Positions 1 through 64,000 of a stretch of 64,000 bases of DNA are shown piece by piece. The notes under the pieces were generated by a model. It did no database searches, was not told the DNA's origin, and saw nothing but the letters and a program-made list of their open reading frames with translations. The stretch is from Adineta vaga (Eukaryota; Animalia; Rotifera). The DNA lies in NCBI GenBank assembly GCA_021613535.1, contig CP075495.1:1116001-1180000 (forward strand). Reading direction: 5' to 3'. A program made the position numbers and the translations under genes. Numbering within the stretch: position 1 is the first letter of the stretch; each line of letters begins with the position of its first letter.

Positions 1-151
1 TGAGGTGATAAGCTTTATTGAGGGAATAATAATGAGATGGAACACATACATACACAAGTAGAAGCACTGCTCTTATATACTATTCGTGATCACATGTACA
101 TGAGTCATGGATTCCTTGACTCATGAGTTATTATGGCTGAAGGCCATGACA
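1..151 (-). mobile_element. Probable LTR end (truncated by the window edge), read on the minus strand
   Basis: Minus strand starts TGTCATG at 151, followed by a TATA-like GTATATAAG (72-80) and AATAAA (14-19), which is the usual LTR order. The other end lies outside the window. Confidence 0.35.
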
Positions 152-453
152 TAGGGATTTATCAGAATTTGTAGATATTCAACCGCGGTTTTGTGCGGTA
201 CTGAAAAGTCTAAATATCGAGCATAGTATTGAAATTCAGTAAATATATGTAAATCTTAATACTAAAACACATCTAAGTTATTAAGAAAGTTATAAGATCT
301 CGATCTTATTGACTAACAAAACAAATTTATGTATTTTTCTGTATCTGAACAATCTACAAGCTTGTTAATACTATCAGAAGTAATCATCTGACTTAACTGT
401 GGCTATAACGTATTCTATATACCCATACTTTCTAAAAATCTGCTAAATCCCTA
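152..453. mobile_element. MITE-like non-autonomous DNA transposon (302 bp, TAGGG-starting TIRs)
   Basis: Left end TAGGGATTTATCAGAATTT (152-170) matches the reverse complement of the right end, TAGGGATTTAGCAGATTTT (435-453), at 17/19. No ORF and no clear TSD. Confidence 0.6.
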
Positions 454-2827
454 GGTATAGTTAATGTCTATTTACATTTCATATTGATCTGGTTTATTTT
501 CTTTGTATAGCTTCACCTTTTTAAATTCTAACTGTTCTAATTTTAGTTGCACTATATTATCATCTAAATTGAAAAATTAATTAAAATATTATCATTTGTT
601 GCCATTTAATAAAAATACTCTATTTTGATTTAAAAATCACATATATCTATACTGTAAAAAAGTGTGGAATAGCCAACAATAAAAGCGTTTATGATGGTCT
701 CATAAACGTAAAAAAAGATTTATGAATTTTCACTGTATAAGGAACTCCGTTTTTATTGTATTTGACGAAGATATAAATCCCTTCTGGATTTATGAATCAC
801 TTCAAAAAACAGAAAAAATGGTTTATTATACGTTGCGAATCGTCAAATCGTTATTTTTATAACGTAGTTTTTTCCAACTTTCTATGTTGTAGGATGATGA
901 TAAATTTAGTTTTAATCGATGAGAAAATGTTTTTATCTCATACTGTGACTTTTAAGTAATAAGTTTTATTTATATAATCTTATTAGAAAAATAACGTTAG
1001 AAAATCCAGTCATGTTTTGAAAATAAACTGATTCAAATAATGGTACTATTCGATATAATATGCAGACCGCGGTTTCTAATAGAGATTTCGCGAATAAAAA
1101 TACCGTAAAAGATGAAGGTTCCCTGATTCCGCAACTAGTTGCCAGCATACCGTGTTTTTTCAAAATCTCGGTTTTCAATGGTGCATACACTGCGGTTTCA
1201 TTCAAGTATATCGTGGTGCGTCTTAATGTCGGTGTAACTTACCGCAGTTAATTGCGTTTTTTTCTACCCATCGTGGTCATTACGAAAAAAACGCGTCTAA
1301 CGGAGGTATCTACTTAAATATTTTTCCGTGGGCAGTTCTTAATCCTATAACGATGAGTTTCTCATCGATGCTTGTAATAAGAAGCTTACGCGACTAAAAA
1401 AGCCTATTGAAACGTTTGCTACAATAGTAAAGGCAACGACTTCATGAACAATGACGAGTGATATTTAATCTCGCGAAATCCTGTGCACATTGTTGTAATG
1501 GTGTCTTTTTTGTAGCACATCTATTATCCCTTTTCAGGATTGAGTCGAGCGAGGGCCAAAGGACCGGTGCGTTACTTGTATGAAAAAGCTCTATTGTTCA
1601 TATGTGATATGTTTTTGACAAATTTCTTAGATTTAATTCAGTTTGATAGACTTTAATATGGTATTATCGAGCAAAATAGCTTTTCAACAGCACACCCCTA
1701 TTTTTTATCTCTTATTTTCATGGAAGATAAGGTTACATAAAATAAATGAAAAGTACTTGAATGTTTGTAGCGAATTATAGATCAAAGATTTAGAAAATTT
1801 GCTTTTATAAGTTTCTGAGAAAAAATGATGTGCATTTTATGTTATCATGAGAAATAGAAAGGAGTATAGAAAAACTAAACAATGACAGTTTAACCTTAGC
1901 GATATTAATAACACCGACCCTCAATGATTGTGTCTAAGCTTTATTCATTGACATGCATGAAGCTCTATCCAGTTCTTTCTCCACTTTTGGTGGCGTTAGC
2001 TATTACAGCAACCGAATTAAATTTAGTTCTGACTAGGAATGTACAGCTTACGCTCATATGCGCGGACATAATTTCACTCAGCATTCCTCTTCATATATAC
2101 AGATGAATAAGAATTCGAGTCATATTCGAACATCTTTGCGGATCAATCTTAAACAGAAAGAAATATCGTTTGTGTATCGATACTTGTTTTATTTCACAAA
2201 TGTAATGTGAAACTGCGCAGAAGTAGCAGTGTTACCAACAACACTCATAGTATTGACCAATGAAATTAAGTTTAAAAATAGACAAGATGGAAGATAGCAA
2301 ACAAATATATCGAAATGTTGGAAGTTTTTTTTAGCAAATCTTGCAATAAAATTGAAGCTTTTAAGAAGAATTATTCATATTTATAAACTATATATAATTT
2401 CTGTTTTGTGTACAGACAAATGTTTTTCTTTTAAAAGATTCGTAGCGGACATTTCTATTCATCTTATTTTACAATAATATTTGGACTAATGTAAAGAAAA
2501 AAAAAAGTTTTCTTCGTTCTGCGCTTAATGGCACAAATAAAATGAATAATAAGACTATTGGAGAATGCAGTTTCTCTCAACCTCCTTTTTTTCCAATTGA
2601 AATGAGAACATAAAAAGGAATGACTCTATCGAAGTGAATAAATATCCAAAGATTCACATGTTCGCCGTCATTCGAAGTTCATTTGATTTCCATCATCCAA
2701 CGATGAATTACGAAATGCATTATATGAATAATATAGAAAGAGTTTTTTAAACTTCCATTTATTGACGATTAATATTATATTTCAGATACCAATCGGCGTG
2801 CATATTATTTTATCTGACAAAAATATT

Positions 2828-3634
2828 ATGGAGTGTAAAAACATGGCAACTATGCGTTTATTCTTGATAGTTCTATTCATAGGGAACTATATAATGAGTG
2901 TTAACAGTCAACAAGGTTATGATTCCACTTGTACATGTGATTCAGTTTCATCTGGTGTTTGTATGAAATACACATGTGCAACAACAGTAAGATCAGTTAG
3001 TTGTTTCTCTGGCTCCAGTCAACTAACTCTCCACGATGGTACACATAAGTCTTTAGCTCAAATTCATATCGGTGATCAAGTTCTTGTCGATCAACATCAC
3101 ACTTTCGAACCAATTTCATCCTTTATTCATTCAAAACAAGATGGTATCTTTAGTTTCTTAGCTATTCAAGTAAAATCAACAAAATCTAATCGAACATCAA
3201 CTATTCATGTCTCACCTAATCATTTAATCTTTGATTATGATTCTGGTAAAGCACTTTTTGCTGGTAAATTTCATATTGGTGATCGACTTCAATTTATTGA
3301 TGAAAATGAACTCGTACCTGCTGAAATAATTGATATTCGATTAACAAAACAAGAAGGATATTATGCACCATTAACAGCATCAGGTAAAATAGTTGTTGAT
3401 GGAATAGTTGCATCAAATTATGCAACAGTAAGTAATCATGAATTAGCTCATCAAGTAATGGGATTATATCGATGGTGGATCGATTTATTTGGTGGATCGA
3501 AATCAAATGAAGAAATACCATGGATGTTACAAATGATGTTAAAACTTGAAGAGATTGTACGAGTTTGTGCAGGTCAAAAGATTTTTAATAATTACAATTA
3601 TGATGGATTATTTGAAGTATCATCATTAGCCTAA
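2828..3634 (+). CDS. Secreted Hint/Hog-domain autoprocessing protein, copy 1 (signal peptide + 31-aa 4-Cys peptide + Hint + SRR-like tail)
   Basis: Intronless ORF with in-frame ATGs at 2828, 2843 and 2852 and a hydrophobic leader [19 protein letters not shown]. Hint block A is S|[22 protein letters not shown] (Cys at 3002), block B is VSPNHLI, and the C-terminal motif is [30 protein letters not shown] and EIPWMLQMM resemble the SRR helices. Confidence 0.9.
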
Positions 3635-4821
3635 AAACTTTCAGACGATTTTACTTTTTTTTTTTAATATTCTGCTTCATGAATTGACTCTGTGTCTGTT
3701 TATATATTGTCTGTCATCGGTTTTTTCTATATTAATCTCGAAACGTACAGTGTATTTCTCAATAAAGTTTTATCATACTCTTTTAATCGGAAGAAAACAA
3801 TGAATTTTTTTTCTAGATCGAAGAAATTCATATTGCAGAAAAAACAAACTACTACAAATGGTGTTTCTTCCAACATCATTCGCCGATCAATCACAATTGA
3901 AAGTTTGTTTATTTTCTTTCTTTGATTGTGATGGATGCAGAAAATAGAATATATGATCGTAAGAATAATAAAATATCGAATTCGATAGGTAATTAGTCAA
4001 TAAGAAAATGGGAATCTTTGAGAGATTAAGGAGTGGTGTTGAAGATAAATTTATTTTTAGATAAAAATTCGTTTTTATTACGTCTACAGAAATATCTTTT
4101 AATTCAATGAACGTAGCGTTAATTCATTTGTTCATATTAGTTTCAATCAAAGATTATGAATCATCTCGACGTTCTAGTAAATCTGGTACAACAAATATAA
4201 TCGGTTATGAATCAGTTTGTACCTGTGAATCAGTTGTATCAAGTGTTTGTATGAATTATACATGTACAACGAATCAAGAAAGAGCAAGTTGTTTTTCTGG
4301 CTCCAGTCAACTAACTCTCCACGATGGTAAACATCAATCTCTCTCTAACATTCGTATCGGTGATCAAGTTCTTGTCGATCAACATCACACTTTCGAACCA
4401 ATTTCATCCTTTATTCATTCAAAACAAGATGGTATCTTTAGTTTCTTAGCTATTCAAGTAAAATCAACAAAATCTAATCGAACATCAACTATTCATGTCT
4501 CACCTAATCATTTAATCTTTGATTATGATTCTGGTAAAGCACTTTTTGCTGGTAAATTTCATATTGGTGATCGACTTCAATTTATTGATGAAAATGAACT
4601 CGTACCTGCTGAAATAATTGATATTCGATTAACAAAACAAGAAGGATATTATGCACCATTAACAGCATCAGGTAAAATAGTTGTTGATGGAATAGTTGCA
4701 TCAAATTATGCAACAGTAAGTAATCATGAATTAGCTCATCAAGTAATGGGATTATATCGATGGTGGATCGATTTATTTGGTGGATCGAAATCAAATGAAG
4801 AAATACCATGGATGTTACAAA
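3067..4821 (+). repeat. Direct repeat: 3067-3533 matches 4355-4821 (467 bp, offset 1288), no mismatch seen
   Basis: Compared by eye. The antisense ORFs 3294-3521 and 4582-4809 also translate identically. Confidence 0.9.
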
Positions 4822-4895
4822 CGATGTTAGTTATTGAACAAATTATTCGATGGTGTGGTGGACAACAGTTAATTGAAAGCTATATTTCATTATAG
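4107..4895 (+). CDS. Secreted Hint/Hog-domain autoprocessing protein, copy 2
   Basis: Same architecture as copy 1 with the catalytic Cys at 4290. The N-terminal peptide is [21 protein letters not shown]. The signal peptide is weaker. Confidence 0.9.
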
Positions 4896-5074
4896 ATCAA
4901 GATTTAGATTGGAAATAACTTCGAGTATTCTTATCGTTCGTTTTAATATATTTGCTTTTATCATTGAAAATAAAGAATAATACGATTAAACTCCACGCTT
5001 TTCTATTAAAAAACCAGAAGTAGACTGACAACACTCTTTTTCTGAAGGATGCCTTGCCGGCTGTATTTAAGATC

Positions 5075-6335
5075 TTAGAATGCTAATGAAAAAAATGATC
5101 CTATCATCTTCTGAGCAAAATTTTTCATGTCACGTACAAGATCATCTTCATTTTCATATTGTTCAATAGCTCGACTAGCTTCTTCATTTCCATCTGGATC
5201 TTCTTCAACATAATGGTAATTGACTGAATCATCATTATCCCAATTTTCTTGACCAAAATCATCACTTCCTAATTGACGTACAGTCCATATATCAAAACAA
5301 TAATTTGGATTTGTCATATATTCATAAGGTATGTAACAATAACCATTATCGCCCTGATGAATAAGAAAAGAAAATTTTTATAATATTTTCTAAAGTTTCT
5401 TAGTTTATTTTCTGTACCCAATATTTTCCCCAAGAATTTCGAACAATAAAAGAAGCGGATTGATCACTATAGCCAACAGCTAGAAGCGCATGACTAAGAA
5501 AAAGAAAACGCACATGTCAAATATCAATAAAATGAAAAGAAAAAGTTATATTCAATGATACTAACCTGCCATGGGATTCTCGACTTTGTTCATATTGATC
5601 AGGCATTGGTACAACACCTGATTTAGCTGCTTTATCAAATGATGAGAATAGTTTTATACCAAAAGCAAATGGAAAACCTTGTGCTAAACAAGATTTCATT
5701 TGATGTAGATCTGTATCTAGTCGAAAAGCTTCAGTTATTTTGTAATCATCAGCTGCATGATAAAGATCTTCGTAAGGAGTTACATTGACATTTTCAATAT
5801 CATACGGCCACATAGATTCAGCGCAAACACCATATATTTGTAATGTTTCAATGCCATTCGTCATCGAACAACCCGAATCTGTCAATTCACCTGATTGATT
5901 ATTATGTGCACGAGCATTATAATAGATAAAAAGACGACTAACATCAATTTCATAACCACTCGCTTTTTTTGTTAAATATTCATAGGCACCTTTTCATATT
6001 GATGATTATGATATTTTCAAATCAATTAAAGAAAACTTACCTGCAAGAGTATTAGCAACACTATAGAAAGAAAAAAAACATGCATATAGATTTGATGAAG
6101 AATAGGTGTGAAGTTTCATAGTTTACCAACTGCCAATTTTAGATTGATCTTCAACAGTTGTCATATTGGGTCGTAGATCAACTTTTGGTGGTAATTGATC
6201 ACTAGTATAAATAACATGATCGGCAAATGATTGTCGTAATTCGGCTTTTTGTGGCAAGAAATTCGATTCACGAATACCATTTAAACGACATGCACGAGCT
6301 TCAACACGATTTAATAAAAACGTTTTTCGAGGCAT
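5075..6335 (-). CDS. Papain-family (C1A) cysteine protease without signal peptide or I29 prodomain, acidic C-tail
   Basis: Exons about 6335-6127, 6060-6041, 5989-5566, 5493-5418 and 5353-5075. Motifs VDLR, EDQSKIGSC, SRLFIYYNAR, HALLAVGY, RNSWG and GDNGYCYIPY give an intact Q/C/H/N catalytic set. Confidence 0.9.
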
Positions 6336-8708
6336 TGTATTTATCAGGTTTGAATCTTTCTAAAAGAAAAAAAGAAGGTTTAATATTTGAATATGATCTT
6401 ATTGATGTTAAATCTCACGTTTAATTACGAACTATTGCATAGTATCTCTATATGTACAATTATATACTTACTATGGAATGACGTTATTTGTCGACCAAGA
6501 ACTATCTGTCAAATTCTATTCTTTACTTTCTCGTAATAAAAACACATTTATAATACAAAGAGTGTGATTTTTTTTTCTTCAATCGATTCTTTTGAGCGTT
6601 GCACGATTACTAGTATGGCCTGTGTAGATCTTGTAGAAAAGAAAACAGAACGATCATTTTTATAAAGAAAAATGATGAAGAATACATAGAATGCTTTTAT
6701 TTCTTCAGTTGTCAAGGTAAAAACATTGTGAGTAATGTTATTTGTTTTGTTATAATCAAATCTTAGTTTCTTTATTGTTAACAGCAAAATAACAGACGTC
6801 ATGATAACATGGACTATTGATCTACTTTATATGACGTGAATAATTAAACATATGATAAAATCAAATACGACCTATTTTTTTCTTTACAATATTTTATTAT
6901 GAAAAGGTAATAAAAAGTAAATGGTTATCATTGAATATGTTTGAGCAGAGATGTGTATATGTTATACTTATATAAATCTGAGTGCAAATAATAAAAATAA
7001 TGCCGAGAGTAAATGCAAAACTGAGATAATTTGATCATTTATTCTTCCTTTTTTTCTCCTCTTCTGCTAATAATTATCCTACTTTATGAAGATGCTATCC
7101 GTCTCATGAATATATCTTATATAAGATTCACAAAATCTTCTATTGTAGAAAAACATTCCGCTTCAGAAAGAATATATATGATAATAAAAATTATTCAGAA
7201 TGCTTTCAGATCTAATACAAAGAAAGATAAAATCAAAATAAACAAATATCGTAGCTAATGAATTCATTCATTGAAATCTTCGAGTTGAATGAGTGACTAA
7301 TCTGTAATACCGTTTTCTCTTCCGCCGTCCGACGTGAATCAATTAATAGAATATGAAAGTAAAAAAAAAGAGACGAGATAATCAGGAATGAAAAAAAATG
7401 GAAAAGAAAATACTAGAGAGAGAGCTTCTCTTCTTACAATGTAATTATTCATTTCAAAGAAACGTCTAGATGAGAGTTATCACTGTCGAATAATACATTG
7501 AAATAAAAAATAAACAAGTAGGGAAATACTTTTTTTTTTAAAAAATATTTTCAATCAAGATTAATATTGATAGAACAACAACAATCGATTCTTCATTTAC
7601 TTAGATATTAAATTAAAGGTATTGAAAATATTTTGTCTTTACATTCATATGTGTTATGTCGACATGACTAATTTTTAAAACAACATTTTTCAATTAAAAA
7701 CAAGTTTTTTGTCTATTTTTCTTGCACTAAAGTGAAAGATAAAATTAGTTTTGTTCGTGTCAACAGCTACTAATCATACTTTCATTGACGTATTATAGAA
7801 GTATTACCTAGGCAATAATACGACACATGTTTATATTTAATATGGAATGTGTTGTGTGCAGTGTTCTTTTTGCTTAACACATCTTAAAAAGTGTCATGGA
7901 GCAGACATTGTAGAACTGAATTTCTAGATAGAATCTGTATTGAACATTTGAAAGTATAAGATATCTTGAAATGATAACATGCTATTCTTTATTTAGAAGT
8001 CGTAACAATCATTTGAGATTTAAAAGAAAAAGTCTTTCGTAATTTCTTTACATATAGTATTCATTTATAGAAATAGTATAGCTTCTGATCGACCTGGGAG
8101 TATCAGCAAATCAATATCTCATCGTTAATCGGTATACTTAATTATGTCAACATATATGCACTACTATTATCTCTATCCTTCCTTGCTTTATAGTTATAGT
8201 AGAGTAATTCTTGTAGTATCATTCTTTTTTTCGCAATTTCCAACATCTCACCCGGAAATTCTCGCTCTAATTTGAGAATAATTAATAATTCCTTTCTCTA
8301 AACTCCCCTACTATCTGCATTCATTCACATTCTATACAACACACATCACTTGTAATCTTGTACTTGGTTGTAAAGACTACTCGAGAGACTATAAGGCATT
8401 TTATTGTATAATTCAAATTACTATTAACTGAGTAGAAAAATGAACAAGCCGGTATTACTGGAGTTAAGGATCATCGCTCATGTTATTAACACTATATGAA
8501 CTGATGTGTACATCCTTTTTATTTTGAATGGCATTTTTTTGAGCCTAGAAATTAAGTATGTATTTTCCCTAGTAAAATCCAGAAAGCATTCAAATAGACC
8601 ATTGTATACATGTACTAAGTACTAATTAAACATAATCGGTTGTTTTTTCTCATTACAGTTTCAGATTTGAAAATTAATCCAGTTATATTGTACACAAATT
8701 TCTAAAAG

Positions 8709-9242
8709 ATGCAGAATTCATCGTCAAACGATAAAAACGCTTTGAAAAATCTTTACAATAGTATTTATAATTACCCTTTCGAGTATGAATTTGATAAAAG
8801 TATCGAAGAAATTGAACGACAAGCTGATATTCAATCAAAAGAGGACGAACTCAGTAGTTGTGTTGAATTTGTCTCACAACTTGTCGACTTATTAAAACAT
8901 ACTATTATTATTCCTGAATTACAAAATAAACACGATTGGCATAATGATCATGGACATGAAATAAATCGAAACAAAGGCATTACTGGAAATAGTTTTCTTG
9001 ATGATAGAGTTCAACAAATCGCTATTGAAAAAGGCTTAACAAAGGAACAATGGAAACGTCTTCTTTATTTAAACTTTACTGCAGGTGATACTCTTGAAAT
9101 GATCAATGTTTCTAAAAGTCATCTAAAGAAAGTTCATGATATGGCATTGCGGTTATTCGAAAATGAGGAACAAGAAACTATACTTGCTCTTATCGACGTA
9201 ATCAATAAACATATGCCTGAAAACTATTATGTTGACAGATAG
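8709..9242 (+). CDS. Hypothetical 177-aa helical protein
   Basis: Clean ATG-TAG ORF with protein-like composition in very AT-rich DNA. No recognised motif. Confidence 0.6.
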   Translation: MQNSSSNDKNALKNLYNSIYNYPFEYEFDKSIEEIERQADIQSKEDELSSCVEFVSQLVDLLKHTIIIPELQNKHDWHNDHGHEINRNKGITGNSFLDDRVQQIAIEKGLTKEQWKRLLYLNFTAGDTLEMINVSKSHLKKVHDMALRLFENEEQETILALIDVINKHMPENYYVDR

Positions 9243-10322
9243 AATAGACTCACTCTTATACGTGAGTTAAAAGAACATTTATCCTAAAACAACGAAGATG
9301 ATTATATAGTTTATGCTTTTTGTATTTCTGTTAGATCAAATAGAATTTCTCTTAATACTACGTAGTAAAAATAAAATACGGCGTCATAAGCATATGATGT
9401 ATTCTATGAATTTTAGAAAACTACACAATTTATTAGTATACATTTACAAAAATTAGTTTATGCTGGAAATGAATCACAATGCAATATGGGTATATGATGA
9501 ATGTAGTGTAGGTAAAGCAAGAAAGAGACATCCTTTACACTGAAACTCATACCCATAACCACATTTTCATCCAACTAAAATGACATGAGACCCTGATCGA
9601 TCGTGGAAGAATTTTTCAAGCTTTTAAATAAATAAATAAATAAATAATACACACATTTATAAAAATGTAGATTAACGAAAGTTCTAAGCAAAGATTGAAT
9701 AATTTTGTAATTTGTTTACGTCGTTCAGCGGAATGCACGAAATTGTCTCTTTGACTCTGGAAACATTCTGATAATGTTTATAGAACAAAATATGATCGAA
9801 AGATTTCATATCGAGAAAAAGAAAAGGATTAGAAGAAAAGTAATAAAATTGACTCCGAAGGATATATCTGTAATGACGCCTACAGTTTATCTTATTTTCT
9901 CCTTGACATTCACATGATCATTTTTTTGTCATTAAGAACACTTTGTAATCCCTCATGCTATTTAAAAGAGGTCATTGGAATATTTGACCTTAATAAACAA
10001 TTGTACTGTTTATTTTTAGTGATAACATTTAATTTAATTTAAAAAAAATAGCTTCCTAGAGGAATAAGTAGATCAGGAACTATATCTCTGTTTGAAATAT
10101 ATTCTATGAGTACAAAAGAAAAAGTGCAATGATGCAATTATGTATTCTCTTCTTTTTGACATAAACTGATGAGTTTTATTTTATTTTTCTTTAAAACTAA
10201 ATTAAAAACGGATTATATCGCTAAAAATATAAAAACAATTATTACCATATTGTATCATATAATTCAATATTTCAAGGTTACCGTTCTAAGACCAATCTCA
10301 TGATGAAGTCATTTTAAGTGAA

Positions 10323-10332
10323 GTATATAAAG
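10323..10332 (+). promoter_or_regulatory. Candidate TATA box of the serine protease gene
   Basis: GTATATAAAG about 65 nt upstream of the ATG at 10392. Confidence 0.4.
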
Positions 10333-10391
10333 AATTTCAATTCGAATGAAATATTACATTTCTATCGCAGTAACAATAACATAATATAACA

Positions 10392-11566
10392 ATGTTATTA
10401 GTCGCGACTTTCCTCGTTTTCCTTGCCACTAGTGCATACGGTCAACATCAATTAACAATTCGTGATAATGGAAAATTATGCTCACAATGGATAGCAATCA
10501 GCGGTGGACAAATATCATACATGCCTAATCGAGAATGTGCCGGACAAGTTGGTTTAGAACAAAACGGCATGACTATTCGTATCTGTTGTCCAGCAATGGC
10601 TACGACTACAGCATCGTCTGTTTTTCCACGTGAATGTGGTAAACAACAATATCAACCATCAAAAGCTCGTATCGTTGGAGGAATACATGCCCATCCCAAT
10701 TCATGGGTAAGTAAGATAAAAAAAAAAGTCAAATTGAATTATATTTATTAGAGATTCAACTTATTTATCACTTTTAGCCATGGCAAGTTCGTTTACAACT
10801 TGGTAATGGTCTTTGTGGTGGATCTCTTATTGATTCAAGACACGTTCTTACAGCAGCTCACTGCTTTCAATCACCACTCAGTTTATCAACCTATTATGCT
10901 TTTGTCGGCATGCATGATATCAATAAACCAGTCTATGCTGAACAAAGAATCGGTGTCGAACGAGTTTTTCTCCATGAACAATATAATACAAACACACAAG
11001 AAAATGATGTTGCTATTATTCGTCTAGCAACACCTGTGACAGTATCAGACAAAATTAATTTTATCTGCTTACCAGGTCCCGAAGCCATCGCTGCCAATGA
11101 AACAGTTTGGGTTGGTAAGTAACTATTATCATCATTTCTCCTTTCGAAACGAACAATTTTTCATCTTCATATTTTTAGCTGGTTGGGGTACAACATCATT
11201 TCAAGGTTCAGCAAGTCCAGTCTTGAAACAAACATCATTACATACAATGCCAAATCGTTGTGGACAAATTTATGGTAACTATAACAATCAAAAACAAATG
11301 TGTGCTGGTGCTCATGGAGGTGGTCGTGATACATGTCAAGGAGATTCAGGTGGTCCATTGATGTTTGAATCAAACGGACAATGGTAAATGAGTTATTTTT
11401 CTTTCTTATCTATTTTGTTAAGATTATATTTTGACTTGTTTTTTATAGGTTTTTGAATGGTATCGTTAGTTATGGTCATCAATGTGCAGTTGCAGGATAT
11501 CCTGGTGTATATGCCCGTGTTAGTTATTATCTTCCATGGATCAGAAGTAAAACAGGAATGGCTTAA
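10392..11566 (+). CDS. Secreted trypsin-like S1A serine protease with a small Cys-rich N-terminal domain
   Basis: Exons about 10392-10707, 10779-11114, 11179-11383 and 11449-11566. Signal peptide, R|IVGG activation site, [13 protein letters not shown] and [11 protein letters not shown] (Asp in the S1 pocket). Confidence 0.93.
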
Positions 11567-12923
11567 ACTTTTTTTCTGATATATCTGAAAAACGTATTGA
11601 AATAAAATATAATTACAAAACTATCGATATATTTGTTCTTTTTATTATCTTGACTCATATACATTCTAAAAATAATTGCTTGATAAAAGTGACGAAAACG
11701 TAATATTATTCTTTATTTACAACATAAATAAAACAGATTTTCTAATTATATTCTGAAAAAAATCAAAATCGTATGATCTCGCGAAACTAATTTAACACAA
11801 ATTAAGTGAAGAAAATTTCATATTTCTTAATAAAATGATCTATGTGATTAGTTTTTGATTCAAGACGGTTATACATAAGGAATCATTTGCAGAATATTTC
11901 TATAGAACAGAGCTTTGCTTTAACCTCTACTTAAATTGACAATGGTCAAAAAATAGCAGCGTTTCAAATGAAATAAAATTTTTGTCTTATAAAAGACTAT
12001 TTGACAAATGATTTCACTTAACATTTGTACCGAAATTTTCTAGTATCGTAATATATGATTAATTCGTTTCATATTTTCTTTCTTAATCTTTTTTTTGTCA
12101 TAAGAAAGTAATCTATACTTTATTTTTTGTTTCAATTAATATCAAATATCATAATTATTTTTATCACTGTTTCTTCATTTTTTATCAAAAATAATTGGTT
12201 CAAAAAAGTTAAACGATTCCGACTAATTCTTTAACATATTTAATAGATATTTCTGTCTTATTAGTATGTCTGATAATGTTTCCTTCCTATGTATTACAAC
12301 AAACAATTATGCTTTCAAATTTGTTTTCTTTAAAATGTTTTCATTAAAGCAAAAAAAAAAAGAAAAATGTATGAAGTATTGAATATTATTTTAAAGACAT
12401 TCATCAATGTGACGTGGCTTCAATTTCTGTTGTTCTCTCTCTTGTGAATATTTAATTTGCCTTTTTTTTATGCTAAACGTTACTTTGTGTAAATTTTCAG
12501 ACTGTTTTTTGGGTAAAAAAATTCTTTTTCTTTTTCAAGTAAGCAACATTATGTTATTATGTCTCGTATTAGAAAAGATATATGAAATATAAATGTTTTC
12601 TCCCTTGAATAACTGATTTTCTATTTCATGAATTCGATATTATCTATAGATCTACAAATTTATAGATGTGTCTTTTCAGTGTTTGAGAATAGGATTGAAA
12701 GAGAATTATAATAACTATTTAGTATCATATGATTGAATGTCTATATCGAATAAAAAGCTTTGTTTTGTTAAACTCTTATATATAAGGAAGAGAAATATAT
12801 GTAGAGATCAACTCTTTGATGAAATATAGAATAACCTGACAACAAAAAAAAAACACATCATCTGTAGACATGTTTTAATAACTTTAGATGTGAAGAAATA
12901 CATTATACTTATTAGAATAGATC

Positions 12924-14304
12924 ATGACAATATCAAATATCAGTTCGTCTAATTCTCAACATTCGAAATCATTCAAGATTCGTCTCTTTGTATTTATTGC
13001 TTTTATTATTATTATTTCATGTTTAATCTTCATTCGATTGGATTTAACCATACCTCATACAAGTATTCAAAGTATATTCAATCGATCAATTATTTTCCAT
13101 AAAAGTAATATTACATTTTCAACATCAATTAGAAACAATACAACTCAGATCAAAGATACAGATATAAATTTAACAAATAATACAAAACTTAATTTAAATT
13201 CAAATAATTCTGATCAACCAAAAGAAGCATTTGTGACATTTTGTAATAATAATCCATTATATCTATCAATATTCGAAGTTTTATTAGATTCAATTCATAC
13301 TTTTTCAACGAGACATATAATTGCATTTGGAATTGATGTTGATCTCAATATCGATACGAAGAAATATCCTCGACTTATTAAACGACGAATTTCACAACGT
13401 GATTGTGGACCGGTAATACATCATTCTTCACTTAAATTTCAGGATAATAAATCACGTATTTCTTTTTTTTTTATTTTAGTCAGTTTATTTCTGTAAAATA
13501 CATGCTATTGTTAGTAGCAATGTTGAATACGGTGTTTTAATGGAAACAGATGATGTAGTCAATTACAATGTTGATGTTCTCTTTGATGTTCTTCACGCTT
13601 GGCCATATCCAGTACCAATATCACCACGTCATCCTGATGATCCACATAATTATTTTGATTTTATGAAAGAATTCAATGTTTCTAAACGTACGACACCTTA
13701 TCTACATGCTCATATGATATGGAACTATCGTGCAATGCCGTTTTTACGAAATCTTCAGTCAGTTTTACATCAGGGACATTTTCATGGTGCAAATTATGAT
13801 GAAACAGCTGTTAATGTTATGCTGTGGCAGGCTAAAGCTGATCATACATTATGCAAATATGGTAAGAATATAAACATTACATCTTTATAATCATAGAAAA
13901 ATATATTGTTCGAATTGATCGATAAGTCGAATTATATTATTCTTTGAACTATATATGAGAGCATAGAACACATGAATATATATGTAGAGGAGAAGAAAAA
14001 AAAACACTATTTTATTATTTTAGATCCTTTTTTCTCGTATTCAGAAGTGTATGAACGTTGGCCAATAATAACAAATTGTTCTAAATATTGTCATACAGTA
14101 TTTCTAACATTGCATGGTAGTAAAGAAGCTCGAACATCTGCAGCACTTTTAGAAAGATTAAAAAAAATGAGAGGTAAACCAACAGTACAAACACTTGGTA
14201 TGGGTGGTCTATATCATTTGAATGATACTAATATTACATGCTGTTATCCAGATAGTAAACCATCACCAATTCATCCACTTTTATGCAAACATTCGAAAAA
14301 CTAA
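12924..14304 (+). CDS. Type II membrane protein, probable GT-A fold glycosyltransferase
   Basis: Exons about 12924-13412, 13480-13861 and 14023-14304. Short cytosolic tail, TM helix and an Asn/Thr-rich stem, then EAFVTF, LLDSIHTFS, a DxD-like METDD and YDETAVNVMLW. Confidence 0.6.
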
Positions 14305-14824
14305 GAGGAATTTTTTAGTAAAATATTGTAAACTGATTTTTAATAATAAAATAAAATATTGATAAAGAAATCAGATGATAATAATGATTAGTCGTAGTAT
14401 AAATATTACTAATAATGAAAATGAACTTTTCAAGTAATATTTTGATAATTTTATGATAATATTGACACAATTTTGAATAACATATAGATGAAAGGTGAAA
14501 GCTTATCGTTGATATTTTTGTAATGAATAGATATGAAAATAAAGTTTCTTTTTCTTTTAACATGTATAAACGAGTATTATATAATCGTTTTACTTTCATG
14601 ATACACATATGCATTCGATAAGAATTGAATGAATTTAGATTCAATAGAATGATTTATATATATATATATATATCGTAACTTATGTTTTAGGCGTATAGTG
14701 AAGTCAGTACATTTATCGTTCATTTAAATGTATTTGCATTGAAATATCGTCGCTCGTTAACGATAGAATTGTATATGAATGATTATTTTAAATAAGAATA
14801 GAAAATGTTCAATTTTTTTTTCAG

Positions 14825-15547
14825 ATGTTCTCTTATATTATTATTGTTATTGTCTATTTTTCTTTGATTGAAGGTCAATTAAATGACACTATTATTCGTC
14901 AAACACGTCCTCTGTCATCATCTACATTCGATGAAATCATAATTGATGGTGCATTTGACATATTTTTAAGTCAAACATCAACTCCTAGTGTTGAAATTGA
15001 AGCACCTATTGATATTCAAAATTATATTATTGTCAAAATTATTGAAAATCATATTCTTTCTATTTCTATTCAAGGATCAGTAATGATCAATAAAAATATT
15101 TATGCTTATATTAAATTTCCTTCGCCATTACGTCGTTATACAATTAAAGGTACTGGAAATATCTTAACCGATGATAATGGAATATCAAATGATAATACAG
15201 AAGGATTTATTTTAAATAATCAAGGTGTAGCAAATATTGCCATACGATTAAATGTCACGAAACTTCAAGTTAATCATACAGGAACAGGCAATAGTCGATT
15301 TTGGGGTGAAGTACGAGGTGAAGCATATTTTAATGCGAAAGGAGTCGGTGATATCAATGCATTAAATTTAATAACAAAACAAGCTAAAGTACAATCGACA
15401 GGTGTTAGTATTGTACGAATTGCAGCGACCGATGATGTTCAGATTGAAGTATCTGGTATTTCAAGTGTTTATTATCGATTACCTGTAGGAAAAAAACCTA
15501 GTAAAGCTATTGCAACTGGACTTGGAAAAATTGTACTTATTCATTGA
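14825..15547 (+). CDS. Secreted GIN-domain (DUF2807, adhesin-head-like beta-solenoid) protein
   Basis: Signal peptide, FDEIIIDGAFDIFLSQ..SVEIEA, repeated GxG motifs (GTGNI, GTGNS, GVGDINALNL) and ending GLGKIV. Intronless coding region. Confidence 0.85.
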   Translation: MFSYIIIVIVYFSLIEGQLNDTIIRQTRPLSSSTFDEIIIDGAFDIFLSQTSTPSVEIEAPIDIQNYIIVKIIENHILSISIQGSVMINKNIYAYIKFPSPLRRYTIKGTGNILTDDNGISNDNTEGFILNNQGVANIAIRLNVTKLQVNHTGTGNSRFWGEVRGEAYFNAKGVGDINALNLITKQAKVQSTGVSIVRIAATDDVQIEVSGISSVYYRLPVGKKPSKAIATGLGKIVLIH

Positions 15548-16701
15548 ATCTTTCTTTATATGATTTATTAGACAGGGTTTATCATATCTTTAAAATAGTT
15601 GGGTTTTTTTTGCTTGGTACATACATTTTGTTGTGAATTGTATTGTTTTATGTTTACTGTGCATATTTTCATTATTGGTAAAAACAATACGTAAGAGAAA
15701 AAGAATTGTTTTTTCAACTTCTCATGAAAGTGTTTTGTTCGACACTTCACTATTCATTTTCTACTTCGATAAGACAAAAAGAATGAAATCGAATGCTTCA
15801 AACAGTTGTTATTCTATTCAACAATGTTATTTTTATCATTTACTGATTTATTTTATTCAAACGAAAACAGTCAGATCAAAATTGAAAATATATATTACTT
15901 TTCTTTTTTTATTCGCTCAAAACTGATCATCGAAAGGTATTGGCGTTACAAAATGATGAGAAAACAAAAAGAAGAAAGACTCAAGAAACAGTCTAAGGAG
16001 TTGAATCTTCGAACCACTCACGATTGACATAGAGTAATCATATAGAGAGACACGTTCAAAGATCAGTTCACCATCTGTGGAGTCAGCTAATGCAACTAAG
16101 TGCTTGTTCCACTATCTAAAGCATCTGTCTTCCACATTGATCCAAAACTATGAACGACAATTGAATCATTTTTATGTATATCGGTTACTGTTTATCTTCA
16201 TTAAAAGACGTAGAAACATTTAATTACGCACATACGAGCATACTTTTTACTTTTTCAGAAAAAAATATTCATTCGCATTACTGAGAATTGTTTGTTTCTC
16301 ATTATTCCTCGATTTTCTTTTTTAACCGCATTCTTGACAAAATTGTCCAAGCCACAACAATAACAATTCGCTCGTTCGCTTTATTTTCAATAGTTTGATC
16401 CATAATTGTTGTTGATCACAGAATATTTCAATCCTTTTATATATACATATATGTTTTCTTCAAACTCAACAAAAAAAAACCTAAAGAAAAAAGACGTCTC
16501 ATATATTTTTCTTTTCTTCTCTTCTCATTTAATGTGGTTGCTGACGGTTAAATTGTTCTTTTTCTTTTTCAATCTTGTAAATCAAAACAGTTGAAAATAT
16601 TTTCTTTCGAATTCTTTTCGTTGTGGTCTTCTTCATCTTTTACCATATTTACATACATTTTCAGTTTTGAAAGCAGCATCAATCAAATACCGATTACAAT
16701 C

Positions 16702-19700
16702 ATGTCAACTAAAATCTTCCTTCGACGATTAACGGATATGGCAACATTTGATACACTTCAAGATAAACTTTCTCGTCTCAATGATACCTATTCGGTAAGT
16801 ATGATGAAATTATCTACATACGAAAATTGAAATCAAACATGTCAAAAAATCTATAAGTAATTTGTATTTAAGGTAAATTCAATCGATACGAATGTTTCTC
16901 GATGTATCGATATTATCGAGCTCAATGCTCGTGTTCAACGAGAACTTTTCAAACTTCTCAATCTTGTTTCAGCTGAAGGCAAGTCTTTTACAAAATGTTT
17001 TTTTTTGTGTGTTTGTGTTTTGCATTATCGAAAACAAAAGCTTTAACTAACCAAGGAAAAGAAACGATCGTTACGAACACATACGTAAAAACCAAACAAT
17101 GCTTACTTCGAAAAAAAAGAGAATTAAAACTTTTTCTTTGTACATAACAAATAACAACAACATCAGAGGGCGTTTTTCAAGGTTGAATTCATCGTGTGAA
17201 TAAGAATGCTCGATGTCATTTTGAATATAAGGTAATTTATAGAAAATATTAAAAAGAAGAGAGAAGATGTATCAGAAATAGAATAGTCATCATAATCATA
17301 AAGTATACTTGAGAATCATTTATTTCCGTAAGAAAAAGAAAAGAATAACATACGTTTTCATTTTCTATGTAAATTCATATAGATTTATTCAATGAATTTA
17401 TTATCAATCATTCAAAATCTTTGATTAACTTCAAGAATGACCTTTCTTATTTCATCAATGTTTTATGTTCAGTCGTTTCTATCGATTCTTCTTCAGTTCA
17501 CTTCGTTTCTTAGATTAATCTTATCATGAAATATAGGTCGAATGTCATACAATTAACATAAAATGCATCTATACTAAAAGTTGACTTTTCTTCTTCTTCT
17601 TCTGATTCACAATAGATAATGATACTCATCCGTACTTCTCAATGTCATGAGTATGACGATAGACAATTAATGTAATGAATTTCTTGATAGTTAAGTTTAG
17701 AAACAAACTAATAATACAAACAGTAGACCAATTTAACCTGAAGGCATTTAAGAAAAAAAAAAGAAATAAAGATAAACGTTTATGTCTCATGCACGCGATC
17801 CGTAATGAATAGTAGTGTGTAGCACTAAAGAATTGCATTTACAATGTGAAAGTCTGTAGTGAATCACATGCACACATATTTGTATGTGTTATTTTAGTAA
17901 TGATAGTTTACGAATAGACTTTTCTTTTGAACATCATTTTCTAAAAGCATTAGGGATTAGTACAACATGCTATTATTTCATCTGTCTCTCGTTTTCCATT
18001 TTCCGTCATCCATAATTAAGTAGGAGCAATAGTTTTCTTCGGTCTCTTCTTTTCCTTTTTTTTTATATTCCGATGCATCTTTCATGCACATTTCCTTTTT
18101 TGAAGAGTACGTACGAGAACATCAGCATGAATAAATGAGAAAAAAGATTAGTAATGTTACGTGTCTTTCCTTTGAATTAGTCAATACTGACTGAAATCTA
18201 TACAAGAGATTTCATTAAAAGAAGAAGAAGAAGAAGAAGAAGAAGAAGAAAAAATAGCGACACATTTGCTATACATGATCAACTCTATTATTTCTATCGG
18301 TACTATCATTATGAACAAAAGAAAAGCGAACGAATAAAGGAGTGGCAATTCAAACTAGTCGTTCTCATATTGCGTGCGTTCTTTATCATTATTATGTGAA
18401 ACACGGAATATGAGAAATACAAAGACATTCCGAACGTCAATTTTGAGACGATAGAAAAGTATAAGGAAGAGGAAAAGAATAGATATACTCATGATGACGG
18501 TAAATGATGAATTTCTCATTTATTTTTATTGAACATATACATAGACAAAGAGCAATTTCTATGAACAAAAGATCTTTAGAATATATCAAATTTTCATAAG
18601 ACAAAACAAAAAGAAGAAGAAGATCAGACATTTTGATTGTTACGACTAATCAATATCAAACTGAATCAGTCATGAAAACTTTAAGTAAAGAAATCGATTT
18701 TCTGCTCTCGTGCACATCTTTCTTTTTTTCATTGTGCATATGGCAAATAATGTTCTCATCTTCCGAAACATCCATTTTTCTCCCTTCTCTTTTTTCTGTA
18801 GATTCTCATTTGTCATCTTCTTTTCTTTCTATTATGCTTATCGTCTAACTAAAACTCGCAAATGCTCGATCGAGTTGCATTATAATAAGAAAAAAAAATC
18901 TCATCATGATTGTTCAACTATTGTATGCGTGTGTGTGTGTGATGTGCGAAAGAGAGAAGAAGAGGAAAGAAGTCGGTTTCTTTTTTCTGACATCGTCGTC
19001 AAATGGAAATGCTTTCTTCCGGGTGTCGATCTTTTTTTCTTCTTCTTCTTTCTCTATTACTTCTCGTCTCGTTCATAGCGACAATTGAGAAAGATAAAAA
19101 GCAGTGTTCACTCACATTCTATCTTCTTATGCTTTCACATACACACATAATAATCTTGCACGAGATAGCTGATACACTTAGTGCATTGTTTAGTTTCCTC
19201 TGTATTACAAGCACCAGGTGATATCAGCTTCTATCGGCGGGGAATAATAATCATTAAACTCTCCTCTCTTGTTCCATACATTCTCATATATTATATATAT
19301 ATATAGGTGGTGTTTATGGTGGTGCGTCAACAATTCGAGCACGACTTTTACCATTTCTTAATGTTGAAGCATCATATCTCAATGGTTTGTTGAGTAATAC
19401 AGGTTCGGATTTATATCCATATGCATGGTGGCGTTATCCGTACGCACATCTACGTACAACAGCTGAATTTCATTCATTGGCTAATGAATATGAAGGTAAT
19501 TTGAATAATTTGGAATTGGATTTACGCGATGCCAATGATGATAATGCTCGACTTGAAGCAGAGTAAATATTATTTGATATTTTTACCTATACTAATAGTT
19601 CTATTCAGATTGGAAGAAACACGAGCAGAATTAATTGATGAACGCGCGAAATCAACAGGTGAAAAGATGTTCATTGAAGCTGAATTGTCCAATTTACGAA

Positions 19701-21100
19701 CACGGTAAATTAAACGAATAGAAATCTGTTTATTCATTATAAAATTCTTTTTTTTTAATAGACTTAGTGACACAGAATTTCGTCTTACACTTGAACGTTA
19801 TAAACCACGATCGGATATTATTCTTGATCATACCGAACGTGATATTCGTCGTTTACGTAATGATATTGAATTAGCACAAATTCATTCACGATCATCTTCA
19901 CCAGTTCCAAGGTAACTAATTTTCTCATCGACAATGACTTTTATAAACTCTCGGAGAATTAATTTTAGCTATACGACACGACGTTCTTTGTCACCAACTC
20001 GTTCATTAGTTCCATTAACATCATCGAGTTCGTCAGTACAAGTAGTCCGTGAAGATTCGCTTATTCAATGTTACAATGATTTAAATGCGCGCGAACGACT
20101 CAGTGCCATGGACATTCTTCGATCTGTTTCTGATGATTTCGATATGAATCGACGCATCTGTTTTACTGTTATTCAGGTAATTATAAAAGATTTTCCTTTT
20201 ATTCTATTACTCATTCTCTGTTCTTTTAGGAAGCATTTTCAGTAGCAAAACGTCGTTCGAATGAATGGAAACTATGTCTTCGTTCGCAATTTGCGATTTC
20301 ACACAAAGGTCCTGACTCACTTGAAGATGTTGTTCAAGATTATATTAATCGAAATGTTGAACCATTTGAATTGCCAAATCTTGTTTCGGTAAAAATTGGA
20401 ATTAAATCAAATTTGATGCTATTTTGAAAGGAGATTTTTTAGGAAATAATCAGTAATTTAAATCGTAATCCACGATTAAGTCTTCCACTTGGTGTTTCTT
20501 ATACATTAATTAGTACATATATTCGAGAAGCAATTCGTGTAGCTTGGCATATGTCATGTCTATCTTATCCATTTGATGTTGCATTTGCCACTGATGGTGA
20601 AGTTTTTGATAGTTCAAAGTAAATTTGATTTAATTGTGAGATGAAATAGAAAGACTGAAGAAATTTAGATATCGACGAAGTTACGATTCGGAATATGGAG
20701 CACCATTAGTTGATCATCATATCTGGCCCGCATTGATGCAAGGTGGACGTGTTGTCGTTACAGTAAGTTTTATTAGAATATTTATTATCTTTATGGTTGA
20801 AATATGTTTTTTCTATAAGGGTGAAGCATGTACAAAACGTGGTGCTTCTTTAGTATGTATTTTCATTATGAATCTTCTATGTGTCATTAATGAATGTATT
20901 CTTTGTAGAGTCGTTCTCGAGCTGCAAGTCCACTTCGTTTAGGTTATACAAGTCCAATTCGTAGTCGATCGATTAGTCCTGTTCGTCGATCACGAACAGC
21001 AAGTCCAGTGAGATTCTCACCGATAAACCGTAATTATTTCAGATTATTTTTACCCATTCTTTCATATCTTTTTTTCTTTTCTTTAGGTTACTATCAATAA
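16702..21100 (+). CDS. SPATA18: Mitochondria-eating protein (MIEAP/SPATA18)-like
   Basis: About 12 exons. N-terminal IIELNARVQRELFKLLNLVSAEGGVYGGASTIRARLLPFL, a central coiled coil, C-terminal YRRSYDSEYGAPLVDHHIWPAL and an RS/SP-rich tail. Confidence 0.85.
18221..18250 (+). repeat. (GAA)10 microsatellite inside the long MIEAP intron
   Basis: Read directly from the sequence. Confidence 0.9.
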
Positions 21101-21337
21101 AAACTTGCTGCAGGCCAAACAACTATGAATAAAAACAGACACTATTTTCTTTTCTAACGTAGATAATCATAATAGCATACTTATTCTGTTTCCTACTACC
21201 GATCATGACGAAAGAAGCACGAAAAAATTCACTTTTTTTTTTAAAAATTCATGTGTATTCAGAAAAAAACAAACAAGCATGATTGAATGTTTCCATTTAT
21301 AAAATAGCCTTTTTTTTCTTAATAAAAGTAAAAAAAA

Positions 21338-22984
21338 CTAATGAATTCGTTCTTCATACAGTGCATCGATTTTTGAGGCTGAATCAAAAGTTAAAGAAGG
21401 ATCATTTTCTGCGAAAGATTTATCAAGTAAAGTTGATGCTTGATCAAAGATCTTTTGATTATTTAATGCTTTATCTTGTAAATGTTCTGATGGTGCTAAA
21501 TTACCTAATTGAATGTTCATTTTATTCATTCGTCGGCATGTATGTGTATGTTCATTCAATAATTGTTCCTTCTTTTTTAATTTTTGTGTTGTTTCATCAC
21601 TATGATCAGAACGATCAAGAGATTTTGTGTAACCTTGAATTAAAGCAAGAATAATTTCTTGTACATAAGTTTTCATCAATCGATGACCAAATTCAAACGC
21701 ATTTTCATGATTTGGTAACACAAATGGATGTGGACGATGACGAAAATGAACTGGACGAAAATTTCTTTGATGATCATAAATAATGATGGCCGCCGTATTA
21801 TTATATACATCACAATAGTTCGGTGCGGAAAACAAACTGATAAGAGTAGGAAATTGTGATAATGAACCATTTTTAAAGAAAAGTAAACCGTTTTGTACGA
21901 CTTCATGTGCACGAATAATAGCCAAAATATTATTTTCAATTAAGAACCGTTCACATGTAGTATAATTAAAATAGAATGAACAATTTCGTTGTTTATTGAA
22001 CGTCCATAATTGTGTTTGTTGGTCATTGAATTGTGGATGTGGATCAGACCACATTAAATCACAAAATGGACCTTCTGATGGTATTTCTTGAAAACGATTT
22101 ACTTTAGAAATATCATCTAATGATTGTAAATGTGGAGATAATCCAGCATGCATACAAAGAAATCGATCATCAATTAAAGCACATATTGGAAAGCAATCAA
22201 ATAATAACATAGATTCATACCAAAGATCAAGAGAATATTTTACTTGACATTCTTTTTTAAATGTAAATACTTGAGTCATCTGACGTGATTCATGATTTCC
22301 ACGTAAAAGTATAAATGATCGAGGATGATTGATTTTAAGAGCTAAAAGAAGAAAAAGACATTCGCACGAGAATGAACCACGATCAACATAGTCACCCAGA
22401 AAAACATAAGTTTGTTGACCAACTGGACCACCTAACTCAAATATTGTTAAAAGATCATAATATTGTCCATGAATATCTCCAACCAATGTACAACCTCGAG
22501 GAATAGGAATAATATTAGGTTCTTGAATGAATAAAGCTTTAGCTTGATATAGAAGATGATGCCATGTTGGTTCAGCCAATCGACCTTATAAAAAATCAAG
22601 ATGCGTTTTTCCTTCAAAAAAAACAAGAATAGTCAGATCATTTAATACCTTCGTTTTTTAAATGATGTACAAGAAGATCAATATTTATTCGTTCACCACG
22701 TCGAAAATCAAATAATTCATCGATACGAAGTTTATGTACAATAGGATATGGTACACTCTTACACACACGATTAGTCGGTGGTCGACTCGAGAGAAGAATC
22801 TAAAACGAAATCTTTGTCAATCGATACAAAGACGAATGAAATGACTAACTGGTTGACGCTGTTGTTCTTGAAGTTCAGTTAAACTTTGAGCACGTGGTAG
22901 ACCTGATCGAGATTGAGATTCATGCTTCTTCAATGGTTCAACATGATCGAATGGATTGAATTGCCATCGCGTATTTGGATTCAT
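21338..22984 (-). CDS. Divergent calcineurin A-like (PPP family) Ser/Thr phosphatase
   Basis: Exons about 22984-22850, 22799-22650 and 22586-21338. RVCKSVPYP, HLKNEGRL, GDIHG, GDYVDRG, RGNHE, DLMWSDP, RAHE, FPTLISLFSAPNY, HPFVLPN and an AID-like FDSASKIDALYEER. Confidence 0.9.
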
Positions 22985-23584
22985 TTATTTTTAATCTAAA
23001 TAGAGATGCAAATACTTGGCAAAAGAGAATCAATCAATTTTGACTATAACTAAATGAAATGCGATACGGTTAGTTGCACCCTCGTGTTTATGTGTCATCA
23101 GCGTATTAGTCAATGTTATGAATAACAAAATATATATCTATGAAATATATCTTTACATTCATGTATCATCTGTATTTTATTGATGTCCTTCAATGAAGGC
23201 CATCTCATATCTGTTTTCAACAAAAAAATATAAAATATTTTTTATTTTGATTCTAGAAATATACCGTTTATCGATTACTTATTTCTTATTCTAATAAAAT
23301 ACATATAATTGTACAATAGGCAATGGCTTGCGAGGGAAGAAGAAGCAGAAGGAAACCGTTATGTATAGTGACCTCTTTCTCTTCAGTGATAATTCTCATT
23401 GTTTTGTCATTTAAAACTATTGAAAAAAGTACTGATCACTCACAAAAGATCATTTTCCTTATCATTATGGAATAAATTCCTAGTGACATCTGTTCATTGG
23501 TTGCTTGGATATAATGTTCACTACCTATTTCTTGATGGTAGACTTTTTTCTTCTGTTTATTTTAATCTTCATTCAAGGTAAACA

Positions 23585-24880
23585 ATGTATCATACCAAGT
23601 AAAAGTTTCACAAAAAAATAAATCTTTGATATATTTCCTTTTATCTATTTGAATTCTAGTGATACGAACAATACAAAGTTTGTCTTAGATCGTATAAATC
23701 AAGTGGAAAAATATCTAGGTTCTATATGTGTACAATTCGGTAAAGTTTGCCGAAAAGAAGCAGGATTACGTGATTGTAATGATGCATTTGTTCAAAATAT
23801 TTTTGAATTTGCTGATCGTGAACGATTAAATACATCGTTAAGAGAAAGTCTTCAACAATATGCTGGTTATCTATCAGCAGTTGAAGATTATCGAAATACA
23901 CTTGTAAGTTATCTATTCGATTTTTATGCGTATCTAATGTTTTCTGTATAGATTTCACGAATTGAAATACAAATATTAGAACCACTTGCTAAATATGGTG
24001 AAATAATGAAATTCAAACGAGTATGTAATCAAATGAATTAAAAGAAAAAGTGAATCAATTTTTTTCTTTCTAGCAAGCTGTTCAAAAGGCGATTGCTGCA
24101 CGTGATAAAGGTGTTCAACGGCAACGCAAATTGCAACAAACAACTGATCGTAATCCGGGCAATCGTGATGCTATTTTAGCAATGGAAGTAAATGCTGAAC
24201 ATGCACAAACAGAAGCATCACGTGCAGATAATGTTGTTCAAGACGAAATTGATAAATTTGAAGAAATGAAACTTACAGATATAAAAGTATTTGAAAAAGA
24301 TAATCATACGATTCTTTGATTAATTCATAAAATGATTTTGTTTATTTTTTAGAAATATTTTACTGATTTTACTTTGATAAATTTGACATTTCATGCTCGT
24401 GCTATGGAAATGTATACGCTTGCACATCAACAATTGATGAATATTAATGTCTTACATGATTTGGAGGTATTATTTATATTGAAAACGTGTTTTTATAAAT
24501 AAATTTGATGGTTGTAGGAATTTCGTAATGCAGCTCCATTTCATCGTCTTCATCCATCTCAACGAAGTGTTAGTGAATTAGCACTCAGTGATCCAAGACG
24601 TCAAGGAACAAATAGTCTTGGTGGTGGTGTTCGTACAGGTTCATTGAGTGCTTTACCAGCTGCACATCGTAATCCCGATTTTGGTTCACATCATAGTCTA
24701 CCAGTCGATACTAATCCATATAAAACTGGCTCACATAGATCTCATTCGACACATAGTCCTTCCCATAATTCAAGTTCTACGCATGGACATTCATCGAAAC
24801 ATAAAACAACAAGTAAAACTCCTACAGGAAAAATCGATGATGCTGAATCATATTCATCCGACTCAAGTAGTTCAAACTAA
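23585..24880 (+). CDS. CIBAR1: FAM92/CIBAR BAR-domain ciliary protein
   Basis: Six exons. RKEAGLRD, SAVEDYR, EPLAKYG, IDKFEEMKLTDIKKYF and FHARAMEMYT..DLEEFR. The start exon (ATG at 23585) is inferred from splice phase. Confidence 0.82.
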
Positions 24881-25157
24881 TTGACATGATATTTGTGTGT
24901 GTGTGTGTGTTTTTAAAACTAACGAATTTGTTTTTTATACGATTTATAATCTCTTATACTTTCTCATTAGAATTTTCTATAAGTTTAATAAACAAAAATT
25001 TTTCATTTATACACAATACGTTCATTTTTCATCATCAAAACAAAACAAGTCTTATTTATCAATCAAAAATAGCGCATTTCATTTCAAATTAGAATTTATT
25101 TAGTTTGTACATCAATTTTCTACGTTATTTTATATAAAAATATCAATTCAATAAGAT

Positions 25158-25732
25158 ATGTCCGATGAACAGAATCAAAGATTATTAACAAATACGTTCG
25201 TTATCAATGCGAAAGATTCACTATCAGAAATTGTTGAAATTCAACCGACAATATGTTATATTTGTTTAGAAGATATTGTTACAACTTTTAAACAATTTGG
25301 TTTACAAAATAATTGTAATCATTTTTTCTGTTTTGATTGTTTATCCACTTGGCGTCGAACGGTAAATTAATAAAGAGATGATTTGAAAATTTTCAATTTA
25401 TTCTATAGAATGAAAAGGAAATTGGAGGACGATGTCCATTATGTCGTATCCGATCGACATTTATTGCTCCTAGTTGGCGTTGTTTCACAGATACAAATGA
25501 TAAGCAATCATTAATTAATACACATAAATTACGTTTAAAAACGATACCATGTCGAACTTTTCTACGATATGGTTCTTGTCGATTTGGTCATCGATGTTAC
25601 TACAATCATCGATATCTATTTCATGAACATAATAATTCTCGAGATTTAACAAATGAAAATAGTTATGATAATCAACAACAAGAATCTTCGAGAAGATTTT
25701 CGAATAATTCACATCGATATCGACCATATTGA
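25158..25732 (+). CDS. Short makorin-like RING (C3HC4) + CCCH zinc-finger protein
   Basis: Exons 25158-25361 and 25409-25732. CYICLE..FGLQNNCNHFFCFDCLSTWR..CPLCRIRSTFIAPS, then CRTFLRYGSCRFGHRCYYNH. Confidence 0.85.
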
Positions 25733-25842
25733 ATATTTAATCTGTTATTTATTGATTCATACAATATAAATTCAAAATTCGAAAAAAAAGCAAAGAAAAT
25801 ATATGTCATTGTTTTCAAAACGTTACTTTTCTTTTTCTTCAG

Positions 25843-26996
25843 TTATGCTATTGTGCAACATACTGAATGATGAGCACATTTTGGTCCGAAACAACCACAA
25901 GTATTCATTGGATAATCGTTTTCATAAATCAACGGTTCACCTTTTTTCCCTTGGCCATATTTATAGAATTTAAATTTATCACCTAATAGAAAAAGAAATC
26001 ATTTGTTAAAAAGATCACATATATCTTTTTTTATTGTCAATCAAACTTACCCATTTCTTTATCTTCTTTATTGGTGAAATCTTTTGCTTCATATTCAACT
26101 TCAGTAATATCAAGTTTTTGTATAATAGATTTAAATTGAACGATTCGACAATTTTTTTTCGCTTTACTTCCATGTTTTTTATTAAAATCTTCAGTTAATT
26201 TCTCGATATTTATCTGAGAATTTGGATGTTGTTTGACAAATGTATTTTGAAAATATTTATCAAATGTATCTGTTTTTGTCCATTTTTGATCGATTTCCCA
26301 GAAATCTTTATTTCCTGGAGCTTTACGAATTAATTTCGGAATGATTTTCATAGGTAATTTCGTATTCGATTGATAAGAAACAGAATGAATTGAATACCAT
26401 TTTATTTTCATTTGATACCAATGTAAAAGTTTACCACAACCTTTACAACGTTTACAATCTACCATACCTGTTGATTTACATGTATTACAAACGATAACAT
26501 TCGAATCATGACAATGTGAACATGTCTTCTTATTTGAAAGATCCGTATCAGTTAAAGCTTTAACTTTACAATGATAACAAGGTTTTCCACCATCTCCTTT
26601 ACACGATGAACACATATAACGACAAAAACCACTACATTTACGACAAATAGTTGTCCAACGTGTTTGTTCAAGAGTACGTACATCATTTTTTGTCTTTTTC
26701 AAATCTGTTGGCGGACGATCAAAGTCAAATTCCCATTCATTACGATTTGTTGCACTAGGTATATTTTCACCATTATAAGGTTGAGTCATTCTTTTTGTCT
26801 TACGACATTCCATTAATGTCCACATATCAATTTGATAAGCAGCACGTTCGTTTTGTCCAGTTAATTTAGCGTTTGTTAATGCAGTTGTATTGTAACCAAA
26901 TTTTGATTTAACATAAGTATTCATCATGTCCATCATTGGTGATGATGATGATCCTGTACCAGATTTTTCTGAAGCTGGTGTAATCTTATTAGCCAT
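25843..26996 (-). CDS. SSUH2-like protein (DnaJ-type CxxCxG zinc repeats, C-terminal CaaX)
   Basis: Exons 26996-26051 and 25983-25843. TLMECR..QPYNG, several CxxCxGxG motifs, and C-terminal ENDYP..CCTIA followed by stop. Confidence 0.8.
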
Positions 26997-28430
26997 AGTT
27001 ATTTTCTAGAATGATTTCTTTTGATTAGTAAATAAATACTGATCACTTCGTTTCTTAATAACGAAAACCAACGATGAAAATAACTTGTAGAGTGAGGTAA
27101 TGGATGTGTATGTAGGTGTTGCGTTCTTCTTACATACCTCTATAATTACCTATTGACGTCACACATTTAGGCATACTTAAAACTGTGTACTCGCATTATC
27201 GGCCCACGTATATCTCTGTTTTCTGTTGAACATTATGAAAAAACAACATTCACATAGCTTTAAACTTCAATGCTAACTAGAACAATTACATCTTTAAAAA
27301 TATTCATCAGAACAATTCAAAGAGAACTCTTTTCAAATCATTGATCTAGCATTTGACTGCAAGGATCGTACATAAAAATAAAATAGGTCAATCAATCCGA
27401 TATTGGATTCCTATACACATATGAGTGTATAAAAATGACCGACTGAAGAAAGTAGTTTTTTTTAGATCGATTATTTTCTAGAAAGATAATTATATTTCAT
27501 CTTCAGATTATTTCATATAAGTATTGCGACTATAAAAAAACGCCTTTGTCTATTTTCTTACGTCTCTCCTTTGTGATCCTTTCACCACTTGTTTTTATAA
27601 TAAAATAACAAAAATGTTGTATGGCGTGATTTTGTTTCGTTTAAAATGAAAAAAGAAATATGCTGCTAGAAGTAATACAAACAGTACTGTTGCTACCATC
27701 GCCTCCATTTTTCACTTAATGCATTACCACTGCCGATGTGACCATACAAGAGAACAGAAAAAATAATAATATATACAATCAATTCTCAATGTTAAAATAA
27801 CGTAAATCAATTATAAGAAATTGACAAATATGTAGTTAGTACATAAAATACATTCTTTAGATTATTTTTCATTAAATCCTTCATAATTTACAATTGTTAA
27901 GGATGAGATTAGCTGCATATAATCTGTTCCAACACTGTCTCTTTCAAATTTTGTATTTCAATAATAAGGAGGAATCTTAATAATCCTTTTTTTTCTTCAT
28001 ATCCTTCGGTAAATAACTCTTTGATAATAAGACATTGGTCTATTTGAATTCTTTCTGAATTAAAACAAAACAAAAATATTTTATTTAAAATTAAAAAGAT
28101 ATGGATATAATCCACAATGTGACGAATGGTGAGAGTGACAGTTTATGTCATCTGCACACCCACCCATCGCGTCTTTTCTTTATTGAACATAACTTATATA
28201 GGATTAATCGCACAAGTAAAGTATATGCTTCAATAACCATTACAGTAATGAGCATCATTTCTAATTATCAGAATTTGTAATGACATATATAAATCTGACA
28301 CAGTGACGATGAAGTTTTTCAATAAATTTATAGAACATATAAATAGAGTTTACATATTTCCATTTCCTTTTTCTTCTTTAAGGATAAACATGAAAATATG
28401 AGTTTCTAATGGACTTCTTCTTGTACAACA

Positions 28431-28670
28431 AGTAAATTCCACAGCTATCTTTATTCAACCCATACTTTTCAAACGACAACTATCAACGCTAACTTCATGA
28501 TTCTATTAGCATCAATTGATCGTTTCTGTTCAAGTTCACAATCAGTTAAATCACATTCCTTTAGTAATATACACATTACAAGATGGTTCATCTTTGTTGG
28601 AATATTATTTTATAGTATTTACATGTCACTATGAATAATAATTAATTATTGAAATAATTCAAATCTTAAT
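28431..28670 (+). pseudogene. Decayed rhodopsin-like GPCR fragment (TM3-TM4)
   Basis: One frame reads SKFHSYLY..MILLASIDRFCSSSQSVKSHSFSNIHITRWFIFVGILFYSIYMSL*IIINY*. It resembles LASLDRFFAS in the GPCR at 55359-56333 but has in-frame stops. Confidence 0.7.
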
Positions 28671-29856
28671 GATATTTAATTTATCAATGCAAACATCATT
28701 GATACAAGGATTATGTAGGATTTTTGTTATGTGGCAACAATGTATACTCTTTCTTTTCATTCTATCCGGAAGTATCTATCGAAAAGAAATGATTCAATTA
28801 TTCAAACAAATATATAAACATAATGACATTAGACAAGAACGGATGGTAACTGTGCATAGTAATTGCTACATAGTAGTAATATTAAACGAATATTTAACGA
28901 AAGACATAGAGAAATATGATTAAAAATGGAATTATTTAATGAGTAATTGTTTTATACAGATATTTATATACACATAACATCCGAACGGTGTCAACAACAT
29001 TTGCACATGGTAGAAAAAAACTAACAAAACCATGGAGAAGAAGAAAAATTCGATAATAATAATTAAATAAACGTTTCTTTTTTCTTGATATTCATCTATG
29101 TTTTTTTTTTCAATTGTTGTCAAAGAAAAAAGTACTATATAAGTTATTATAAAAATCACAATCGATAAATTCCCAAATTTGACTTGGTCGGGCTACATTG
29201 TAAAGAGAAAGATTGAAGAAATTCGTCTACTCGTTATTCGTTTATATAGATGACAAGAGAATTGAACTGATTTTCATTTGATTTCAGGAATAATTTCAAA
29301 TAGGTTTTCCAAATCTCTCTGATGCTAATTAAATAAATACAACTTCTTTTCTTAATTAATAGTATCAACATGTAACTGTAACTTGTCATGCTGGTGATTG
29401 CGATTGAATGAGTATCGAAATAATAACAAAAAAGTAAATAGTATACATGACATGTCTTTATAAAAAAAATCAGGTCATTTTGTTTTTACATATGAGTTTA
29501 GAGAAGTCAAACATTTATATTTAGAATTAAATTAGGATGTTAAAGAACCAGTTAGTCGTCAGGAAACTTGCGCAACACATCGATGAGATAGATAAAATTA
29601 TCAAGGGAAGAATGAATATGAAATGAGAAATTTGTTTTTCGAAATTTAAAATGAATTGATTTGAATTGCAGTTTTTCGATCTATTATATTATTTGCTTTA
29701 CATATAATTCAAGGATTTATTTGTCGTTTGCACTGTAAATTGCGTCTCTAATACGATAGAATTGAAGTGACTGCTACGCACACAAACAAGATTCTTTTAG
29801 TTGCAAAAGAAAGGTGTTGCAAACATTAACTTTATTTCTCAAAACATTCTCGTTAA

Positions 29857-30249
29857 ATGAGGCTTCTCTTTCTTTTATTTTTCTGTGTAATATCCATAAC
29901 TGGCAATGGTGACGATATACTTCAACAGTTACATGATGAACTTTCTTTGAGTAAAACGACAGAACAAGATCATATCATAAATTTTCTATGTGAAACATTG
30001 GCATCACCAGGCTTTCTAACAGCCAGTGCGGATGATGATTTTTTAAGTACAATACTTGAAGAAGTTGGTTTTGGAGCTTTGGGTGTAATTCGTAACTCTT
30101 GGGCAGCAAAATATCAAGCACAAAAAACAAAATCTTCATCATGTTTTGCTGCTTTACATGCAGTCGGAACATCAGATAAATTAAGAATGTCCTTGGCACA
30201 CTCAAGGAAAATTATACGAGCATGCTGTCTACCTAACGAAGATTTGTGA
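29857..30249 (+). CDS. Hypothetical secreted 130-aa protein with 4 mature Cys
   Basis: Signal peptide MRLLFLLFFCVISITG, intronless ORF, Cys pattern C..C..CC. Confidence 0.65.
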   Translation: MRLLFLLFFCVISITGNGDDILQQLHDELSLSKTTEQDHIINFLCETLASPGFLTASADDDFLSTILEEVGFGALGVIRNSWAAKYQAQKTKSSSCFAALHAVGTSDKLRMSLAHSRKIIRACCLPNEDL

Positions 30250-31722
30250 AAAGTGTATTGTTTAGTTTTCTTTTCAAAAAAAAAAAATACATAATTTGAT
30301 CCTTTTTCTGATAAAATATGACTACGAATTGCATGAAATTGATAGATAATAACCCTTTTTCTTTTTCTATTGTTCATGACTACTGGATAAGTCGAAAGAT
30401 CTAGTTATATATTTCGTTATTCATATTTTTATCGTTTTATAAAAAATACGTTTCAATTAAATAAAGTCAACTTTTCATCATTCTTATTTAATTTAATTTT
30501 GAATGGAGTTCATTGAGTATATCTCACCTATTCAGAATAGATAGTATTGTTCTCTAGGCAAATATCATCTTTAAAGTTATTATTGTTAAGCATCTGACGT
30601 CTGTGACATTACCGTTGCTTAGTTATTTTCTCCTACGATCTTGTTCTCAATTGTACGTCATATATGTGGAGGTGTACATTGTAATCAAGAGAGAAGTCTT
30701 ATGGATGAAAAATATTATGTTTTTTATTCATTCGATGACGTACAACAAAAAATCTACCCACTGAAATGTTTCATTTTTCTTTCATCATGTAAAGTTACTG
30801 CTGGTTACTTGTAGCTAGTACAAAAAATAAGATTTTTTCCTACGTATATTTATTTCTTTAAGGTTGAACAGAGAAAGAAGAAAAGAGAAAAAAATAAATT
30901 AAGATACATAAATAAAATCGAACTATATATAGAGAAATATAGTCAATCATTTTTTTAGTTCTTCATTTAGCAATCTTGAAGACAGTTTGTTTTGATTGTG
31001 AGGATTAAAAATGAGTCTATGGACATGAGGAATCATCCGATTATTTAAGATTTTCTATTTTAGCTATTTTTAAGTTAGGTATTAGACGCTAGTCTACATC
31101 TTTCGCTCAAGATCTAGTTTCACCTTTTCTGCACTTAAATTTACTTGTACACAAAAATTTACATTTAGATAGAAAAATTCAGTTCTATTTTTATTTAGAT
31201 CTATTTCATGATATTGTTTATCTGTGATTTGAGTAGCGTAATATCTTCAGTATTTGTAAGGTGTCTATCGGATTTATAATTAAAAGAATATTAAGCAAAA
31301 ACTTTTTATTTCTAGCATCCAAAGGATAATAGGTGAATGAGAAACATAGCCAATGTTGATTAATCCACTTCTTTTCGTTGACATCAGAAAAAAAAACATT
31401 CACCACTGTTCTGTTATTTAACTAGAGTTATTATTCGTTTCTTTTCTGATTTTTGTTGACACTTTACATATTTGGTAAAGAGAGAAGCAAGAGGAATAAT
31501 CATGAGAACTGATTAGTAAAAAAGAAAAAGAAAGTTTCATCTCGAAGATGTTGACGACTGTTGTCGAATGTCCTCAATGGTAAAACTCAATAGCTTTTTC
31601 AATACTCCCCCATACTTATACTCAAAGATTTCTCTTAGTATTTTATCACTATTTCAATCTCCTTTTTTAGACAGTTGGTTTAGTTATTCCAAAGTCAATA
31701 CCAGTGATCAATACTAATTACC

Positions 31723-32206
31723 ATGGCAACTATACGTCAACCAGGAATGCCTTTAAATGCAAGTAATCCATTTTTTCAACCAACTGTAGAATGGGGACAT
31801 GGATTATGCGATTGTTGTAGTGATGGAAAAGAATGTAAGTGCTCAAAAGATGAATTATGTTCTTTATGAACATCATAAAATCCTATATTTATTATCATCA
31901 TTTGTTATATTATAATTTAGGTGTATATGCTTATTTCTGTGGATGTTGTTTCATGCATGAATTGGGTAAAAAGATGAATGAAGAATCAGCATGTGGTGGT
32001 TGTTGTGTTCCAAGTCGACTTGCTGTTTATCGTATGAGAATGCGATCTATTCTTCACATTCGAGTAAGTTTTATTTTCTTGATAGAATCATTTCAATCAA
32101 TCTATTATAGGGAACTGCAATGGATGATTGTTGTAAAGCTTCTTGGTGTGGACTATGTACTGCTGTTCAAATGAAACTTGAACTTAAAGATCGTAATTTA
32201 GCTTAA
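31723..32206 (+). CDS. PLAC8/cornifelin-family Cys-rich protein
   Basis: Three exons: WGHGLCDCCSD, FCGCC..MNEE..YRMRMRSILHIR, and GTAMDDCC..WCGLCTAVQMKLEL. Confidence 0.9.
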
Positions 32207-33775
32207 AATTATTCTTGAATTTAAATAGACAGAAATTAAACGAAACTTTGGAATATAGTTCGAGTGCTAAAGATATCTTTAATCATTTCTAAATAAATAT
32301 TATCAATTTTATTATAACGAATAAATTAAAATCTTTTCAGTAGTTATAATTCAAAATAAAAGAATTATTTTTCTTTAAATATTTCATATGTATGTACAAG
32401 AACAGTATACTAACAAACGAGATACACATGTAATATGGGCAGAAGACAAACATCACGCATCCATTTTCTTTTCAGCTTTTGTATGACATTATCATTTGCT
32501 ATGGTATTGTTTCTTTCATATCTATACATGTGTAAAGTCATTAAAATATTAATCTCCTTTTATATATCGAAAGAAAAGATGATTTATGTTGAATTGATAC
32601 GATTATCTAACAAAAGAAAACCATTGACTATATATATACACTTTATCAAAACAAATAATATGTAGAATACAAGTATGACCATGATCGGATGCCTAGATCG
32701 TACAATTGATCATTTCTTTTCTCTTCTTATTCATCTAGATAGTCTTCCTATCAATGAAGGATAACAAACGCCCACAATGGGCACATTTATCATTTCAGAT
32801 ATTAATTATTATCTTGTAATAGCAAAGTATATTATAGACTAGATATCCATCTGCAAATTTATTTACTAAATACATCGAAATATTTGACTTATAAATAGCT
32901 CTTAATTATTTCATCGATTCGAATCAACATGATATTTTATCACACGAGATTATCATCAGAGAATTTTAACAACGATTAATACTCAATTGGCAATGTCGAT
33001 TAGTAAAATTAGAAAGGTTTGTTGTACTTCTAGTGTTCATTGTGCTTCTAATGAATAGATTTCATGTCATCATCCATTAACGCTTGATACAATTCGTCGC
33101 TATAAGAATGATTTATTTTTATATATAAACATTTTTTCTTTGTGATATGAATAAATATATAATGATATCGCAAATTCTTCTTACAATTTTGCTAAATAAT
33201 GCTGTGAATGGTATATCTATTTTAAAGAATATTACGGTAACAATCGCATAACACATTTTCTTTTGTCAATAACGATTTGATCAACAAAACTCCATTAAAC
33301 TGTCAGCTAGCTTCTCTTATTGATTTTATTAAATCTTTTTCTTTCTTATACAAACAGAGTGAAAAAATTATGTGTCTTTTAGATTTTTTCCCCCTCAATA
33401 CCTGTAACGTATTGTTTAACCGTCCAACGACAACGTGGTATTATCTTTTTCAGAAAAGAGTTAGCGAATTCTATAAGGATGAGAGTTACTTGTTTTACTT
33501 TTTAAGATCATCCTAATTTTCAACAATAAATGTTGTTTGAAAAAACACTGAATTCAATTATTTAGTATAGAAGAATAAGAAATCTATAGTACAATGTCCT
33601 TGAACTGCAAAGAACATCAAAATTATTTGAGTTTTTATGTATTATTGTTCATACATATTGATAATCTAGATATAACAGATTTCATTTCATTTTCATTGTA
33701 TTAGTTTCATTGATTGATAGTTTTTAAATTTTTCTTATAGATCCAAAACGATTTCCATAGATCATTTCTATTTTG

Positions 33776-34963
33776 ATGTACGTGCGTTGCATATCTGGAG
33801 GTATACTTATTCGAGATAGTGATAATATCTTGCATATTTTTGCTTGTTGTATTAGTAATCTTCGTACTTCTTGTTTCATTTTATTCTATCAATATTTATG
33901 GACCTCCAGAAACTCTTATTGAATTGATCGATTTTGGCCTGCAAGTCATTATAGATTATTTAACTTATTTACATTGGCATATTCAACGACGTGTACTTCA
34001 ACCTATACAATTGAACTTTGATAAAGATAATTATGAAATAGATGAAACTACAGATAATTATAATCTATCTGACTATGAACATCGATGTCCTCGTCATCGA
34101 TACACAATTCGGATTATTGAAAGAAATCCATTATTGATTTATATTGAACAATTTCTTACTCCAAATGAAATTCAACATATAATTGAATTAACGTAAGTAT
34201 AAAATAAACAATATTCTTATATTTTCATTTCATTGTATATTTCAGAGAACCGATCCTTCGACCATCAACTTTCTATGATGACGATGGTAAACCTGCATAC
34301 GGACAATATCGAACGTCAAGTTCAGCTACGATTAAACGTCATCGAACTTCGTTATAAAATGTATTGAACAACGCTTCGCTCAATTCCAAGGAAGTATCAA
34401 TATAGATCGTATTGAACCATTACAAGTTGTCAAATATACACCTGAACAACAGGTAGGTCACAATTTATAATGTGTTTTTTTCTAACATCCATTCAAAAAC
34501 ATATGTTTTTGAATGGACAAAGTAAGTACAACAGGAGTGTACCAATAAGGATTTAAATGTCTATAGCGATATCGGTCTACTGTCATATTCATTATTTCAG
34601 TTTAAAGCTCATTATGATTGGTTTTCACAAACAGATTTAACTAAAAATGGTGGTCAACGAATATCGACATTTTTTACATATCTTCAAGCGAACTGTACAC
34701 TTGGTGAAACAGAATTTCTCGATATACCATTCAATTTACTATTACATGAACGATTTTGTGATATTTTAATCTGTGATAGAAAATCATTGGAATCAGGTAT
34801 TCGATTTCGTCCCATTGTTGGTAATAGTGTCTTTTGGTTTAATGTTGATGAACAAGGAACAGTTGATTATTTGACATATCATGCAGGTCGTCCACCGGGT
34901 GAAAATGGTCACAAAATCGGATTGAATACTTGGACACATGAAGATATTTTTACTCCATCATAA
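33776..34963 (+). pseudogene. Prolyl 4-hydroxylase-like 2OG-Fe(II) oxygenase (type II membrane), frameshifted
   Basis: NPLLIYIEQFLTPNEIQH, RTSSSA, IEPLQVVKY, HYD, QRISTFFTYL, GETEF and HAG..KIGLNTWT. A frameshift near 34349 gives TAA at 34355-34357, and the TM-encoding frame has no in-frame ATG. Confidence 0.75.
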
Positions 34964-35234
34964 AATACATTAACTATCACGATTTTATCCTTCGTTATCT
35001 ATACTACAATTTATTGTTTGCATGAATAAATAAATAAATAAATTTTATTTCGAATCTATTCCATGAAACAATATATTTTCTCTTTACAAATAAATATTAG
35101 AACTTGTAATACAAACAAGTGTAATTCTTTCTCTACATAGTTACTGTTTATAACAACGATATTTTGGTTTTTAAAAATCTAAGTATAATGAACTATTAAA
35201 TAGTATTGTATTCCATACAGAATTAGAGAAAGTT

Positions 35235-36104
35235 CTATTCAATTGAGTTTTTCATTTGAATAAAAATCAAATATTCTTCTAATTGTCTTAAAAACGATAA
35301 ATTTGGTTTTATCACATCACGTTTCGATTTAACATAATTAAAAGCATCATTCACAGTATGAAAATTACCATTCGATGATAATAAATAAGCAATGATTATA
35401 CTAGCTGATCTACTAACACCTTGATCACAATGAACTAAAACCGTTCCATGTTCATCATTAATACTTTTCGATATCCATTGAACAGCTAGAGGAAATATTT
35501 CTAATAGATTCGATGACAAACTATCTGAAATTTGCCAATGTATCGTTTTAATATTATCTATTTCAATTTTTCGTACAGAATAATCACTAAAACTTATAAC
35601 ATGAGTAATATTTAATAAGGTTAAAATACGTTCATTGCGACACATTGATGAACCAAGATATAAATCCGATGTTATACAAGATGGCCATACTAATTGAAAA
35701 GATTCATCGTAATAAATATTATCACTACATAAAAATGGATAATGTAATTGAAAATTTTCAAATCCATTAATTAAAATATAAATTTGTTTTAATGATTTTG
35801 AGTTTAATTGTAAATATTTACATAACATAGTTAAAATATTTGATTCAAGTTCATCATTGTTTTCACTCTTATATATAAGAACAACTGATGGATGTTCAGC
35901 TTTACCATAATCATCATCGATTTTTTGTTCTATATTGATGATTGAATCGATTGAAATGTTAGTAGATGGATGCATATTATGAGCACGACAAATATGACTT
36001 TTTATATAATTATTTGGACAACGAATATCATAGATTCGATGATCCCAATATAATTTATTGTAAAAATCTTCTGCTGAGATATTAGATGATGAGATTTTCG
36101 ACAT
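35235..36104 (-). CDS. Rhodanese + dual-specificity phosphatase (MKP/STYXL1-like) with intact catalytic motif
   Basis: IYDIR..YIKSHICRA and ILINGFENFQLHYPFLC (rhodanese/CH2), PSCITSDLYLGS, VLVHCDQGVSRS and IKPNLSFLRQL. Intronless. Confidence 0.88.
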   Translation of the reverse strand: MSKISSSNISAEDFYNKLYWDHRIYDIRCPNNYIKSHICRAHNMHPSTNISIDSIINIEQKIDDDYGKAEHPSVVLIYKSENNDELESNILTMLCKYLQLNSKSLKQIYILINGFENFQLHYPFLCSDNIYYDESFQLVWPSCITSDLYLGSSMCRNERILTLLNITHVISFSDYSVRKIEIDNIKTIHWQISDSLSSNLLEIFPLAVQWISKSINDEHGTVLVHCDQGVSRSASIIIAYLLSSNGNFHTVNDAFNYVKSKRDVIKPNLSFLRQLEEYLIFIQMKNSIE

Positions 36105-36239
36105 GAAATTCAAAAGAGAAATGACGAAGTGCAAGAAAGAATGACTCAATCATCGGTAAAGGTATTCTGAGAAATAGAGGTCGTTATATAACAATGAAAA
36201 TATATATAGATAGATAGTAAATTTAATGAATGGATATGC

Positions 36240-37107
36240 TTATTTCATTTCGAATATATGTAAGTTTGAATTATAAAAAAATAAAGAAATAATGTTATTA
36301 TTAAAGAGAATTGATTTTCCATTGGATTTTGTTTGTATACAACAATTTTGATCAGGTATAGGTGATCGAATTTCATCTGTAAACGATTTGTAAACTTTTC
36401 TATAATATAATGGTTGTGGTCCACGATAACTTTCAAAAAATAAATCATGACGAAATGAATTAAATTCATAATCTAATATTAAAATAGGTTCTTTAAAAAT
36501 AGTCCAAATAACATGTTCTGTACAAGGTGGAGTTGTTAATGAACCTTCATATCTCCAAAATTCATTTAATTTATTTCCCATTAAAGAAGTTAAAGATAAT
36601 GTAATACTCATTGAATCATTTTCTTGTGTTAATTTTTGTGCCATATCAAAATATCTCTTCCATTCAAGTGTTTCTTTTACACTATAAGAATTACGTTTAT
36701 CAATCGATCGAATATTTCGACTTAAACTACTTTCCATTAGAAAACTCAAAACAGCTCTTGTATTCGTTACTTTATTCATATAGACGAAATGACTTTCTCC
36801 ACTAGATTTAGCACCATTACTAAAATAGAACAAAAGAAAAAATATGATTTGGTCCCCAATGTAAATGAAAACTATCAAAATAGAATGTTCCATTTAAATC
36901 ACCACCATTAATAGCTAATTGTGTATTATCTGTATTAGCGCTTATGGTATGACCATTATGTTTAATCACAAAATTTAGTTCTTCAACATGTTCATCTGTA
37001 AAACTAAATGTATCAAATGATTTGTACTCTGTACATGCTGTTTTGATATTTATAGGTGATTGACGTTGTCCATTACAAATAGGAAATCATTCATTCCAAA
37101 CATCAGG
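36240..37107 (-). pseudogene. Alpha-carbonic anhydrase, disrupted
   Basis: QSPINI, NGHT, FHLHWG, ESHFV, YEGSLTTPPCTEHVIWTIF and YRGPQPL are present. There is an in-frame TGA at 37089-37087. The GSEH segment and its splice donor are missing, so WGPNH runs into an intron 3' end. No 5' exon is visible. Confidence 0.8.
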
Positions 37108-37271
37108 CTCATGAGAATTTCTTTTTATTTCTATTTCAATTCTTTTCTAATCTATAGGTTAACTATATCATATCACATGTAAAGTTTAAAGTTATCGATA
37201 GACAAATATAAATGTACATTTCTTCAAATATATATTTCACAAAAATTTATAATAACAAAAAAAGAAAAACT

Positions 37272-39938
37272 TTATTCAATTCTGTTATTTTCTGATAAAA
37301 ACATATTTGAAGATTCAATTGTTAAAATTTCATTAATTTCATCTACAATTTGTTCGGTTTTGGATTGTAAAGATGTTTGACTATCAGATGAATGTTGATC
37401 ATCTTCATCAATAGAAGCCAATGGTTGATTCGGTAGAATAATTTGATTTTGATCATTAAAATTAACGATTGAATGACGTTTTTGAGCATGACGATAATTT
37501 TCCAATTGATTTTCTTTACTAATCTTATCTAAATGTCCTGAATAAGGTTTAGCAGAAGTTGAAGTCAGTTGTACGGAAATATCACGAACAGCACGAAATT
37601 GTCCACAATTATTTAAATGTTCATTTTCTAATCGAAAATAATTCCATAGAAATCTTCGAATTAATTCAATAATAGCAAAAACAAAACCGATAATATCAGA
37701 ATATTCTCCCATTTCTGTATCGAAATAAACAAATATATTAATTATCCAAATATAACGAAAAATAATATTTTCAATAATAACACAATAATAAATCAATTTT
37801 GATGGATAAACAATTTGTTCACGTAAAAATTGATTTTCACCCGCATTTTTATCAAAAAATCCCCAATCCATTTTTAAATCCCAAAGAAGTTTATAGGTCG
37901 AACCAATCAAAGCTGTTATTGACCATAAATATAAATATGGATTCGATTTTTTATTATTTTTATAATAACGATCATTCGATCGACGAATAGCATTCGTTAT
38001 AGAAACAGCAAATCCACTTGCATATTTCCCTGCATTTACTAAATGAGGAAATTTTTGTTTCGTATCACGATAACGTCGAAGACATTGAGCGAAACGAAAC
38101 CATGATGGAAGAATAATTAGAATTGTTTGAATTAAAAATTGTGACCAACCACTACATAAGGCACCACGTTGAATATTTGTCTTACTCCAATTTGTATCAT
38201 ATATATAGAAACAAATGAAATATTCTATATCGAAAAAGAGTAATTCCAATGATATTAATTGATCACCTAACCAAAAACTAGCGAAATCAACATGATAAAA
38301 TGGAGCACAAATCACTTGACGAAGTTTTTTCAATAACCAAAATCGAGCTTTATGATAAAAAGTTCGACTAGGATTGAGAAAGAATATGAGTAAGAATAGA
38401 GTAAAAACTAATGGTTGAATAAATGGTTGATATTCGTAATAGGATGCAATAAAAAAGGCAATAAAACTAAGAAACCAACATGACATTAAAAGTGTTCCAA
38501 TTTCTAAAAGTTTCTGATATGTTAAATGACTTCTCGGGTCAAATTCAAAAATTAATACATGATTTACACCAGCATGTGACCAACCATATACATTTAATCC
38601 AACAAAACAAATATGAAGAATAATCAAAAACAATGGACGATAAACATGAAATGTCGATCGCCATAAAACTTCTTTACCTGTGATAGTTTTACGAAAAGCA
38701 AAGCCAAGAATCAATAATAATGGACATAGAAGACAAAGCATACCTATAAAATATATTAAGCAAATATATGTATAGTTCTTTTGACTTTTTGAGGAAAAAG
38801 AATCTATCTAACCAATAAATAAACCAAGACGAAAAGTAACAATTCGTGGTTGTTTTTCTTCAAGTGGTGGAACACGTAAACGTTGCATAGCTTTTGTTCT
38901 ATTTCCATGTTCAAGCTTATCAATATACATTGTTTCAACATCGTGAATTAATTGATCAATACCTTTTGATTGATGAAATAATGCTATATCAATATGATTG
39001 ATTCTAGAATTTGTTTTGATGAAAAAAGACTTCTAAAAGAATAGGTGTTTTTCTTCTTACCTCCATTGTTCTCCACGATTTGTTTGAAATAATTTATCAT
39101 GTTTTTTCAATATCTTTCGAAAGCCTTGAAAATTTAATGTTTGATAATTCTTTAATAAAATTAACATTAAATAAAATTCACTAAGAGCTAATTTTAAATC
39201 ATTGATTTTCATATGTAATGTCCGATCTTTATGTTTTTTTGTTGATAGAGACGAATATTTATTGATACTACCATTTTCTTCCAATGGAAAGATTTTTGAA
39301 GAATTTGAATGTGGATGGCGACGATGTTCTTCAGTATATTTTACTTCAACCTTTAAAGGTTCAAATCGTCTCAATGCTCTGAAGAAAACGAAACTCAAGA
39401 AATGACTGAGTTATCGAAAAAATTGTCACTATTGCTCAGACCATCCCTGAGGGGAGATACAGAGAATCTTTAGAAAAAAAACTTAAAAATTCATTGAAAA
39501 ACAAGTGATTAGAAATCGTGCTCATCGAAAAGATTTTTCATGATAATTTTGATGTGCAAACATTCCAGCATTACTCATCTCTCTCGGATGATATCCAAAG
39601 TTTCCGCATTTATTTTTGTTTAAATTCAAAAAGAATACATACTCGGCTAATTTTTCAGCAAAGAACGTATTAATTTTTGACAATTCCGTACTACAATACT
39701 GATAAAACCGAAAAGAGATTTGATATGAAATATATACATTTCTAAACAACAATACCTTAAAAAATGCTTCATCAGCTTGTAGATAATACAATTGCCGTGC
39801 TAAATCATTACTTGGATCTGATAAATGTTGTGTATTGGCTACATATGCAGATAACATATCTTTCATTTGATCATATTCAATATATTGTGAATACCATTCA
39901 GGTGTTAAATGTGTCCATAAATGTTCACCAAACTTCAT
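37272..39938 (-). CDS. XPR1: XPR1/SYG1 phosphate exporter (SPX + EXS domains)
   Basis: [28 protein letters not shown]|[46 protein letters not shown] and [20 protein letters not shown]. Five exons. Confidence 0.95.
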
Positions 39939-40362
39939 TGTAATACAACTTAAATCGATTATGATAAGTATGTACAATGTTATTTTGATGATATCTTGTA
40001 AGTATAATAAAGAGAAGCATTTCGATCTATTTATCTATATATATATATATACATACATATATTATCATAAAACCATAAACTTCAATGTGCTTACGCACGC
40101 GTCTATAAAACTAAACGAATATACTGGCGTATATCCAACAAAAATATTTTGTTCTTTAAAAACAAAATCTTCATTATTTATGAGTGTATTTGATAAGTAA
40201 GATTTGACGTAGGTAGAATGTTGTTCATGACAATTTCAAGTTTCAAATCTATAACACAACTAGAGAATGTACTTTCAATCACTATTGAAATCATAATTTA
40301 TTGAAGAATAATTCACAATCAATTATTATATCAATGAAAAAAAGATTTCATATAAAATCTAA

Positions 40363-40993
40363 TCAAGCATCAACTGTAAAAATTGTTCGATAAATTAAAG
40401 TAAGATGATTGTTTTCAACAAATTTTGACATAGGAAATTTTCGACGTTCAGGAATTGAATCAAATTTCTTTTCTTCTTTAACTTGTTCATCAGATTGATA
40501 TATCAAGAATATATACCGATGTCTTCCTGTTCCAGGTCGTGGTCCAGGACCCGTATATGCACCTAAAAGATTTCATTTAATCAAACTCTCGTCATATTAT
40601 TGAATATTTACTCACAAATATGTTGTCCATCTTTGCCATCATTTTGTTTAAAATTGGCTAAAATCCAATGAATGAAAGGACCTGTTATTGGATTCTCAGC
40701 TGATGGTGCATCAGGATCAATCATAATCTTAAATTGATTGATCAAAAAAGAAAAAATAATTATTCAAACAAAAATAATAAACAAACCAATGTTAAATATT
40801 TATTCTTATCAAATTGTTGTTTAACATTAATAATAGGTTGTTGTTGTGTTTGTTCTTTTGTTAATTGATTTTGTCCATTAATTTTTTCATTTTCATAACT
40901 TATTTCAAATTGTTCATTATCATTTGTTGAAATATCATTTAATAAGTCTATTAAATATCCAACATCGGAACTTATTTCTTCACTCATTTTCAT
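40363..40993 (-). CDS. Phosphatidylethanolamine-binding protein (PEBP/OV-16-like)
   Basis: Three exons. YLTL|IMIDPDAPS..FIHW and YTGPGPRPGTGRHRYIFLIYQ. Confidence 0.9.
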
Positions 40994-41220
40994 ATATTTT
41001 ATCTTCTATCGTTAAATACGCGCTTTCGTTTTTGATAACGTTTAAAACAAAGATTCTTTATCATCGATAAAACAACAAGAAGATAAAGATATTCTATATC
41101 ATACGGGCATGTTAACTAAAGAAAAATCAGGTTTTTATTTAATCGAAAAATTACATCAAAGAAAATAAATAATCGATTTTCTAAAATAATAAATAAATAT
41201 TTAAGAATTGTTGTTTAATT

Positions 41221-41823
41221 TTATCCCCGATGAATTTTTTTATTACTATGATCTCTAGCTGCGACACCAAGAAAATAAAGTGTATCTGGATATTTATCAG
41301 ATAAAACTTGTAAATCATATTTATTTCTCCAGAATAATGAAGAAACTCGTTTTCGAAATTTAGCCAAAACAGTTCCTAATGGTTCTTCAATAAATTCTGT
41401 ATTTAATGATGCTGCTTTACCTTCCATTATAATTCGATTTTCATTCCATATAATTGTAAATTTATTTCCAACTAATTTATAATTTTGTTCAATAGTTGCA
41501 TTAGACCATTGATTTCGTTGTTCATTAACAAGAATACTAACTGTTGCTTTATACATTGCAGCTGTAAATTTAGCTTTTAATCGAGCAAGAAGTTTTTTCG
41601 ATGGAAGCGCATAGATTCGAACATCATGAGTTGCACCAAATTTAGATTCCATACGATATTGACGAACTTTACCATTGGAATCATAAACAGAGAATTCTCC
41701 ACCTTTAAGACCACTAATAAAATCTTTTTTTATTAGATATGTTCGATTTGTACCAAATGTATGAACAGGTATTAATAAATTCAATAAGAATAGAATAAAT
41801 GAGAGTAATATAATTTTTAACAT
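41221..41823 (-). CDS. LURP-one-related/scramblase (Tubby C-like) domain protein with signal peptide
   Basis: YLIKKDFIS..EFSVYDSNG..YRMES and LAKFRKRVSS..NKYDLQV..YFLGVAARD, with a hydrophobic leader. Intronless. Confidence 0.72.
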   Translation of the reverse strand: MLKIILLSFILFLLNLLIPVHTFGTNRTYLIKKDFISGLKGGEFSVYDSNGKVRQYRMESKFGATHDVRIYALPSKKLLARLKAKFTAAMYKATVSILVNEQRNQWSNATIEQNYKLVGNKFTIIWNENRIIMEGKAASLNTEFIEEPLGTVLAKFRKRVSSLFWRNKYDLQVLSDKYPDTLYFLGVAARDHSNKKIHRG

Positions 41824-42550
41824 GATTTCAATATTTAGAAGAAAGACTTATTTTATTTCGTTGTTCTTTCTTTTGTATACATATATATATAGGATTCATT
41901 TTCGATCTTAAAGTTCATATTTAACTTATTCTTATCTTAATTAAGAAAAAAGAAAAGATGATAGATTTACAAATAAATCTATATCATATTTCATTTTCTT
42001 ATTGATGTTAATACTCGTATTTTTAAACACAAAAAAAAAGACCTTGAAATTATCTATCTTCATTATATTTGTACCGGTATTACTTAAATAATCCATTGAT
42101 AAAACACTCTAAATAAATCTGTTTATTCTCTTGTTTATCACCAAAGATTTCTTATATTCTAGATGAGAAATAAGTGTACAAAGAAGAGTAATTGTTCATA
42201 ATTTCAGCAATCGGCAACTCCGTGACAATCATCAGAGTTACAGGTTGTGCCAGTGCAAATTTAGAATACGACTATGTGACCTCCCTTCAATTCCGCCAAA
42301 GTTATTCATTACTTTTCCAAATCCTATTGATACTTTATGGTTATTCTTGAGAAATAATAGAGATATTTAACAACTCAAACCAATCAGAATAAAAATATTT
42401 TAATCATGTTATTCTAATGGTTTCTGATATTTAATTATTCCTTTCTTTCTATTTCTATGACACATTTTTTATTTATATACGAAACACATTGAAAATAGAA
42501 CAATAGAATAATGAATGTTTTATAATTTCTTGAATTATTTAATACAAATG

Positions 42551-43498
42551 TTAAGTATTATTTGAAGGTTTTATTGCAACGATTCTATTTACACGAAAAC
42601 AATTCATTTTGAGACATAAATATTTTGCTTGTTGTCGATATGATGATGATGATATATAATAAATAAATGATGAAAATGAATGCGAAAAATAATAGAATAT
42701 ACTAACAATATTAAGAATAACTGATTCAATTTCTGTTTGATATAAAGATTTACTTTGATAAGATGTCAATGTTAAATACATAGAAAAAAATCCATATGGA
42801 ATTGTTTGAATTATAATAGATATTGTTTGATATCGAATCATTGATGTTAAATTTCTCTGAGCTTTTTCACGACGATGATGAATTCTTAATAAACTTAAAT
42901 TATTATAGACTAATATTCCAATAATAATTATAAATATAACAGGAATTAATGCCGCAATAATAGGTTGATGTACAAAAGAAAAATATTTATTAAATTCATA
43001 ATTTGCAAAAACATTACAAAGAAATGTTTCATTTCCATTTTTAACATGTTGAGCTAGAACATAAAATGGTATATTATAAATAAACCAAAATAGAATAATA
43101 CATAAGATTGCAATTTTTGTTCGTTTTAATTCACTTAAACGACGATATTTTTGTTTTGAACTTGATAAAAAGAATTGATCACACCAAGCATAACATGTAC
43201 ATGTTAATGATATTAATGAACTTGCTTGTCCAAGATAAGTTCTTGTTTTACACCAAATAAGATTTGTACGTGTTGGATCAATATTAAATCCAACAGCAAG
43301 TGTACGTGTTAATAAACCATCGATTAAATAAATTAAACTGAATAATGAAGATGTAAAAAGTAAAAATGTTGATGGACTATTCGTTTGACTTGTATAAAAT
43401 ATGATTGTATTAAGAATATTTCCAAAAACTCCACAAATAAAGAAAACTATTCCAACTGAACGTACAAATGGAATTGTAATAGTTGTCTGAAGAGACAT
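42551..43498 (-). CDS. Rhodopsin-like 7TM GPCR
   Basis: GVFGNILN (TM1), WCKTRTY, CDQF (DRY position), seven hydrophobic segments and FIYYISSSSYR. Confidence 0.88.
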   Translation of the reverse strand: MSLQTTITIPFVRSVGIVFFICGVFGNILNTIIFYTSQTNSPSTFLLFTSSLFSLIYLIDGLLTRTLAVGFNIDPTRTNLIWCKTRTYLGQASSLISLTCTCYAWCDQFFLSSSKQKYRRLSELKRTKIAILCIILFWFIYNIPFYVLAQHVKNGNETFLCNVFANYEFNKYFSFVHQPIIAALIPVIFIIIIGILVYNNLSLLRIHHRREKAQRNLTSMIRYQTISIIIQTIPYGFFSMYLTLTSYQSKSLYQTEIESVILNIVSIFYYFSHSFSSFIYYISSSSYRQQAKYLCLKMNCFRVNRIVAIKPSNNT

Positions 43499-44359
43499 TA
43501 TTTTGCTTCTAACTGAAAATTTTAATAATGAAGTATTCCTTCCATTTTATAGAACTATATAACCATTTTATAGTTTGAAATAAGCTTGATTAATAAGAAG
43601 TAACTATGTCTAGAGATCTGTTCTTGTTTTTCCTTCTCATTAAAATAATTATCAAAATAAATTTTTCTGAAATGAAAAGATTATCATTGAAATGTACATG
43701 CATCTTCAACTATTTCAAAGACAAGATGAATTCATTTATTGTGTACTCAATATGAACCTTTGAGTTAAATTGTAATTATATAGAAGCATCTGGGAGTACT
43801 ATTACATCCACTACATTATTATTTAGACAATGTATCAAAGATGAGATTTAACATTTTTCATATCGTGCAACGAAAAAAGTGATTATCTTCTAACAGTAAT
43901 TTATTAAAGTAAGGATGACAAAAAACAAGTTTCTATGAAAGAAATAAGATTAAAGAAGACGTAGACTTTTAATTATGGTTGAACTTATTAAAAAATATTG
44001 TATATGCCGGAATCGTTATCATCATGCGTGTTACTTGAATTACATATTGAAAAATCCTGTTCTAATTGAATAGACTTCCTAATGTGCGTGTACAGATATT
44101 TTTTGTAAAAGATTGTTTAGAAATATTTTCATCTTCGTATATCAATATGATGAATGTTTTCTCTTTCAAGCAATTTTTGTTGCTTCAATGTTATTTAATC
44201 TTTCATTTGTAAGAATTATTATTAATTCATCTATGATTTTTACGAGTTTATTGTTTTAATAATGTATTGTATGATGACTTAAAAAAGAACATTCATCTAA
44301 AATCATATAAATATGTTCGTAAAATACAAAACTTTTATATAGTTTTTACCATAAAGAAA

Positions 44360-45421
44360 ATGTCTTCGTCATCATCATCTATAATTTTATCCTATCAATA
44401 CTATACAAAACAAATCTATGTATATTTTGGACTTATCTTAATCATTAGTGGTATTATTGGTGAATTATTAAATTTAATTATATTTCAAACATTAAAAATA
44501 TTTCGACAAAGTCAAAATGTATTTTATTTACGAATAATGTCATTATCAAATCTAGGTCAAATTCTCGTAGCTGTTTTATTTCGAACACTTAGTTATGGTT
44601 TTCAAATTAATTTATTACGTTATTCATGGATCTGTAAAGTTCGTGAATATTTCGTACATTTCTTTGCATTAATATCATTAACAAGTATTTGTTTGGCAAC
44701 TATTGATCAATATTTTTCATTAACTCGAATTCATTTAAGTCAAATGAAATATTCACATCGTAATATTATTCTTACAATTATTATTTGGTTACTTCATAAT
44801 ATTCCATTTTTAATCTATTGTGAGATTTCATCAGGTTCTTGTCGAAATTTAAATACAACATTTAGTACTTATGCTAATTATTTTATTTGGCCAGTATTAC
44901 TTGGTTGTTTACCAGTTGTTATTATGTTAGTTTTTGCAATTTTATCATATATTAATGTACGCAGAATATCGAAAAGTCAAATTAATATTACACGATTAAG
45001 TCATGAACGTCAAATAACTGCTATGGTACTTGTTTATGTCGTATTTATAATTATTCTTAGTTTACCATGTATAATATATACGATTTATTCACTTAATCCA
45101 GGTTATATTGATGCTGAGATTACGGCAAGAAATCGTCTTATTTATGGAATTTTATCATTTTTATATTACGAAAGTTATGCCGTAAGAAAATTTCTTATAA
45201 AATATATTTGAACGAAAAAAAAGATTATATTGAAATTCTTTTAGTGCTCATTTTATATTTATTGTTGTGTATCAAAACGATTTCGAAAACAATTATTTTA
45301 TGTTCTTTTTGAAGTACATTTAAAACAATGGAAAAAAATGTTTGGTCAATTACAAAATAATCAAATTGGAATCGAACAACCACTTCAAACAATTCAGCAA
45401 TATACATCTACACATCAATGA
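44360..45421 (+). CDS. Rhodopsin-like 7TM GPCR
   Basis: Exons 44360-45181 and 45245-45421. GIIGELLN, ICKVREY, LATIDQY and SFYIYCCVSKRFRKQL. Confidence 0.88.
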
Positions 45422-45610
45422 TTTCATTTATTATTGTTAAATAACCATTATGGACAATTACGATAAAATAGACTACAACTTTTATATCTATACATCGTTA
45501 TTGTTCTATCGATTTCATGTTTTCTTTTTCTTATATTTATTGTCGATGTTTGTATTGTGATTATTAATCATAAAGATTGTAAATGTGTTTAATGGAAACT
45601 AATTTGTGAT

Positions 45611-45899
45611 CAGTGGCATATTCAGGAGTTTTAGACAGATAAGAAAACTTTGCTGAAAGTTCATGGGAAATTTGATTTTGCGGCAAATTCAATAGTCTCA
45701 ATGACAAACAGCAGTGTACTGTATCAATGCTAGAGAAATATCTAACTACACAACATTGGATTCTATCGGATCTGCAATAGGTGCCGAAGATCATAATCTA
45801 ATAATCCTGAAAAAAAAGAACACTCGTAAAGTTTGTAGCAATTGACATTTAGCCGATGGAATCCAACGTCTACCCTCCGCCCCCTTGGATACACTACTG
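45611..45899. mobile_element. Degenerate hAT-like MITE (289 bp)
   Basis: TIRs CAGTGGCATATTCAGG and CAGTAGTGTATCCAAG match 11/16 and all mismatches are transitions. Flanking 8-mers TTTGTGAT and TATGTGAC match 6/8. Part of the interior recurs at 50359-50444. Confidence 0.65.
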
Positions 45900-46207
45900 T
45901 ATGTGACTTAGTTGATTAGATACAAAGGATGATTTACATTGACTCTGTATATATCATATGTTTATCTATACTTATCATGCGTGTACAAACTCTTGGGAGA
46001 AAAACATATGGTCATGTAAATTGAAACGAATCATGATGGATGTAGTCGAATCTGGGTTTTTTTCTTCATACAATTGAATATTATTCAGTACAAAAAAGAC
46101 TATAATGAGAAAAAAATAGTCATTGATTTTTCATTAAGAAAGAACGTGTGATAAAGATTGTTGAGAATGAATATATGAATTAATACATATCTGAAGAAAG
46201 AAAAAGA

Positions 46208-46621
46208 ATGAAATTGGTACTGATAGTATTATTGTACTTTTTTCTTATTGAAAAAAGTGAAACTCAAAATATTTCATTAAAATTAATCTGTTCAAATGAT
46301 ATTAATTGTGGTTCACCAAATGGTCAATGTATACTAAATGAATGTATATGTACAAAAGGATGGATTATTAATGATCAATCTGGTTGTACATATCAACAAA
46401 AATCAAAATTAACTGCTTTTCTACTTTCATTTTTTCTTGGTTTTTTTGGTATTGATTGGTTCTATTTAAGCGTTTCAAATGTTTTTTATATTATTGCAGG
46501 AATTATTAAATTAATAACATTAGGTGGTTTTGGTATTTGGTGGATTGTTGATTGGATTCGATTATTAGCAAATGGATTTCAAGATGGAAATGGAATATCT
46601 TTACAAGATTGGAATACTTAG
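46208..46621 (+). CDS. TM2-domain protein with an EGF-like extracellular region
   Basis: Signal peptide, C..C..GQC...C.C..GW, then KSKLTAFLLSFFLGFFGIDWFYL..KLITLGGFGIWWIVDWI. Confidence 0.9.
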   Translation: MKLVLIVLLYFFLIEKSETQNISLKLICSNDINCGSPNGQCILNECICTKGWIINDQSGCTYQQKSKLTAFLLSFFLGFFGIDWFYLSVSNVFYIIAGIIKLITLGGFGIWWIVDWIRLLANGFQDGNGISLQDWNT

Positions 46622-46725
46622 AGATTCTTCTCATTGCCTATATGACTTTATTAAAAAGAAAATCTTTTTTTCTATGATCTAAACTAATGAATACATTATT
46701 CTTTAAAACAAAACTTATAATAAAT

Positions 46726-49141
46726 CTAATATCCATGAGGATTTCCACCTTTTCTTATGTCACAATTAGCCCAATATTGTTTTTCTTCGGTACGCCATTC
46801 AATAGCTTGTACAACTGATCCACCATAGGATATACATTTAGTTTTATGTCCACGAATTTTAAGTTCATTTAAAATATCCTAAAATTAATGAATTTATTTC
46901 TTCATATTGATATCAAATAATCTTTTACTTGATCAAATATTTCTTCAAAAAGAATTTTATTTGGAGATAAATGATGATGAATTCTTGGTTGATCAATTGC
47001 TTCTTTAATATTTTTATTAAATAATAAATTAAGTAATGTAACATGTGCAACACTTGTTACAATCTTTGTTCCTCCACTTCCACCGATAACTAATCGAATT
47101 TGACCATCATTATTATTAATAATAATTAAAGGTGTTTGAGATGAAACAGGTCGTTTTCCAGGTTCAATTAAATTTGTTTTTGATGAAGATAAACCATGAT
47201 AATTCGTTTTTTCAGCAATAGAAAAATCATCCATTTGATTATTATAGATAATTCCTGTTTCTTCACCAACAACCAATGAACCAAAACTATAGAAAAACAA
47301 ACTAATATGATATCTTTCAAGATATATGAATTAGTCAAACTATGTATTAATTGTTGATGTAATTGCTACTGCATCTCCATATTCATCAACAATAGATATA
47401 TGAGCAGTTCCTGTAATTGATTTCGATTTCGTATCATTCATTCCATAATAGTCTTCGGAAAATGTTTTTTCATCACTAAAATGTAATTTTATATGTGAAA
47501 AATGAAGGTTTTTTTTAAATTTTTAATTAATGAACTTGATTTTTTGTCTGATTGTATCTGCATAGGATTTCGATAATAAATCATCGATTAACTAAACAAA
47601 GAAAAACGATTTAAAACAAACGAAGTTTTTCTATATAAAAAATGAAATTACATGTTGTAGATTGATTTTTAATGGATCACCTAATTGTGATCGTTTAGCA
47701 AATGCAAATTTGAATGATTCAATTAATCGATGATAAAACAATGCAGCTGTTTCATTTTGATTAAGATCATCTACTTGAAATTGATATCCTTGATACGATA
47801 AAATAATCATTGATAATTAATTTTAGAGAAAAACTAAAAACAAACCGAACATTATATTGAGAATAAGTGCAAGAATAGGACCATTGGATGGTGCTGAACT
47901 TGTAAAAGCTTTTAATGAAGTATTTAAATTAAATGATAATGCTTCTTGAAAATCAAGACCATATTGACGAAGATCATTTTGAGTTAAAATTCCACCTAGC
48001 GATTGAAATTATATTGAGAATATGAAAAAAGAAAATGAACCTTTTCTTTGAATTTCAGAGACAATTTTATCGGCAAGATCACCATTGTAGAATGTTTCAA
48101 TACCTTCCTGAGCAATTTTTTGTAATGTTCGAGCTAATTTAGGTCTTTTCATTAGATCACCTTCTTGATAAAGTTCATTCGTTGTCAAATTCTTAACAAA
48201 AACTTCTCTAAAACAATTTAGATTTATTAAATTCAATTATAAACTAAAACTTAACTTACCGAAGTTGTGTATCATTAAGAATATGTTCTTTATTTTGATT
48301 AATTGCAAAAGCTAATGCACCACTGACTTTAAATCCTCTTTCACATAAACGAATTGTTGGCATGAAAAGTGATGACCATAATACTCCTCCACCGAATTGA
48401 TCATAAGCTTTTCTATATGCTAATAATTCACCTGGTGTTCCAATAGCTAATGGACCTATTTATTATATTTGAGAAATTTTGTTGAGAAAATTCGAAAATA
48501 ATCTTACCGATTAGTGACATATTTTCTCTACCTTGAAACATTGTTCTATTGGATTGTAATGGAGCTGTTTCACGTTCAACAATACTAAATGCTTTTCCAA
48601 GTTTTCTGAAAAATTAAAAAAGAAAAACATCGAAAATTCTTCAATAATTTTTCTAAAAGATAAAAACCTTGAATAGATAAGAAAAATACAACCACCACCA
48701 ATACCCATTGAATGAGCATTTAAAACTCCATTACAAAGAGAAGCTGCAATAGCTGCATCAGCTGCTTTTCCACCTTTTAATAGAATAGATTTACCAATTC
48801 TTGAACATTCTTCATTATCAACAGCTACTGCAGCTCGAGAATATTTTCCTAATTTTGATGAACCAGTTATTGTATATGATTCATGATCTGATCCACAGAT
48901 TTCATTTGAATTTTCTTCGGTTGAATCTATTTTTAAATAGAAGATAATTATTTAGAAAAAAACTAATATCAATATATAAAAACCATTTCCTCTTTTTAAA
49001 CCGAAAAAAAGGCCAATCGTAATACTTGCCACAACAATAAATACAGCAATTAATAATACGAATATAGTTGATCGTTGCCTATGAAGAAAAATAAAATTAT
49101 CATCGATTAGTTTTTTTTTATAAAAGAAAATAATCGTACAT
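46726..49141 (-). CDS. Gamma-glutamyl transpeptidase (glutathione hydrolase)
   Basis: About 11 exons. N-terminal TM, GGKAADAAIAASLCNG..SMGIGGG, GTAHISIVD (catalytic Thr), NNQMDDFS, PGKRPVSS, GGSGGTKI and DIRKGGNPHGY. Confidence 0.93.
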
Positions 49142-49523
49142 AATTATAAGATAAGACAATTTTTATCAAGAAATATTCGTATTGATTGTTTACTAGATAA
49201 ATAAGGAGAAAATAATGAGATTATATCAAAATCACTTTATCATTGAGAACAAGAACGGAAGGAAAGAAAAAACAGATATTCTCTTCTTTTTTCTATTGGA
49301 TTATCGTATTTATTATTATTATTATTATTCCATATGACCAAGAATCTTAGTGTCTTTCTTTCTCTCCAAAAATTGTATATGTCTGATAGTAGTAAATATA
49401 AACCATCCTTATAGAAATAAGTTTATTGAGTTTCTATTCGGGAAAATATAGAAGTATGATAACGTTTGTTTGCGAATATCTCTGAAAAAAAACCGTCCAT
49501 TGCGTTTCAATTGATTAATGATG

Positions 49524-50674
49524 TCAATGTCCGTGATGGTTTCGTCCTCGATGATTTGGTAAAACTAATTGACGTATAGTTGGTATGCCATGATGCTGTC
49601 GACGTATTATTTTTTTAATTGTCCATAAACCATCTGCAGAATTCACAAGACGATGATTAGATAAATAATGATATGGCATATAAAAATATCCTTCATCACC
49701 CTTTTGAAAAAACAAAAAATCTATTAAATTAAATCTATTATATAAATATATAATTAACTCACCCAATCTTCTCCCCAAGAATTTCTTGCATAGAAATGTT
49801 TTGTACGTCTATCATAACCAATTATAACAACACTATGAAAACGAGTTTTATCAATTAAACCAGTTCGAATATCAGGCATTCTTGAATGAGTACTATTGGG
49901 ATGAAAAGATATGCCTGCTTCTTCTAATAGAATAATATCAATAATAACGGGTAGTTGATTATGTAAACATGTTTCAATCGCTTCTATTGTGCAAGGAATT
50001 CTTAATGGAATTACAGTCCATTCACGTGCTTTTGCATATGCTTCATTTGATGGTTTTACATTGACGTTTTCTGCTATATACGGCCAAGTTCTCTCCTTAC
50101 AACATCCATATTTTTGTAAGCCTAAAGCAATCGCTCGTTGTACAACTCCACCATCAGTAATATGTCCAGTTCTTTCATTCATTCTTCTTCCATTATAGTA
50201 AATAAATAAACGAGAAACATCAATATGAACACCATGTAAACGTTTTATTAAATATTCACAAACACCAGCAAATGCATTTGCACAACTGAAGTAACAAAAA
50301 AGAGTAATTTATCATATGAGCAATTCGTTTTCTCAATCTAGTAGTGTCAAACTTGAAAGTTGGATTCCGTCGGCAAAATGTCAATTACTACAAACTTTAC
50401 GAGCGTTCCTTTTTGGGAGTATTAGATTATGATCCTCAACACCTGTCGGATCCAACATCGAATTGATTGATTTGGGGAACCTTTGATTTGCAATAAAGTA
50501 CACTTACCATGCATTTATATCCAATTGTTGTTCAACAGGTGTCATCCAAGGACGTAAATTAACAGAAGATGATAACTGTTCTCGTGGAAATGATATTGGT
50601 CGCATTATATGATTGTGTTCATCTCTACGTTTGTTTGATTCGATACGACGATGACGATTTGGTTTGAGAAGCAT
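49524..50674 (-). CDS. Second propeptide-less papain-family (C1A) cysteine protease
   Basis: Exons about 50674-50508, 50286-49763 and 49701-49524. VNLRPWMTPVEQQLDINAC|CANA, SRLFIYYNGR, FHSVVIIGY, RNSWG and GDEGYFYMPY. Confidence 0.88.
50359..50444 (-). repeat. Inverted partial copy of the 45611-45899 MITE inside intron 1 of the protease gene
   Basis: The reverse complement aligns to 45779-45868 (GATCATAATCTAATA..CTCGTAAAGTTTGTAG.AATTGACATTT.GCCGA.GGAATCCAAC). Confidence 0.85.
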
Positions 50675-51339
50675 TCTGATGACTTTGTTGAAAACGGAAG
50701 TATGTGTCGCTATTTAAGTATTCATTTGAAGGGTGTTATATATTAAGGTAATTATTAGCGAAATAAAACCCATAAGATAGGTTGTTTTTGAAAAAACTCG
50801 AACGAAACGTGGTTTGTTCGAAGATGAAAAGTAATATACAGGTAGATAAAAAAAAACGAAAAACAATCATTGATTTCGTACGGTTATCGTCATTTAAGGA
50901 AATAGAACAAGAAAAATGAAGGATGACTTTATGTCAATTTCTAATAAAATATTCATCTACCGATCGTTTTTTTTTAGTAAGAGAAAATTCTTTATTGTCG
51001 ACGAAATATATATATTTATTTATTTATTTGATTAAAATGTGTTCAAGAGATAATTAATTAATCACTTCGAATGATTGCGGTCGATTTAAGAAGAGTTGAG
51101 AAATAAAGAAGAAAAGGTAATGAATCTGACACACACACGACTACAGGGAGGAAACAAAAAGCAAGAGAAGAAGAAAAAAAAACAAATTTACACTGTTAAA
51201 CAGGTTCTCAATATAATCATCTGACACACACTGTTTTTCTTTTGAAATTTCTTAGTGAGCACCAACGACTAGGACAAGATTACAACTGACAAAACACAAG
51301 AAGTAAAAATCATGTTCTATCTGCGAAAAAAAACAAAAA

Positions 51340-52527
51340 CTAATTTGAATCTTCGAATATAAATAAATCCAATGATTCTTCTTCATCTTGATCAACTAAT
51401 ATACAAGATAATGACGAATCTGATGATGAACATGATGCACTTTTGCTAGTTTTTCCATTAATATCATTGATAGATTTTGGTGTACAAGGAACAACACAAA
51501 ATAATAATACAAGAATATCATCACGTTTTATTCGAGCTAAAAGACAATTATATTCAAATATTTGATTTGTTCAATTCAAATTAAATTTACCATGACACGC
51601 TGATTGAACAAGAATTTGACAAATATTCTGCAATGATTCCACTGAGATTTGATCATCCTATTATGAAAGAATGAAACTATATATATATATTTTAGATTGA
51701 ATTTTAAAATTCAACTTACTAAATGATTATTTATAATTTGAACAATAAAATCTTCATAAAGATTATCAAAAAGTCCATCTGATGCAATTAATAATAAATC
51801 ACCTATTTCTAAATTATGTTCAATATATTCTCCATCACTTGGTCTTAAAATCATTTTAAAATTTTATAGAAATTCAACTAAAATTTCTTAACATACTTAT
51901 CATGATAAAGTCTCGTTGTATTTGATGAAAAGATTTGTGTCGTTGGAAAAGATGATAATTGAAATGGTGATGAACCACGATGATATTGTGGATTTGAACG
52001 AATAATTAATTTATTTTGTCGAATTAACATAAAACCACTATCACCAATATTGAGTGAACGAAGATATGAACAACGTTTATCAATTGACAATAAACAAAGT
52101 GTAGCACTACCAAATATCGAACGTTTTTCTACGCAACGTATAGCACGATGAACAAGACCACGCATAGATGATGAACCAATAATTCGTTCAGTTTCATCAG
52201 CACATGAACTTATTAATGTATGAGCAAATTTGTACGGATCAAGACCATGATGACGATTTCCACTGACTCCATCTGCTAAACCTTAAATTTGTTTTCAAAA
52301 TAGAAGAAGAATAAAAACAAAATTCGCTTTTAATTATGAATATTACCAATAAGAATATGATCATCGGATTGTTTAACAAATGCTACATCATCACCATATG
52401 GTCCAGATAGAAGAATAGATTCTTCTTCTAATTTTGATTGATCACAATTTATTTTATTTGTATCTTGTTTAGATATTCCATTCCAAGAACATTTCAATCC
52501 AATATATACAGATGAACTTTCCAACAT
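51340..52527 (-). CDS. PP2C-family phosphatase, PTC7/PPTC7-like
   Basis: Five exons. YGDDVAF, GLADGVSG, GSAT, NIGDSGF, PFQLS, ASDGLFDNL and KRDDILV. Confidence 0.88.
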
Positions 52528-52795
52528 TGAATCTTTATTTATTAGACAAATAAAACATTTCTCAGTCTCAACATCTTTTATTTATATTGATATGTTTTTT
52601 TCTCACATATCCAATCAGATCTATTGGATATTTATTCACAGATGTCTCTGTTGTTCGACTAAAAACAAAAATATCGAAACTAACTTCCGATAATAACAAA
52701 TAGAGATTACTCGATAGTAGACTCATTATAGTCGAATGTTGACTAACATATGATTTCGATTGTCTTTTGTTAAGTAACATCTTTTTTGGAGAGTA

Positions 52796-53365
52796 ATGGA
52801 CTGGTGGTTTTATTCACTATGGGATATTCTTCCTGTACCAATTCTTCTTGGAATGTTCATATGGACTTTTTCAATGTGTCTTTTTTCTGTATTTTTACTT
52901 GTGATCGTTATTCTACTCCATCAACGGTTTGTCTCTTTTGCTTTTTTTCTTGAAAAAAATATCTATTTGAAAAATAATTTCAGTGCTACACCACCAATAG
53001 CTGAATTAATTTCTATGAAAAAAGATCAATCAATTGATGAAACAATTCCAAAAGGAGGATTCAGTTGTGATAGTTTATCATTGATATCACTTCAAACAAC
53101 ACAAAATGATAATGAAGATCCAATAAGTTCATTTTATTTACGTAATTGTCAATGTACAAAAGAAAATGAAAAAATGCATTCATTACCATCAATTAAATTA
53201 CGTCCAATAATAGATCAAGAAAAACAAATGAATACTTTACCAACACAATTATCAACACGACGTTCAATAATACGAGATTTAACTTTGGTATCCAATTCAT
53301 TTATGGATAAAAAAACTCATCATTCAATTGATTCACTTTTCTCGAAAGACTCTCTTATCGAATGA
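52796..53365 (+). CDS. Hypothetical membrane protein (N-terminal TM, disordered tail), probably with one in-frame intron at about 52928-52984
   Basis: Long hydrophobic N-terminus. A GTTTGT..TTTCAG intron-like segment keeps the frame. Oriented divergently from the PP2C gene. Confidence 0.55.
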   Translation: MDWWFYSLWDILPVPILLGMFIWTFSMCLFSVFLLVIVILLHQRFVSFAFFLEKNIYLKNNFSATPPIAELISMKKDQSIDETIPKGGFSCDSLSLISLQTTQNDNEDPISSFYLRNCQCTKENEKMHSLPSIKLRPIIDQEKQMNTLPTQLSTRRSIIRDLTLVSNSFMDKKTHHSIDSLFSKDSLIE

Positions 53366-53530
53366 TTTATTTTGCTTCTATTTCATCATATAGATTTTCT
53401 TATTAGATAGAATAGGAATAGGTTTTTTTTTATTTTGAAAAAATCATTTAGGAAAGAAAAATGCTTGTTTGTCGAAAAGATAATTGTCTTTAAAAGAAGG
53501 AAATGTCTTGTTTTGTTTTTTAATTTCATT

Positions 53531-54139
53531 TTAAAAAAGAAGTCTCATTAATCCATTGAGACCATTACCCCAATGGAAACATGTGTATAATGCCATTGAC
53601 CATAATGTTAAAAGAGCTGCATCAAGAGTTAACGCTCCATAAAGACGACCTTTTGAACCTGCTCGACGATAACCTTGTGAATAGATTTCACGTCCAACTA
53701 TATAGACAAGTCCTGTTAAAAATGCAATACGTGTATAGGAGAGACCAGCTATTAATAATGGCACAATGACAGCAAAACCACCCTAAATATATGTATTAAA
53801 GAGATATTTTTGAGTTAAATAAAAAGTAAATCTTACTTCAAGATAATTCATATGCGCACGTCGATAATTATTAAAAGTAAACCATTCTTCATCAGTCAAC
53901 TTGTCAGCTAATCGACCTTGTCCATCATCAGGATAACCACCATCAGGTTTCATTACTCCTGCTAATTGTTTGTATTGAGGAAAATGTCTTTCATAAAATT
54001 CTTTTGAAAAATATCGTTTTCGTACTGAAGCCATCATCATTCCAGTAACTATCATATGAATACATATGACTACGACTTCCAATAATATCCATGCGTATCC
54101 TTCGGCAAGAACGATTTTTGTTTCAGTAATAGGAGCCAT
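53531..54139 (-). CDS. MAPEG-family protein (microsomal glutathione S-transferase 3-like)
   Basis: Exons 54139-53837 and 53782-53531. GGYPDDGQGR, FNNYRRAHMNYLE and GREIYSQGY..GRLYG. Confidence 0.9.
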
Positions 54140-54210
54140 CTAGAAATAAAAATAAAGATAGATCATTTTTAAACTATTGCTTGAACGAAAGAATGTTCTG
54201 AAATATAAGT

Positions 54211-54767
54211 TTATTTCTGATGAAATTCATGGAAAATTGTTAAAAGTTTTGATCGAAATTGTTGATCAATTGGATGCGGACGATGAGTTATTCTATTAAC
54301 GAAAACATGAGTGAATCCACCAACAGCAGCAGCTTTTGTAGTTTGATTATTAGCAAATATTCCAACTTGATAATCAACTGATGATTTTCCGATCTTTTTT
54401 ATCAATAAACCAGCTGATATTATTGATGGATAAGATGTCGGAGAATAATATTCACAATATGAAGAAACTACAAAACCAATTGATGAAGATTGTAATGGTT
54501 GTAATGAACATTTTTCAATTAAATATTTATTAACAATCGTATCGATCCATTCACCATACACCACATTATTCACATGTCCATAAATATCATTGTCACGCCA
54601 TCTAATTTAATTTTAAGTTTTGTTTATCTATACAAAACAACTTACCTTGTTTGAATATCAATAAAATATTTGTATAATGAACGATCTCGATATTCAGATA
54701 ATGATGAAAGACTTTTTTCACGTTTTAATATTTGAAAACATGGACGAACTACTCGACATAGCGACAT
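54211..54767 (-). CDS. 4HBT-like hotdog-fold acyl-CoA thioesterase with putative mitochondrial presequence
   Basis: Exons about 54767-54646 and 54602-54211. IQTR|WRDNDIYGHVNNVVY, IGKSSVDYQVGIF and GGFTHVFVNR. Confidence 0.88.
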
Positions 54768-55358
54768 TTTGAAAAACACATAAATATTATTCTTATCTAT
54801 CATTTTCTAACTGTTCCATTAGGGTCCATTTATCCAATGAATATTTACTTTGTGAATTATGAATAAAAATACATTTTAATAGATTTTATATAGATGTCGC
54901 TAGCATCATCTCAGAAGCTTTAGAGTTTACATAGAAGATGTGGCACTTAAAGGATAAAAGTTTGAAATCACCATATCTCCCCATATAGACTTTTATATAA
55001 TGACAGTTAGAATATGTCGATAATTAATTTATCTCATGAGCTTAAATATAGCCATCGGTTACAAATAAACCAAAAAGAGTCAAAATAATATAGTGATTTC
55101 AATTTAATTGTGTAGTTATAATTAAATAATACCCAGATATATATATATTGTAAACTTCATCGGATAAGTTATTTGTATCGTGCTCATAGAAATTGTGATG
55201 TCTCGTATTTGTACTAACAGCTCTGTTCAATTGACTGATGTCAATTTTTTAATTAGTATATGAGTATTATAATAAATATATTTAAAGAAAAAGAAGTAGT
55301 TCTGACTATCAATAAACATTATAAAATAAATCGGTTACAAACGAACAAAACTGAATGT

Positions 55359-56333
55359 TTAGTTTTTAATATTCATCTTTGCATTCTTGACATTAATAAC
55401 TATTGAAAAATGTTGAACTTGATTTGTTTTAATTGGATATATTTTTCTGTAGAAAAGAAAACTATTAGCTTCTTTTCGGAATGTTTTCGACGAAATATAA
55501 AAAACGAAAAATTGACAGGAAAATGCCATGTAGAAGATTAATGTAAAGATATTTGTTAAAATACTTTCAATAAATTTTTGATCAATAGATTTAATTATGG
55601 TTGTTGTAAATGTAGAATATAATGTAAATGTAATATAAGGTAAAGTTGAAAAAAGAATACATGGAATTTGTATAAGCATCATTTTTGTTAATCGTTTTTG
55701 AATTAATTGACGTTGTTGTCCTTGACGTAATCGATTTGTATTTCTATATGTTAATATACCTGTTATTGTTAAAATTGTTGTTGGAAATATACCAAGATAG
55801 AAAAGAAGTGCAACATATATTCGATAATTCGCATATTCTTTATTTGGTAAAAGTGAACAGGAGATTAGACCTGTACTTGAACTTTCAATTAATTCGGCAT
55901 AAACTAAATAAGGAATAGAATGACCAAACCAAAAAAGAATGGTTAAACAAACAGATAATTTTGCTAAAGATAATCGACTGAATCGACGATATTTTTCTTG
56001 TCTACAACTTGCAAAAAATCGATCCAAACTTGCTAGACAAACACATGTTAATGAGATTAGAAAACTTGCTTGAGTGAAAGCAATACGTGTTTTACACCAA
56101 ATAACATTTGTTGTTGACCAATCGAGTTCAAAACCGACGCTAAGAATTCGCGTAAATAAACCATAAAATAATACAATACAATTAACAATGGATGAAGACA
56201 AAAATATAAATACACATGGATTTTTTCGTGTTCGCCATAGTGAAAGAAAATTAAGTAGATTACCTATTGTACCAACAATAAATATTGGTAAACCACCATA
56301 GAGTGTGATGGAACGTATTAAATAAGAAGACAT
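55359..56333 (-). CDS. Rhodopsin-like 7TM GPCR
   Basis: GTIGNLLN, WCKTR, LASLDRF and FFVFYISSKTFRKE. Paralog of the GPCR at 42551-43498. Confidence 0.9.
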   Translation of the reverse strand: MSSYLIRSITLYGGLPIFIVGTIGNLLNFLSLWRTRKNPCVFIFLSSSIVNCIVLFYGLFTRILSVGFELDWSTTNVIWCKTRIAFTQASFLISLTCVCLASLDRFFASCRQEKYRRFSRLSLAKLSVCLTILFWFGHSIPYLVYAELIESSSTGLISCSLLPNKEYANYRIYVALLFYLGIFPTTILTITGILTYRNTNRLRQGQQRQLIQKRLTKMMLIQIPCILFSTLPYITFTLYSTFTTTIIKSIDQKFIESILTNIFTLIFYMAFSCQFFVFYISSKTFRKEANSFLFYRKIYPIKTNQVQHFSIVINVKNAKMNIKN

Positions 56334-57162
56334 TTTTTTTAGATAATTTATTCTGAAATTTAGAAAACGACAATAATATTACTTTCATTTTCTTGTCAGG
56401 ACTTCATATACTTATATAAATACAGTCTTTATCAATCCTTCAGGGATTGTCTCATCAAAATAATAAAACCAGAAAAAGTTGATTATAAAACTATATAATG
56501 ATACGAATATTCTAGTAGTACAAAAGTTACGTAGATGTTAAAAAGAAACTAATATAATAACTGCGATGTATAATTTTTAATTTCTTAAAATACTTTGATT
56601 CATCGTGGTATAGGATACTTAATTCTATGATCGTCATGATTACATAGAAGAGTATGAGACCCTGTAATTATATCACGCGCAAAAGTGGGCCATATGCTGA
56701 GAAGTCATTTAGCATGTGCTCAGATTTTATATTGTTAACATTATCGGTATTGTTTATCATGCACGATATTCGAAAGAGTTCATGCAAATAATTGTTGTGC
56801 GTAGTAAAAAGTAGTTTCGTGGAAAGCATTCGATGATGCAAAATTCAGAAATTCATAGGAAAAAGTAGTAAAAATTTGAATTTTGTGTGTATGTTATTTA
56901 TGTATGTAATAATTGACTGTTAAATATTTGAATTTGAGTTAAAATAATAATATTTTATGGTGATTATATTAATCGTCATTCGGTGACATCTGGAACGAAT
57001 CTGTTTAAATGGAGAAATAGTCTTCTATACATAAACAAAAGCAACAGAAAAACAAAACCATATACGATTACTTCTACTATATTGTATCACATGTTTTCGA
57101 GTACAAATCAATGTCGATAGAGTGCAAATAAAATGAATTTATTCTATTTGTAGATATTTCAA

Positions 57163-60100
57163 ATGAGTACAATGAATACTGAACAAGTTCGCATAATAAT
57201 TTTAAATGAAGGCGAAGATAAAAGCGAAGAATTATATCGAATGAAAAAAGGTTGGGTACTTCAAATAAAAGTTGCATTTAATTTATCATGGAGAAAAGTT
57301 CGAATCTTTACAAATGCTTGTTTAAATGAAGAAGATCAATTTGTACGTTCAAATTATCATGAATTGAAATGGGTCTATCCATCATCCGGTAAATATGATG
57401 ATTCAGATCGATATGTTTTTCTTTCATGCTGTAAATCCGGTACATTTCATTATTATTTTACGATCGATGGAACAACGTATGTAATATAAACATAAGTTTA
57501 ACAAAGAAAACAAAATAAATCTTCATCTGTTTTAGAAATATTCAAAATACGAATGGACAAGGTTATTTTCAAATTGAACCTGAAATGATTATTCCCGATG
57601 GAAGTGGCGATATATTGCATCAAGATTATATTACTTGTCAATCAGTTTTATCCAAATCTTTAGGTCCAGTTTCTGAATGGGGATCACGTCTTGAAGTTGC
57701 ATATCATTCCGGTTATAATATGATACATTTTACACCCATTCAATTACTTTATCATGTATCAAATTCATCATATGCTGTTACAGATCATCATAAATTAAAT
57801 CCATTATTTCAAGGAACACATGAACAAGTCAAAGAAGTTATTGATATGATGGCCAAAAAATGGAAAATCTTATCAGTTACTGATCTTGTTTATAATCATG
57901 CAGCCAATGATTGTGCATTACTTCGCGATCATCCTGAAGCAGCATATAATTTAATTAATTCACCACATTTAAAACCAGCTGTACTACTCGATTCAATTTT
58001 TATGCAATTTACACGTGATGCAAGTGAAGGTAAACTTCAATCTAAAGGTATTTCAGCTGAAATCAAAGAACATCATTTACAATTAATTCGTCATTATTTT
58101 CTCGATGAAGAATTTCCAAAATATCGCTTTTGGGAATTCTATATTTGTGATACAAAAGCTCTTGTTGAAACATTTCGTCAACGTCTAATGAAATTAAATG
58201 AATGTCCACAGACTCGTTTATATAATGATGAATCTATTATTCGTATTGAGCATGGTAAATATGAACGAATGAAAAGTACAATTAATCTTGATTATGCTGA
58301 GAAAGTTTATTTTTATCAACGTGAATCTGGTCGAACAAAAGATGATTATATTAATAATGCATGTGATGCATTACGTGATCGACTTCATTATTTAAATCAT
58401 TTAAAATGCGAAAAATTAAATGAACATTTAAATCGAGCTGTTGACAATTGTTTAGCATCATGTCGTTATCATTTTTTCTCATATGATGGACCCAATTTTA
58501 AAAAATTAGCTTTACCAGCCGCACCATTCGTTGGAAATTACTTTCATTATCCCAATGATGAATTCAAACATCCTGATGAAATTGATCAATTAATTCATAA
58601 GGATACTTATTATCAAGCATATGTCATGGCACATAATGGTTGGGTGATGAATGATGATCCTCTTCGATGTTTTGCTGATGAAGGTTAGTTTTGTTTGTTT
58701 GTTTTTTTGTATATCAATATCTTGTTTTTCTCTTTCTCATAGGACAAGATGTTTATTTACGTCGAGATCTTCTTCAATGGTCTGATATTATTAAACTTCG
58801 ATTTGGTTCAAAACGTGAAGATTGTCCTGCATTATATGATTATATGAAAGAATATACACGATTAATTGCAACTACATTTCATGGTTGTCGTCTTGATAAT
58901 TGTCATTCGACACCATTATGGTTAGCACAAGAAATGATGGATTATGCAAGAGAAATCAATCCAAATTTTTATATTAATGCAGAGTTATTTACAGGAAATA
59001 TCAAAACTGATACAAAATTTATTAATCAAATTGGAATTAATTCCTTAGTCAGAGAATCATATCGTGCATTTGATCCATATGAATTAGGACAAATTACATC
59101 GTCTGTTAGTGAAGGTGATCCTCTTGGTTCATTTATTCAACTAAATAAACGTTTATTAGAACAAGTTAAACCATATTCATGGTATTATGATCAAACACAT
59201 GATAATCCATGTCAATTGGAAAGACGATCAGTTGAAGATGTTCTTCCACGTTCTGCTATTGTTGCTATGGCAAATTGTTCAACTGGTTCAAATCGTGGTT
59301 ATGATGAATTAGTTCCACATCATATTGATGTTGTTCATGAAACGAGATTTTATCCGAAATGGGGCCCAAATGATCGAGATACAAATGAAAAGATTGGAAT
59401 GGTTACATTAAAAAAAGCTTTAAATAAATTACATGCTCAGTTAGCAAAAGAAGGTTATACACAGGTTAGTGTCAAATAATGATTCTCGGATAGACTTTAA
59501 TATTTGAGTTTTTCTTCTTCTCTCTAGTTATTGATTGATCAATTGTCAACATCAGTATTATTATTAACACGTCATAATCCATCAAATCATAAATCCGTAT
59601 TATTAGTTGCATATACATCATTTTTACAACCAAACGATCGATGGGATCGTTTAAGTCCATTATCCCTTCAAGGTGTTATTGATGAAGTTATTCTCGAAGG
59701 TTCATTAAGTCATCCACAAGATAAAGAACCCGTCAAAGAATTTCAAAGATCAAAAGAATATATCAATGGTCTTCGTCAAACTAAAGTAATTGTCAATGAA
59801 AATGTATCAATCGAAAAAAGTGAATTTCTTCGTTTAACATCACCAAATAGTCGTGATTATAATGATTTTCGTACAATTGAATTCACTGAAAACTTTCGTC
59901 CTGGTTCAATTGTTGCTATTCAAGTATCACTTCTTCCACAAATTCATCAATCAGTTATCAATATTGAACAAATTAATAATCAATTTTCTAATCCAACAAG
60001 TCAATTTAATCAAATTATTAAAGATTTAACATTAGTTGATCTTGAACGTGTTCTCTATCGTGCATCTGTTGAAGAAGAATCGGATGGAAAAGGTTTTGAT

Positions 60101-62152
60101 GTCTATACAATACCAGATTATGGCAAACTTGTTTATTGTGGTTTACATGGTATTATACCTGTTCTAGAAAGAGTTCGAAATTCAAATGAAATTAAACATC
60201 CATTAGTTATTAATTTAAAACAAGGAAATTGGTTAATGGAATATACAGCTAATCGATTGAAAATCTTTCCAAGTACAAAACAAGTTCGTTTCTTAAAATA
60301 AATTTATAAGAGAATAAATATCATCTTTTCTTTTACTTTTAGTTAGGTGATTGGTATGAGAATGTATTTAATTTAATTGGAAGATTATCACGTTTAATGG
60401 TACCATCGTATTTTGATTTAATTATACGTAATTCATATGAGAAATTAATTGAACATAGTATAGCATTACAAAGTCAATTTATTCGTGGATCATCGAAATT
60501 TGTTCATGATTTATCTCAATCAAGTATTCAATTAATGAGTATTGTAAGAAATGCACGTTTACCATTATTATCACCAAATTTACAAGAACCACGACCAAAT
60601 GAAGAAGTTGATGAACAAACACGTGAACGTGTTCAATTATGTCCATCATTAGCTGCTGGTTTTCCACATTTTGGCGCAGGCATATGGAGAAATTGGGGTC
60701 GTGATACATTCATATCTTTACGTGGTCTTCTTCTTCTAACTGGTCGATATGAAGAAGCACGTTATTTAATCTTATCTTATGGCGGATGTCTTCGTCATGG
60801 TTTAATTCCAAATCTTTTAGGTGATGGTAAAATTGCTCGTTATAATGCGCGTGATGCTGTTTGGTGGTGGTTATATTCAATTTCATGTTATACACGTACA
60901 GTACCCGATGGACATGATATTCTATCAGATAAAGTTTCACGTTTATATCCAACAAATGATAGTCCAATTCAAGCAGCTGGTACACATGATCAAGCTTTAT
61001 ATGATGTTATTCATGAAGTTCTTCTTCGTCATCTTCAATCATTAACCTATCGTGAACGTGGAGCAGGACATTCATTAGATATGGATATGAAAGATGAAGG
61101 TTTTAATAATCGAATTAGTATTGATATAAAAACAGGATTTGTCGAAGGAGGAAATAAATGGAATTGTGGAACATGGATGGATAAAATGGGTTCAAGTGAT
61201 CGAGCAGAAAATAAAGGTCATCCAGCTACACCACGTGATGGTTCAGCTGTTGAATTAGTTGGATTATGTCGAGCAACATTGGCATGGATTGTAGATATGA
61301 ATAAAGAAGGACATTATCCTTATGATTCAATAGATACATCAACAGGTATGAATCTTCTTTTTTAATCTCTATTTAATTTGATCAAATGATATTTTAGGTT
61401 CAGGAGGAAAAGTGAAATTACTTTTTACAGATTGGATTAATAAAATTGATGAAAATTTTGAAAAAGAATTTTATATTGATCAAAGCAATTCATCACAATA
61501 TGTTAATCGAAGAGATATTTATAAAGATACACTTAATTCATCAAATGGATGGACTGATTTTCAATTACGTCCTAATTTTCTCGTTGCAGCTGTTGTTGTA
61601 TGTTTAACTTTTGCTTTTTTTTTTCAAATCTTCTTCTTCTACTTTTTCAAGGCTCCTGAAATGTTCGATAAAAAACATATTTGGTTAGCATTAAAACAAG
61701 TTGAAACAATTCTTCTAGGACCATATGGAGTGAAAACACTTGATCCAAGGTTAGTTTCTCTTGAATTTTGTTAATAATTCTTCTCTTATTTTTTTTGCAG
61801 TGATTTCAATTATGTTGGTGATTATGTTAATGATGATGATTCATATGATTTTAAACGAGCACGTGGATTTAATTATCATAATGGTCCTGAATGGTTATGG
61901 TTAACTGGTTATTATATTCGAGCAAAACTTTATTGGTCAAAACAACAAGATGATCCTTTAATTGTTAAACAAACAATCAAGCATTTAAGAAAATTATTAG
62001 CATCACATATGGAATTATTATCTTCAAATGATTGGAAAGGTTTACCTGAATTGACAAATGCAGAAGGACGACCATGTCCATATTCATGTAATGCTCAAGC
62101 ATGGTCTGCATCGACACTTATCGAAGCTTTCTTTGATTTAACACGATCGTAG
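57163..62152 (+). CDS. AGL: Glycogen debranching enzyme (4-alpha-glucanotransferase/amylo-1,6-glucosidase)
   Basis: Eight exons. SGYNMIHFTP, TDLVYNH, AHNGWV, RLDNCHSTP, AELFTG, DQTHDN, RNWGRDTFISLRG, TWMDKMG, YHNGPEWLW and QAWS. Confidence 0.97.
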
Positions 62153-62439
62153 ATATTTACCTTTATAGTATTTAATCTCATCAAAATAGAAGAAAACAAA
62201 AAACCCGGCACTACCTTTATTTTCTTAGTCATTTAGGAACTTTAACGTTTTTTTTTCTCTCAAATTATTTAACGAAGATTAGTTTAGTCAACGACGAATT
62301 CTCTTGTTAGATTCAATTGTTTAACAATTAGATCATAACAACTCATAGTTTTTATTATTTTATTGTATTTTATTAGACAAGCTTTCAATAAAAAACAGAT
62401 TCAGTTTATTTTAATTGAAATATCACATTTCAAATAGTT

Positions 62440-63444
62440 TCAATATTCATATAAATCCCATTTATCTTGCCATTCTAATGTAATATTTGTATCTGAATGA
62501 AATGTAAATGGTAACCATATATAACTTGCATTCAATAGATTTGGATAATTCCAACGATCTCCCATATAAATATAAACAGATGTTCCTGGATATTTTCTCG
62601 AAGGATATGTTAGAACAAATGTTGATTGAGAATTAAATGTTGTTTGTGACTGTGTTGGATTACCTAAATATAACCATTCAGCATGTTGTAAATTATCTTG
62701 ATTACTAATAAATAATTCTGCAGGATTCGGATTCCATCCTGTTAAATGACTTGTCATCATATAATAATGATTATTACGATAGAATATTGCAAGACCTTCT
62801 CTTGGTTGATTAATTCGACTTGTAATACCAGTTGTATTTAAATAATCATCTGTTAATTTACTTATTCCAACATATTCATTATTACATGAACGAACAAAAT
62901 AAACACCTTGAACTATTCCATTACGTTTATCTTCATAAAGATTCATATCTAATGATGGAATACCATCAGGTCGAAATGCATCAATAAATGTAAATGTTTC
63001 ATTTGGTTTTGATGAAGTTGCAACACCTACATATCGATATTGATAATCACTACTATCAAGATGAAACCACATAACATATAATCTAGTTAAAGGATTCCAA
63101 ACTACTTTTGGTCGTTCAATAACATATGGACCGGAAAGATTTCTAATGAATACTTCTTTTTGTCCGAGTACTTCACCGATATTAATCCAATTAATCAGAT
63201 CTTTTGAATGATAACAATTAACACCATGATCCGATAGTGTCGAGGTTTTAAGAGATTCTCCATACCACCAATATGAATTATCATTCGGATCAATAAGAAT
63301 TCCAGCTGCATGACTTTGAATAGATTTACCATCAGTATCATTCCAAACAGCACCTGGATAAATATATCCTGAATCAAATAATGAACTATAACAATCACTG
63401 ATGATCATCATCATCAGTATTATAAGAAAGAAGATCATCTGCAT
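62440..63444 (-). CDS. Secreted glycoside hydrolase family 43, subfamily 24-like (exo-beta-1,3-galactanase)
   Basis: Signal peptide, PGAVWNDTDGKSIQSH, YWWYGE, VNCYHSKDLINW, IERPKV, VMWFHLD, TGWNPN, TFNSQSTFV and YMGDRW..YIWLP. Intronless. Confidence 0.9.
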   Translation of the reverse strand: MQMIFFLIILMMMIISDCYSSLFDSGYIYPGAVWNDTDGKSIQSHAAGILIDPNDNSYWWYGESLKTSTLSDHGVNCYHSKDLINWINIGEVLGQKEVFIRNLSGPYVIERPKVVWNPLTRLYVMWFHLDSSDYQYRYVGVATSSKPNETFTFIDAFRPDGIPSLDMNLYEDKRNGIVQGVYFVRSCNNEYVGISKLTDDYLNTTGITSRINQPREGLAIFYRNNHYYMMTSHLTGWNPNPAELFISNQDNLQHAEWLYLGNPTQSQTTFNSQSTFVLTYPSRKYPGTSVYIYMGDRWNYPNLLNASYIWLPFTFHSDTNITLEWQDKWDLYEY

Positions 63445-64000
63445 TTCTACTAATTCACTTTCAAATGTCTGTCTTATTCGAATGGTGAGAGAAAAAAAAG
63501 CATTTGTTTGAAGAGAACAGATGGCCAACAAGGGAACGTTCCCAGATGTTTTCCTTCGATTTTCAGAATTCCATCATATTTTTTCTGTATTCGGACAAAA
63601 CTCGTAAGTACTACCACGAATGAATAAAAGAAATGATCGTATCGTAACTGACATGATTTGAAAAAAGAAATAAATTAATATCAGTACTTGTTTTGTCTTT
63701 TTGGGAAAAAAAAACGTGTGACGCTCTAAACGTCACTTGAAACACATATGAATTTATTGGATAAAGAAAATGTCTATTGTACAAAACCCATCACCATATT
63801 AAAACAAAGATATGAAAAAACAAAAGAAAATGTTATAGAACAGGAAAAATTGCATCTCGAATTTTATATTTCGTTGTAATTATTGATGTATGATTACTTG
63901 CATATAATCTTTGATAAATAACTAATGCACTTTGATAATTAATTAATGCTTGAGTATAATCTGATAATTTAAAATAAATATCACCCACAATAGAATAAAT

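Follow-up and report, generated by a model that had tools for sequence, protein, structure and literature searches.

The locus discussed here raises a simple question: what do two neighbouring genes make if each encodes a leader, a segment of about 30 residues with four cysteines and, directly behind it, a Hog domain of the Hedgehog type? The genes lie in a window of 64,000 nucleotides (the whole stretch of DNA that was analysed, C2:1116001-1180000) of a 100.8-Mb assembly in six contigs, which is also the genome that we searched. The answer that we favour, with a probability of roughly 0.55, is that each gene is the precursor of a small secreted peptide and carries a Hedgehog-type Hog domain as autoprocessing pro-domain. 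We call these proteins mini-Hog.

The question matters beyond the locus. Hog domains outside Hedgehog are widespread, and the adduct that they attach has never been settled. A cargo of 31 amino acids suits intact-mass spectrometry, so the mini-Hog family could answer the adduct question directly. If the fullest form of our reading, given below as tentative, is true, the genes would make lipid-tethered peptide signals via Hedgehog chemistry, and they would be the most tractable system for the adduct of a non-Hedgehog Hog domain.

Two separate intronless mRNAs

Gene A (type A) occupies positions 2828 to 3634 of the plus strand and encodes 268 amino acids plus a stop; it equals database protein P0001. 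Gene B (type B) follows on the same strand at 4107 to 4895, with 262 amino acids plus a stop (P0003). A preliminary description of this DNA, made from the letters, had named these two ORFs as an intronless tandem, and both are present as described.

Whether the genes are transcribed was judged from three sets of RNA contigs (X1, X2 and X4), with a DNA run (X14) as control. All three sets show two minus-strand GT..AG joints in the downstream minus-strand gene (5352>5417 and 5493>5566). The DNA run shows neither, and for this reason we take X1, X2 and X4 as RNA. The RNA sets have no coverage at 1800-2815 and 3832-3958, two intervals that X14 covers throughout. RNA contigs span 2846-3817 (gene A) and 4059-5099 (gene B; contigs at 4059-4705 and 4838-5099), are collinear with the genome and have no joint inside either gene, which bears out both the intronless structure and the expectation of transcription. 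A skip from 4949 to 5070 might be taken for an intron; we reject it as one, since the same skip occurs in the DNA run.

The ends of the transcripts are also visible. One X1 contig carries 11 non-genomic A after 3817, the poly(A) tail of gene A. The 3' UTR of gene A thus runs from 3635 to 3817 (plus strand), with AATAAA at 3761-3766 and RNA contigs ending between 3740 and 3817. Another X1 contig starts with CTTACCAAG before 4059. This start matches the 3' end, ...ACTTACCAAGAG, of the 23-nt bdelloid spliced leader. Allowing up to two mismatches, this leader occurs 59 times in this genome, mostly in head-to-head pairs, versus 0 times for the reversed control. That bdelloids trans-splice a 23-nt leader has been reported in the literature (cited in PMC1925144).

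The 3' end of the leader, ...CTTACCAAGAG, overlaps the trans-splice acceptor AG at 4059-4060 (plus strand), so the body of the gene B mRNA begins at about 4061. Its first ATG is the one at 4107, 46 nt past the body start. The spliced leader, at 4059-4061, leaves gene B no upstream exon that could supply a larger known domain, a finding that the preliminary description had named as one that would refute it. For gene A the evidence against upstream exons is that none of the three RNA sets has a contig at 1800-2815 and that the orthologues share the start methionine. Each gene thus has an intronless mRNA of its own, which in gene B carries a spliced leader and in gene A a poly(A) tail. That either gene is a pseudogene or an annotation artefact we reject on its transcription, its conservation and its dN/dS.

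The cargo peptide and the tandem pair

In gene A the predicted signal peptide comprises M1-S27 (2828-2908, plus strand), with cleavage between VNS and QQ. By eye, by alignment and in the model it looks canonical: an arginine, a hydrophobic core of nine residues that falls in AlphaFold2 helix 2-20, small residues at -3 and -1, and a cleavage position kept in the orthologues. The leader of type B is weak and has no basic n-region.

The predicted released peptide of gene A, Q28-S58, is 31 amino acids long and lies at 2909-3001 (plus strand), the coordinates given for it earlier being correct. Its N-terminal glutamine is conserved in most type-A orthologues, which makes the suggested cyclization to pyroglutamate plausible. 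The conserved peptide of gene B lies at 4200-4289, upstream of the nucleophile Cys62 (4290-4292, plus strand), where Cys-Phe (C62-F63) opens the Hint fold. Both copies contain the motif GY[DE]SxCTC[DE]SVxSxVCMxYTC, the junction between S and CF and the two SRR-like segments HELAHQVM and EIPWMLQ[MT]M, all as first described. In type A the leader is followed by Q-x-GYDSTCTC and the tail ends in YDGxFEVSS. In type B about 11 extra residues precede the motif and the tail ends in ...SY[IFLV]. The dibasic RR and the NYT sequon of copy 2, which had been pointed out as features of its peptide, are not kept in type-B orthologues, and we give them no weight.

The genes belong to a family of about 60 homologous proteins. 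Nearly all are 200-276 amino acids long, and no annotation goes beyond "Hint domain-containing protein". Those with a named source are bdelloid proteins (Adineta ricciae, A. steineri, A. vaga and several Rotaria species); the others come from metagenome or run assemblies. As far as sampled, the family is bdelloid-only. In 35 aligned homologues C35, C37, C45, C50 and Tyr48 of the peptide are invariant. So are, at the junction and in the Hog domain, C59-F60, H101, S129, H132, N197, H204, H208, Y214, R215 and others. Cysteines, a tyrosine and a junction that do not vary in 35 homologues argue that the peptide is not a product of chance.

The peptide has been found only in front of a Hog domain. 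A 30-position profile of it has exactly six significant places in its own genome, and at every one of them a Hog domain follows directly: two in the window, a second tandem pair on contig C1 and two singletons on C3. Run against 1.84 billion representative proteins, the profile picked up nothing but family members with their Hog domain attached, fragments of these and one unrelated repeat protein. The latter, P0063 (401 aa), we do not count as a relative; the profile matches it over 10 positions only. No stand-alone copy of the peptide was found in its own genome with the profile, and no Hog-less precursor with a word-based search using the first 58 residues, which sees candidates of 32-101 aa. 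A weak profile match at C5:1601390 (E 0.003, with a stop) proved on reading to be no recognisable relic. Pfam, searched at E up to 1, has no family that matches the N-terminal 58 (A) or 61 (B) residues, and a feature search of the ESM Atlas with residues 24-58 gave no usable match. The early impression that the peptide is not recognisable as Hedge, Wart, Ground or Qua has thus held against Pfam and, outside the family, against the 1.84 billion proteins, a search with the peptide alone having been among the checks proposed at the outset.

How old is the pair? A. steineri has the same order of genes: a type A (268 aa), a type B (260 aa) and a minus-strand Peptidase_C1 gene. The downstream gene of our window is collinear with this Peptidase_C1 gene at about 70% amino-acid identity (tblastx), and this collinearity is the basis on which we call the two orthologous; a Pfam scan of its single exons gave no match. 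Since types A and B both occur in Adineta and in Rotaria, the tandem duplication is older than the split between these genera. The second tandem pair on C1 (L008, L009) has different neighbours, and we make no claim that it is syntenic through a whole-genome duplication.

Even so, the Hog cores of A and B within a species are far more alike than those of orthologues. Within a species, A and B are 94-97% identical in the Hog core and 43-57% in the peptide; between species, orthologues are 68-78% identical in the core and 46-67% in the peptide. For the pair in the window, the core has a dS of 0.026, the peptide one of 0.43 and the tail one of 1.1. A tract of 467 bp at 3067-3533 (plus strand) is identical to 4355-4821 of gene B, and its flanks are 40-80% identical. 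Judged from these alignments, gene conversion has acted repeatedly and has homogenised the enzyme part alone; cargo peptides and C-terminal tails stay type-specific, and the two cargoes are kept apart.

Between orthologues dN/dS is 0.22-0.35 in the peptide (0.22 for the gene A peptide against A. steineri) and 0.21-0.27 in the core, the peptide sample being small and dS near saturation. By this measure both peptide and Hog are under purifying selection across bdelloids (dN/dS about 0.2-0.35).

The selection regime also bears on function. One could argue that the released peptides are antimicrobial defence peptides of the two-disulfide beta-hairpin type, as had been proposed for them. Their small size, four cysteines and predicted hairpin would fit, as would a multi-copy family in which the peptides diverge. 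However, the peptide is about neutral (2 acidic and 2 basic residues in copy A) and Ser/Thr-rich, neither cationic nor amphipathic, and selection between its orthologues is purifying and not diversifying. The cysteine spacing of protegrin and tachyplesin is also different from the C-x-C-x7-C-x4-C of the rotifer peptide. We therefore regard the defence role as unsupported and improbable.

The Hog domain and its active site

The enzyme part is much easier to place than its cargo. A Hint domain had been claimed for both copies, together with the advice to run the Pfam profile and AlphaFold, and it is clearly there. PF01079 matches gene A with 116.7 bits (E 1.4e-33, profile positions 6-211 of 213) and gene B with 111.6 bits (E 5.3e-32, positions 9-209 of 213), versus a curated cut-off of 29.7 bits. 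Matches that reach position 211 or 209 of 213 extend past the Hint fold into the start of the SRR. Drosophila Hedgehog (6td6) is matched by the family profile at E 1.5e-21.

An AlphaFold2 model built from the 35-sequence alignment has a mean pLDDT of 73. It consists of the leader helix (2-20), a beta-hairpin for the peptide (strands 31-41 and 44-54, pLDDT about 65), a Hint core at pLDDT 85-97, two helices (204-221 and 227-249, pLDDT 52-67) and a disordered tail. The first Foldseek match is 6TYY ("Hedgehog autoprocessing mutant D46H") with a target TM of 0.83 and the second 1AT0 with 0.82; inteins and BIL domains follow.

In gene A the Hint fold lies at 3002-3436 (plus strand), as placed by profile alignment to 6td6 and by the model. 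Its first residue is the nucleophile Cys59 (3002-3004), which maps to C258 (C1) of Drosophila Hedgehog. Ser129 and His132 (3212-3223) map to T326 and H329 of the TxxH motif: S129-P-N-H132 aligns with T326-P-A-H329, with Ser for Thr, and neither Ser nor His varies. His101 (3128-3130) stands at D303 (D46) and Asn197 (3416-3418) at C400 (C143). The SRR/ARR-like helix-loop-helix follows at 3437-3574 (plus strand). Its invariant His208 and Arg215 have the same spacing as H374 and R381 of SHH (PMC7906309), its second helix (IPWML) holds a mostly conserved Trp, the counterpart of the HWY hinge (PMC7906309), and its loop is only about 8 residues long. The type-A tail with its conserved YDGxFEVSS ending, recognised in the alignment of homologues, takes up 3575-3631 (plus strand; pLDDT < 50).

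The proteins thus have what defines a Hog domain: the Hint profile, the Cys-Phe start, a TxxH-type motif and an SRR/ARR helix-loop-helix. What defines Hedgehog proper (Asp46, Cys143 and the Hedge domain) they lack. The Hedge domain PF01085 is found in neither protein and is not detectable genome-wide (best E 0.17).

The two changed catalytic residues make the family a natural experiment on the Hedgehog mechanism, with Cys1, SxxH and SRR kept, His in place of Asp46 and Asn in place of the reportedly indispensable Cys143. The first change is the lesser obstacle to our reading. In Hedgehog the mutant D303H (D46H) retains structure and cholesterolysis and works with a broader set of sterols (PMC9163320), and D46H SHH is processed in cells (PMC12054796). 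Since this mutant is active, sterol transfer is compatible with a His at residue 101. The Asp46 position is also occupied by His in several further Hog paralogues of this genome.

The second change weighs more. Asn (in SNYA) occupies the Cys143 position in 6 of 6 genomic members and 35 of 35 aligned homologues. Of the remaining Hog paralogues in this genome whose sequence reaches the position, most keep Cys (ASCYA or a close variant) and two have Ser or Thr, from which it follows that Asn is a family-specific, fixed change. In Hedgehog autoprocessing Cys143 is reportedly required as the site of a branched thioester intermediate; with Ala or Asp in its place (C143A, C143D) the reaction is lost, DTT-induced cleavage included (PMC12054796). 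By analogy, either the Cys59 thioester of mini-Hog would be resolved directly or its chemistry would differ. The Asn is the main reason why we put a C-terminal lipid or sterol adduct at somewhat below even odds. Cholesterol transfer, assumed by analogy in the preliminary description, was for the same two residues (His for Asp46, Asn for Cys143) overstated.

A rival outcome is self-cleavage by mere hydrolysis: the Hog domain would remove itself as a pro-domain or folding chaperone and set the peptide free unmodified, with no lipid. The loss of Cys143 in all 35 aligned members may disable the Hedgehog transfer chemistry (PMC12054796), and the adduct of non-Hedgehog Hog proteins was never established in the first place (PMC2362128). 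However, simple hydrolysis would need neither the retained SRR-like helix-loop-helix, with its invariant His208 and Arg215 and mostly conserved Trp, nor an invariant, base-competent His at the Asp46 position. We therefore consider hydrolysis alone unlikely.

It is also conceivable that nothing is cleaved and that the protein acts intact, perhaps by binding sterols in secreted or membrane-associated form, with the N-terminal hairpin as a cap. The absence of Cys143 would agree with this, and the conserved type-A tail (YDGxFEVSS) suggests a separate function for the C-terminal part. But the junction Cys-Phe and SxxH are invariant in the roughly 60 homologues, a conservation to be expected only where the N-to-S acyl shift takes place. 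Hence, an uncleaved protein seems very improbable to us. Autoproteolytic release of the peptide we think quite probable. Apart from the Asn, the favoured reading has against it that the residue before the scissile bond varies, that the SRR and the peptide hairpin are modelled at pLDDT 52-67 only and that the type-B leader is weak.

For the favoured precursor with its autoprocessing pro-domain, the steps might be as follows. The leader would direct the chain to the ER, and a cut after VNS27 would expose Gln28, which could cyclize to pyroglutamate. The 30-residue segment would fold as a beta-hairpin with two disulfides. Cys59 would then attack the carbonyl of Ser58 in an N-to-S acyl shift, assisted by Ser129 and His132, and a hydroxyl nucleophile held between Hint and SRR, with a sterol as the likeliest candidate, would resolve the thioester. 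This nucleophile would be activated by His101, a natural version of the D46H general-base swap. No Cys143 branched intermediate would form, since the position is Asn. The peptide released (about 31 aa in type A, 40-48 aa in type B) would be blocked at both ends and lipid-tethered, and could work on the cell surface or signal over short distances. Gene conversion would keep the processing domains of A and B identical and leave their cargo peptides and tails distinct.

Taken to its end, this would give a bdelloid class of two-disulfide peptides of about 31 aa, doubly capped by pyroglutamate and a C-terminal sterol or lipid ester, and made by a Hog enzyme that has a His general base and works without a Cys143 intermediate. 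In this full form the proposal is tentative, and we would sooner expect one of its parts to fail. That Asn197 in addition cleaves the chain after itself, intein-style, and so parts Hint from SRR, is extremely unlikely.

Relation to known Hog proteins

How much of this is new? Hog proteins have been defined across eukaryotes by Bürglin 2008 (PMC2362128), where rotifers are unmentioned, and in the literature that we searched we found no description of rotifer or bdelloid Hog or Hint proteins. We counted about 39 Hog loci in this genome. As no Hedge domain was detected, bdelloids may be like C. elegans, with numerous Hog genes and no classical Hedgehog ligand. Because the SRR motifs are of metazoan type and the Hog family within the genome is large, a vertical expansion would be a simpler reading than horizontal transfer.

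With Hedgehog HhC (1AT0, 6TYY), mini-Hog shares the Hint fold, the Cys-Phe start, a TxxH-type motif and the His, Arg and Trp of the SRR. In contrast to it, mini-Hog has no Hedge domain, has His for Asp46 and Asn for Cys143, and has an SRR loop of about 8 residues and an extra conserved tail in type A. Hedgehog has Gly before the scissile bond, whereas in mini-Hog this residue is variable (S, A, K, R, P or V).

Inteins and BIL domains (for example Tetrahymena BIL2, 6TMM) also have the Hint fold and an Asn near its end. In mini-Hog, however, profile alignment puts the Asn at the +1 position, an invariant Tyr comes next and an SRR takes the place of the extein. With Asn197 followed by an invariant Tyr, mini-Hog has no splice-junction nucleophile.

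A lineage-specific secreted domain joined to Hog, with expansion in the lineage, is also the pattern of Warthog, Groundhog and Quahog in C. elegans and of Lophohog, a lophotrochozoan family (PMC9695228), in molluscs and annelids. The cargo of mini-Hog is far smaller than theirs, and profile and Pfam searches, as distinct from direct alignment to Wart, Qua or Lophohog, find it unrelated. The Wart and Ground domains of C. elegans also occur in many Hog-less proteins, according to PMC1636047, whereas no Hog-less paralogues of the mini-Hog peptide were found.

The closest parallel is in enoplean nematodes. Their short-cargo Hog proteins (Shog1 and Shog2 of Xiphinema, Xhog3 of Trichinella) would have a processed N-terminal peptide of 15, 25 or 34 aa, and Xhog1 and Xhog2 of Trichinella are tandem Hog genes that share an upstream Cys motif (PMC2362128). 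Like mini-Hog, where the signal peptide is a predicted one, the short-cargo proteins consist of a signal peptide, a very short segment and a Hog domain. They differ in belonging to another phylum, with cargos that we compared by description only; mini-Hog has a well-conserved 4-Cys cargo in about 60 proteins, and Asn for Cys143. The preliminary description had suggested an undescribed family, and here it has to be qualified: the architecture has a precedent in the Hog proteins of Bürglin 2008, which would release peptides of 15-34 aa. Since short-cargo Hog proteins are known from enoplean nematodes, mini-Hog is no new class. What is new in it is not the architecture but the cargo domain, the phylum, the concerted evolution and an active site with Asn in place of Cys143. 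Mini-Hog is thus an undescribed, rotifer-only branch of the Hedgehog-related Hog proteins.

A second tandem pair and the protein tails

The 4-Cys mini-Hog family, in which a hydrophobic leader and a short cysteine-containing peptide precede the Cys-Phe that opens the Hint domain, has a second tandem pair in the A. vaga genome. This pair, L008 and L009, lies on the minus strand at C1:15037258-15039537, and its flanking genes are not the same as those around the pair in the window. The final 40 residues of the L008 and L009 proteins are identical, and hence gene conversion acts at this pair too.

Beyond the SRR, the type-A protein carries a tail that ends in YDGxFEVSS (window 3575-3631) and is conserved in orthologues. 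Type-B proteins have no such tail; their C-terminal end reads ...SY[IFLV].

The region downstream of gene B

Downstream of gene B, 120 bp (window 4949-5070) are skipped in the RNA contig set X1. One could read this skip as an intron, if it were not that the DNA run X14 shows the same skip, which rules that reading out. The skip marks an indel that is polymorphic among haplotypes or strains. The next gene lies on the minus strand at window 5063-6335 and contains two short introns that RNA confirms, one at about 5353-5416 and the other at about 5494-5565, both GT..AG on that strand. An A. steineri gene annotated as Peptidase_C1 is collinear with this gene, at about 70% amino-acid identity.

Spliced-leader exon copies

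The spliced-leader exon TGCTTATTACAACTTACCAAGAG occurs in 59 copies in the A. vaga genome, counted with up to two mismatches allowed (the reversed control gave none). The copies are clustered, for example at C5:9.88-9.93 Mb and 10.91-10.93 Mb, and stand mostly in head-to-head pairs about 154 bp apart. Presumably, these clusters are arrays of spliced-leader RNA genes.

Hog, Hedge and Patched content of the genome

The whole A. vaga genome has 54 exon-wise Hint/Hog matches, which fall at about 39 loci, and about 9-10 loci that match the Patched family (PF02460); no Hedge/HH_signal domain (PF01085) is detectable (best E 0.17). In two Hog genes, L016 (C1:13329875-13330465) and L018 (C1:13380562-13381068), the Cys-Phe is directly preceded by a hydrophobic segment that looks like a transmembrane span, together with about 17 Thr in a row. 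In this they resemble Thog from Xiphinema, which is rich in Thr. For the genome as a whole, an expanded Hog set without the classical Hedgehog ligand may be a state that A. vaga shares with C. elegans.
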